DNA from: Selaginella moellendorffii
Taxonomy: Eukaryota > Plantae > Lycopodiophyta
Assembly: GCF_000143415.4 (NCBI RefSeq)
Contig: NW_003314390.1
Span: 210,973-274,972 of the forward strand
Length of the DNA stretch: 64,000 nucleotides
Direction of reading: 5' to 3'
Positions 1-64,000 of the stretch are shown piece after piece. A program made the translations under genes and the position numbers. The notes below the pieces were generated by a model. The model was not told the DNA's origin and searched no databases. It saw only the letters and a program-made list of their open reading frames with translations. Each line of letters starts with the position of its first letter. The first letter of the stretch is position 1.

Positions 1-740
1 TGAGTTGGAATAACAATGGAACAATGTTGGAATAATACAAGCACATAACAACAAATAAACAAGCAATTTCCAAGTTTTGTAGAATTGTTATAAATGTTAC
101 ATTCATTAAACAAGGTCAAAATTTATAACAAAACTACAATATTAAAACATTATAACCTCTACACATTAGATTTGCAACATTGCGGTCTCTTATGTTAATG
201 AGGGCTAGGTATGTTATATTTATCTTACTTTTTTCTCCGTTCTTTCCTTCTTGGATTTTTGTATATCAACCTTGGGCTAGATCACACAATAAGAGAGACT
301 TGCTAGATCTTCTTAGTGCACTCTTGGACCTTAACACCACGGATCTGGACAAGGAATAACATAAACTTTGATGAATGACCTTAGAATTCATTTTGCTCCA
401 TTTGCTCCATAGTGATTCTATTGATGAGTACATTATAAAGAGATAAACTATTGTAGAACTTATTATTCTTCTATAACTCACAGCAAGGCATATGGATAAA
501 AGAAGACTTTGAAAAGGCTATTGAAGAAATCAAATGACATAGAATGAGTGAAAGGGCTATATATAAAAACAATACAACATTATAAGGTTATCACTGTCAA
601 TTTGAAGAGCAGATGTTTGCAAAAACATAACAAAAAAGACCAAAAATTGTGTTCATATTTGAAAAAGAAGAATTCCTATAGAAATTACTTGAATTTTCCT
701 TTAGAAGTTACTTAAAACTCATCAAGAAATCAAATATCCT

Positions 741-1095
741 ATGAAGAAGGCAGATGCATGGAAGTAATAATTTTCTTTGCCTCTTGCAAATAAATAAATT
801 TGTTTTTATATGAAACTACTAAAAGATCATGTAAAAAGGACTATTAAAGCACCACCTAAAGATCATATTCAAACTATAAATATTGGAAGTGAGTTATGCA
901 AAGTTCATGAGCAAGTTTGTTGTAGATACATTCTACAAGAATATTATGAAGAATGCAAATGCATGGAAGTAATAGTTTTTTTTTGCCTTTTGCAAATAAA
1001 TAAATTTGTTTTTATATTAAACTACTAAAAGATCATGTAAAAAGGATTGTTAAAGTACTACCTAAAGATAAAGTTCATGAGCAAGTTTGTTGTGG
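741..1095. repeat. Imperfect tandem duplication (~205-bp period) in AT-rich DNA
   Basis: ATGAAGAA.GCA.ATGCATGGAAGTAATA...CCTAAAGAT starts at 741 and again at 946; the second copy has an internal deletion before AAAGTTCATGAGCAAG. Confidence 0.85.
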
Positions 1096-1559
1096 ATTGG
1101 GAGTATACACATATAAACAACCAAAGAAAACAATTTAAAATAATTCATAAGGGTTTAAATTTAGAGGGAAAAAGCTCATAAAAAAAAATGCACCCTTTTT
1201 TTTAATCAATTAAGAATTTTGGGATATTAAGGGCAAAAAGTCCAAATTCAATAGTTTACAATACACTAAATCCTCCTATGGCAAATGTTAGCTTTACAAT
1301 GTTCAAAAATAGTCTATACAATCAATTTATTCCACACTCAGTGAACTAATATGTAAACAAAGCCAAATAAAGTTCTATACTATTTTGACATACCAATAGT
1401 CTAACACAAAGGATATAATTCCCATGAAACTTAGTACTATATACTAAAATGGCATAAAGCTTAGTTTTATATACTAAAAGTTTGTTATCTACACGCTAGA
1501 GATGGTTAAAAAAGAAATGCACTCTTTTCTTCATAAAAGTAAGTAATCAATTGAAGTCA

Positions 1560-1858
1560 GCTGAAAGGCTTGGATAATCTTTTGAAATTTCATTGTGATG
1601 GGAATAGATAATTGCAATTATTGATTTTCAATGAGGAATTCCTAGTAAGCACAAGTCATCAGCTCGTGCTGACTACATCCCTACCTTTTGTACACACTGC
1701 TTGTCGTTTCTATCAATTGAATGATCTGGTGAAGTGTTCAAATTGTAACAATGTTAACAATTTACCGCTGGCAATGCTATGAGAAGTTTATTAAACCTTA
1801 TCAAGGAAGGAGAAAGCATAACAAAGTTTCCATAGGTAAACCTACAAAAAGATCATTA
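1560..1858 (+). pseudogene. 18S rRNA 3' end, degenerate pseudogene
   Basis: GAGGAATTCCTAGTAAGC, TTTTGTACACACTGC and AACAAAGTTTCCATAGGTAAACCTACAAAAAGATCATT match the conserved 18S 3' end with many C>T/G>A changes. Confidence 0.93.
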
Positions 1859-2176
1859 ACACACATCTATAAATTGTAAACCACGAACATTATATTGTCC
1901 CCCAAGGGGCCATGCTCGAAGGCATGGCTAGCCAGGACATTCAATTTGGCTGCATACACTTGTGTAAGTGACTTTAGGCTTAAGTAATATTAGGTTGGAA
2001 AACCATATTGGAAGTTTAGATCAAGGAGTTTGCAATTTATGCATGCGTGCCTCTTCCTTCCACTTATGTTATCATCCCTTAGCTATTAACTAGGGATGTG
2101 GCACACTTGGAGGCCATGTGATTGTTATCAACTAGTTGTTTCTTGTGGTCTTGTCAGGCCAAAAAAACAAAATATT

Positions 2177-2327
2177 ACTCTCAACAATAAATATCTTGGC
2201 TCTCACAATAATGAAAAACACAGTGAAATGCAATATATGATATAAATTGCAGAATTCAGTGAATCATCAAAGTTTTGAATGCAACTTGTGCTTGAGGTTA
2301 TCCCGAGGGCATGCTTACTTGAGCGTC
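2177..2327 (+). pseudogene. 5.8S rRNA pseudogene (ITS1 ~1859-2176, ITS2 ~2328-2494)
   Basis: ACTCTCAACAATAAATATCTTGGCTCTC...AATTGCAGAATTCAGTGAATCATCAAAGTTTTGAATGCAA is a deaminated version of the 5.8S consensus, in the expected position after 18S. Confidence 0.92.
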
Positions 2328-2494
2328 TACAACCATTTGCTACCTCATGCGTACTTTATGAGTGTGGGGCGAATGTGGCCATCTGTGGACTTGTGTTCTG
2401 GTTGGCTTGATTGCATATGGATGGCGTGGCCCTGATTTATCCGTATGGCATCAATGGCACACACCCCAACTAATGGCAAATTGCTCATGTGCAC

Positions 2495-2715
2495 AATCTC
2501 AAGTCAAATAAACATATCACTAAACGAAGGAAAAGAAACTAACAAGGATTTCCTTAGTAGTGGTGTGTGAAATGGAAAGAGCCCAACTTGGAAATCAGGG
2601 TGTCTCTACACCTCAAATTGTACTCTAGAGAAGGGTCCTCTGCAGCAGATTGGGTTTAAGTCCCTTGGAATGGGACACTAGAGAGGGTGAGAGCCCCCTT
2701 TAGCCTAAGAAACTG
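2495..2715 (+). pseudogene. 25S/28S rRNA 5' fragment, pseudogene
   Basis: CATATCACTAAACGAAGGAAAAGAAACTAACAAGGATTTCCTTAGTAG and GAGAGGGTGAGAGCCCC match the LSU 5' end; truncated at about 2715. Confidence 0.9.
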
Positions 2716-2981
2716 CTCTATCTTGCCATTGCTATCCAAATGAGATCCAGCAGCACGCACAAGGAGAACATGCTTTTCCTGTGTGTGCCTTTAGGCTTGA
2801 GCTTAAGATCCTGGTTGTTGTGAGTGAAACCGACAAAAAATTCCCAGCTCCTTTGCATGTTTCTGGTTTGCTGAGATATATTGCCAAAGATCAGCTGGGC
2901 TACTTGGTCCACCACCACCTCGCAATGCTGGGTGCCTAACATTTAATTAAAAAACCACAAAGAAATTGGCTACAGTGATTA

Positions 2982-3267
2982 TGCTTTATTTCGTTAAAGT
3001 GGGACTTATTCAGTAAAGTGGGACATTAATTAGCATGTGTCCACATGCCATTTCCTAGTACTTAATTAATATTTATTAATATTTCTATCAGTTTTTTAAT
3101 TTATTTTTTTATATTTCACAATATTATAACACAAAATCATATTAAAAGTTTTTAATTTATAAATTATAAAGTTAAAATTTCAATTTTTTATTGTTGTTAT
3201 AAAAATGGCATGTGGCCACACACCATAAGTGGGATAATGAAAAGTCCCACTTTAACGAAATAAAGCA
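2982..3267. mobile_element. MITE with 26-bp perfect TIRs
   Basis: TGCTTTATTTCGTTAAAGTGGGACTT (2982-3007) is the reverse complement of 3242-3267; flanked by TGATTA on both sides; internal inverted pair CCACATGCCATTT / AAATGGCATGTGG; AT-rich non-coding core. Confidence 0.9.
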
Positions 3268-4032
3268 TGATTAAACCTTACAGACACCCAGCCAACACCC
3301 CAAGTGGTAGAAGCCAACGAGCATGAGTTTCATCTCTTCATCTTATGTAGGATAACCCTCTGCCACGTGAGTGAGTGATGAAGCATCTCTCTAGCAAACG
3401 CTTATAATGTATATTCATTTCACAGTCAACAGGTTGAAAGCTGACGCCATTATCAACATAGGCCAGGTTCCAAGCAACAAGATCATGCCTCCCTCGCCAC
3501 ATAGGGCGCGGACCATACTTGAGCTCACGAGTTGAAGAGTTGAGCTCAATTTTTAATTGTAATTTAGTACAAACATTATAAATTTTAAAATTTTAAGGTT
3601 ATGGTGAACCTAGTAATTTAATAACTCTCTATATATTATATAGATAAAAATGTTCTAAAGAACACTTTTTGTTCTAATAATTTAAATATTTACTACATGC
3701 AATGATAGGGACATTTGTTAGAACATAAAATAAAATGTTTGCAAAAGGAGTATTCTTGTCACTTCTTTAAATTTGTACTCTATACTTTCTGGCTAGTAAA
3801 TGTTAGGTTTGTCAGAATTAAAAAATTATTAAATTTGAAATAAGATTCTATGTAAAGCCATATAACCGTTTGAAAGGAAAAAACATAACCGTTAATGTAA
3901 GCTTATTGCATATAAAAGAAAGACTTGGTTCTTTGTAGAATACATTCTTGAGGGGTTTGTCGTAGCATACTGTCTAGAATTTATAGATCTTCATTCACAC
4001 TCTCATTCGAAAAAAGAGAAATACACCTACAA

Positions 4033-4485
4033 ATGTCTATGGGTTCTAGTGCTGGTAATTTTAACTCTCACAATCTTTCTTCCCAGGGTTCAAGGGCTAG
4101 GAGATGCAATAACTATCCCACTTCACAGCATAACCAAATCACACAAGAGAATGAAAGAGAGGATAGTGAGGATAGTGATCATGAGTTGGAGATAAATGCA
4201 ATGACAGAGGGTGCAACAAATTGGGTGAAAAGGAATGCCCTTTTACTTGTTTTAGAAAAGTGCAATTCTGCCACTTTCAAGAAGTGCCTCATATGTTTTC
4301 TAGCGTTTGGTGGAAACAATGGCAATGATCAGTATGATGGTATATATGCTCTTGCAACACATTGCAACATCACGCACCCGAAAGATTATCATGAAATCTT
4401 TTTTGAGATGGTAAAGACAGAAATGGAGACACACGAGTACTATGGGCAGTATTGTGAGAAGAACACTCGAAAGCATATAAAATGA
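4033..4485 (+). CDS. MULE accessory ORF-A, 150 aa, with C-x2-C...H...H zinc finger (zf-XS-like)
   Basis: Intact ATG-to-stop ORF in AT-rich surroundings; motif CLIC...DQYDGIYALATHCNITHPKDYHEIFF. Confidence 0.6.
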   Translation: MSMGSSAGNFNSHNLSSQGSRARRCNNYPTSQHNQITQENEREDSEDSDHELEINAMTEGATNWVKRNALLLVLEKCNSATFKKCLICFLAFGGNNGNDQYDGIYALATHCNITHPKDYHEIFFEMVKTEMETHEYYGQYCEKNTRKHIK

Positions 4486-4654
4486 AAAGTGAAATGAAAA
4501 GGCACATTTTTATTAATTATATAAAGTATAATAAGTTTTATTGATAGAGAATAAACATCGATAGTGTTGGAGAAATCTAATTAGCTCCAAAAGTTTTCTG
4601 CAACTCAGCAATAGTAAGGCTTGCTTGGTGTATATGAATATCCACTTTAGGATC

Positions 4655-7600
4655 CTAGTGCAAGATGTTGATGAAGATGTAGTACATATACTTGCAAGGA
4701 GTATATGCCTTCCCATGTTCCTCACGCTTCGTAAAGTCTGGACATGTGCAAGAAGGAAAGTCGTGAATGGCAATTGTGTACTCTCCACCTTCTGTTTTGA
4801 CTGTGTACTCCTTTGCAAGCGCAGTGATGTACTTCGTGGAGAGAATCTCACACTCAAGTGTTTGAGCCAAGTTTATTTTACCTTGCTTTTGCTTGGAGAC
4901 GGTACCAATAAATTTAACTGCCTTACCTTTTCGTGCTGGCCTCCTGTGCATCTCTGTAGGAATAGTCCTGCTCCTGTCACTCATGTCTCCAACTCTCCTC
5001 TCAAGATTAAAACCAGATTTCTCAAGGTTTTCAATCTCATCCGAGGTGAGTGCGACCCCATTAGCAACCGGCCATTCTTTAGGTATTGCATCAGGTTTAG
5101 TCACTATAGTGTCTTCAAGCCGCTTCGTATGGTTGGCATCGGTGGTGCAACAATATAGCCAGCACCATCTTGAAAATCCTGCTTGCTTTCGTTCCCCATA
5201 GAAACATGGGGCTGGAACAGAAGCAGACTTTTCACCACGAATCCAGGCCCAACACTTGCCCCTCGGAAGCATCCCCACACACCTTACATTCGATTTTGTT
5301 GGCATGCGTCGGATTGCCCATTGCTTTGGCTCCACGCTATGGTAAGCAATTTCAACCTGTTGCGATGCACTCTCTTCATCAGCCACTTGAGGTGGCTCGG
5401 TCCGAGAGCGGTGTCTTGGAGTAGAATGGTACTCAACATCAGGCCTGTGAGAGCTTTTTGCTCCAAGGTCCATACCAACATTTTCCCCAGCAAAGGAAAA
5501 ACGACACTTTGAGCGGACAGTCTTCATATCACCAATAGAAGCTCGGGGAGTGTACTCCATAGATGTGCCACGGACCACTTCCTCAACTACAGTTGCCACT
5601 GTTCGGGCGGGTGGAGTTAATTTTCTCTTCATCCTATCATGTAACATCTCAACAGAAGGCACTGTTCCCATGTATCTTCCTTCCTCGAATGCCAATGCTT
5701 TTGAAGATTGCTTTATAGCACGTATCAAATCTGATAGACTGGCTTTGTATAGACTCATCTTCCCTTTCCCTGCCTCAGAGGAACGCCAACTCCAATGCTT
5801 GCTTTTGGAGAGATTCACAGTTGGGGTGTATGCGAGGTCCTCAAGTGGTTGATCCTAATGGAAAAGGCAATATTAAAAGGTAATAAAAGGAGAAGAAAAA
5901 ATATAAACCAACCTGAAAAGAGTGATATCCCCATTGGAACATCCTAACTTCCCACCATCCTAACCATGACTCAAGTTGTGGTAGGCAACTTACGTCTGTA
6001 TGGCCATCTTCACGCCACCACATTTAGATCTCGTTTGCTTTTGCCTCATGCTCTTCTTCAGAAGGTGCAACCTGCCATTGTTTGCACAACTCCTTAAATA
6101 TTGATTGAAACTCTGGCTTGATAAGGTGGCAGTGCTAGTTTAGGCTTTGAGCCCAATGGAACTCACAAGTCCTCTCACGACCTTCCAATGGTTGACCATT
6201 CCCAAAAACTACTCAGATACCATTCCAGTTTGCACCAGCCCCATCTGCCATGAAACCACAAAAGTTTGCAAGCTTACTAGTCCACTTTAGGACAATATCA
6301 GAGAGGGACTTCCAAAATATTTCTTGTGCTGTCTGGTCTTGTACTTTAAACTCTGTTGTCGCAATTGTTAAGTTACAACATAGCCTATGAAAGCATAAAT
6401 ATTATAACAATTTCAATATAATGAGAATAAAAATTACCTTGGATCATACACATGAGCTCCCATGGTTGTCCAACCGGATACACGCTCCATATGGTCAAAA
6501 TGTACCCATGCATTTGCAAGGTCACTGGACCCAAACATGTCCATTCGGGAGACAAGATCTACGCCAGAGGTAAAGCCCATGGTAGACATTTTGAAGACGA
6601 AGGGGCGCTCTTGCTCATTCACAACTTGGTCTGGAAACAAACTTCCGTGGATGAACTAGTATGGACAGATCCATTTCAATTCAAGGATGTTTTTGATTGC
6701 AACTTCCCCTCTCGAGATTCACACATCCAAGATTTTATCCTAAACAATATAATGTAAGAAAAAATTATTATTATAACATATGAAAAATAACGGATGTACC
6801 TCCTTAGGCTAGTAGCAGGTTGTACTCCTCGTAGTAAGTCCCACAAGCTAGCCTCGTTTAGTTGAGTCTTTTGGCAACCTGGATTGAGTAAAGTATTTGC
6901 GATAAAATCCTTGAGGACGGTCTTCTGAACATGCTTCGGAGTTGCAGATGAGTTTCTCATAGTCTCTTCCTATACAACATCTTTGAAACGGTTGAGAGAA
7001 CTCCTTTGTATCCCTTCCTGCATTGGATGCATATGTGTGCCAACATGCACTGCAGCTCTTCCAGCCACTCCATCCCGTGGAAGAAAGTAGTACATCTTGG
7101 CCTCGCAGATAGCACGACATAGAGGAGCATTTTTGCAGAATCGACATTTGAATCCAACAGCAATGGTGTCACAGGCTGGAGGATTGACTGCAGACCCTTC
7201 GAAAAATATAGAGTTTCTAGAGCGGTCTCGATTGCATGCTTCATCCACACAATCTAAATGCCCGCCACAATGAACTATAGACATTGTGCCTTCAAAATGT
7301 TGGAAGTGTGTGGTCTTGATCTTGTACCAATTGTGAACATTCTACTTGGTTTCCATCCCCTTCCGTTTGGAACCTGTGCTGCTGACAAGAGGTGGTAGCT
7401 CGAAGAAAATGTTGCCGTTGTAGGAGGATGGAAGCTCACTCACAAGCCTATACAAAAACAAGTGCACATCGATTGAGAGGTGTGAGAACTGGAAAGCATT
7501 GCTAACGGCTTTGAATATTGCTGAAGTTGGAGTTGGAGCTGGTGAATTTGGCGCCGACACTAGCATGACATCTCCACTTGAACTAAAAGTGGACGAGAGG

Positions 7601-7908
7601 ATAACGACTGACTCTTGCTTCACATTCACTTTCGCTGGAGCGCATTTTGGCATTTTGACTGGAGATCCGAACACTCGAATCTCCTTCGACTTGGAATTTT
7701 GTAAATCCCATTGTTGTCCACCCTCGCCCACACCAGAAAGAAGAAACTCCGAGTATGCAACTATACCGGTGTCGTTGCGGATCACAGCCTCTAAAGAAAT
7801 AGAGCCAAGACCAACATCAAAACGCCGACATAAAAAACTTTCAGAAACAATACTCTGAGAGAATGAAAGAGGTGGGTGATCTCGAAAATGAAGAAGAAAC
7901 CTCTCCAT
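4655..7908 (-). pseudogene. MULE transposase (WRKY/GCM1-like finger, DDE core, SWIM), spliced, with premature stops
   Basis: N-terminal CRFC...CEAK...HVGTHMHP; core WVHFDH...FMADGAGANW...RTCEFHW (D, D, CxxH); TVNLSKSKH at the site of the third catalytic E; C-terminal SCTCPDF...PCKY SWIM; in-frame stops at 7342, 6970 and three in 6025-6220; introns near 5855-5911, 6386-6437 and 6741-6799. Confidence 0.88.
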
Positions 7909-8816
7909 CCTTCTCAATAGGTTTTGGAGTTCTCTCTCTTTATGCTACTTGTAAAAATCTATAGTGAAACATAATTGAAATTTAAATAGAGTAATAAGAA
8001 GACAACGTACAAAATGAATTTAAATTCTATAGCAAATTTAACATGTGTAAGTGTGACAGTATTAATATTACTGTCATCTATTATGATGTCTAATGCATGT
8101 ATACACATAGATCCAAGGAAAGATTTTCAGCACGTGAAGTTTGATAGTTAATAATGATACCAGTAATGACATTCTGCTATAACATGTCAAACCAAGAGAT
8201 CCAATCTAACTATCAGCACGTGTGATATGTCAAGTTGTCAAATTTTAAGTGGTAGATGATAATAAATCTTGTCAAATCTTATTCTTCAATGACAAATTTG
8301 ATTCGTAGTACAACTCAAGTTTTATCCATAATTGTGAACACTGCTCAATGACATTTAAAGTACGTGCCTATTGTTTAGGATCTAATACAACACAAAATAA
8401 ATTTCTGGATGAGGATTCATCCATTCATAGATGGATATAGTACAACATATTTTAACGTGCCTTATTTATACTCTTTGAAGTTCTTGTAACGATTCCAAAA
8501 TATGTACAAAATATTGATGAGAATGCATCCTTTCTAGATAATTTGTAAAATATAATATCATATCTCTAATAACAGAAATGTTGATAGGTGCTAGTTATAC
8601 CATCATTAAAATATACAAAATAAAGAAGCATAATTTACATATAATAATAATAATAAGATAAAATAAGATCAAAGATATTGTGATGGTTGAGATTTAGGTT
8701 ATTCGGAATGAACGGCCAGGATTAGAGATTGGTTAGGGTTAGGGCAGCCGTCAGGATTAGGGTTAGGGTAGCCACCAAGATTAGGTTACTGTTCGCATCG
8801 TGAGTGGAGCGCGCAG

Positions 8817-9078
8817 GAGATCGAGAGATTGAGCGCGAAGGAGATCGAGGGATTGAGTGCGAAGGAGATCGAGCGATTGAGCGCGTGAGAGATCGAGAGA
8901 TTGAGCGCGTGAGAGATCGAGAGATTGAGCGCGCGAGCGGGAGAGTTTGAGCGCGCGAGCGGGAGAGATTGAGCACGTGAGCGGGAGAGATTGAGCGCGC
9001 GAGTGGGAGAGTTCCAGAGAGATTGAGTGCGCGAGCAGGAGAGATTGAGTGCACGAGCGGGAGAGATTGAGCGCACAA
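8817..9078. repeat. CpG-rich tandem array inside the MULE (24-bp then 22-bp units)
   Basis: About 4 copies of GAGATCGAGAGATTGAGCGCG(AAG/TGA) followed by about 7 copies of GAGAGATTGAGCGCGCGAGCGG. Confidence 0.92.
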
Positions 9079-9114
9079 GAAATCTAGCACGATCAAGAAA
9101 TCGAGGGAGGAAAG

Positions 9115-12100
9115 ATGCCACTAAGGGTAAGTTTCGATTTGATTGCTTCCACTTCCATTTTTTGAGTCCATTTCTTCCATTCCATTGCTTCCTTTGCTGG
9201 CCGAGGTCGAGCTCGGGCGGTCCACATTGGGCAGNNNNNNNNNNNNNNNNNNNNNNNNNNNNNNNNNNNNNNNNNNNNNNNNNNNNNNNNNNNNNNNNNN
9301 NNNNNNNNNNNNNNNNNNNNNNNNNNNNNNNNNNGCTCCGGGCGGCCACCTCGGGCACTTTGGCTGCCCAGGGGGCCGAGGTTATTCAAATAACCTCGGC
9401 CCCCTGGGCAACCAAAGTGCCCGAGGTGGAGTCTAGGCCCACTTGATTTTTTTTTTCTCTTTGACTGTTTGAATTTCTCATTATCTTTATTTAGTTTGAC
9501 TAAAAAAAATTTTTCTCTTGAAGAAAAGGAAAATTGTAACACATAAAAAGGTTGTTGGAGCCAAGAAGACACGAGAAGTTCAATTTGGCACTGACGACGA
9601 CATCACAATAGACATGTCCATTGGCACAACAGAGACACATTTAGTTAGAGATTCACCACCTCCACCACCATCACCTCCACCATCACCACCTCCACCACCG
9701 CCATCGCCACCTCCACCACCTCCATCACCACCTCCACCACCTCCATCGCCACCGCCACCACCACCATTGCCACCACCACTGCCACTATTGCCTCTGCCCC
9801 CGCCACCACCGCCACCACCACCAACGCAAATCCCTGAAGTTGGGCAATCTAGTGGTGTTCACGATAGGGAACTTGAGGAACAGTCTGGAGCTGAAAGAGT
9901 TGCAGACTTTCCTGACAACGTGGTGGACAAGCGCTTCCAAGAGACTGTTATGCGGACAAGGGAAAAAGCAGTTCACCAAACACTTGAGGCGCTCAAGTGG
10001 CCAGGCCCTTGTGACTTGATCAGAGAAATCCCCCTTTGCCGTTTGCAGCAGACGAACCTTGTCCACACAGCATCCAAGTATGTCAACCCGGATATATACA
10101 GCTTGTTCAAACAGAATGGCTTGCAACAAATATCGGTATGTTTTTAGTCTCATTTTGCAAGCCAGGAACAATGGAGATCATTACTGTCACACCCGAGATT
10201 GTGAATAGCTGGGATCCTATTTAGAGGAGGAAGTCCCTAGAATTTGATGACATGCTTATTAGACATCCTGAGACTCGACAGCTTGCGGGGACAATGTTCC
10301 AAATTATTGATGGTAACCACCGATATGGAGCTTAGATGAAGTGTATCGACGATCATTTTCGCGATGATCCCGTCTACCATATCAACGTTCCAGTCGGCCA
10401 TGTCTACGCGAGGGGACCTTTGAATGTCAACAGACTTATCTTGGCCTGCCAAAAGATCAATGCGTAAGTTTTATAATTTTACCTCTAACTCCACTTTAAC
10501 TTGTTTTGTTGTGTTTAAATGTAGGCTTGGGCAATTCGCTGTTCAAAAATAAAATCTTGTCCATAACATCGAGCAACTTCAATTTTTGGCAGATTTGAGT
10601 GAGGATGACATCGGCCAACATTATGGTGATGATCTCGCAACACTTGTTCGGCACTCACGCACTCGAAATGATGGTACAACTTGGTTCAACAACCTAATCA
10701 ATTTTATACTCGCTGTGTGGTGTAAGGTATGTCTTTCCCTTTTATTTTATAAAAGCATCTTTTAATTGTTTTGGTTTTCAGCCTTTGGTGAAGGTCAAGC
10801 AGGATGCTTACGAACTTGCATATCCGGAGAAGAGTCGGGAAGAGCTCTCAGCTGAGTTTGTACAAATTGAGCACAAAATTCAGCATGCAAAGTCCTCAAA
10901 GTTGAAGAAACTAGTATGCATTGCAAACAATCGCAGGCCGAAGGAGTGGCTAGAGATTATAGCCGAAATTTCTTCTCATGAATGTAAGTTTTTTATCACA
11001 CTTCATTTTTCTTAATTATGCATATGTTACTTTTATAGTGAACAAAACTCCAGATGACATGATTTACAATATCACAAAATCGAAGCTTCCATATAAGCAA
11101 CAGATAAAGACTCTGGAGTTCCTCAATGTCTGCTTGATGAACAAAGAGAAAGGACTGCTAGAACTATTTGAGAACATGATGAGAAGGGCTGTCTACATCA
11201 CGCAAACTATAAGTGAAGGTGAGAAGTTCTTGGCACCACACATAGGTGACGATCCAAATGGCACATTCATGTCTTTCGACACCTACATCAACATGTCATT
11301 GGAAGGGATCGAAGAGGGGTGGCTGCCAGAGAAGTCTACAAGCACAACAACTTATGATTGCCAACATGGTCAACCTTATTTCATGCGACATGTAGCTTAT
11401 AGGTATAATATGATTTCTAAGACTGTTTTTTAATATATATTATTTACAGGTATCTTCGATATAGAGGCATGCCATTTGAAGCACCAGTTTGCACTCGACT
11501 TGTTGCAAAGGGTGTAAGGGATGGAGGAATGTACCCAACAATGTTTGCAAGAGTTCCGAAGGCACGGAAGATAGAATGCCCTTGGGAGTTGGAGCTCCTA
11601 GGGAAGGAGACCTCTACACTAGATCACGAGGAAATTATCAATGCTAGCAACGATGGCAATGCAAGTGACGATGAAGACAAGGATGAAGAAGCTCCAGATC
11701 AAGTTCGTGTTCCACCACCAGACAGTCAGGAACAGGCTCCAATTCAACCATCAAACAACTAAGATCCGGATCAGGTTCTACCAATAAATAACGATGATAA
11801 AGTGGTTCACAGAATATCACGTCGACCTCGAGGTAAGCAAAAGTGAATTTTACAAACTAAAGGTGGTAATACATGTTTTTTGCAGCAATGACTGTTAGTA
11901 GTAATTTCATTCCAGCTCGACGAGATGCTTGTGAAGAGGAGTTGGAGGAACTCTCATCGACAACACGCCATATGACAGTATCATACTATTTATTACTTTT
12001 TTCATTCACTTAGCTCTTTTATAGGTCCGTCTTGTGTCCCCAATAACACAACGAGGCATTATGGGTATCTTCATTGGCTCTTACAGTAGATTATTGACAT

Positions 12101-13096
12101 CTTTCACGGAAGACGACATCAACATGGATATACGCCGCCAGTTCAACCGTTGGTGCCGAAAGATACAAAGGCCCGTGCTCCCAGTTGCAGACTTCATTCT
12201 CTTTGACTTTCCAGATGGTCTTTCAGATATCGATGGGAAAGTTGAGGATTGGAACTTTCTCACACCTGACCACTTGCGCGATGCAATCCTATTGTCCGAA
12301 GCACTTATGCTCGAAGCTGGCCATGTCGTCTTCATCCTACCGAACGACCCCAACTGGATGTATGAGCTTATGACATGCGCAACAGAAGTTCATTTCAAGT
12401 CATTCTCTTCCGAGTGCATCATGGATCCTATTGGCGTTGATACGAGGGGCGTCCAAGGGAAGCCTGAAAAGGTGAGTATGTATTTTATATTTTTATCTAA
12501 TTTCTAAACATTTTTATTTTCCAAGTTATGATGTGGACCTATCATGCCTTCTGCAGAAACACATATGATGGGTTTCGTGATAGCAAACGTGCAGCATGAG
12601 TTTTGCCTGGGTACGACAGTTCCACTAACATCATACCCAACCTTGTGGATGAGCAGATCCGCAACACGTTTCCAGGGTACCGATTCCGAACTCCATCGGC
12701 AATGCAAGTCTTGCTTGAGCTCTATTGCCCACCAGATGGTGTTGTGATTGATTGCACAGCAGGTAGCGGTTCTATGGTGGAGGCAGCACGTGACTCTAGT
12801 AGGTCGGTGTTTGCTATTGAAGAACATCATTTCTTCAAATGCCGGCTCAGAGGATTTCGTGAGTTGCCTTCAACCTCAAGAAGGTAAATTATGTTTATTA
12901 AAATTTCAATATATATTTCATTCTATTTTATAGATCACAGTCACCTGGAGTTTCTAGAATTGGAGGCTTTGGAAGTCTCCCTGACTATGCAGAAGCCATG
13001 GCTCAACATATGCAAGGTGAATCTTCCCCACAATACCAATATAGGAGGAAGTATAAAAGAAATCATTATGTTGATGATGAGGCAGAAGAAACTTAA
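9115..13096 (+). pseudogene. MULE cargo gene: Pro-rich region + ParB/Srx-like domain + beta-class N6A/N4C DNA methyltransferase fold; multi-exon, with stops and a frameshift
   Basis: Putative exon 1 MPLR|GTAAGT (9115-9126) joins in frame at 9524; FQIIDGNHRYGA at 10297-10332; ADFILFDFPDG (motif IV-like) at 12187-12219 precedes RTPSAMQVLLELYCPPDGVVIDCTAGSGSMVEAARDSSRSVFAIEE (motif X-I-II-like) at ~12688-12824; stop at 13094-13096. Confidence 0.8.
9346..9429. repeat. GC-rich palindrome: 41-bp arms, 2-nt loop, 1 mismatch
   Basis: 9346-9386 is the reverse complement of 9389-9429 except for one position. Confidence 0.9.
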
Positions 13097-13395
13097 TTGC
13101 ATCCTTAAATAAAATGGAAAGCTTGTTATATGTTAGATGTCAGTGAAAGTGTCAGATGTCAGTAAAATTGTCAGATGTCAGTGTCAGTGTCAGATACCAT
13201 AATTATAGATTATCATTCTTGCTTGTCACCATCACTTTGTAGCACTTGTGTGTTGCCATCTCCTCCTTCAACATTTTGTAAACAATTGTATGTGATATGA
13301 TAGCACCTTCTAGAACAAAGTATGTTACCTACAACTAATATCATTTTATTATATTTTAGTGACAATACTATAGTATAGTAAAGTAATTCTAAATT

Positions 13396-13977
13396 TTATA
13401 TTCCACTATAGGGTGGCCTAAAAACCCCATATTTTGCAATAGCCAATGCAGTGTTTCCCAAGGGGATGTTGTTCCTCACTATGAAGCGATAGTGGGTATG
13501 TGTCTGTAACTCATTCTTGAATCTATTGTACATCCACACGTGCACATTTTCCAAACCTGCCGTTGGGCAATTTTTACAGTGCTCAAGAAAAGTTTGTAAA
13601 CCCATAGAGCCATTTGTCTTGTCCAAGAAAAAGTAGCATATTGGACACCGAATGTAATAGTATTCTATGCTTTCAAGTAGTCCTACCATGTCAGGAGCAA
13701 GATCTTGCAAAAACATGTGGCATTGCTCTTGAAGCGCTAGAGGCAATCCCTCTCTAGTAGCAAAATCTGGAATTTCACATATAGGGAGCTCTAATTTAGC
13801 TTCACTAGAGCCCTCGGCAGAAAAAGGATTGTTATGTGGAGGTGAAGGTGGAATGTTAGTAGAACTTGGGGATGGAGGTGGAGATTGATATGAAATGCTG
13901 GGGGGCCAAGTACGATTAGCAATGGGTCCCCTTTGAGCCATTTCAATATAAACTTCTAAAGAGCTCAAGGAGAACAC
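13396..13977 (-). CDS. MULE accessory ORF-D (likely ATG at 13944) with zf-XS-like zinc finger
   Basis: Uninterrupted ORF; Pro/Ser-rich N-terminus followed by RCPIC-x18-H-x12-H (GLQTFLEHCKNCPTAGLENVH). Confidence 0.6.
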   Translation of the reverse strand: MFSLSSLEVYIEMAQRGPIANRTWPPSISYQSPPPSPSSTNIPPSPPHNNPFSAEGSSEAKLELPICEIPDFATREGLPLALQEQCHMFLQDLAPDMVGLLESIEYYYIRCPICYFFLDKTNGSMGLQTFLEHCKNCPTAGLENVHVWMYNRFKNELQTHTHYRFIVRNNIPLGNTALAIAKYGVFRPPYSGI

Positions 13978-15416
13978 AAAACCTACAATGACTATAACTT
14001 TTCTAGATATTTTATATACTAAGTTTTAGTCTTGGGAATGAGGTTTATTTATTATGACACTGACAATACTTAGATTCTTGGGAATGAGGTTTATTTATTA
14101 TGACACTGACAATACTCAGATTCTTTAAATGTCAGTCTTGGAAATGGGGCTTCATAATCATAGCTTTCTTGTAAACATAAGAGCTTCTAGAATTTTAGAT
14201 TATCGTGTATACACATGCTCTATCATTATGATGAATCTTACTTTGCTACACATATATTCTTTTCTACACATGCCAAATGTCTAGGGAAATAAATTGCAAG
14301 GAAATATAGACCATATTATAGTGGTAGAGCACGTTGGCACGCTACCATTCTCTCATGTGAGATTGCTTTTTAGTCTTGGAAATGTAGATAAAGTTGATTC
14401 TTTGATGTGATATTACTTTTGAGTCTTTCGAAAGATTTTGATTTCTTTTATCATTATTTACAAACAATTCCCAAAATTTTTTAATGAGGATTCACTGCAA
14501 AATATACCTTGGTCTTATCATATGAGAGGATTGCGATATAGGCAAGCAATAGAGTTTTTAATATGAATTAATATGTAAATTACAAATGTCATGGAAAGTT
14601 TTATGGAGTAGATTTCTTGGTGCTTTCCGTTGTGCTATTCATTTCTTCATTTCTCTTACTCTGGACTGTTGTTTCAGAAGTAATAGGAGCATTTTTATCA
14701 ATCGTGATAGTGGTCTCCACATTCCCAGATGGGTAATAAGGACCAGGAGTGTAATATGGAGATTGTGGTAGTGAAACAAAATTAACATTCTCACATTCCT
14801 TTGTACTACAACTCTTACTCACAGATCTTGTATTTTCCTTGCTTCCCATCTTCTCAAGAACCCTAAAAAATCTTTCAAATGAAGGAATAGTATCTACAGC
14901 TGTAAAAGTATTCAAAATATTAAGTAGTCAAATCAAATATGACAGCTGTAACAGTTGTCATAATAAAATAATATAGTTTTATAAAAGATAGGTTCTCATG
15001 AACTTTGTCTTTTTTAAACAATTCAATCTTATAGAAACTTTTAACTTAGATATTTACGTATTTTAATATTTTAAAGTTTGCTAGAACCTTCATTTGTTCA
15101 ATTTAGATCTCCTTTGTAATATTTCTTATTGACTATGTTGACTTGAGTTGACTTGTGTTAAATTGAGCTCAACTCAACTTTGGACCATCCCCGCCACATA
15201 TTATGATGAGTCATGCTTGTTAAATTTGAAACTTGCAACCATAAAGTGCAATGGTCTTTCTAGATTCCTGGCTTAGCCACACTGCTTGGATCCCCTTGCC
15301 ACAATGTTTCAACTACTTTTAACAAGTTTGTTTCCTTTTGAATCTTAGGTTTACTAAAATGTTTAAAGCTGCCACTTAGGGCAAAAACCCTAGCTGCCAG
15401 TAGGACAGCGTAGCTT

Positions 15417-17911
15417 ATGGAGGTGGATGGGGAAATCCGGGAAGTTGAACGGCAGATTAAAGTGGTTGAGCGCCAAATTATCGCGGTTGAGGGGCAACTC
15501 GAGCAACCAAATGATCCCGAGAAGGAGAAGCGGCTGTTCGAAAAGGAGAAGCAGCTGCGCAAGGAGAAAAAGCAGCTGCGCAAGGAGAAAGAGCAGCTGC
15601 GCGACAAGGAGCTCCTCTCATTGAGGTCCAAGAGGAAGTCCCAGGGTAAGCTGCTACTTCCTTTGTTGGATGTTTCCTTTGCCCTGCACTTGTCTCACTT
15701 GTCCATTGGCTATGGCGGATCGTTTGATTGCTGCCTGTGGCACTGTGGTTTCTTGAACGGCACCTTGTTGTGGTTGGCTGTTTTGTGTACACAGATTGTT
15801 ATTCTTTACTGCGCTGCCTGCATGCGTTGTAACCAGTTTCTTGGTTTTTCTTACAAAAACAGACGTTCATGTTCACAAGCGGCTTCGTCCTAGCGTGCCT
15901 TTCCTGGTACCGAGAAATTTTTCACATGCGCTTCCTTTCAAGGGGAGAGACACAGAAATGGCTACGGTTGCAGAGCATGTGGATAAGTATTACAACTCCA
16001 TTTGCTTTGCAAGTGGGGTTATCCAGCGTGCTAGCATGCTGTTTGTATTATTTGAAGGCCTTAGTGGAGTCGGAAAAACTAGATGCTTGATGGAGATTCA
16101 CAGGAATGTGGAGGGCTATTTACGAAGTGCAAAGCTCAAGGAACTGTATCTGGCTAAGGCGGTCACCCAACTCTTCATCAGCTTCAATTGCACAGCTGTG
16201 GCAGACAGGAAGCCGCATTACGTCACTCCCTTCTTTGCAAAGGCCGTGAAAGACAAGGGTGGAAGAGCAGCAGGCTACATGTTTATGAGGGCATGTTTAC
16301 TAGCGGGGGGTATCTATGGTCAGTCTTTCGTGGAACTGGATGATCGAACTCAACAATGGATACTGTATGGCAAAGAGCCCATGACCGTATTGGCGAATAA
16401 CATCAGGGTGGCACTTGGGTTGCAGCCGTGCCAGCGGATTTTCGTGTACCTCTTGATGGATGACCTGCACGCCGTAACTGAAGGCACGCCGTAACTGAAG
16501 GCTCATTCGTGCATGGAATGTGGGATTACCTTAGCACCTTCATGTCCACTGACTTTCGACCGGCTCCATATCAAACTTGCCAAATGGTGATACTACCGGT
16601 TGCTGCTGCCACTTTGGTGCCATCCTGTGGATGCTTTGGCCTGTCAGACTGGCTGGCCTGCCAGATCAAACTAGAGCCCCTCAGCGAGGTCTCAGCAATA
16701 GATGTTCTGAAGGAGGCAATACAGACTAGTCGGCTCACTGAATGCCTGCCAGTCATCCGCAACGTTATACGTGATGTGAGCTACCTGCCCCGGCTCTTGC
16801 AGTATATATATGAAGCTTGGAAGCTAAGACCCGAATTGGATAGCGCAGACTTGCGTGATCTTGAGGGTCACTTACGCAGATGTTTGGAGTTGAAGCTGAG
16901 CATGTGGACGCACGAGATCCTGGCAATAAGCAATACCGATGCAGTGAGACGAATGGTGAGGTTGTGCTTGACAGGCGACGCCGCAGACATGGGGTTTATG
17001 GAGACAAAGGAGTGCACGTATGGCTACGTCACCTGGAAGCGGTGTGGAAGCAGCGGATATACGTTCCATTAGCCAAGCTTGTTGCTGGTGGGGCTTGCCA
17101 AGGAACTGAGGGTGCATCGATATCTCACTCTTTCGGATATTAGCGCGTTGACGAGTGATAACTTTGAGCTGCCTCTTTTGGACATGATTCACGCGCGAAT
17201 GAGGCTTCATGCAGGAAGTGAATGCCTTCTTTCAGATCTCTTCCGCAGGGCATGTGGCTCGAATAAGGCAATGACAGCGAAGATGCAGATCGCATCTAAG
17301 ATCGTTTTTGGGGACGAAGCTGCACAGTTTTACGTGCTGAACAGGAGTAAAAACGGCTTCGAGCACTCGGGTGATGAAGGCATGGTGCTCCAATGTGGTA
17401 CTGACTTTCAGCGTCCATTTGGCAACAGTGAACAATCTGTGATTACAAAAACGCACACGAACTCTCTGGGCATTGACATGAGGGTGTTTGCAAGACATGG
17501 AGGCACGCTTTTGCGACATGATGGGGCTGATTTTGTTTCTTTTGCAGACAGCGAAATTGAAATATGGGCCCAGGCGAAAGGCAGGACATCCCCTCTAGGC
17601 TGGAGCCAAGTAATTGAGTGCATTAAAGTGTGCTTCCAAGAATGTTTCAACCTCGAACCAGGTGTGAAGAAGTTCTGTGTGGTCTTTAGTCTGCACGGTT
17701 TCACATTCGAGAAAGTGGATCTCTATACACTTTTCAAGGTAAGCCAGGCTTCATTTCTGTTATGAAACTAACTATTGACCTTCAGGAGGAGGGGATCAGA
17801 ATGGGAGACACAGCCAAGTTCAGCAAGATGTATGAACACACTCTCCTCGTTGATCAAACTGGCTTGAATGTTTTCATGCCGGATGTCATGCAGCGACACT
17901 ATAATTATTAA
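15417..17911 (+). pseudogene. Crinkler/RHS-type coiled-coil + P-loop NTPase + REase-fold gene, disrupted
   Basis: EKxQLR coiled-coil repeats; Walker A GLSGVGKT; Walker B LLMDD; IDMRVF...IWAQAK; introns 15646-15862 and ~17739-17784; 17-bp duplication frameshift at 16468-16501 and in-frame stop at 17070. Confidence 0.75.
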
Positions 17912-20899
17912 GACTACAAGGAAAACAGAAGGGTTAAGGGAATCTTGTGATTTAGAGTATGGGTTCACATTAACATAAATTCTCATGACCTAACAGTATG
18001 AGGTGAGACTCTTTAATATTTTAGAAACTTTTTCAGATGTATCAAATATCATGTTATATTTCTAACATTTAATATCAACATTCGCAAAATGTAAATGAAT
18101 ACCTAAGACTTGATCACGAATATTATATCTTTGGATATCCATATGGCACTAACATTCTTCTTCAATCACCTTTAAAATTCAATTTAATGCCAAAATACTA
18201 ACAAGAAAAATGACATGAAAATCAATTAATTTTCATATTTTACACATCTTTGATCTCTGAAGGGAAAGTTGTGTTATTTCATCAATCTTTCACAATTGTT
18301 AAAGTCTTCTTCAGTGTCAGGGGACTCTTTCTTGAGTTTGTTGAGTCTTAAGTATTAGGAATTTTTCTTAAGTATCAAGAAATTTTTATGATTGTTGAAA
18401 CTTTTGTGTCTTCATTCCGAATTTAGTTGCTTTAATTTTATAAAAGAATTATGGAATGATGAAGAAGTAAATGTTTTATTGTGTATATCATCCTAAGCAA
18501 AGCAAAAGGAGAAACTTTAGGTGATATGAAGTTATGCTTAAGCTTAAGCATTCAAAAAAAAAGACTCAAAACCACTGAGCATAGGATGAGTTTGAAATTA
18601 GAGTTTGGCATACATTGCTAAAAAACTCAAATTCAAATTGTTTTGCCATCAATTTTTTAAAAAAATTCTAAAAGAAAAAGGAATGGAGTTTGTTTGATGT
18701 GGAAAACACAATTAACTATTCTAGAATTCTTTCCTTTTGAGAAAATTCTCACTTAGATTTTTAAAAGACACATTGTTTAACAGTATGTCACAATTTTTCT
18801 AGGCATACATAAGCAGGAAAATTAAGCACTTGTAACTCTTGTCTTTGACTCCAGATTAAAGAGAGCTAAATTCAATATTAAATTAGAGAATTATTTACCT
18901 AAATCTTATGAAGCTTTGATAGAGGCAAAATCACAATTAAAACATTGTGATGTTTCAAGACTTTGATCTAAGTTCTTTTAGCTTAGATTACTACTCAGAC
19001 ATAGTTTAAGAGTAGATTTATCCTGAGTTTAAGTCTCTTATGCATATTGTAAGAGCCTATGAGACTCGAACAAGATTCATAAGTCAAAAATTCAGAAATA
19101 GTTATTACAAACTACTCTAACCATTTGAATCGCTTTATATATAGTACACCTAAGTGAATTAATTAAAACTCAAAAATTTGTCATACAAGTTTGAGTAAAG
19201 TCTTCCACAAATTAACTATCACATATTTAAAAAGCTATCTAATGTTATTCCACAAGTAAATTGATCTAGAATAGGCTATCATATGTTAGACAATTTGACC
19301 CTTCTATTGATTCTATAAGGCAATTTCACAAATTGGTCTCCATGCCCCATTCAAAGTAGTCCTTAGTATTAATCCAGTTTATCTAAAATTTGCCAAGAGC
19401 AATAAGCTATTTTTTCTAATTTTACAGTTGTAAGGGAAAGGTTAGTTATAAGCCAGAGGGTAAGACCTATTGTGAAGTAGATAAGTTACTCTAGAATTGA
19501 TTATCAGGTGTCAGAGACTTTGCATTGAATTAATCTTAATTACACTAGACACGGCCAAAAAAGGACAGTCTTTCTGTGCACCTAGGTGGAGAGATTGAGA
19601 ATTAATGACCCTTCACTATCTTGATAGAAGTTAAATGGGGGAATTGATGTAGACAAAATAAGAATATTTACTAACGATCCACCACACATATCAAAAGATA
19701 TATTTTGCTTATAGATCTAGATAAAAGTTGGTTGATCCCCACTCTATATGACTAGACAAAAGTATAAAAAAGAAAAAACTAAATTATCTTATATATCTAA
19801 CTAGGCTAATGAATGATAGATTTAACAAAATATTTAAACAGTTTGATGAATTATCAAATGAAACACTTGACAATATTCTGCTCAAGGTATATAGAAGTCT
19901 AACCTTTGGTACCTTTACTATTGTTAAAAAAGGTGTGATAATACAAATAAATTACTTTGTAAGTACATAGAATAAGCAATACTTATATCTGTAGAGTTAC
20001 TTATACAAAAAGAAAATAGTACTAGGATTCTTTCTAGATAGAGAGATAATCTGCTTATCCGAGCTAGATACAAATTCTAAGTATTATAACATACAAAGGA
20101 TTTATCAAATTTTGCTTACTATACAATTGCTAAAATTCTATGCAATCTCAGGCAAAAAAGCTATTATGGGAACTTTAATGGTTCACAATAAAGTTTGGAT
20201 ACCCATATGTAAAAATACACTTGCTGATAATTGAGCTAATAGACATTGAATCAATTCTAAATACGGATTGATAGGTAACAAAATTTTATAAAGTAAAAAT
20301 CTCTTAAGGTGGACCACATTTGAGCAAGACAAATATATTGTGAAAGATAACATTTGTTACTCAAGAAATTTTAGGGACTTTTATATAAGAAATGTTTTAT
20401 ACATTTGGCCTTTAAAGGAAAAACCATCTCCATTTCAAAATTAATTAGGAAGTTAGATTTTTGCTTCTAAAAGTGACTAATAAATCAATTTACAAAAGGA
20501 ATACATTACATACCAAAACATTATACCATTCACTCCATAAATGAAGCATAATAACTAAGCTTGCCATAGTAGCAATGCCAACAGACCTTGAAATATATAG
20601 GCATAAATCAATAATTGATCTTACCTATAAAGTTTTAGAGGGTATAGTCCTTATGCATAAAATTATCATTATTTATACAAAGCTAAATAAAAGTTTGAAA
20701 GAAAGTAAACTGAAAACATATTAGGTACACCTCAACAAAGAGGAGACCAAAAATCTCAATATGACTTTGACGGTCATCTAGAATATGTGAATCCATATGC
20801 TACTCCTTTTTGGCAGTATCGGCATATAGAAAGTACCTCTACTTTAGCTAAGAGTAGTGGAATACAAAATAATTGGAATGATTTCTCACAAAAAGAAGA

Positions 20900-21750
20900 A
20901 GAGCTAAATTTATAATTTTACCTTTTGATAGTGATTTAGGTTCCCTTACAAACCAAATACCTATTTTGCTTATACTAGTTGCAAAATGAAGTATTTTTTA
21001 TCAAATTGTATTGAGCACTATAGTAATTATAGGAACGGTAATATGCATTGTTATTACATATCCATCTTTTTCTAGAATCAAAGGAGAGGACCCACAATTA
21101 TATATTGAACAATATATAAAAGTAATCAAGCTTAATCAAGTAGATGGGTAGGAAAAGAATATTTTTCCTTTTATGTTAAAAAACAAAGCTAAAGATTGCT
21201 ATTATGACAATGATGTCAAAAAGTTTAGCACATTTGATGAGTAGGCAAAATTTTTCCTTAAAGCTTTCTTCGTAGAAATAAACCCAAAAAAAAATTATGA
21301 TGAGTTGCAAAAACTTCATTAAGGAAAATTTGAGATAATCGAGGAATATACAATTTGATTCAACAAGTGTTATAAACATTGTAAAGACTTAGTGTTAGAC
21401 AAAATGCAGTCTATACATATAAAGCCTTAAGATAATTTATCATAAACATGAGATAAAAAGAACTAATACAAATTTCGATTACTTGAAAAAAGCTATGATT
21501 GCTTACCAAGATCTCATAAAACATGACATGGTAGATATAGTTAAGTCAAATAAAAAGATGACTCTTATAAACAAGGAAATTAGTCATTTAAAGAGCTTTA
21601 AATTGCAATCCAGTGTACCAAATACAAAAATGAAGGCCATAGCAAGGAAAAATGCAAACTTTAATTGATTAAGTGCCAATTTTGTAAAAACGAGGGGCAT
21701 TCAGGTAAGGAATGTAGAACCTTGTTTAAACAACTAAGAGGCTAACATGC
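20900..21750 (+). mobile_element. Degraded LTR-retrotransposon gag remnant in an AT-rich block (~18.0-22.4 kb)
   Basis: Zinc knuckle CQFCKNEGHSGKEC at 21674-21715; surrounding frames are broken by stops; boundaries approximate. Confidence 0.6.
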
Positions 21751-23866
21751 AACCCGAGTTGATAAAACAATATATAGGAAATATATCCACTTGACGATAG
21801 AAGTTATTGTAGGAAAAATGATTACAATGATAATTGAAGTGCTAAACATAAATACCCACATGCTAAAAGGCAAGATAACTATTGAAATTATCTACCTATG
21901 GATAATTTTTGAGATTATCCACTTAACTATGAGGAAAATAGGCCTAAAGACTATAATTGTCCTAGAAAATATGATCAACTAAAAAGTTATAATAAGCCTA
22001 AGAGAATATAAAAGGCTAAAAAAGTATGATCAAGTTAAAACTTCTACTTGCTATTCTAGGTTATATAATCATATTGAATCATCAAACAAAAATTATAAAC
22101 CTAAGGATACACAACCTATAATTAGGCACGTTGAGATAAAATAGTCAAATACAAAAGAGCTATTTAATGTTTATGTCATACCCAAAACCTAACAAAGAAG
22201 AGTTAAATATGAAAGCCAAAATAAAGGGAGTGATGATGAAGTAAAAATCATCCCTAACTCTTAATGGTGCCAAAAGAAAAAAATTAACGCAAAAATCACT
22301 TAACAACTCTAAAATTGATTTAAAGAATAGTTATTTTCTCATACTTTTACTGGTTAACATGAATTTACCACTAGTGTAGAAAGAAAACCTTCAGAAACTC
22401 TGTGCGTATCCTTCTATTGTGTAAACTAGTTATTCTATGTGAGGCAATTAGTCATTCACCCGTACCATAGTCTCTTAAAAGGAGGGACATACGCATGGAA
22501 CGATTTAAATTTAGGGGAAAAAAAGTTAAAATAATAAAATAAAAATAAAATATTTTTTTTAAGTAGCCACTAATCAATGGGAATCAAACCCATATCATTT
22601 ACTTTGATACCACATGTAATGCATCTCTTCTTAACCCAATTGGAAAAAAGGCAATTACTTAATAAAATAACCTTTAATAGCTATTTTATCTTTATTTATC
22701 CCTTAAAGTTTCACAGATCCACAATATCCAAATCTCATCCCATAGTCACATACACTACACATTACCTTCTAAGCTAACTTGATCAATCTGTTGGTTTTCC
22801 ACCCAAACAAAACCATCTATTTCCAGTTTAAAAGAAAACAAAAAATCAACTAAGTGCTCTTAAGTGACTGACTAGCGATCATCTTACCATAATGGTCACT
22901 GCCAGTCTGTAGCTCTTTAGACATGCTGCCCACCATTTCCTGTATGGTATACATAGATGGCTCATAGAGATTTTTTACGCTTGCATGGCCTTTCCAGTCC
23001 ATTGTCACCATCCACGAAGCGTGTAGCAATTAGAGTACACATACAGCTTACAGTGGCTTGGAGAAGAATTGCACACAGTCTGAAGGTCTTCTATCGATGA
23101 GTCTGAGTTGGGAAGAAGGTTTTCCATGTCAGCCTGGGTGGTCGACTGGGTCCTAAAGTCTTCATTGTCAGCCTCACACATGATCATAAAGTCCTCTTTT
23201 TTGTGAGATGGCAATGCCAGGTCTGGTGCTTGGCTGTAAGCCGGCTCTTGTTCATGGGATCTTGTAAACTGGCCAAGGTTTCGTAGCATCCTGTCCAGTA
23301 TCGGTGTGAATTGCATCTCTCCATCTTGGAATGCAGTTGAGTAGGCCACATCGTTCATTGCAATGAAGCGTTTCGCCTGACATCTCCACAGCAGCAAACC
23401 TTAAGAGACGAAGCAAGGGTTTGTCAAAAACCTCACCGGTCATACGAGGGCATCTGATGCATGATCTCTGTACGTAATCCACCAGTTTTTACTGGGGGTT
23501 GACAAGGCCTACATGAAGACTTCACCGGTTGGCCACTTCTTCATTAGGTGAGAACTAGCGCTTTGGTATTGACAAACTTGCAGGTTGGTGCAAGGGTAGT
23601 GCCCAAAAGAAGTTATACGATGGCTCAAAACTCTATAGCCGGTCGTCAAGTGAACGCAAGCGAGATATCTTAGGTGCTCGAGATGAGCTCCCGAGCAATA
23701 AAATTTACATCCAGTTAATATGAGATCTTGAAAGTCAAAGAGTCGGAACTTCCATTGACTACCATTGACTTTGAATGCCTGGATAGCACATCAGCAAAGG
23801 ATGATCTTATTGTCTCTTTAAACACAACGCAGTTGGACCTATACTAGCCTGGTGGGGTGTGTGTGT

Positions 23867-26035
23867 CTATTCCTCCACTTCGGCGACAATCTCCTTGATG
23901 AGCTCGGTCTTGTAGTCCTCAAAACTTCCCGGGTAGCGCCTCACGCTGCCGTCCTCCACCACCCAGATCTCGCTCTTCTCCTCCTCCTCGCACACCCTGG
24001 AGATGAGCCGAGAGTCATGGCTGACGAGCACCACGCCGCCCGTGAACTCGTCCAAGGCATCCGCCAGCGCGTCGATGCTCTGCATGTCCAGGTGATTCGT
24101 CGGCTCGTCCAGCAGTAGAATGTGAGGCCGGGACATCGAGATGGACGTGAAAACCACCCGAGCCTTCTGTCCCCCCGAGAGCTTGACGATTGGAGTGAGA
24201 TGGTTGCTGCTTGGGAGCCCGAACTTGCCCAGCTTGGCACGCACTGCCTCCTGTTTGCTCGGCCCTTCCTGCTCGGGATGAAGCCTCAGCAGGTACTGGA
24301 CGGGCGTCTCGTCCATGGTGAGAAGATCCACAAAGTGCTGCGAGTACCTCCCTATTCTCAGCTTCTGGCTCCGCCTCGCCTCGCCCTGTGTCGGCTTCAA
24401 ATCGCCGGCGAGAAGGTTGAGCAGCGTCGACTTGCCAGCGCCATTCGGTCCCACGATCGCCACCCTGGTTCCCATGTCTATCCCCACGTCCACTTCCTTG
24501 AGGCTGAAGTCGTCTCTGTTCGGGTAGCTGAACTGGACGTCGATGAGCTGCATGAGCGGCGGTGTGAGCTCCGTTGGCTCCGGGAAATGGAACTCTACGG
24601 TGTAGTCTCTCCACTTGCGCGGCTTCTCGACCACGGCATCGTCCTCCGCTGCTGCCCCGGCCTTCGTTTTACCTCGCGATTTGGCCTCTTTGGCTGCGGC
24701 GAACTTGGCTCGGTCCTTCACCTTGTCCATCGCTGCCCTGTTTCCACTGCGCTTGGCTGCTTTCTCCTGCTTCTCAAACGTCTCGAACTTCTTGTTGTTT
24801 GCCGTCCTCTTCTGCTCGTACGCCTGCTCGAACGCTTCGAAATTGCCCCTGTAGACGTGGAGCTGCTCGTCATGGAGGTGAATGATATCGGTACAGACGG
24901 AGTTGAGAAAGTCTCGGTCGTGAGAAACGACCACCAGCGTCTTCTTCCACCGCATCAGGTACTCTTCTAGCCAGAGCACAGCCCGCAGGTCCAAATGATT
25001 CGTAGGCTCGTCCAAAAGAAGCAGCGTCGGCTGGACGAAAAGAGCTCTCGCGAGAGAGATTCGCATTCTCCACCCACCACTGAAAGACTTCGTCGATCGG
25101 ACTTGCATGTCCTTGTTAAAACCCAGCCCGGCTAGAATTTTCGAGGCGCGAGACTCGGCAGCATCTGATCCAAGACCACGTAGCTTCTCATACACAGTTG
25201 TCAGCTGCTCTTGGTTGTTGTCTCCTCCTTCGTCTTCCTCATTGTCATCCTCGAGGGAGAGCTTCTCTAAGCGCTCGGCCTCTTGCCTGAGCTTGACAAG
25301 CTCCTGGTCGGCAGCCACCACCGCCTGTATCGCAGGGGTCTCGTCTCCAACAATCTCCTGTTCCACCAGCAATATGTCGATGTTCTTCGGGACTGGAATT
25401 TGCCTCCACGCCAGGAGCTTCAAGAGCGTCGACTTTCCCTTGCCGTTTGGACCAACAAGGCCGTATCTCTTGCCGTGCGAGATCTTCACCGACGCATTCT
25501 TTAGCAGCTCCTTGCCTCGGGCAGAGACGGAGAAGTTGTCGATCGAGATATCCTTCACGTTGGCATCGGCAGCTTCTTCTCCTTCCAAGACAGCCGTCTT
25601 GGTCCCAATCACCACCGAGAACGCGTTCTGGTCGTCCTTGAGAGCTTCTTGCTTGGCAGCCATCGCGGCCATGGCCAAGAGCTGCTCCTTCTTGTCCCGC
25701 TTCTTCTGATCCTTGTCCGTGACGGAGAGATTGAGAGCCCGCGCGTGCCTTGGACCGGCATCCTTTTTCACCTCGTCGCCGCTATCGACCTCGTCTTCCT
25801 CGTCGTCCGACGGCGGCAAGTCGATCCCAGCTGTGTACGAGCTCGTCGGAGGAGCTGCGGCCTTGGGCTTGCTCTTGCTCGCGGAATTCTTCTCGGAATT
25901 CTTCTCGGATTTCTTCTCAATGCTGGCGAGCAGTAGATCGGCAGCAGAGGGACCAGTACCTGATCTCGCAGCGTCCTTGGATTTCGATGCCGGTGCCTTG
26001 GTCTTGCCCGCTGCCGCCTCGCCCTTCCTCACCAT
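23867..26035 (-). CDS. ABCF4: ABC-F family soluble ATPase (GCN20/ABC50 type), intronless
   Basis: 722-aa ORF with two ABC domains (GPNGKGKS / FSGGW / LLLDE and GPNGAGKS / LSGGQ / LLLDE) and no transmembrane segments. Confidence 0.95.
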   Translation of the reverse strand: MVRKGEAAAGKTKAPASKSKDAARSGTGPSAADLLLASIEKKSEKNSEKNSASKSKPKAAAPPTSSYTAGIDLPPSDDEEDEVDSGDEVKKDAGPRHARALNLSVTDKDQKKRDKKEQLLAMAAMAAKQEALKDDQNAFSVVIGTKTAVLEGEEAADANVKDISIDNFSVSARGKELLKNASVKISHGKRYGLVGPNGKGKSTLLKLLAWRQIPVPKNIDILLVEQEIVGDETPAIQAVVAADQELVKLRQEAERLEKLSLEDDNEEDEGGDNNQEQLTTVYEKLRGLGSDAAESRASKILAGLGFNKDMQVRSTKSFSGGWRMRISLARALFVQPTLLLLDEPTNHLDLRAVLWLEEYLMRWKKTLVVVSHDRDFLNSVCTDIIHLHDEQLHVYRGNFEAFEQAYEQKRTANNKKFETFEKQEKAAKRSGNRAAMDKVKDRAKFAAAKEAKSRGKTKAGAAAEDDAVVEKPRKWRDYTVEFHFPEPTELTPPLMQLIDVQFSYPNRDDFSLKEVDVGIDMGTRVAIVGPNGAGKSTLLNLLAGDLKPTQGEARRSQKLRIGRYSQHFVDLLTMDETPVQYLLRLHPEQEGPSKQEAVRAKLGKFGLPSSNHLTPIVKLSGGQKARVVFTSISMSRPHILLLDEPTNHLDMQSIDALADALDEFTGGVVLVSHDSRLISRVCEEEEKSEIWVVEDGSVRRYPGSFEDYKTELIKEIVAEVEE

Positions 26036-26309
26036 CGCGTCCCCAAAACCCTAACCCTAGGGTTCTCTTTTGCTTGGAACCTGACCTAAGAAAAAGTACC
26101 AAGGGGTAAAGGAAATGATTAGAGTATTGGAGATCCAACCAACGTTACGTTACGTACTTACCTGACCGATACTCTGTCCCAATTCGTACGGGGTTGCGCA
26201 TGCGTTGGTAGCAGTCAGGCTTGATGTGGATCGATCGATAGAAATGGAGTGTTTGATCGAGCGATAGCCTCCCCATTTCCAGTCTAGAGATAGAGCGATC
26301 GATCGATCC

Positions 26310-27026
26310 ATGGGAGTGAGACGGTGTAGTAGGATCTTTTCCCAATTCTTGTGGAGTGGATTATCGGGGAGCGATCCAGCGCCGGCGAGGAAGAAGAACA
26401 AGGAGAAATTGAGGAGCAAGAGCGAGGAGGAAGGAGCGATCGCGACGAGGAAGAGGAAGCTCGTGATCAAGAGATGGTGTCGGCGATCACAGCACGCGAT
26501 GATCAAGAGCTGCCAAGAGGAAATATTTCGAGAAGAAAGATCGATCCAAGGAGGACAGCGAGCTCCGGCCAACTCGGAGGAGGACGAGGATCGTGAAGAG
26601 CTTCTTGGCAGGAGAAATCGATGCAGCCTACATTCCTCTCAATACTCGTCGTCGCCGTCCTCCTCATCGACCTTCCGCTGCTTCGAATCGTCGGATCGAT
26701 CGCCAGCATCGTCATCGTGGAGCAAGAATCTCAACATCTTGGAAGCGTCGATCAAGCCCTGGGACTGCGATGTTGCGAGAAGAAGAAGAAGATCGAGGTC
26801 ACGGAGAAGAAGAGGAAGAGGAGATTATGTCCAATGCTCCGTGATTCCTGTGTTGTCAAGCAATCCCTACCGGGATTTCAAGGAATCCGTGTCCCAGATG
26901 ATCACCGGGCAGCGGCAAATCGACCTGGTAGAGCTACTGGAATGCTATCTGGCGCTCAACTCTCCCGGATCCCATCGCGCAATCTTCCAAGCTTTCTCGG
27001 AGACTTTTCTCTCCGGATGGAACTAA
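26310..27026 (+). CDS. OFP: OVATE family protein
   Basis: C-terminal SSNPYRDFKESVSQMI...LVELLECYLALNSPGSHRAIFQAF is the OVATE domain signature; start codon uncertain. Confidence 0.85.
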   Translation: MGVRRCSRIFSQFLWSGLSGSDPAPARKKNKEKLRSKSEEEGAIATRKRKLVIKRWCRRSQHAMIKSCQEEIFREERSIQGGQRAPANSEEDEDREELLGRRNRCSLHSSQYSSSPSSSSTFRCFESSDRSPASSSWSKNLNILEASIKPWDCDVARRRRRSRSRRRRGRGDYVQCSVIPVLSSNPYRDFKESVSQMITGQRQIDLVELLECYLALNSPGSHRAIFQAFSETFLSGWN

Positions 27027-27138
27027 AGAAAGAGGAGAAATGCCGCCTTTGTTAGGGTTCTTGGAGAAGTTTAGGGCTTTAGCGCAGGAGAGAAGGCGCG
27101 CGCCAGTCTCTGCCTCCGCATTGCGATTGCGCAAATCT

Positions 27139-29349
27139 ATGGAGGAGCTCGACAAGGATTCGCCTCTGGCGTGCTTGCGATGCAGCAAGCCCGCGCACTT
27201 CCGGTTATTATCGCTGCGATTTCTTCGTGAATGAATGAAATGAATGGTGTTCTTCGTCACAACAGGTGTCCCAAATGCTTAGACCTCAAGCTTCCTTGGG
27301 CCAGTGCCTCGTTCTGGTATGGAATTCCTCCTCCATCTCCCTTGCTAACAAATGCTCCCAGCTCGCAGGATTGCTTTAGAGCTGCGTGGAGCACACACAA
27401 GGCGATTCACGCAGGCGTGCTGCCTGAGAAATCTGGGAGCGATCAACAAGTAGTGGAAGCTATGAAGCAAGGATGGCAATACTGCCTACGTAAAGGATCA
27501 GCGCGTGCTTCCGAGATTCCTTTCTTCGATTGGACTGGGTAAGCTATAGGTCGAAAGCCGTCTCTCCAACTTACAAGTTCTTCTGGCTTCCAGAGCTTTG
27601 AGACCATATCCTATTTCTCCAAGGCGTCTTGTACCAAACCATATTCGTCGACCCGATTGGTCACTTGATGTAAGTGCTGCTGTGTTCTTTCGTTTTCTAA
27701 CAATTGTCTTTCTCTAGGGGGTTCCAAAAGAGGAACCGGCGAGCAAATGGCAAAATAGTGTGGAGGTAAGGCTTTTTTTTTTTCCCTCTGCAAGCTGGTG
27801 ATTTTGCGCTTCCACAGATAAAATCTCAAGAACAAATCCAGAGAATGCGAGAGACTTGCAAGGTGCAGTTTTGTTTTTGTGTTTCTACTCGAAAAACAAA
27901 ACCGTTTTGACTTCTCACTGCAGGTCGCCAGAGAAGTGCTAGACGCTGCTGCAAGAGCAATCAAGCCCGGTGTTACGACCGATGACATCGACAGAGTTGT
28001 CCATGACGCGACTATAGCAGCTGGTATGTCAATGTGTTTCACGGCTGAAGAACATTCAATCTTTTTCCCCCGTTTTTGGTTGCTTTTCTATGTAGGCGGA
28101 TATCCATCTCCTTTGAATTATCACTTCTTTCCAAAGTCTTGCTGCACGTCAGTATATGTTTCATCTGTTCGGTAGATCACAGCTGACAATTTGTTTGTTT
28201 CTTTTGTTATGCAGATCAGTGAATGAAGTTATCTGCCATGGAATTCCAGACGCAAGGTAGCTAACTACACCGCGAGATCTTGCCTGTGTGCTGATGCTTT
28301 TATCATCGCAGGCGCTTGGAAGAGGGCGACATCGTTAATGTCGATGTCAGCGTTTACTTGAACGGCTGCCACGGTGAGGACTATTCGCTCCTTCGATCGG
28401 TTTAAGCTTATTCTCGTCTTGGTTTGCTGTAGGTGATCTTAACGAGACATTTTTCGTTGGACAAGTCGATGAAGCATCGGTCCATCTGGTCAAAAGCACT
28501 TACGAGTGTCTTGAGAAGGCCATTGCCATAGGTGATCAAAACTAATCATTCTCTATTTGAGCTAAACTCGTATTCTTCAGTAAAACCTGGAGTGAGGTAC
28601 CGCGAGGTGGGAGACGTGATCAGCCGCCACGCTGCAATGACAGGCCTGTCGGTGGTGGGGTATTTTTATATGCTTCGCGTTAAACGCTTCTCGAGAGAGA
28701 CTAATATGCCAACCACAGGTAAAATCTTATTGTGGACACGGCATAGGCGAGCTCTTCCACTGCGCACCCAACATACCGCACTACGGACGTATCCTTGAGA
28801 GTCCCTCGTGAATTCTTTAAAAAAAACTTTCCTTCTCATCCGTCTAGAGCAGACAACAAGGCAGTCGGGACGATGAAAGCGGGTCAGATATTTACAATTG
28901 AGCCGATGATCAACAGAGGTACGTAAGTTCGCTTACTCTCAGCTTAGGACCTTAGGTGATCGCAGAAGAAAACAAAAGAGAAAATAAAACTCTGGTGCCA
29001 CTGCTATGCTGCTGCTAAAACTCCGCTGCTCGCAGGGATTTGGCGTGATAGAATGTGGCCTGATGGCTGGACTGCTGCAACAGCTGACGGCAAACGCAGC
29101 GCGCAATTCGAGCACACACTGCTGGTGAGTGTGAGCTTAAAGTTTAATCTTTTTCTTCCTCGACTTCTTCCAGCTAGAACAGTGTTCTAACGTGTGTGGA
29201 GCTCTTTTCTTTTCTTTGTTCTTTGTTTTCGCTTGCCTTGTGCCTATAAGGTAACGGAGAATGGTGTGGAGGTGTTAACAGCGCGTCTGCCAAGCTCGCC
29301 TAGTGTGTTCCCATGGCTGCTGGGCGGGGGCGGCGGCTCCACACAATAA
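27139..29349 (+). CDS. MAP1A: Methionine aminopeptidase 1A, multi-exon
   Basis: N-terminal zinc finger ([13 protein letters not shown]); [47 protein letters not shown] and [11 protein letters not shown] found across short GT-AG introns. Confidence 0.95.
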
Positions 29350-29774
29350 GACGTAACTTCTATATAGGAGAAGGGGCTCGCTCACTGCTTGACTGGTGCG
29401 ATTTGTCCCCACGTGGACGGCGGCGACGCGGCCCGCGTGTCGGGATATTCTCTCCCCCTGCCGGCGAATATGCCGCTTAACCAAACCCGGGTGGGTTAAG
29501 CTGTGATTTAAGTTATAGTAGGGCGGCCCTTTTATGTTGTCGTCTCCCATCTTGCGGTTTCTTCACAGTGCGTGCCGCTTGCGATCATCCTCATTTTTGT
29601 TCTTCCTTCTTCCTCTCCTCCATAGTTAGGGGCGCTTGGATCTAGGTCGGAGATCCAATTCCAGGCGCCGCCGATCCATTCATCCATTCATCGCTCGCTC
29701 GCTCGCTTGCTCGCCCCCAATCGATTGATCGGTGGGCGGCATTTTGGGGGTGAATGCCCCGGTAGGGCTTGGCA

Positions 29775-30602
29775 ATGGCGCCCAGGAAGGGTGTGGCGGG
29801 GGCGGCGGCGGGGAAGCAGCAAGATCAAGGGGCGCATTTCCGTGGCGTGAGGAAGCGGCCATGGGGCCGGTACGCGGCGGAGATCAGAGATCCATGGAAG
29901 AAGGTGAGGGTATGGTTGGGGACGTTCGATACTGCGGAGGAGGCGGCGCGGGCCTACGACAATGCGGCCCGGGCATTGCGAGGCACAAAGGCCAAGACCA
30001 ATTTCTCGACCATGTCGCCATCGCTCTACCCTGGCGGCGCTGGTGGCGGTGGCGGCGGCGGTGGCGGTGCTGGCATGGGCGGCGGCGATGATCGCCAGAG
30101 TACCAGCCACAGCAGCACGGTGGAATCTTACAACACGCCCACGCCAGTCGTCAGGAAGAACAAGGCGGCGGCAGTGGCGGCGGCGGCGGCGGCGGCGGTG
30201 GACACCATGACAATGACGATTAACAACACGAGCAATTGCTACACGAGTAGCTGCGGGAATCATCGGGCAGGGATGGTGGAGAATGGCGATTTCACCAAGA
30301 ACGTCATCGCCAGCACCGTCAAGAACAGCAACAAGAGGGTGAGGAGGGTGCTGGATTGGATGCCCGTCACCGCCACCACCGCCGCCGCCGCCCCGCCGCT
30401 AGGCCCCCAGCACAGCGATTGCGATTCTTCTTCGTCGGTGGTGGACGAGGCTGATACGAGCTCTTCTCCACGCCAGGATCAGCAGCTCCACCACCACCAA
30501 TCTCTCTCGCTTTCCTCGTCCCGAGCTCACGGTACGCTCTTTCCTCCTCTCCTCCTCTTAGATCTCAATCTTCCTCCGCCTCCAGAGGCGGTGCTGGAGT
30601 GA
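29775..30602 (+). CDS. AP2/ERF transcription factor, group VIII EAR repressor
   Basis: [20 protein letters not shown]...[18 protein letters not shown]2 domain; [11 protein letters not shown]; C-terminal LDLNLPPP. Confidence 0.93.
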
Positions 30603-31392
30603 CTGATCTGGATTGATTGAGAGATTTGAGAGAAAAGAGAGAGAGATAGCTCCTATTTGTTTGTACATTCTTTGTTCCTTTTTTTTTTCTTGCTGGGCAA
30701 CCGCCATAGATCTTCCAGCCAGCCAGCCACACACTCAAAGATTTCAAAGCCACAGCCGCAATTTGTTTATACAAAGAAGAAGAGGAGGAGAAAATCACAA
30801 ATCCATCACCACAGCACCACAAGAACACCATGAGAAAAAGTTTCTTCCAAGAACCAAGAGACTATTTACTAACTAGGAGGTAGAGGCATTTAGAGAGGAA
30901 GAGAGGGAGAGAGCTATTCCTTTCTCTTTCTCAACTCGAGAGGAGAAAGAAACGAAAGAAGAGAATTTCTAGCTTTTTGTTGTTGTATTACTTCCGCCAT
31001 TTAATTGTTATAGCGATAAGTATTTAGCAATGCTTGTTCTTGAGAAGATTCCACGTCCATGGAGCTCTTTCCTGCGAATATGCTCGATCGACCATGTGGT
31101 ATTTCCAAGATTTTTGCGAGAGCGCGGCAATCCGGCCAGGAATCTCTTCACCTGGATTTCCATGCTGCGGGCATTTGCCGGATTGATCCCACACGAGGCA
31201 TCGCGATGCCGATCCCAGGGAATGCTTGTTTGATGCGACGCTGGGCGGGAGATCCAGGGAGTCCGTGCAGATTGGAGGTCTTTCCGCGAGGATTTCGTCT
31301 TCCAGTGCGGTACCGCGGTGCTAGGGTTCTGCTCGATCGATGCCGGAGAGGATATTTGCTTCTCAAGAACCCTAGAAGGGTTTTGGGACCAG

Positions 31393-34300
31393 ATGTCTCC
31401 CGAGCAAGGGTAAGGTGATCGAGCGAGCGATCCATCGGTGGTGATGTTTGTGTTCTAGGAGCTACGCTGGATTGGATGCGCCAGTGAAAACTGCTGTGGA
31501 CAAGTTCCAGCTTCTTCCAGCGTTTCACAAGGTATGTATGACCTCTCTTTTAATCATGATTTTTTTTTTCTCTTTTGCTCGCGCTCGTAGGTCCGGGGTC
31601 TTGTGAAGCAGCACCTCGATTCATACAATTACTTTGTGAATTGCGAGATCAAGAAGATCATCCATGCCAAAGGAAACGAGAAGATCACTAGCGATGTCGA
31701 TCCCAACTTTTACATCAAGTATGCTTGCGACACCTTCTTTCAATACTTCACGAACATCCTCTTCAGGTTTTTGGACATTTTCGTTGGAACACCATCGATC
31801 GAGCAAGACTACATTCGGCAGGATATTACCCCGCAGCAGTGCCGCTTGCGAGATATGACGTATGGTTTTTTCTTTTCTTCTTCGTTTTCTCCATGCTGCC
31901 TTGAAATGCCTTTCTTTTTGTTCTGAGAGCTTACAGTGCTTCCGTTCTATAATCAGGTATTCTGCCCCTATCAGTGTTGATATCGAGTACACAAGGGGCA
32001 AGGATATCATAACTCGCAAGGGAAAGGATGGCCAGGTGTGCAATTGTCTTTTTACTTTTTTCATTCCTTCTATTTTTTTGGAGAGCTTACAAAGCTGAAA
32101 CTGCAGGGAGCACAAGTAATTGGACGCATGCCAGTGATGCTAAGGAGCTCTCGTTGCATTCTTACTGGAAAATCTGATGCTGAACTTGCGAAGCTTGGTA
32201 GAGCTTTTGGCTTTTCTTTGGTGCTGAATTCCATTTGATTTTTGTTCCCAGGAGAATGCCCGCTCGATCCCGGTGGCTATTTTGTTGTGAAAGGAACAGA
32301 GAAGGTATGACCAACTCTTGTTTTCAGTTGACACATCTCTTGACGGGCAGGTGATTTTGATTCAAGAACAACTTTCCAAGAACAGGATCATCATTGACTC
32401 TGATAGCACTGGGAGGTGTGTTGAACGACGCCTTTGTTAAGATGACTCACGTTCATCTTGCAGCGTTACAGCCTGTCACTAGCAGTACACATGAGAGGAA
32501 AAGTAAGACGAATATCATCATAAAGCATGAAAAAATCTATGTAAAGCTAAACGTGTTCAGCGACGACGTAAGTGAGTATGTTACCGGGGAAATATCACTA
32601 CTGATGCAATTTGCAGGTTCCCATAGTTGTAGTCATGAAAGCTATGGGAATGGAGAGTGACCAAGAGATTATACAGATGGTCGGGACGGATCCAAAGTTC
32701 GCTGGGATACTTGCTCCTTCCATGCAGGTCAATTCAATTTTTACTTTCTGAAAACTTGTCTACAATCGTTCCGTCGCAGGAATGTGCTTCGTTGGGTGTA
32801 TACACAACTCATCAAGCTCTTGAGTACCTTGGAACAAAGGTCTGACTTGTAATTATGCACGCATGTGATTAACTTGTGGAAAACTTTTCCAGGTCAGGGT
32901 AAATAGGCAATGGGGCAGCAAGCAAACTAAGTCTAAGGTATGTCCATTTGAAACGCAGTCCAGCTGAAAAACTTATGTTCCAGGTTGATGAAGCCCGTGA
33001 TATCTTGTTAAACGTTTTTCTGGCCCATGTAGCTGTAAGTCCTTGTTGATCTCAGTTGGCCACGCGCTTACAATCTCGTCCTTGTTTAGGTTCATAAATA
33101 CGATTTCCGGCCAAAGTGCATCTATGTGGCACTGATGCTCAGGCGGATGCTAGAAGCGATTCTTGATAAAGAGTGTGTAGACGACAGGGTAAGTACATTG
33201 TGTCAAGACTTTGTACAGCTAACATGATTCAAACCAGGACTATGTTGGAAACAAGCGACTGGAACTCGCTGGCCAGCTTCTTGCTTTGCTGTTTGAGGTT
33301 CGTGTTTCTTTCCCTTACATTTGCAAAAGATTATATTCTTTTTCCAGGATCTCTTCAAAAGGTCTTGTAGTGAGCTGAAGAGCAATGTGGATCGCACACT
33401 ATCCAAAATGAACCGTGCCTCTCAATACGACGTTTCGAAGGTGCGTTTTTGGTACAGTTTGCACTAGAGATTAATAAGGTTTTTTGATGCAGTCATTGAA
33501 ACCAGACATGCTTACAAGCGGACTGGAAAATGCAATCTCTAGTGGGAATTGGACAGTAAAGCGATTCAGGATGGACAAGAAAGGTGTCACGCAGGTTGAT
33601 CGATCTCTTCCTGTTTTTGTTTTTGTTTTACTTTGGATGACATGTAAATCAATGCAGGTAGTGTCAAGGCTCTCATATATAGCTGCTCTAGGCCATATGA
33701 CGAGAGTGGCGTCTCAGTTTGAGAAGTCGAGAAAAGTCAGCGGTCCTAGATCTTTGCAGCCGAGCCAGGTTTTGCCAACTCAAGTCGACCACACATTATG
33801 TTCTAAATTTGCGTTTTTCAGTGGGGTATGTTATGTCCTTGTGACACTCCTGAAGGTGAAGGTTGCGGTCTCACAAAAAACTTGGCACTAATGACACATA
33901 TCACGACTGATGATGAGGAAGCGCCTCTGATTGACCTGGTAAGGAAACACAAATTTTTTGTATTTTTTAAGTTTATGTCATTCTTATGATTAGTGCACCA
34001 ATTTGGGAGTGGAGGATATCAACCTCTTGTCCGGAGAAGAGTTTCACTCTAAAAACGCGTTTCTTGTAATGTTCAACGGTACGATTCTCGGTATTCATCG
34101 CCGCCCGCAGGTATGTTCCGTCTCAGTTACTTTTTTCTTACGTTATTCTTGCATGCAGCAATTTGCGACGTTGATGAGGAAGCTTCGACGGGCAGGAAAG
34201 ATTGGAGAATTTGTCAGCATTTTCGTTAATGAAAAGCAGGTACCCGTTTCTTGTATATTGTTTGCTGGCTAACTTAGCTTCGGCCAGCGCTGCATTTATA

Positions 34301-36735
34301 TTGCTTCAGACGGTGGACGAGTCTGCAGGCCTGTGGTGATCGCAGACCATGGTGTATCAAGAATCAAGGAGCATCACATGAAGGAGTTAAAGGTACCTCT
34401 TTTGTGTTTGAAATTTACGATCCCTCTCTTTTTATATTTTCAGGATGGCTTTCGTACATTCGATGATTTCTTAAGAGAAGGACTCGTTGAGTATCTGGAC
34501 GTCAACGAAGAAAACAATGCTCTGGTTGCCAATGCATGCTTCTCTATGGTGTCTCTAATTAGTATTGTTGGCAGATAGCACTTTATGAAAAAGAAGCAGA
34601 CTCTACGACCACTCATATAGAGATCGAGCCTTTTACAATTCTTGGCGTTTGTGCTGGGCTGATCCCTTATCCCCATCACAATCAATCACCACGTAATACT
34701 TACCAGGTAGGTGCCCCTAGTGCTACAGTTTTACTACGCTAATGCTGATCTTGATCTAGTGTGCTATGGGAAAACAAGCGATGGGTAATATAGCCTATAA
34801 TCAGGTATGTTGTACTAGCTTGCGCTCGGATTAAATCTGACTTGCTACCTTTGCAGCTTCAAAGAATAGACACGCTACTCTACCTTTTGGTCTATCCGCA
34901 ACGTCCACTTCTCACTACCAAATCAATTGAGCTGGTATTGTTAATCTGTCACCGTCTCACTCCTTAAATTGTTCTTATTCCAGGTTAACTATGACAAACT
35001 TGGTGCTGGTCAAAATGCAAGCGTCGCGGTTATGAGCTACAGTGGTTATGATATTGAAGATGCAATTGTCATGAACAAGGCCTCACTTGACAGAGGATTT
35101 GGGCGTTGCATCGTTTTAAAAAAGTAAGCAGCACGACTTGCTGCTTGATTGAACTTGATTTCTTGTTCAGGTTCAGTTGCCTGGTTAGAAAGTATGAAAA
35201 CCGTACAATGGATCGGATTGTTGCTCCGCGACAGCATGGTCATGCGACGTCACAGGTAGATGCTCGTTTATCAGCTTCCAAATTACATCCATATATTCTA
35301 CAGTTGCTTGATCAAGATGGTATTGCTTCTGTTGGGGAGAGAATTTACGATAAGGACATATTCGTGAACAAAGAGAGCCCGAAGGATGTGAAGACCACTT
35401 TTTTAAATCCTCTAGCTTTGCCTGACAGGTACACGGTATGTGTTAAACGAAACCACTCTGGACGTGGATGTTTTGTGCAGTGCCTATAGGCCTACTCCCC
35501 AGCGTTACAAAGGGCCTCTTGGTGAAAGTGCAATCGTCGACAAGGTTTTGCTGACTACAAACGAAAGTCAGCAGATGGTTATCAAGTGTCAAGTTCGACA
35601 CACACGGCGGCCCGAGGTTTGTGGCTTTGCTTTACAGACTCAACTGATTTCGTTCTGGCATGTAGCTTGGAGACAAGTTTAGCAGCAGGCATGGGCAAAA
35701 AGGTGTATGTGGAACTATAGTAGAGCAACAGGACTTCCCGTTCACAGAGCGTGGTGTATGCCCGGACCTTATCATGAATCCTCACGGATTTCCAAGGTAC
35801 TTGCGAAGATCTAGTTTCCAATGAGTGAAATTGCGTTGCAGTCGTATGACCGTGGGAAAGATGATTGAGTTGCTTGGAGGAAAAGCAGGCGTTCAAAGTG
35901 GAAAGTACCATTATGGTAGCGCTTTCGGTGAACCCAGTGGCCATGCTGATACTGTAGAAGCCATAAGGTAAACCTGGCTCCAACCTTCATGACCAGACGC
36001 TTATAATTATTTTGTCGTTTCTTTATCAGTGCCACCCTTGTCAAACATGGGTTCAGCTACTGTGGTAAAGACCTTATCTATTCAGGTAATCTTACGGTTG
36101 ATTGCCTCTTTGTTATGACATACAATACGATTGCAGGTATCACTGGGTGTCCTTTGCAAGCATACATCTACATGGGTCCGATTTACTATCAAAAGCTAAA
36201 ACACATGGTAAACAGACGTACCTTTTAACTAGTTGGTTTTCATCTTCTATGATCTCTGGCGGCAGGTTTTGGATAAAATGCACGCTCGCGCTCAAGGCCC
36301 TCGTGTAGTATTGACAAGGCAGCCTACTGAAGGAAGAAGCCGAGAGGGAGGTCTGAGACTGGGGGAAATGGAACGGGACTGCCTCGTCGCGTACGGCTCA
36401 AGCATGCTCATACTGGAGCGTTTGATGATTTCCAGCGACCAGTTTCAAGTGCAGGTTAGTGCATCTTGTTTGCTCCGTGTTCCCAACGCGTTTGAATGGC
36501 AGGTGTGCACAAACTGCGGTTTGCTGGGCTATTACAGCCACAAACTAAAAATGAACTTCTGCTCGTACTGTAAAAACGGAGAGAACATGGCCGCGATGAA
36601 GCTACCGTATGCATGCAAATTACTGTTCCAAGTAAGTCATCATTTTCCTTTGCGTCCCGATTCTTAGTGGTAGCATTGTTACAGGAGCTCCAGTCTATGA
36701 ACATAGTTCCTCGTCTGCAACTGGCCGAAGCATGA
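31393..36735 (+). CDS. NRPC2: RNA polymerase III second-largest subunit, more than 30 short introns
   Basis: [81 protein letters not shown]. Confidence 0.95.
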
Positions 36736-37924
36736 AATAAAGCTCTTAAATGCTTATCAGGTTGCTTGTCTCTCGACGAATTGGAATGGATTATTCCACG
36801 TCGATTCGAGATTTTTGTGAGGCCGCGAGCTTGATCGGAAAAACTTGGATCAAGTTTAATACATCTCTGAATAGAACCGCTGATTTCTCGTTGGCAAAGG
36901 TAGCAAGGCAGCCATTTGTATGTCATTAAATAAATCCAACTTATAGATTGATATCGCTTGCAAGAGGCGTGCCAGTTTGTTACTTATCTTATTATCTTTA
37001 AGATATCCTTAAATAAATTCAGATATCAAAACTTTCTGTCAAGTTTTTGCTTATTTTGGAGATTGCTTTGACATGCTCCTATGCTTGTGCTAAGCAATAC
37101 AGTCTTACTTCTCAAACCTGGTGTGCGGTCTGGCCGGGCAAAATTGCTGCAGATCAGTGGGAGTAGACTGTTTGTCAAGCACACCATCAGGAATTAAACT
37201 ATATGATTAATATTTGTTATCTTAAAATAGAAAAGTTTGCATATAATTATTGAGATGCGTGGAACTCAATGCTAGGGATCATGGTTTGCTCAGACTGGCC
37301 TGCGTGACTTTTCTGACTCCAGAATGTGCTGTTAAAGACCATATCAGCTGGAATGCTACATTCATAGCAAATACAGATTTTCTTGAATTTTGAGCTAGCC
37401 TGACAATTTTACATTTTCCAAGCATGAAGATGGCAGGTGCATGGGACAACAGCATGAGGATTATGGGAGGATAGTGGGTATCATTGTAGACTGATAATTT
37501 CAACCGTTAGTAACAAAGAGTTTGAGGCTGGAGCAAAGTAGAAGTAAGCTGAACCACAACCCTTTGAAACTTGTATCTTATAGAGGACAGAGTTAAAAGA
37601 ATCTCATTACAGATTGCAAAGACATGGACCCTCTCTTGATCCATGTCTTTAGTTATTAATGTTAATTATTAATCACTATTACTATTAATCAAGGAGAAAG
37701 GTGGTGCTATATTTAGGTACTTCCAATCTATAGTTTTTCTTCTTTTCTTTGACTAGTTAATAAAATTTTTATTATATTAATCTTGTTGCAAACATAGTGT
37801 TAGAAGAAGTATACTATCTGGGTATTTAGACCTCTTAAAAAATAAAGAGGAACTTTTATTATACAGCACTTTCTAATTAGATGATAAAAATACTATTATA
37901 TAATAAAACATTTCAATTCTATTT

Positions 37925-38788
37925 TTAACAATGGGTGTTTGTTGCCCATAATCTTATACTTGGTGAAGTTGATGAATATAATACTAAATTACAATCATTT
38001 TGTAAACTAAGAAATGTTGGTGAAATACAATTAGGTTGTGATTTACAATAAATGTTTATTGACCATTCTACTATGTTTAATTCTGAATACAAAACAAGGT
38101 TACCATCATTTTGTAATCTTAAATAGCATTTTATAGCATTTTCTTTAATAGTTAAAGATTGCCAAAGTTTATATTGTCTTAAATATAAAATTAAGTTACA
38201 ATTCAAATGTAGAAATAAAATGGTTTTAAAGTCTGGAGATGATAAATATTCATTAGAGAATAAAGTATGATGTGGTTTATATTTAGAACCACTGTATAAA
38301 GTACTTTGAAATATATCACAATCCATAATAGATTGTAATCTTTTAGTTTTATAATTAATTTCTTCAGTTTCATAAGAGCCATCTTCACTATAATAAATTT
38401 GATATTTTCTAACAGTTATTATTGCATAATTTGCAGCTTCGGTTAAAATTTGGAATCTATATTTATTAAACAACCTATGAAGTCCATCATACATAGAACG
38501 CCCTTTTATGATATTTGTATTTCCACTGGATGAACAACTTGGAGGTGTACCTCCAAACTGTGATATTTTAATGACTACTATTCCTATTGATAATGGTAAT
38601 GTAGTAGTATGTGACCAAATTGCTGGATAATCACCTTCTCTATCAATATTTGAGATAATAGTGTCTATAGCATTGACAATTTTTTTCATATTACTGTGAT
38701 TTATGGTTTTTTTAATTCCAAATTCAGGTAATGCATTTCCAGTTTGAAAACAAAATGCAAAGAAAATCAAAACTTTAATAAAACACAT
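37925..38788 (-). CDS. Secreted protein with C-terminal bulb-type (GNA/B-) mannose-binding lectin domain
   Basis: 287-aa intronless ORF; hydrophobic N-terminus; QNDGNLVLY and QNDCNLVLY motifs; LWATNT at the end. Confidence 0.8.
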   Translation of the reverse strand: MCFIKVLIFFAFCFQTGNALPEFGIKKTINHSNMKKIVNAIDTIISNIDREGDYPAIWSHTTTLPLSIGIVVIKISQFGGTPPSCSSSGNTNIIKGRSMYDGLHRLFNKYRFQILTEAANYAIITVRKYQIYYSEDGSYETEEINYKTKRLQSIMDCDIFQSTLYSGSKYKPHHTLFSNEYLSSPDFKTILFLHLNCNLILYLRQYKLWQSLTIKENAIKCYLRLQNDGNLVLYSELNIVEWSINIYCKSQPNCISPTFLSLQNDCNLVLYSSTSPSIRLWATNTHC

Positions 38789-40078
38789 TTATTGATATGA
38801 TGCAGCCACACTTTCCATATCCTTCCACCTTTATACCATTTTTTATTATGTCACTATTTGAAGTAAAAAATAGTGAAAAAAGTTTGAAAATTGTTGTTTT
38901 CTTTCATTAAAAAAAGTTTGAGTTCTTTTTTGCTTTTGTCAGGAACTTTTGCTCATTGGGACTGCCAACAACAAAACTTACGTTATTCTTTGTTCAACAT
39001 GTAGTTTATTAGTTGCCAATGTGAATCCAATCTCATTATATTCTCTATTGTTAATCTTGGACGGATCACTACAAAATCCTTATGTGAAATAGCTTTTGGA
39101 AAAATAAAAGGAGACAGATTTTCCTTAGCTCTAGAAAATTATTGTTATGTTTGGAGCAATATAATTGTTTTTCTTTAAGGATGGAGTGTTTGATATTTCC
39201 CATCATTCTCCTTGCTTGTGCCAGCTCCTTGTGGTAGTCCAAGGTGCTATAACCGAAGAAAAGTCTGCTCTCTAACTTACTGATTGCATCCTAGAACTTG
39301 AAGCTATATTGTCATCGATTGATGTATTAGCCTTCGCAGGCGATTTTGTCTCGAGCTGCCAGATTGTTTTTAGGTCCCACCCTGTGACAAAATGGGAAGA
39401 AAGTTTGAGCATCCTCCCATCAGCTAATCGAAGAACTAAGTTGCTCATTGCACGCGGTAAGTATCATTACACAAGCTTAGAATATTTTGGTTATGCTTTT
39501 CAAGCCTTCCATCTCTATGGGAGCCGCATCTGGCCTCTCCAAAGTCATAGATATCATTTGACCACCTGTTAGCAAGAGTATGGCTCTTTGTTACAAAAAG
39601 CCAGTGAAAAAATCCCTAAGTATACTTATTAAAGTGTACATGCAAGTTGAAATACACCCTATTCGGTACATTGTTTTTAAACTTTGAGAAAATTTACCTC
39701 ACTGTAGCCACTCAAACAGCCATTACACCTACCATGGATGCCATAGGTGCTTGCCAATTTTTTGCAGCTTCTAATCAAATTTATATTAACTTATTTGAAA
39801 TCCATCATACCAAGTACGCCTTAAAATTTTAGTTGCATTTCCACTTAATATGACAACTAATAATGGTCGATCAATATTTAGATAATAGAATCTTCCGCAT
39901 TTACATATATCCTTCTCTTGTTCTAAATTCTAAATACTATAAAAAAATTCATTTTCAGGGGCTAATTTTATAACTTATTTTAGTTGAAAAGTATTCTATC
40001 TTTGTGTTTGGTGTTTCCTATGAACTTTTCCAACAAATAAGTGTAACGCTAAAAGGGATATTCTCAGCGTCTATTACT

Positions 40079-41800
40079 GCCCCTTTGATTCGTACCTGGA
40101 TGGCCTGGATTGTCGAGCTCCTGCACCTCTATCCCAATCTCGACCTCTGGAGGCTTCTCGTCGGGAATGCCGTGTTCATCGAGGTATGTAATCTTTGCTT
40201 TTGAATGGATTGATCAGGGATTATCTCATGGATCAAGATCGAAGGCCAAGAGGAGCTGCCAGTCGTAACTCCAGAGGTCCTGGAATTACTCGCCTCGGCT
40301 GACATGGATTGGTTCTCCATTCTAAGCAGCTTGACAGGGAATCCAAAGCTTTGGTACCGGGTGCTCGAGGTGGGCATCCTCGTCTTCTCCAGGACGTGCG
40401 TCTTTGCCCCGCGAAGAACATGGTTCATCGAGTACACTTACGTGATCGATCTCGACACGGGCAGCCTTGCCGTCAACAATGGCTATAATCTCACCAGCTT
40501 CAACATGTCAACTGCATCTCCATGGACGTCCCCTCCGAGTGGATCATCGTCGCGCATGGCTGCCACCCTCGAGTTCTCGCCAAGATGATGGAGCTTGCCA
40601 GTGGCCGCGACAAGACTGTGTGGGACATCGTCCTGGCCAACAAGTTTCCACACATCCGCACCGAAGCTTTGGAGCTCGTCCGCGATCTCTTGCGCTGGGA
40701 GCGGAAAGACGCAGTTATCCAACGAGACAAGAGAACTTGTTTGTTACCGCCTGGGATGCCATGGAATGGATGAACCTGTTCGAGATCTTCCGGTGTCTCC
40801 ACACGTCAACTCTCCAGGAGCTGAGTTCAAGCCGCGCATTACCTCCTCTGGATCCAGAGCTCCAACTATAGAGGAAGTTGTGACAGAGCACAGAACTCTC
40901 GAGCTGAGCGGCAAGCTTGCCAGCCTTCGGGGCCTCCACGCTCTCGTCTTCTACGGCGGAGCTAACTGCGATTCAAAGAGCTGCTGCTTCTAGAGCCCGA
41001 CATGGCCCCGTTTGTGGAACTCGCAAAGATGGTCCTGGTGCTGACCGACTGGGACAACGTTCTTGGCTTCGACCAGGAAACTCGAGAAGTTTGATGCGCA
41101 AGAGCTCGTGAGCATCTCCGCGCTGCCGCTGGATACCGCCCTCTCCCGTCGCTGGAACGTCGGCGACATTGCGAATGCAGCTCTTCCCTGGATTATGAGC
41201 AAGGATGGCAAGCACAGGGTCCTTCTCGCCATGGATCTGGACACTGGCAAGGGAGCCGCGCTCGTCGTCGCCATGGCTGTGGAGCACTTTTAGGAGCAGC
41301 GTCCACAGGTGGAGGTGATTAGCGTCGTCGTTTTTCACGTCATGGACATCCGAGTGAGGCGATCTGAATCTCCTGAGGATCAAGATGGCAGAAAGAAGAT
41401 GCAGATCACGGTGACCTTCTCCACTGCGCTGCCGCTGGTTTCTCTTCGATTGCCATCTTTTTACGCTCATTGCCAAGGAGAGGAGGAGGCGAACCTCGCC
41501 AGGGATGGCTTCGATTGTCTAGTAAGCTACTTGAGGTGGGTTTTCTTCGCGTTTATATGATCGTTAATGTGATCGTCGTGACGGTATCACTCACAGCAGC
41601 AATGAGGAAGAGAACGTCCATGGGCCTTCCTGGACAACGACATCTTATATCGCAGCGCTCATGAGACGATCGAGTGGTTTGCGGTGGCTCTATGGCCTGG
41701 AACCAAGGTCCTGTCCGTCACATCGCCACAGCAGCGGCCAAGGCAGCAAATCAAGGCCCAAATCGCTGGCATTGGTGATTTGCCACTCTTGTTTACGTGA
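40079..41800 (+). pseudogene. Fragmented gene of unknown family (FIEYTYVIDLD motif)
   Basis: GC-rich, coding-like sequence split over several frames; its 3' part is duplicated at 53.3-53.9 kb. Confidence 0.5.
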
Positions 41801-44800
41801 TCACACTACTCTCTCGGAGGTATAATTACTTTTTCCTTTCCATACAATCCAAGTTCGTTATGGCTTGTACCTGGGAAAGCATTAAATATACATATATAAA
41901 TACAAACTCAATCTAAGTTACACAAGGACATGAGATTTCTGATCTCGTTGAGCTCATCTTAGGACACCATTGTCAATCTAAACTATATTCCCTTCATGGT
42001 GTCATTGCCTTTGAATCTCTGTCGGCTTAAGCTTGAGGTCAAAACAGTGAAATGTTGCTTGAACACAGTGCACTCTTGGCATCTTCACCCAGAGCTGTGT
42101 CCTCCACAACAGCAGCTCATCCAGAGGCTGCCTTTTGCAGGCTGAGGATACAAGAAAATGCCCAGAAACAAGCCATCAAAGCAGTGTCATCGGCATCTAG
42201 TGATTGTGGCAAAGCTCCAACTTATGAGGAAGTACCCCAAGCACAGAAGAAACAGATTGCAATAGCAACACGGGCTCAGAAGAAGACCACAGCTGTCCAG
42301 ACAATGCCACCAACGATGCTCCGATGATGCTCATTTACTCCAGTTTTTCCACTTGATCCAGAACACTAAAATGTCTTCCAAGACCAGCCATTTGCAGCAG
42401 GAGACACAGCAGCAAACTCCATCCAATACTTAGTCTCCCTCTCACTCAGAAATCTCTTGTGTGCGGCTTCAGGAATCAAGCAACGATTGAAGGTGATGGC
42501 CAGAGAGTCTGTCCTGGCTCTTTCTCCTACTCCACTAGCACGTTCAGTCCAGGCTTTGAGCACAAGGGCATCCTCAGATCCTGGAGCGTTCATCATTCCC
42601 GCAAGGTGATGAACATGGATTTTACTACAACACTTATCTTTTTGGAGCTTGCCTAATATGTCTGCTTCAACATCTCCCCATACTCCTCAGTTTTGAGCAG
42701 TTGGCATCTGCTATGATATCCCCATCTTTTTGCCTTCTCCAGCACTGTGACTGTGAGCATTCTTCAGAGCCTTTCCCACACTAACACTCTTCAGCCTCCA
42801 GCTGCTAGACAGCTGAACTCTCACATTTCTTCAACATGGACAACGAGGACATGTTTCTACTAGAAGCCTCAAGGCATGGAGCTCTTTTGCAAGCTTGAGC
42901 TACTACTCCTACTGTTGCTGGAGAAGAGTCTTGTACTCTTTGAACTTAGCAAGTAGGTTTTCCACTGATGCAAGTATCTACTCTAGTGTTGGTTGGAAAA
43001 ATTGCTATGGTTTGATAGTGTGAGCACTAGTATAGGGATGCTCTACAAGAGGGCTTTGCATAAGCTCCTTAGTGAAAGACACTCCCAGCTTCCAAAACAT
43101 CTCAAACTTGGCAGCATAAGCATACGTGTTGAGGCATTTTTGTATCATTGCTTCACCACTGAGCTTGCGGCCTTGTTAGATGTAAGTTGAGACGCCAGTA
43201 GTCTCCTCCTGTGTGGCCTTAGAATCTGATATAATTGAAGATTGATTCATTGCCAAAACTAAAAAACATATTGTACAAGCTGCTACAATGGGATCTTATG
43301 AGAGAACATTCTCTTAAAGGACGTGAGCAGTGCCTCAAAGTCTTGTTTCTCCTCTAGCTCTAACACAAGCACCCAACATCGTGCTCAGCCACATATGGAC
43401 TATGAGAATTCTTTGCACTTGGTGATGTCATCCATGACATGGTTGCTGGATCATGAGAATGCAACTATGTGATTGTCCACCAAGATCCTCATGCCTAGCT
43501 CAAAGAGAGACAGCTCCAACCCTTGCTACATAACATGGATGGTCCCATTCCTTGTTGATTTTCTACTATTGATGGTGGTCTGGAACTCTTAGTAGGTCTT
43601 GATTGCCTAATGATACAAATTCCTTGTTTGGTATCTGTGTCAGATGAGGAGGACTCACTTGCCAAGATTGCAGTGTAGTAATCGAACTTGAGGTCTGAGA
43701 CATTATGAGGTCTGAGAACAACACTTTTGTAAACATATGTGGTCCAAACTAGCACGCAAACATTGAATTGCTGCAAATGCCCAATAGTGGAATGAGTGAG
43801 AAGAACCATTCTTAGGATTCTGATGAAGACCTCCTACTGTGGATGTTGGTTTTGCCCTCAAATTGGCTCTATTAATGGCTAGGGCTATACTCTCCACTTT
43901 CAAGAAAAGAACATTGAAAGAAAGCTATGTGAAAATGCTACTCAAACTTGTTGTCACACACAAGACAAAGACAATGGATTTGTATGGATGAAATTCACAA
44001 CCAATTGGGCTTGGACTCAAAACAATGTTCTCTATGCATAGATAAAGAAAATCTAAAAATGCCTTGTGCTTTGCTCTCAAAACAATGGGAAATACTCACT
44101 CACAACAAAGTAACTAGAAACCTCACTGGAAACTAGAGACAAAAATCTATCTAGTATGCATAACAAGGCTGCTCATACAGTATATAGATTTTAGTGTGTT
44201 AAGCTCAAATTTGTGTATAGTTTTCTTATCTAATTTCATATAAATATTTATGGTTTTTGTTAACTCTGGTGCAGCAATACATGTTTTCAAATGGTTATTT
44301 TACATAATTTTTTATAACTCATACAGTGTACAGTTTTTCATATAGTATAGTTCAACAATACATTGTTCAATCCAGTTATCCAAATAGTTTTCTAAAGCTT
44401 GTTCACTATATGATTTTCAATATAGATTATAGTGTAATTAATCCACTGGAAAAGTAAACTAAGTTAGTAAAAGCCATAACATAAACTGGTAGTACACACC
44501 TCATAAAATGCCTACACTCTAGCTGAAGTTATTAAACATATTAAACCTGAAAAACTAAGTATTAAAACCAGTACAAAATCTATATAATTATATATATGTG
44601 TTAGTCTCAAAAGAAATACTTACCTATACCAGTCTATGAAGCAATGAAATCTTTTATGTTTAATAAGCTTTATTTGCAATACTATTTTCCTAATTTTTCT
44701 AAGTTTTACTAACTTTTGGCTTCATGTGTACTTCCACACATCACTGATACTTCTTGTCCCCTAGTGGATATCTTGTATCCAACTTCATCAACTTGAAAAC

Positions 44801-45439
44801 TCACAGTGTGTGGTAGGTGGCATTATATTCAAACATGAAAAAGATTAAAACATCTTTATATTAGAAAGATTAAAACTTACTAAATCATTTCACTCTATAG
44901 TTTTGAACAAAAACTCATAATCTATATGAGTTTTTGAAAATTTAATATTCACTTTCATAAAGTTTAATCTTAACCATTACTTAGAATTGTGGACCAATTT
45001 AAAACTTTTGAATAACATCATAAGTTAGTTATTTCTATTGAGTTTAGGGTTAAGATTTAAAGTGTTTTATCTAGGAAGTAATTCCTTTCCAGCGTGTATA
45101 TAAAGACATTATCATCATGAGCCTTGGGGATAAAGTAGCCATTAAGGGCTTTTTCATTAAACAATTGCCCATTTTCCAGTTGATTTAAAGAGAGAAAGAT
45201 AAAATGCACTACAATTAAACACTAAATTCCTAAATAAATAGATGCTTTCTAAAAAGCTTTACCATAGCAAATCCAATACCCATAATGTCTCTCCTCCTTT
45301 TACTTCTATGTAGGCTAAACCACCAAGAAGTGGCATGAAAATTCCTGGAATATCCTTAAGATTTTTGAAGTAAAATTAAGATTTGCTATGGGAGGTCTAC
45401 CACACTTGAGAATCACCAAGATTCAATATGTGCCACCTA

Positions 45440-48400
45440 AGAAGGGGGAAAAGTCAAGCCCATGTCACTAGCAAATATTTTGCCACTTGGTCAATTGTGC
45501 AGTGAGCTCATCCAAGAATGTGGAAGCACAAAGTTAGCAAGAGTGGTGGTGATCTAGACAGAGATCTAAGGACCCTCTACCACGTACACACACAATTCCT
45601 AACCACTAGTCTCTCTACAGCAAACTTTTTCCAGCCAGCAAAATGTGGTGCCCTATTCCTAGCTCCCAAGATTCATTTAAGTTTGTAGCTATCCTTCGGC
45701 AACTTTAATCTAGTAGGGTCTCTACCAGAACCAAGGCTAGGAGGCATTGTGCCGTGTAAATTCCACTGCATTATCTTTGAGTAAGTGGCAAAAACAAGGG
45801 TAAAGGAAATTAACAAGATGCTAGAATAGAAGAAATCTTGGATGGGCCTAGAGATTCCCACAAAGAAACAAGTATGGAAATCTTTTTACCTCAGCTCAAG
45901 GAGAGATGGTGGAAAAGATTTCAAAAGGTAAGTCTAATTGTTTTTAAGGATTGCTAGGATTATAATGGAGCCCCAAAGATCTGGCAAAGATAAGATTCAC
46001 TTGCTCCCATAGAGGATGAATATGGGTTCTACAACTTAAAAAAGTATAAGCTTGGGTAGAACCTAAAGAAGTAAAATGCAATTGCATCCTAGGTAGTGGC
46101 AGGGTAGTAGATTATGTTATCCAAACATTGGAAATAGTTAAATTCATGTTTGATCAACATGGTATCTAAGGTGTGGCATAATGTGTGAATATTCCCTAAG
46201 AGTCATGGGAGGAGAATTTATACTAGAGGACAGCAAAGATTTGGAGGAAATCTGTGAGAAAGTCGGCTATAAAAAGGAAGGTGACAATAGGGAAGGGTTA
46301 GGCCTTTTTAAAAGCATTTAACAGTGTTTAAAAACATTTAAAAGTGTTCTTAGAATGATTTTAGTGAGCAATGAAGAGATTGTGAGTGCTAATGAGATTG
46401 CACTTTATTTTTAGAATGTTTTGGAGAGCTTTCTTTCTAGCTCACAATTGGCTATTGGCAATAGGTTTTTAGTTGTCTTCCTTAACTCAAATAAAACTTT
46501 TACATCCTCCCGAACGTCCTCAACCTTGCCTTTTGGCTTTCTAGTGGTGTCTTCTAAGTTGTTTCCTAGGTTCAACTCCTCCCTAGATAACTCTTCAAGC
46601 TCTTGCTTAAACTCATCTTCTCCTATTACTTCCCTTTATGCCCGTTGGCAAGTCTTGTATCCTTGACACTAAGGAACATTCATACCTATTATTTTGAGAT
46701 CTTCATTTCCTATTGTAAAGTCTTTTCCTATAACTCTTTCTTTAGGAATCTAACTAACTTAATTGCCTCAATTAGCTTTCCTACATTCACAACTATTCAA
46801 AGTTGCCATGCCATCAGCTCCTGCAATGCAAAACTCTCCTCTAGGATTTGATTATTTTTTTGAACATCTACTAGTGTGTTTTTTAACCAGGTGTTGAACT
46901 CCATAATTTGCTATTTCAATTTTAACTCTCGTTGTCTATGTGCCTTCACCAAATATTGCACAACCTTTAATAGTTCTTGATTCTCATCATGAAGTTGTTG
47001 CACATTAGTGACCTGCTGCATGGCTTTTGTAGTGGCTAACTCTATTAACTCCTTGTTATTGCCTTAGTGTATGGAACCCAACTCATAGTGACTCAAGTCT
47101 AGTTATGAGATAAGAGGTATTTTGCTATGATTTGAGAGATGCAAGGATATCCCTAGATCACCAACTAAAGATGGAATGCTTCTATCTCTAAGTATGCTTA
47201 CAAAATTTTCATAGGTTAGCTATAAAAGAAATATTCCCAACCCTTGTTGTCTTTATACATAGAAGGACAAATTCTAAATATCCTTTAGTAACTCTTATTT
47301 CTCATCTTAGAAATTGTCTTTAACACATTTAAGAGTTAGTTTTGCTACCTCATTATTTAGCAACCAACTCTCCCCATAACCCAATTTTAAAGCTTTTTTT
47401 GCGCTCTTTCTTTTTTATTCCCTTTTTTAGAGACTTTTTAGTCTCATCATTCTTCACACTTGCTCCTACTTTACTCTCCTTTATAAGGAATGGTCTTCTT
47501 TTGCTAATTTTCTCATACTATAAAGAAATCAATTTAATTCTTCACTTCTTCCTAACATGGGTATCACCATGTTTCCAGACAAACTTTTTCATCAAGCACC
47601 ACATACTAAGCCACCACTCTTTAGACTATGTATCCTTATGTCTTCTAGAGGTTTGTGCCCTTACATTGATTTCTTCTCTCTATTATGTTTTTTTTGAAGA
47701 AAATCCTAATAGAAAGGTGGAATTTTTTTTTTTGGATAGCACAAAGGTATTATGCTATCCTTGCCACCCTTAGGATGTAGTGTTAATTGCATCCTATATA
47801 TCCACCTATTCCTTCTTGCATATTTGTTATAACTTTGCACTATTAATCATAAATTCCACCCATTTCCACTTGTAGGGAATTTTTGTTCTTTACCACCCTT
47901 TGTGGCCATTTGAGGCATCCCCACCAAATTCTTAAAATGACCTTATTAATCTTTTCTAAACTACTCTGATTTCATAAAAGGGCACTTCAAATGCCTCACT
48001 TTAGGAAATTACAAATCCCTAATCTAGGTATTCCTTACTTCTTCCATGGATCAAATGTTAAATCAACTCATATTTAGGATAAAAGCACGTGTTGTGATGC
48101 ATACTCCCTCCACATAACTTCTTTGCAACAACTTCTTTTGCAATCTTTTTTTAGTTTACTGATTTTATTGCCTTGCTCACCCTAGGAATCTCTATCTCAT
48201 ATAAACATTCTCGGAATTTAAACTCAACTACCTGTGTTACTACCTATGCATATGACTCTTGTAAAATATTCTTCATATGATCCCTCAATAGAGTCCTCAA
48301 TCCCTCCATAAAATACTCCTTGAGACACCAATCAGTCATTATAAATTGCCCCAACTGCATTACAAGCTAGCTTAGGGCATCTGCAAAAGTTCGGATAGTT

Positions 48401-50505
48401 CCATTGTCCTTTTGAGTCCTCGTGGCAAACTCATATAGGAGTTTTTGACTATCCAAACTAAGAAAACAATCTCCAAACTTTCACTCAAACTAGTTGAGCC
48501 CAATCTTGCATCCTTTTGGATGCCCTAGGAATCTTCCTTTGAAGAATTCTACCAAACCCTGGTTAATCCAATGGACATTGAACTTCAAGTCTATAGCAAA
48601 GTGGTGTAGGCTAACTAACTATTCACTTATTTTGTTGTAAAAGGGGTTTACCAACTAGTCTTAATTCTCATTTAGTTTGCCATCTCCTTTGAAGCTAGGC
48701 AATTTGAACTTGCTAGAGATAGTGGCATCTCATTCACATGGTGTAGCAAGACCTCTTAATCCTCTAAACATCCTAGGAGGATGTATTAGTGGTCCTTTAT
48801 GAGTAGATGCTCCAAATATAGAGTTATAGACAGTTGGGATATAAAAAATTTCCTTCTAGTGAACGCTTAAGTATTTACTCAATTTAGTTCTTCTATACCT
48901 CGACCAAAACAAAAGTTCCTCTATCAAAAGATCTATAGACATCCCCCAAGTCCCCTTAGCCCCTTGAGTTGCTAGTTGATTGGTCCTTAATGTGGATGTC
49001 TTGCCTCTTAGTCTTGTCTTTTTTTAAACTTTCTAAATGACTTGATGGTAGGGACTATGATCTTTGTCCTCATAGCCAAATTTTCATAATTTCATCCACT
49101 TCCACTTGGAACTTTCTATTGTGAAACTATTTCATCCTCTACTTCTTTTGTTAAATTTTGGTTAAAATTCATCTTTTTCTTTTGTAAGGCTCTTTATCCC
49201 TATGGAAGGAGGTGAAATCATCATGTGATAGCTCTCTTAGTGCACTACAAATCCTTGATTTTAAAATTCTTCCTCATCAAAGAATCCAATGCTTAACCAC
49301 ACTCTATGATTGTTTGAGGCCTTCTTGGCGGCTCTTGGAAAGCTAGGGAGGTCCTTAGCATTTCTTCAAAGCCTCTTGGTAACCAAGTTTTTGGTGTGGC
49401 TGCTATTAGTGACACTATTGCTTACAAATCTATTGGAAGTTGGATAAAATCCTTTTGCCACTTCCTTCTTGGCCTGTTCTTCCTCATCAGTCTACTTAAG
49501 TATATCACTCAAGTCTCCTCTAAGAATCTTTTAGCCCTCTAAGAGTCAAACTCCCTCCTTCTATTCAACAAGATATTCCTTCTTAAGAATCTTGGAGATT
49601 CTTTTATTATTCCTGGAAAAGATAAAAAATCTTTCTATTTAGTCACTCCCTATAGGACATGTATTTTCTACTACCCTTTGATACCAAAGAAGGGGGAATA
49701 GTTGAACTCATCTTTATTAACCTACATCACAAATGGATATTTTGCCACATGGCCAACTATGTAGCAAGCTCATCCAAGAACACAAAGTCAGCAAGAGTGC
49801 CAATGATTTAGACAAAGATTTAAGGACCCTTTACCATGCACACATATAATTTCTAATTGCTAATCTCCCCACAACATGATTCAGGAAACCTTACTCAGTT
49901 AGCCAACAAAAGCTAGTGCTTTATTCCTAGCCTCTAAGATTCATTTTGGTTTGCAACTATCCTCTAACCATTTCAATATAGCAAAGTCTTTACTAGAACT
50001 AAGGCTAGAAGGTGTTGTGTTGTGTAAATTCCACTATTTTGCGCCCATGGGAGAATCTAATAAGTTGTGAGAGAAGTAAATAAAGATTACTTGACAGAAT
50101 TGCTAAGGGACACTTTATTGCTAATGCTCGATCATGAGTTACAAAAAAAAGTCTCCAAAACTCATGAAAAACAAAGTGCAATCTCACTAGTATTCACAGT
50201 CTCCTCACTATTGACTAAAATTACTTTAAATTTTAAACATTGTTAAATGTTTTAGAAATGGGGTGAAGCCCAACTTAACCCTTCTTTGTCATTGCCCTTG
50301 TAGATTTACTTTAGATATCTACTATCTTCTATTGTAAATTGTCTTCCCACACCTCCCAAGGAATATCCAAACATCTCTATGTCACACTCTAGATGTTACA
50401 TCAATCAAACATAACTTCAACTGTTTCCAAAGTTTAAACAATGCAAATACAAACTACCTCCCCACATGCACAAAGACTTCGAATTAATTACACATCTATT
50501 CTTCT
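45440..50505 (-). mobile_element. Degraded LTR retrotransposon (gag remnant, diverged LTRs)
   Basis: Diverged direct repeats ~45440-45780 and ~49688-50035 (GCTCATCCAAGAA...TAAGGACCCT...GTGTAAATTCCACT); PBS-like TGGTATCAAAG on the minus strand at ~49676-49686; gag-like RTQKDNGTIRTFADAL near 48.4 kb. Confidence 0.7.
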
Positions 50506-50628
50506 TCTTTGCTGGTTCAACCAAAACACGCACACTAAAACTTTCTGGAAACGAGAGAAGAAGAAGAAAAATAAGAAAAATAAAAAGGAGTACTCTAGGG
50601 TTGCAAGATGTGGAGGGCTGTCAGGCGC

Positions 50629-52444
50629 ATGGCGATGCGCGGCCGATCGAAGGGAGTAGCACTGTCGTCGTTCCGGTGCTGGCTACGAGCTAATGAGCCG
50701 GTGGGAGCTGATTGGAGCGCCCATCCTCCAAAATGTGGCTACAGCACAGGCGCTCTGCCAGGTAATCAGACACAAAATCGTCATGTTATAAGTTTCTCCT
50801 ATCAGATGCATATAGCAACAACTGGCAGCAGGAGGCGTCTTCAGAACTTCGCAATGTCCAGAAAGAATTCAAGCGTTTCCTGAAAGCCAACTCGAGGTGG
50901 TGAAAGACGTCGATGGTGCAAGCTTCCTGAGGCTTCCGCAGTTTCTATGTGATGAGTGGGGCTACGTTACCGCAGACTGCGAGCCTTTGCTGCTCAAGCG
51001 AGATTGCTACGACGTACTCTGCAGCAAAATCGATGGATTTTTCAAGACCCCGAGGGCCAAGTCTGTCGTTGTCCTTGGCAACCCTGGGATTGGTAAATCA
51101 GCCTACTGCGTCTACCTTCTATGGCACCTGGTCCAAGGTAATGCGGAGTGGAGTATGATTGTCCTCAAGTACGCTGAAGGCTCAGGTCTCTTTTTTGTTT
51201 TCACAAAAGACGGGGAGCGAAATGCTGTAGTCAGCCTGAACCGCGACCCAGACGCTGTCCGTCAGCTGGTGAAGCAGCACAGGGGGAGAGTGTGGTATTT
51301 GGCGGACAAGCGTGTCCCAATGGTTCACTGGACGTTACCTGGTCACTGCCATTTCGTTCTGACCTGCTCTCCTGCCAAGGAGAACCATTTCCAGTTCAGC
51401 AAATATCCTGTCACGGCGACGTACTACCTTCCCGTGTGGTCCAAGGAGGAGATCATGCAGCTGAACAAGGCTGTTTTCAAGCTGCCTGACCAAGACGTGC
51501 ATGAAGCCTTCAAACTGTGGGGAGGGATTCCGAGACACGTCCTTGCAAATCGATCGAGATTCAGCGACATCCATTTGTTTTCGGCCATCAAGTCGGAAGC
51601 AAGACAAATGGTCGTAGATGTTCCTGGCAACAATTATTCGATAGAGAAGGAAGAAGATTACCTCCAGGTCTACCATTACGACGTGGACGTAACCAGCTGC
51701 GAGCTACATGATGAATTTTGGCCGCTCAAGTTTGCATCTGACTTTGTGGCGGCAGGGGTGGCCAGACTGTTGAGGCCATCACTAATTGATAATATAGCTG
51801 GAGGACATGCTTCAGAAAAATTGCGAGCCTCTCTGTTTGATGCCTTCTTCCATTGTCTGCTGGAGCGGAATATTTCTGTGAGCAGCAAGGAAATGGATGA
51901 GCAAGGGAAATGGGGTCCTCTTCTCAACGAAGATCTTCCGTTGGCGCGGTTCGAGTTTGCACCGAAGTCGGTTGGAAACAATGCGGTCCTGCCACCGTTT
52001 ATATTGGACTGCACTGTCGTCAGGCCCGAGTCCAGGAGCAACAGGAGCTGGGATCTTATATTAGGCCGAAGGGTTCTTCAAGCAACGGTGACAAGCCGTC
52101 GAGACGGCAAGAAGCTCGAGGTCACCGAAGGGCTTGTTGACGCCTTGAGTTTCCTGAGGTGAGTCGGTCGCTTGTGTTTTTTCCTAGTGTCGATTCGGCT
52201 TCGTTTTTGCAGACGATGCTACGGTGATGGTACGAAGCTGGAGCTCATATACTTCGTTCCTAGCAAAATGTTCGAGTCGTTTACTCCCACGCTGCCTGGA
52301 GGCGTTAATGCCGTTTCGAGAGCCGAGGCTGTTAAAAGGTTCACGACCAAGCTGAACGTCAAAGTGAAGAAGATGTGCCTGCATGTGGACCAGTCTCTTG
52401 CAGATGTTGCGACTTTGAAAGCTTTCAACTTACTCAACCTGTGA
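50629..52444 (+). CDS. Crinkler/RHS-type NTPase + REase-fold protein (apparent 1-bp frameshift near 50888)
   Basis: LLKRDCY, VVLGNPGIGKS, WYLAD, LTCSP, YYLPVWSKEEI, WGGIPRHVL, NRSWDLI...VLQATV, LIYFVP; introns 50762-50805 and 52159-52212. Confidence 0.8.
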
Positions 52445-52494
52445 GTTGAGTAACAAGAGCATTGATCGATTGCTAACTCGAGTTCATTTTACAG

Positions 52495-53230
52495 AGCATC
52501 GCCCACTTGCCGTCTTGCACAGTTCACAGAGTCTAAGACGTTCGATGCAATGGGCCTTCGTGCCAGCTTGTTGCAAGGCATTTCGGACTGCGGTAAGCGT
52601 TTATTTTCTTCTCTTTTTCTCCAATCTAAACAGATTTGCATTTCTGTCTTAGGCTACAAGGTTCCGACTCCCCTCCAGCAAAGTGCCATTGCTGCTTTCT
52701 GCGCGGGCTTAAACGTCCTTAAGCAAGGCCCACGAGGAAGCGGTTGTACCACAGCACTTTGTGTCTCTGTACTTCAGAGAGTTGATTTGAGTCGGGGACC
52801 ATTTCAGGCGGTGGTAGTCGCAACCAGTCGCAACGATGCGCTGCAGATCATGCGTCAGATGTTGGGATTGCGGTCGAACGACGTGAATCTCAAGGTTCGT
52901 TGTTTCTCAAGTGATGGAGCTGAAGAGTGGCATGTTCTTGTTGGGACTCCGCCTGACGTTTATGAGGCGTGCAATCGTCTTCCTAAGGATTCTCTTGTCT
53001 CTCTCTCCGTACTGGGCATGGACGATGCTGACGAGATCTCAAAAACTTTTGGCCTGGAGGTAAGCTCGATCGCTAGTTGTGGAGTTCAGTCTCACGATGC
53101 TTTGTTTCAGGAAGTGCGTCTCTTGGTCAGTTTGATGCCTGAGCAACGGCAGTTTGGCATCTTCGGGAGCACCATGCCTGCGGCTGTTCTGGATTTTGTT
53201 TCCCAGGAAACCAAGTGTTTCGTTTGCTGA
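52495..53230 (+). CDS. Degenerate eIF4A-like DEAD-box N-terminal domain, probably the final exons of the upstream gene
   Basis: TFDAMGL, PTPLQQSAI, GSGCT, LVGTP, DDADE, FGSTMP; introns ~52593-52652 and 53060-53110; no second RecA domain. Confidence 0.75.
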
Positions 53231-53310
53231 AATGGTATTCTGGTAGCATGGAAATGTATCGGTCTCTTTATAGACGAGGTGATAATATCAATTATAGATG
53301 ATTCAAAGGC

Positions 53311-53910
53311 ACCCTCTCCCGCTACTAGAACGTCGTCGACGATGCGAATGCAGCGCTTCCCTGGATCATGAGCAAGGATGGCAAGCACAGGATTCTGCTA
53401 GCTATGGACCTGGACACCCGCGAGGGAGTCGCGCTCGTCATCGCCATGGCTGTGGAGCACTTTGAAGAGCAGTGTGATCCACAGGTGGAGGAGATTAGCG
53501 TCTGTGTCTTGAGCGTTTCTCACGTCATGACCATTCGAGTGAGGCGATCTGAATCTCCTGGGCAGAAAGACGAAGACGAAGATCACGGCGACTCGCTCCA
53601 CTGCGCTGCCGCTGGTTTCTCTTGGACGGCCATCTTTTTGTGCTCATTGCCAGGGAGAGGTGGAGGTGAAGCTCGCCAGGATGGCTTCGATGGTCTAGTG
53701 AGCTACTTGAGGTGGGGGTTTCTTTGCGTTTATCCGATCTTTTGGTGTGACTCACAGGAGCAAGGAGGAAGATTTCATGAACATTAACATCTTAGGCCAG
53801 AGGTTTTGCAAAGCTCTTGAGACGACCGAGTGGTTTGAGGTGGCTCTGTCGCCTGGAATCAAGGTCCTGTCCATTACATCGCCAAAGCAGCGGCCAAGAC
53901 AGGAAATAAA
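53311..53910 (+). repeat. Diverged duplicate of 41138-41755
   Basis: Shares GCGAATGCAGC..TTCCCTGGAT.ATGAGCAAGGATGGCAAGCACAGG through to CAGCGGCCAAG. Confidence 0.88.
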
Positions 53911-54048
53911 TCTTGGTTTACGTGATCTGAACTAGTCCTTTCTAACATTCTTTCTTAGATTTTGAACTATATGAAAACCCTAAAATTTAAATTTCCCCCC
54001 TAAACCTAAGCTCCACTAAACGCTCTTTAAACGTTTATTTGTTTTGGA

Positions 54049-55446
54049 TCATAGCTCGATGTGGAAGCCTTCCACCTTGCGAGCTACATCCTCGGCACTG
54101 ACAGTGATTTTCGGCGGTGCACTCCCGCTTTCTTCAGCGCCACCACCGCCACCACCACCTCCACCGCCGCCGCCGCTTTCACCAGTCTGCCATATGCGAA
54201 TCGTCCCGTCCTCGGAGCCCGACGCAAACGATTCACCGCCCGGTGAGAATCGCACGCAATGGACCGGCCCGTGGTGACCCTTGCAGCATTCTGGAGAGAG
54301 AGCAAACAATCCAGAGTTCCAGACTGAGAGAGCAGTAAAGGATCACTTTGCTTACCAATCTCTTCCCCGGTGTAGAAATCGAACACTCGCACCCACATAT
54401 CATCCCCTCCAGCCACGAACTTCCCCAGGGCCGGGTATAGCGACGCCGACTCCATAGGCCGAGCCATGGTAAACGATTTTACCATGCCAAAGCTTTTGAC
54501 ACAACAAAAGAAGGAAAGAAAGAATGAATGAATGAAACGCGAAGGATAGACTAGCTTACTGATTGGCATCCCAGAACTTGACGCTGTTGCCATCCGCGGT
54601 TGTGATGTATCGGCCGTCGCGGCTCACCTCAACACTCGTGCACGGCGACTTTGTCTCGAGCTGCCGGACTGTGGTTTTTGTTCTCACGTCCCACAACCTG
54701 GAAACAATTCTTCCCATCATCTAGAGACGAAACCGAGAAACTTGCTTACCGCACGCTGCCAGTATCGTTACACGAGCTCAGAATGGTTTGGTCACTGTGG
54801 TGCCATACCGCTGATCTTATGGTGCTTGTCAAGCCTTCCATCTCTGTTGGAGCCGCATCTGGCCTCTCCAAATCATAGATCCTAAGGATCTTCTCTTGAC
54901 CACCTGTGAGCAAGAGTGTCGTGCTCTGGTAATAAAAAGAACAAGGAAAAAGAAAAAAAACGAGAGAAAGAGAAGAGTTTTTGAGTGGTCTGTGAGAGCA
55001 GCATTTACCTCGGAGAAAGCACACGTTCGAACGATGTGCTTGTGCTCGAAAGAGTACAATTCATCTCCCGTCAGAGCGTCCCACACTCTCCTGAGGATCT
55101 GGAGTGAGACACAAGAAAAGAGGGGGGAAAATCCGGCCACTTACGCACTAAAATCGGCAGAAGCGGTGGCTGCTCTCAATGCGGGTGTGTCGAGGCAGGC
55201 AGCCCAGACAGCACCCTTGTGTCCCTCGAACGTTCCAATCCAATCGCCAGTGCCCCCATTTCTTAGCATTGGCTTTCCATCTGCGGCAGCCGCGATTGAA
55301 ACCAAGAGATCGCGAGAGAAAGATCTACCTTTGCTGGCGCTGATGAGGAAGAATCCATCAGCGGTGACAGGGCTGTAGAAGAGATCGACGATCGGGCGGG
55401 AGTGGCCGTGGCAGACTAGCGGCACTTGCGCTTTGCGCTTCTCCAT
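54049..55446 (-). CDS. STRAP: WD40 protein, STRAP/UNRIP orthologue
   Basis: [71 protein letters not shown]. Confidence 0.93.
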
Positions 55447-55539
55447 GCCCTAAACCCTAAATCGCAAAAAAGGTTTAAAGACAAACAAGAAGAAGCGAAG
55501 AACCCTTTGTGCTATTTACAAAAGCTTTGCGAGATTTTG

Positions 55540-58075
55540 TCATTTGGAGACATACGAGTCATAGCGAGCTTTCTTTGCGTCTCGCTCCATCCATGGCTCT
55601 CTCGGCGGCGGTGGCGGCGGTGGGCGATGGTGGTGGTGATGGTGCTGCTGCTGCTGGTGCTGCCACTCCATTTGTCTCGGCTGCTGCTGATAGTAGTGCT
55701 GCTGCTGCTGCTGGAACTGATGGTGAGGAGCGTAGTAATCGCGATGGTGTCGAAATCCAGCGTTGTGATGCTGCGGCTGAGGCTGTCGATCAAAGAATGT
55801 CTCTCGTCGAGCGTACTGATGAAAGTCTCGTCGCCGATCGTATCGAGTGTCGAAAGGCAGGAATGCAGGTGGCCTCGGCCTCTCGTGAGGCGATACCATC
55901 CTTCGCTCGCGACTTAGAGGCCGTGGTGGCGATCGAGGAGGAGGAAAGTCGTGGCCGGATGACGGGAGCTCGCCTTCTTCCTCGTCCGGAGCTTCAACTT
56001 TCACTGCTGCAGCTGCCGCTGCCGCTGGTGGCTTGGAAGGGAGATCTTCGTCGTTTAATCTCTTCCTCTTGCTTGCCGGTTCTTCTTCCTCTGGACGCTC
56101 CCTTTTCTCGTCGCTTTTGGCTGCCGTTACATCGGCCTCTGGACGCTCTTCCTTGATTGATATCTTCTTCTCCATCACCTCGTCTGAATTGTCCTCCTTC
56201 ACTACCACCTCGTCACTCTTTGCCACAACCTTCTCTATCACCCCATCCGGAAGTTCCTTCTTGACTAGCGCCGGCACATTCTCGTCGATCTTCGTTGGCA
56301 CCACTTCTTTGTCTGGATGGTCTCGCTCTGCTACCACCTCCTCATCTGAGCGCTCTATCTTCACTACCACCTCGTGGAGACGCTCTCTCTTGGCTACCAT
56401 CTCGTCGGAACGTTCTTCCGAACGATCTTCCATGGCCGCAACTTGTGCTAGAACATCGTTGTGATGGTCCGTCTGGGACACCACCTCGTCGACACGCTCT
56501 TTCTCGACTGTCACCTCGGCCGGACGCACACTCTGCGTGACAACTTCGTCGATACGCTCTTTCACCTCGTCTGGCTTTGCTATCACCACCTCGTCGAGAC
56601 ACTCTTTCTTAACGGCCACCTCCCTCCTCACAACTTCCTCATCCGGGCGGTCCCTTTTCGCTGCTACTTCGTCGGGACGCTCCCTTTTTAAAGAAGCTGC
56701 CTGTTTACCAGTTTCTCGGTGCATATCCCCGTTTTCCATCTTCTTCGGCCTCGCAACTTCAATGCCATTCTCCAGCTCTCGTTCGAGTAGTTCTTCATCG
56801 GTAACCACATCTTGCTTCTGCGGAGCTGCCACCGCTTCCACTCGGGATTTCCTGCGTTTGAGAGCAGCTTTGAGCTTGGCCTCATCGATGCTTTCCACCT
56901 GTGTCTTCTCCTGCTGCGGCTCAACCACGTCGGGTTCCTTGCGTGATATGACTTCACCGGGAGAATTGCTAGCTCTTCTCGAGACATCGTCACGTACCTC
57001 CGTCTGAGTAGAGACTTGACCAGAAGGAGGACTATCAACTCTGGCACTTGGACGACTAGCCCGCGATGGATTGGAGCCTGCCTGCTCGTAGAGTTCCAGC
57101 ATTTGATTGCTGACCTCTGCAAGAGACAGAAATTAAACGTTGAGACAAGTAGCAATCAGACAACCTTCTAGCTGCCTTGGAGTGACTCGAAACTCTCGCC
57201 ACCAAGCCTTCTCACCATCGCCCGGAAGTTTTAGCTTGAGAAATTTAGCCCCGAGAAAGATGGCTCCAGCGGCAATGTGATGAGGCTTGAATTGCAAGAA
57301 CAAGGTGGTTTTCAGCCTGAAAAATAGAAGCGTTAGTGACTCGCATCGACAAGAAACTTATTACCCGTCATTTATAAAGTTCCAAGCGACTTGTGCGATG
57401 GAAGATTGAAAAGCCGGGGCCAACTTCCTCACTGCCAGTACCATTGGTCTGTATGGGTGAGAGACATTCAAATCAAAGCCCAATGTTGACAGCAAAAGGT
57501 TCTCTCCTGTCAATAGCAGCCGGAGTTGTCGCTGGTAAACCTCTTTGGTGATGGGCTTTTTGTGACGAAGCGCATAGGATACCAAGACAACATCGTTTGC
57601 CGGTCTAGGAGTTTCCTCCACTTTGCCAGCGAGAAACATGCCTATGGTCGCAACCATCTGCGAATAAAACCATCACCACCATTCTCGTTCTTCTCCACAG
57701 GAGAATGAAACTTACAAATCTATCGTTGCGAGCGTGCGACTGTCGCAGAAAGAATCGATGACAAAAAACAATCGCGGTTGCAATGGCGATTTGTGGCCTG
57801 GAATGAAAAGCCCGATAGCAAAAATGGGGGAAAAAAGAGAAAGGAAGAAACCAAAGAACTTACATCTTGAGCTTCATTCCCAGCTCCTGCAAGTAAGCGC
57901 AATACGACCTCCTGTACTGGGCCTCCTTCTTGCCGTCGATCCCATCCTTCCGCGAGGGCGAAGATTTCTCGATCTCCTCTCTGGAGAAATACCACTTGGA
58001 GCTGGAAAAATCGGGCTCTTCCAGCCTCGTTGCCGCGGCCTGAGCTACAAAACCTTCAGTGGAAGCTCGACCCAT
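55540..58075 (-). CDS. CYCT1: Cyclin T (P-TEFb subunit)
   Basis: [57 protein letters not shown]; C-terminal EEGEL motif. Confidence 0.92.
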
Positions 58076-58225
58076 GGCGGCTGCTGCTACACAATCCCTA
58101 TCATCGCCGCCTTCTCCACGCTACAAACCTCGAGAAGCTCTCCGTCAAAACCCTAAAAAAGATCCCCCTCTTCCTTTTTCGATTTTAGGGCTCTAGCGAG
58201 CGAAAAAGGAAAGGCGGCCACAGCG

Positions 58226-61200
58226 ATGAATCAATGCGCCTCTCTTCCATCGCATTCTAGCTGCATTCGCGGTGGATTCTGGGCGCTCCACTCCGCGGCG
58301 GCGGCGCCAATGAGGTCAAATCTCTTCCTTGCTCTTTGCAACGATCACGCGAGATACTGAAGCAGCTCCATTGCGTTTCCGCGGCGAAGGCTGGCTGTTG
58401 CTAAAACGACAAGCCTGCCTCACCCTGTCACGCATCCAGTGAGTAAAAATCTGGAATGTGGCTACAATCCTCTTTCTCATCGAACAAACTTTGTTTTGTT
58501 TTCGGTTTTAGGAGGGGTTTGGTCGCGCCAATTGGAGAGCGTGCCCAGCGTCGAGACGATTGAATAGGATTTGTGCTGTAAGAGATACTCGCCAACATTG
58601 AAACTTTGTTCTTTACATTGTTGCGTTTCTGTCCAGATTAGAAGAACACGAATTTTTGCGAGCATGGATACGGTAAGGTGGGAGCTTTCTGAGTTTTGCG
58701 GCATTTTGATTGCGGTCCTGTTTTGCAGGCAGGCTTGGATCCCGCAGTGTCAAACGGGCAGGCTACTCCCCTCGGTGCATCTAAGCTGGGAGAGGGCGTC
58801 AATTTTGCGTTGTTTTCAGAGCATGGAACTTCTGTGACGCTATGCGTGTAAGCTAGCCTCTTTGCTTTTGTTTCGTCGCTTTACTGGTGTCTTTCTTCGT
58901 TCTCAATTACAGTCGCCTGGGAACAGAAGGTCCTGTTAAAGAGATTGTGCTCGATCCACAAAAGAACAGAACTGGAAACGTCTGGCACATATGTCTTGAG
59001 GTAATGTTTTTGTAGAAAAAGCTCTAGCCTTTTACATGCTTTCTTGTTCTTTTTGTAGAACATCCCGCTAAGTGGTGTCTTGTATGGATATCATGTTGAT
59101 GGACCTCGCGACAAGAATAGTCGATTTGACAAAAACACGCTGCTGCTTGATCCGTATGCGAAGTATGTGGAAGGACGTAGAATTTTTGCAGATAAGACCC
59201 AGAAGTTGGCTCCGCACTGGGGAACTTTCGACTTTACACTATCTGAATTTGACTGGGAGGGAGATGAAGCACGCACCAGGGTCCCGGAGGTGAGCTTCTG
59301 GTCTTTTATTTTCTTTTCATCCTTACAAGACTTTGCAGAAAGACCTGGTTATCTACGAGATGAGTGTGCGTGGTTTTACAAAGGACCAATCTTCTGGTGT
59401 TGCTGAAGGAGTTCGGGGAAGTTACCTTGGCTTTATTGACAAGGTTTTTTTTTCTCTTTATTAGGACTTTGGCAGGCTATATGTTCTTGCTTACAGATTC
59501 CGCATTTAGTCGAGCTTGGCGTGACAGCAGTTGAGCTTCTTCCAATATTTGAGTACGACGAGCTTGAGTTTCAAAGGAGACCAAACCCACGGGACCACAT
59601 GGTTAGTCGAATAAATTCTTGCGATTTGTACAGACTCATTCCTTTATTCAGGTAAACGCTTGGGGCTACTCAACCATAAACTTCTTTTCTCCGATGAGTC
59701 GGTTTGCCAGCAACGGAGGTGGACCTATAGCTGCATCTCTGGAGCTAAAGCAAATGGTGAAAGCGCTTCATAAAGCGGGGATTGAGGTGCGTAGGCACAA
59801 AATTGTCAAGCATTATGTTTCTGGTTTTGGGATTTGAGCAGGTTCTCTTGGATGTGGTGTACAATCACACAAACGAAGGAGGCAATTGTGCAGATCCTTA
59901 TGTCACATGCTTCCGAGGTGTAGACAATGCGGTATAATTTGTCTCAGTTTGAAAATCGATCTCCACATTCAATTCTTTTTCAATGCAGGTGTATTACATG
60001 ATGGATGCAAATGGCTACATGAACTTTTCTGGATGCGGTAAATTTCATTGTTCTGTTTTGTCAGGAGCATTGCTGATGTGTTTTACGTGTAGGAAACACT
60101 CTGAATTGCAACCATCCGGTCGTTACTGAGTTTATTTTGGACAGCCTCAAGCACTGGTATGGACGTGTTTCAATCATAATGCGTTCAGCTTCTGGTTTCA
60201 GGGTCACGGAATATCATATTGATGGATTTAGATTCGACCTTGCCAGTGTTCTTTGCCGGGGTACCAATGGCGCTCCATTGGCGAATCCTCCTCTTATTCG
60301 GGTTGGTTGGCTTTCATTTTTTTCATTCCCCATAAGAACGCATCATATCCTTGCAGGCAATATGTAAGGATGAAGTGCTGTCCAAGTGCAAGCTTATTGC
60401 CGAACCTTGGGATTGTGGAGGCCTGTATTTAGTAGGCGCGTTTCCTAACTGGGACAGGTGCGCCTTTCTATTTCTCAAGATTGGCTCGCTTTGTAAGCCT
60501 TCCACTTCCGACTTGATTTTTCAGGTGGGCAGAGTGGAATGGTAAATATCGGGACGATCTGCGGCGGTTCGTCAAGGTACCTAGGATGAGCTATGCCAGT
60601 AAAAGTCACTGATATGCTGATTGTCTATACAGGGCGATTGTGGAATGAAGAGGACACTGGCCACACGGCTATCTGGATCAGCAGATCTGTACAATGTTTG
60701 ATGGCGGCATTTCGTTTTCTTTTGTTGATACTGTTCATTTGTTTTGATTGGCAGAAAAACCAACGAAAGCCTTACCATGGTATCAACTTTATTGTTGCAC
60801 ATGATGGCTTCACTCTATATGACCTTGTGGCATACAACATGAAGGTATGCAAATGGCTTACGTCCTTGTTTTGAAACGCAAGGGTGACAATGTTATGAAT
60901 CCTTAGCACAACGACGCAAATGGGGAGCGTGGACAAGATGGCAGCAATGATAATTTTAGCTGGAATTGTGGAGTAGAAGGTACTTCACTTCGCCCTGAGG
61001 TCGGCAAATTTTCTAAAGAGCGCGCGTGTTTCTGTGCAGGTGAAACGGGTGATCAGGCTGTGAACGGTCTTCGAGCACGCCAGATGAAAAACCTACACGT
61101 AGCGTTAATGTTCTCTCAGGTTTGAGCTTGTTGTCTCTCTCATATTTTGACGCTCTTTGGTAAAAAATCTCAGGGAACACCAATGATGATCATGGGTGAT

Positions 61201-61905
61201 GAATACGCCCATACAAAATATGGTAACAACAACACGTATGGTCATGACACCAGTCTAAACGAATTTTTATGGACCCAGGTACGCTGATTTGTGTTAGTTT
61301 TTACTGTGAATTCTTACCTTGAGCAACATAATTCATTCCAGCTCCAAAAGAAGAAGGATCATTTTGCTTTTTTTTCCAAGGTTATAAAGTTTCGCTTGAA
61401 GCATCCTCTGCTTGCTCGTTCAGAGTTCCTCTCCAACGTAAGCTCTATTCGAATCCTGACGATGCAAACCGTATGACTAAGCCGACGTTTGTGCAGTCCG
61501 ATGTTACATGGCATGAAACCCAGTGGGACAATCCAGATTCTCGGTTTCTAGCTTTCACGTAAGTGAAGATACTTTCGCCATTTTTTTTTCTCAATCGTCC
61601 TTGCTTGCAGGCTACACGAGGGCAAGCTTGGAGGTGGAGATCTCTACATGGCGTTCAACGCACACACTTACGCCGTGAATGCCGCACTGCCACGTCCGCC
61701 GGGTGGAAAACGCTGGCTTAGGCTGGTACGATTTCTATTCTCTTGCGCACCAGTGTGTTTGTTTAATCTCACGAGCCATGGCTGCGAGCAGATTGACACC
61801 CATTTCGCTCACCCCGAAGATTTTTGCGAGGAAGGGGTCGGAGGCCTCCAGGAACGATACAGTGTTGTGCCTTTCAGCTGCATCGTACTCATTGCAAAGT
61901 CATAA
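58226..61905 (+). CDS. ISA3: Isoamylase 3 (GH13 starch debranching enzyme), multi-exon
   Basis: [66 protein letters not shown]; start codon inferred. Confidence 0.93.
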
Positions 61906-63696
61906 ACCTGAGAAGGGGCATATCTTTGGAGTTCTCAACTTAGGAGCTACGTGCTGTATGGGCCCAAGGGCGTTTGGAAGAAGTCTATCTTCAGAGCGCT
62001 CTTCGGAGGTACGGCAATGGCGTGAAGAAGCGGCTAGTTGACGAGACGCTCTTGATCGATGAAACCGAAGCGCTTTGCTCTTTTCGTTTCTGGTGGAGGG
62101 TTTGGACACTGCTATTGCTTCTGTGGAAAACGTTATTGATTGAAGGAGCAGTAGCAGGAGGAGTTCCACTTCTTCGGCCGAGAAGCTGGACCCTGTGGAC
62201 AGACCGGCTTTTGTCAGAACTCGGATGAGGTACGAGGGTATGGTAGAAATGCATTTTAAATTTGGAAATGTTGCATGGTATCTTGATTGTCTATATACAA
62301 CTTTTGTTCACTAGCGTACATGGAGCTTCTGTATCTGTGGGAAATCTTCTTCCATCTCAATCTCCAAAGTCTTCTTTGTGTGCAAAGCATGGAAATTCTA
62401 TTATCTCTCCAGGTTTTTATGGCAATCAGCCACGGAAATTAAATATTAGATATGATGTCATATGGCGTTCATTGCCTGTTGTCGCATCAAATGGATTGAT
62501 TGTCAGATGTCTGAATTCTGATCCATTCGTATTCGTTACTTAATTTGTTGGAAAGACTTTGCGCTAGTTAGTCAACCAGCGCAAAGTCTTCCCCAACAAA
62601 GAAAGTAACAAAGAAGAGTTTATATCACATGGAATTACATGCTGTGGGTTTATCAATTTGAGGATGCTTTAGGTGATGAAAAAGAATCTGGGGTGGAACT
62701 TGGCTATAAAACTACCAGTGCTGGACCTTCTGACATGCACACCCTATATATATGGGATGTCAAATGTGAACCTTGGAGACTAGTGGCAAAGTGATGAATG
62801 GCTTAGACATTTCAAAACACTCTGATATTACATTGAAGCATTTGTGTGAGGGATATTGTTCATTTCATTGGTATTAGAGCCATGTCATCCCACATGAAAT
62901 AGCCATTGATAGCAACTGCAAGAAGCTAAACAAACCTTATATGAAGGAAGTCCAAAGAAATATGGCCATGGAAAATCACAATAAATAACCATGAAAGAAA
63001 GAAAGCAATATGGCCTTATTGCATGATAATAAACAAGAGAATGAAAATAGAGGAATAATTCAAATTATATGATATGGGAATGTTAATACTGTCAATTATA
63101 GAAACAAGAGAATGAAAATAGAGTAACAATTCAATTCAAATTATATGGACAACATAAGTCACAATTGAAAATTGGAAACATGGGCCTAGAAGTCAAACTT
63201 AAATACAATGAAATTATAAATACAAAATACTGTTTATTTCATTGGTATTAGAGAGGTTCAAGTCTAGTTCTGAAATAATATCATAAAATCTTCTTATATT
63301 TAAAGATTTTCTAGGATGAAGGACCTCACCAGTTGGTTAGGATCATTACCAATTGTATTGGTATAGTATTATGTATTTTACTTAAATATTACCTTTTTAA
63401 ATGGCCTTGAATAATAGTTTATGATGTTTGACTGGAAAATCATCTACAGAAATTTATGGCGTGACTAAAGGACTTCTGTAATATGATATGTTTCTTATCC
63501 TCTGGGGTATAATGCCATGTTTCCTCCATTATTTTCTTCTAACCTGATATGGTTTAAGGGTTATAAAGAAGACTTCATAAATTTCTTCATAGTGGTATCA
63601 AACAAATTGCCACTTTTTAAGTTTGATTGATCTATCCTATGATAACACTACAAACTACCTTGGGTGGTTTAGGTGGGCTAACCACAACAAGGAAGA

Positions 63697-64000
63697 TTAG
63701 GACCGCTTGGCACAGCGGTGAAAGAAGCCAGGCATGAAGGCCTCACAGCCGACACCATCTAGTACCAACACCTGCCGTCCTAGGAGCTGCTGCTCTTCGA
63801 AGAAAGCGTCCAATAAATCCGCCTCAAAACTATGGTATGGCACCAAAATGATGTACACCTTTTCCCTGCCGAACACTTTCAGTGCCTCATCGAAAGCCTC
63901 GTCGCACCACTTCTTCATCTCGGGTACTGTGACTTTCTCCTGACCCTTACATTGAATCCAGAGCTCTAGTGTGCCAAATGCCTCGACTCCAACCTCTACA
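63697..64000 (-). CDS. 3' end of a Crinkler-like REase-fold gene, paralogue of 15417-17911; runs off the window
   Basis: LELWIQCKG...VLVLDGVGCEAFMP parallels IEIWAQAKG...LLVDQTGLNVFMP. Confidence 0.65.
   Translation of the reverse strand, partial: VEVGVEAFGTLELWIQCKGQEKVTVPEMKKWCDEAFDEALKVFGREKVYIILVPYHSFEADLLDAFFEEQQLLGRQVLVLDGVGCEAFMPGFFHRCAKRS

Follow-up and report, generated by a model that had tools for sequence, protein, structure and literature searches.

The window (the whole 64,000-nt stretch of Selaginella moellendorffii DNA that was analysed) contains the remains of a DNA transposon. Its approximate limits (3504..15193) are suggested by imperfect terminal inverted repeats of ~45 nt near 3504 and 15193, which contain the palindrome TTGAGCTCAA; no target-site duplication was found for this element. 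Within it, open reading frames on the minus strand (4655..7917) comprise remnants of a divergently oriented transposase with a C-terminal SWIM-type zinc finger. These are homologous to minus-strand genes beside a ParB-like gene in the loci L004, L005 and L006, the last from the liverwort Riccia, and the Pfam SWIM model scores above threshold in the L004 homologue. A CpG-rich tandem array of ~10 units of 22-24 nt (8807..9076) lies between the divergent genes, directly upstream of the putative ATG of a second, plus-strand gene. This gene is a decayed accessory gene, the cargo of a MULE-like DNA transposon whose transposase carries a SWIM finger.

Eight collinear exon blocks of the cargo gene match two gene models (P0009, tblastn E 1e-40; P0001, E 6e-36) of one S. 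moellendorffii gene, with 60% identity to P0001 in the exon that carries motif I. Because the eight blocks are collinear with both models, chance resemblance is ruled out. Together with RNA joints and frame continuity, these blocks support a pseudogene with the limits given in the original prediction, 9115..13096 (plus strand), of ~10 exons and ~1,050 codons when read through, whose spliced exons are in continuous frame save for one frameshift. The start exon (9115-9126, plus strand) is putative, and the last exon likewise. Putative intron 1 includes an assembly gap (9235..9334), adjoining a 41-nt hairpin at 9346-9429, across which no read or contig was found; homology begins at 9866, ~530 nt downstream of the gap, and neither the ParB-like nor the methyltransferase-like domain depends on it. 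In exon 2, a Pro-rich low-complexity tract (9653..9823, plus strand) follows a Lys/Arg-rich N-terminus; RNA-seq reads at this tract fit partly and originate from other Pro-rich genes. The middle region (10525..11976, plus strand; exons 10525-10724, 10780-10983, 11039-11402, 11450-11830 and 11884-11976) was delimited by RNA joints, from which the exon 4/5 boundary was also set, and by homology to P0001 1-340. It is helical in most of its modelled part and of unassigned fold, and no Pfam family was found in it. The intact protein, of ~1,000 residues, begins with a basic, Pro-rich stretch, followed by a ParB/sulfiredoxin-type domain (DGNHR), a ~480-residue middle, and a C-terminal PF01555-type fold. 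When protein databases were scanned by HMMER with a 147-residue piece, eight matches were returned, and all six that were looked up are from Selaginella; homologue searches with regions of P0001 and P0009 returned the query gene only.

The window copy is a pseudogene, eroded by C>T/G>A changes, silenced and without function. Five in-frame stops interrupt its plus-strand frame: a TAG at 10222..10224 where the paralogue has Trp, a TAG at 10333..10335 that is TGG (Trp) in the X1 and X2 copies, a TAA at 10550..10552 seen in the sequence and its tblastn alignment to the paralogue, a TAA at 11760..11762 that is CAA in X1 and X2, and a TGA at 12597..12599 that is CGT (Arg) in X1 and X2. On the same strand a frameshift falls within 10119..10140, where other copies have one additional C after 10119 and the frame switches between 10123 and 10141. 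A splice acceptor is also lost at 12523..12524 (plus strand), which reads AA for AG, the RNA joint being 12471>12525 with ends GT..AA. The original prediction had listed three of these stops (10222, 10333 and 12597), a frameshift near 10125 and the acceptor at 12524; all are real, and the stops at 10550 and 11760 are additional. In another copy, 97.5% identical, at least three of these stops and the frameshift are absent; spliced RNA-library contigs match this near-identical type, and differences between the copies show a 61:17 excess of A/T in the window against G/C in the other copy. Synonymous and non-synonymous changes between copies stand at 15:23, a ratio from which nothing can be concluded, as decay of the window copy is neutral. 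RNA-library contigs from a copy 95-99% identical (the X1 library is presumed to be RNA) have five introns of 47-61 nt spliced out. With the collinear exons, this bears out the earlier claim of one multi-exon gene with spliceosomal introns. No single RNA contig was found spanning both the ParB-like and methyltransferase-like domains, and two 2026 RNA-seq runs gave no coverage. In place of a repaired window copy, natural intact relatives were analysed, namely Selaginella P0001/P0009 and the Riccia locus L006.

The ParB/sulfiredoxin-like (DGQHR-type) domain spans 10025..10463 on the plus strand, with IPLCRL at ~10028 and IIDGNHR at 10303-10323, and was delimited from the family alignment (A4), an AF2 model of a Selaginella paralogue, and fold matches. 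In A4, DGNHR(L/Y) is the same in all seven sequences that cover the motif. TIGR03187 (DGQHR) aligns at this motif with an E of 0.006 and a score far under its cut-off. By sequence, no Pfam match to ParB_N (PF02195) was found in the domain, and the family profile of the ParB part found no PDB match. The model has a pLDDT of 70, rising to ~90 at residues 81-130, and searches of four libraries gave almost exclusively ParB/Srx/DndB folds as its best matches. With VIA, each of the 19 top-ranked matches is a ParB, Noc, KorB, PadC, Srx, SerK or SbnI structure, over ~93 residues at ~3 A with Z 5.0-6.6, which is within the range (below 8) where, according to the tool, only a common arrangement may be shared. 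AFDB clusters and the ESM Atlas agree on a ParB/Srx-type fold, and the Foldseek matches are individually weak (E 0.13 and up). As these scores are modest, support is limited to the fold level, and the models suggest, with modest confidence, that the N-terminal domain has the ParB/sulfiredoxin-type fold that had been proposed from its DGNHR motif. No HTH was detected beside it; the helices that follow match nothing specific, and the structural alignments end at the N-domain. Phage relatives of the ParB part were also sought by tblastn, which returned only noise.

The methyltransferase-like domain is encoded by two plus-strand exons, 12024-12471 and 12525-12887 (12024..12887). The corresponding part of the paralogue (P0001:340-627) was modelled with a pTM of 0.60, and mean pLDDT of the two structure models is 55 and 70 (70 for the N-domain), a modest confidence. 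Against the PDB, every one of the 25 best Foldseek matches to this model is a beta-class DNA amino-methyltransferase (E 3e-8 to 6e-7), and rotifer N4CMT (PDB 8s9m) is found at rank 34. An ESM Atlas shape search yielded TM scores of 0.58-0.65 by model and up to 0.75 by hit, with all hits belonging to PF01555 and several fused to ParB_N. At the sequence level, a language-model match of 0.96 was obtained, the 20 matches listed among 202 phage records are all annotated methylases, and hhalign against solved beta-class enzymes gave 97%. These solved enzymes are 10-18% identical to the plant domain, and a PDB sequence search found a marginal match to 2zie (E 0.088). Against the PF01555 gathering threshold of 26.7 bits, the window piece scores 22.9 bits (E 9.6e-5), the Selaginella paralogue 16.2 and the Riccia relative 32.1, all spanning only profile positions 164-218, so that the Riccia motif I region alone passes among the three sequences tested. 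The matches to PF01555 and ParBc anticipated in the original prediction thus emerged as folds in structure searches; by sequence, PF01555 was sub-threshold in the window copy and Pfam ParB_N unmatched. Motif order is permuted, with motif IV near the N-terminus and X, I and II following at the C-terminus: D-x-P-D-G aligns on D-P-P-Y-G, and D..AG.GS..AIE on DPFAGSG..IE, in extended and global hhalign alignments and in MAFFT with three phage methylases. A BLASTP alignment to a phage methylase misaligned the N-terminal half, and hhalign and MAFFT were used in its place. As modelled, the C-terminal domain has the beta-class (PF01555-type) N6A/N4C amino-methyltransferase fold, and the beta-class order recognised earlier is upheld.

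The motif IV equivalent, D-F-P-D in place of D-P-P-Y, lies at 12205..12216 (plus strand) within DFILFDFPDG (12190-12219), as positioned by hhalign, MAFFT and the family alignment. Of the seven Selaginella sequences, six have D-x-P-D (the window with DFPD, five paralogues with DMPD or DLPD) and one has DLPN; the Riccia relative has D-L-S-S. The canonical (D/N/S)-P-P-(Y/F/W/H) is absent from all plant relatives read; three plain phage methylases compared have DPPY, DPPF and DIPY. Motifs I (VVIDCTAGSGS, 12741-12773) and II (SVFAIE, 12804-12821), on the plus strand within LLELYCPPDGVVIDCTAGSGSMVEAARDSSRSVFAIE (12711-12821), form the putative SAM pocket and are the most conserved part of the protein. 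Here the G-x-G loop survives together with the Glu of motif II (TAGSGS ... AIE), and Cys-Thr or Ala-Thr stands in place of the Pro-Phe that would precede the loop. The original prediction gave the right positions for IIDGNHR, DFILFDFPDG and the motif I sequence, and motif IV, which it suspected of being atypical, proves degenerate in every relative read. Its suggestion that TTT derives from CCT by deamination is not supported: all Selaginella paralogues have F, L or M at position 2, and at this motif a near-identical transcribed copy shows only one synonymous change, just upstream at 12204, with none listed in 12205-12219.

Since motif IV reads D-x-P-D or D-L-S-S, canonical base methylation by this protein appears doubtful on its sequence. 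The intact protein could be an active, atypical DNA N6-adenine or N4-cytosine methyltransferase that is guided by its ParB-like domain to mark its own transposon. We regard this as rather unlikely. The PF01555 fold and motif order are in place, motif X-I-II is the best conserved part (60% identity) with its GxG loop and Glu, a natural phage enzyme has a non-Pro residue at position 2 (D-I-P-Y), and beta-class enzymes work in eukaryotes, as in rotifer N4CMT and Marchantia DN4MT1; yet the base-stacking aromatic is Asp in six Selaginella sequences and Asn in the seventh, motif IV as a whole reads D-L-S-S in Riccia, the motif I Pro-Phe is gone, and only one of three sequences passes the Pfam threshold. 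Asp at the aromatic position is not in itself proof of inactivity.

It is improbable that the methyltransferase-like domain acts instead on RNA, protein or a small molecule, with the ParB-like domain as an NTP-binding or kinase-like module and not a DNA binder. In its favour, an altered motif IV could mean an altered substrate, the fold matches of the N-domain include Srx, SerK and SbnI, and MT-A70 RNA methyltransferases follow the beta-class DNA enzymes in the Foldseek list. The best matches in that list are DNA amino-methyltransferases, not RNA or protein methyltransferases. The nearest relatives by sequence, language model and shape alike are phage and bacterial DNA methylases, several fused to ParB_N, and the transposon setting with its adjoining repeats suits a DNA-directed role.

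The transposon setting originally proposed recurs beyond the window. The ParB-like gene is found near homologous transposase sequences in four loci. One transposase family lies head-to-head with it at three of them (the window, L004 and Riccia L006), and ~7 kb separates it from homologous transposase pieces in L005; no methyltransferase part was found within the 9 kb of L004. This shared neighbourhood, in a gene that is multi-copy and decaying, makes it very improbable that we are dealing with a family of host genes, or with one captured as in Pack-MULEs, inside a transposon rather than a dedicated accessory gene, even though the annotation treats one Selaginella member, LOC9661604, as an ordinary gene and the window element has no detectable target-site duplication.

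To our knowledge, neither rotifer N4CMT nor Marchantia DN4MT1 carries a ParB-like domain. Both are host genes with a bacterial-type PF01555 fold in a eukaryote and demonstrated 4mC activity (N4CMT, PMC8885841; DN4MT1, 10.1101/2021.02.12.428880); the Selaginella gene shares that fold, but is carried by a transposon and has a degenerate catalytic motif. M1.HpyAVI (5hfj), M.BceJIV (8urk), CcrM (6pbd), M.MboIIA (1g60), TTHA0409 (2zie) and M.PvuII (1boo) have the fold and permuted order in common with it, and their motif X-I-II correspondence is recognisable by sequence. These solved enzymes feature (D/S)-P-P-(Y/F) in motif IV and Pro-Phe in motif I, whereas the plant proteins have D-x-P-D and have lost the Pro-Phe. 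Phage and prophage ParB_N-N6_N4_Mtase fusions (PMC12704722; ESM Atlas clusters), whose shapes rank with the closest found for the methyltransferase model, combine the same two folds in the same order with a DGxHR-type motif. However, they are ~400-470 residues long and lack introns and the ~480-residue middle, and the plant proteins differ in their degenerate motif IV. The closest known design is in the brown alga Ectocarpus, where the Sola1-1_Ec32 accessory protein (~1,100 residues) has ParB-like and PF01555-type DNA methyltransferase domains, is encoded on the strand opposite the transposase (head-to-head), and has been suggested to bind its own element and modify it (PMC12477816). Judged by this published description, the plant protein resembles it in size, the two domains and opposite-strand layout, and the host and element differ, an alga and Sola1 there, a land plant and a MULE-like element here. 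That paper also cites similar proteins for green and red algal transposons (PMC12477816). In Plavaka elements of the red alga Bostrychia, PAG2 has a PF01555 domain and PAG3 a ParB-like domain, and repeat arrays adjoin the ParB-like gene (10.1101/2025.02.11.637652). In contrast to the single fused plant protein, these domains are on separate proteins with other partners (SET; 2OG oxygenase), in a different superfamily. A ParB and PF01555 cargo gene head-to-head with a transposase has thus already been briefly described for algae, and the original prediction overstated the novelty. The ParB-methyltransferase cargo design was not found for land plants in the literature searched, and our data widen its range from algae to land plants and add a second superfamily of transposons.

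As a whole, these data are probably best explained by a decayed MULE-like cargo gene that combined ParB-like tethering with a non-canonical methyltransferase-like module. Tethering of the protein to the repeats of its own element would fall to the ParB-like part, possibly aided by the middle region; self-binding is an idea also put forward in the algal literature (PMC12477816; 10.1101/2025.02.11.637652). Repeat clusters adjoin the ParB-like gene, and candidate tether sites are the direct-repeat array by the promoter in the window and, in its relatives (L004, L006), clusters of 22-26-nt palindromes near the promoter and at either end of the element; unlike in these two loci, no dispersed palindromes were found in the window element. 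The methyltransferase-like part may act as a cofactor- or DNA-binding module without canonical N6A/N4C transfer, and the protein could regulate transposition or chromatin state specifically for its element, similar to TnpA for En/Spm. TnpA is a non-transposase protein that binds short promoter and subterminal repeats and affects both transposition and the methylation state of its element. The analogy is functional, without sequence or fold kinship, and binding by the plant protein is hypothetical. Against tethering, the repeats could be transposase sites instead.

With the catalytic motif degenerate across the clade, the question moves from which base is methylated to the role of a conserved pseudo-methyltransferase on DNA. 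Transposons are usually viewed as passive targets of host silencing; if a conserved, self-recognising cargo with a methyltransferase-derived module is confirmed, some of those in plants would possess an epigenetic or regulatory device of their own. A broader and unlikely possibility is a conserved self-recognition system common to the MULE-like and Sola1 transposons of land plants, liverworts to lycophytes, in which a ParB-pseudo-methyltransferase on element repeats (promoter and both subterminal regions) controls chromatin state or end synapsis. Such a system would parallel bacterial ParB/parS in a eukaryotic, chromatin-based form, and its dead methyltransferase would serve as a reader that senses SAM or flips bases. 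The TTGAGC core common to the window array and the terminal repeats was chosen post hoc and carries little weight; the differences among the units of the array are CG>TG/CA changes.

The gene at 9115-13096 (+) is a defunct copy of a cargo gene carried by a transposon. The family to which it belongs is real, spliced and old in land plants, and combines a predicted ParB/Srx-like domain with a beta-class methyltransferase fold whose catalytic motif is degenerate. The diagnostic motifs lie where the original prediction placed them: IIDGNHR at 10303-10323, DFILFDFPDG (motif IV) at 12190-12219, and the motif I stretch at 12711-12821. When the 147-residue product of 12034-12474 was used in a full HMMER scan, eight proteins matched, and all six that were looked up belong to Selaginella moellendorffii. 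Two of the proteins matched are overlapping models of a single paralogous gene, LOC9661604, covering its N-part (P0009) and its middle and C-part (P0001). Between 9866 and 12860 these models match the window collinearly in eight blocks (E 1e-40 and 6e-36), with 32-47% identity in most blocks and 60% across the motif I exon. Given these Selaginella homologues and their collinearity, the motif stretches are no chance occurrence.

An assembly gap (9235-9334), bridged by no read or contig in public runs, lies in the putative first intron, downstream of the putative start exon (9115-9126). Neither domain depends on this gap, since homology begins 530 nt downstream of it. Directly after the gap stands a perfect 41-nt hairpin (9346-9429; 98% complementary, 2-nt loop), which has the look of an inserted foldback or MITE-like element at which the assembly broke; GAGCTCGGGCGG motifs resembling it sit before the gap, and DNA contigs stop here with loose ends.

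Plain sequence comparison offers marginal evidence for the methyltransferase domain: PF01555 matches the window piece at E 9.6e-5 (22.9 bits, under the 26.7-bit threshold) and the Selaginella paralogue at E 0.011, and a PDB sequence search reached 2zie at E 0.088. Independent lines beyond this firmly identify a beta-class methyltransferase fold. A language-model search scored 0.96 to PF01555 clusters, which account for 65 of 100 matches; tblastn against phages returned 202 records, with 20 of 20 among the matches listed annotated as DNA methylases; and hhalign, comparing the family with three phage methylases, gave 97% probability. When an AlphaFold model of P0001 residues 340-627 (pLDDT 55, pTM 0.60) was compared with the PDB, the best 25 rows were all beta-class amino-DNA methyltransferases, among them M1.HpyAVI, M.BceJIV, CcrM, MboIIA and TTHA0409, followed by M.PvuII and the rotifer N4CMT (range E 3e-8 to 2e-6); the expected PF01555-type fold was borne out on the paralogue model. 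In the ESM Atlas, this model matched only PF01555 clusters (TM 0.58-0.65 by model, up to 0.75 by hit), three of which are ParB_N fusions in phages.

The N-terminal domain has no Pfam match and no PDB sequence match. A homologue search found five short relatives of this part, including Riccia KAL3681596 and sequences from Logan and ENA assemblies, and their alignment features the strongly conserved blocks IPLCR(L/M), VR, G(Y/F)..G.AVFYV, WD.LWR and KFFV.DGNHRLLAWM. The AlphaFold model built on this alignment (pLDDT 70, rising to ~90 round the DGNHR strand-helix; pTM 0.62) resembles sulfiredoxin, ParB, KorB, Noc, PadC and SbnI in the PDB (E 0.13 and above), and DGQHR-domain and ParB/Srx proteins among AlphaFold DB clusters (E 1e-3 to 2e-2). 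With VIA-align, the best 19 rows are all ParB/Srx-superfamily chains (Z 5.0-6.6, ~93 residues at ~3 Å). Of ten ESM Atlas rows, eight are ParB_N, DndB or DUF6551, one is unnamed with the label ParB/Sulfiredoxin, and one is an unnamed phage cluster. The best NCBIfam match, TIGR03187 (DGQHR domain, E 0.006), aligns on the DGNHR motif itself. Each score is modest, and it is the unanimity of the matches that supports a ParB/Srx-like domain; the predicted ParB module is thus upheld by fold and motif, though not by Pfam. No HTH was recognised downstream of it. For P0009 residues 50-280 (approximately window 9990-10726), the nearest named language-model clusters were fungal DUF3723 (0.95), ahead of ParB_N (0.92), and hmmscan of the ParB-like part returned no DUF3723 match. 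DUF3723 genes belong to the accessory cargo of fungal Starship elements, and other giant-transposon cargo may share the ParB-like domain.

The window copy is a pseudogene. The predicted stops at 10222, 10333 and 12597 are real, as are the frameshift (between 10123 and 10141) and the defective splice acceptor (AA in place of AG at 12523-24), and two further in-frame stops occur at 10550 and 11760. A DNA contig of another copy from public runs covers 9885-12839 at 97.5% identity; in place of the stops at 10333, 11760 and 12597 it has TGG, CAA and CGT, and it carries an extra C after 10119. Among the differences between the two, 61 show A/T in the window against G/C in the contig, and 17 show the opposite, as would be expected if methylated cytosines had been deaminated in a silenced element. 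In contigs of a presumed RNA library, 95-99% identical to the window copy, five introns bounded by GT..AG-type ends are missing (10464-10524, 10725-10779, 11831-11883, ~11977-12023 and 12472-12524), and a continuing loose end crosses a sixth (10984-11038). With these joints all exons share one frame, the frameshift excepted and the boundary 10983/11039 set by hand, in agreement with the proposal of spliceosomal introns in one multi-exon gene. Expression is supported, but thinly: no single contig from this library covers both domains, and the gene has zero coverage in two RNA-seq runs made from the species in 2026. Reads of these runs stack only on a Pro-rich CCA/CCG repeat (9720-9863) and run into unrelated sequence; they therefore derive from other proline-rich genes and are no evidence of expression.

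The original prediction also held that the TTT of motif IV could derive from CCT by deamination, though its final D could not. The CCT>TTT idea is unsupported, because the transcribed near-identical copy has only a synonymous change at 12204, with none listed in 12205-12219, and D-x-P-D occurs in six of seven Selaginella sequences (D-L-P-N in the seventh). In extended and global hhalign, and independently in MAFFT, D-(F/L/M)-P-D-G aligns column for column with phage D-P-P-Y-G, D-P-P-F and D-I-P-Y, as do the strand before the motif and the Trp after it. The aromatic-to-Asp change is a family trait rather than damage to the window copy. In Riccia sorocarpa the equivalent reads D-L-S-S, and the motif X-I-II region scores 32.1 bits, above the PF01555 threshold; across the clade, the cofactor side seems conserved and the base-contacting motif is not. 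What can be said of the cargo protein's function we infer. In amino-methyltransferases the flipped base is held by stacking against the motif IV aromatic, without which catalysis is crippled; METTL14, which has EPPL, is a partner known to be inactive. Since this aromatic is gone, canonical DNA methylation by the family is unlikely, and the suspicion of an atypical or inactive enzyme gains from the degeneracy of motif IV in relatives. The interpretation overall holds in part, for a spliced transposon cargo gene with a probable ParB/Srx-like domain and a beta-class fold, but not for the deamination idea.

Upstream of the ParB-like gene, on the opposite strand, lie remnants of a SWIM-type-finger transposase (4655-7917), and imperfect terminal repeats occur near 3504 and 15193; a search for a target-site duplication found none. 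Homologues of this transposase accompany the ParB-like gene in three other loci: head-to-head in a 9-kb Logan contig (L004), where the transposase exceeds the Pfam SWIM threshold, and in the liverwort Riccia (CM100800.1, L006), and, in an ENA contig (L005), as pieces ~7 kb from the ParB-like gene. In Riccia, the next gene model downstream of the ParB-like gene matches PF01555; liverwort and lycophyte thus both have the two domains adjacent on one strand, next to a transposase of the same family. ORFs near the element ends (4033-4485, +; 13396-13977, -) share a Cys/His pattern, C-x2-C ... H-C, with no Pfam family match. Just outside the element, three consecutive long ORFs (15796-17765, +) have no recognisable match beyond a weak P-loop in the first (AAA_16, E 0.013).

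Related proteins are known elsewhere. Ectocarpus Sola1-1 encodes a 1,104-residue ParB-like and DNA-methyltransferase protein opposite its transposase (Dinatale et al. 2025, PMC12477816); in red-algal Plavaka elements the PF01555 and ParB-like domains belong to different cargo genes, the ParB-like one adjoined by repeat arrays (Petroll et al., 10.1101/2025.02.11.637652); ParB-linked methyltransferase clades are listed for algae and chytrids (Iyer et al. 2016, PMC4738411); and phages are enriched in ParB_N-PF01555 fusions (PMC12704722). The Selaginella cargo differs from known cargo of this kind by host lineage, transposon superfamily and catalytic motif, and the literature searched contained no land-plant report of ParB and methyltransferase transposon cargo.

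Repeats also adjoin the ParB-like gene here. In the window, an array of ~10 units, each 22-24 nt long, separates the two genes at 8807-9076 and runs up to the proposed ATG; its units are absent elsewhere in the window, and the element has no dispersed palindromes. In the Logan contig (SRR327433, 1-9055), where the methyltransferase part was not detected, a 26-nt palindrome, TCAACCTTGCGTCAACGCAAGGTTGA, occurs 17 times in three clusters, at the contig end (4-239), just upstream of the ParB-like ORF (5135-5443) and downstream (7346-8165), flanking this ORF, which is head-to-head with the SWIM-finger transposase. In the Riccia locus (1000-16100) the 22-nt palindrome TTCCRGCG....CGCYGGAA recurs ~40 times, in left subterminal (1054-3776), intergenic (7832-8952, between transposase and ParB-like gene, upstream of the latter) and right subterminal (15159-16007) clusters. 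Such positions would suit a protein binding at the promoter and at the two ends, the ParB-like protein or the transposase being candidates. This locus also contains a 24-nt tandem array (16137-16518) and 22-nt repeats (9510-9619). The window contains 13 occurrences of the 9-mer RTTGAGCKC against 2.3 expected, ten of them within the element, in both terminal repeats (3539-3550 and 15162-15173, as the palindrome TTGAGCTCAA) and in the array (8828-9074); as a motif chosen after the fact, it gives no more than a hint of a core common to the array and the element ends.
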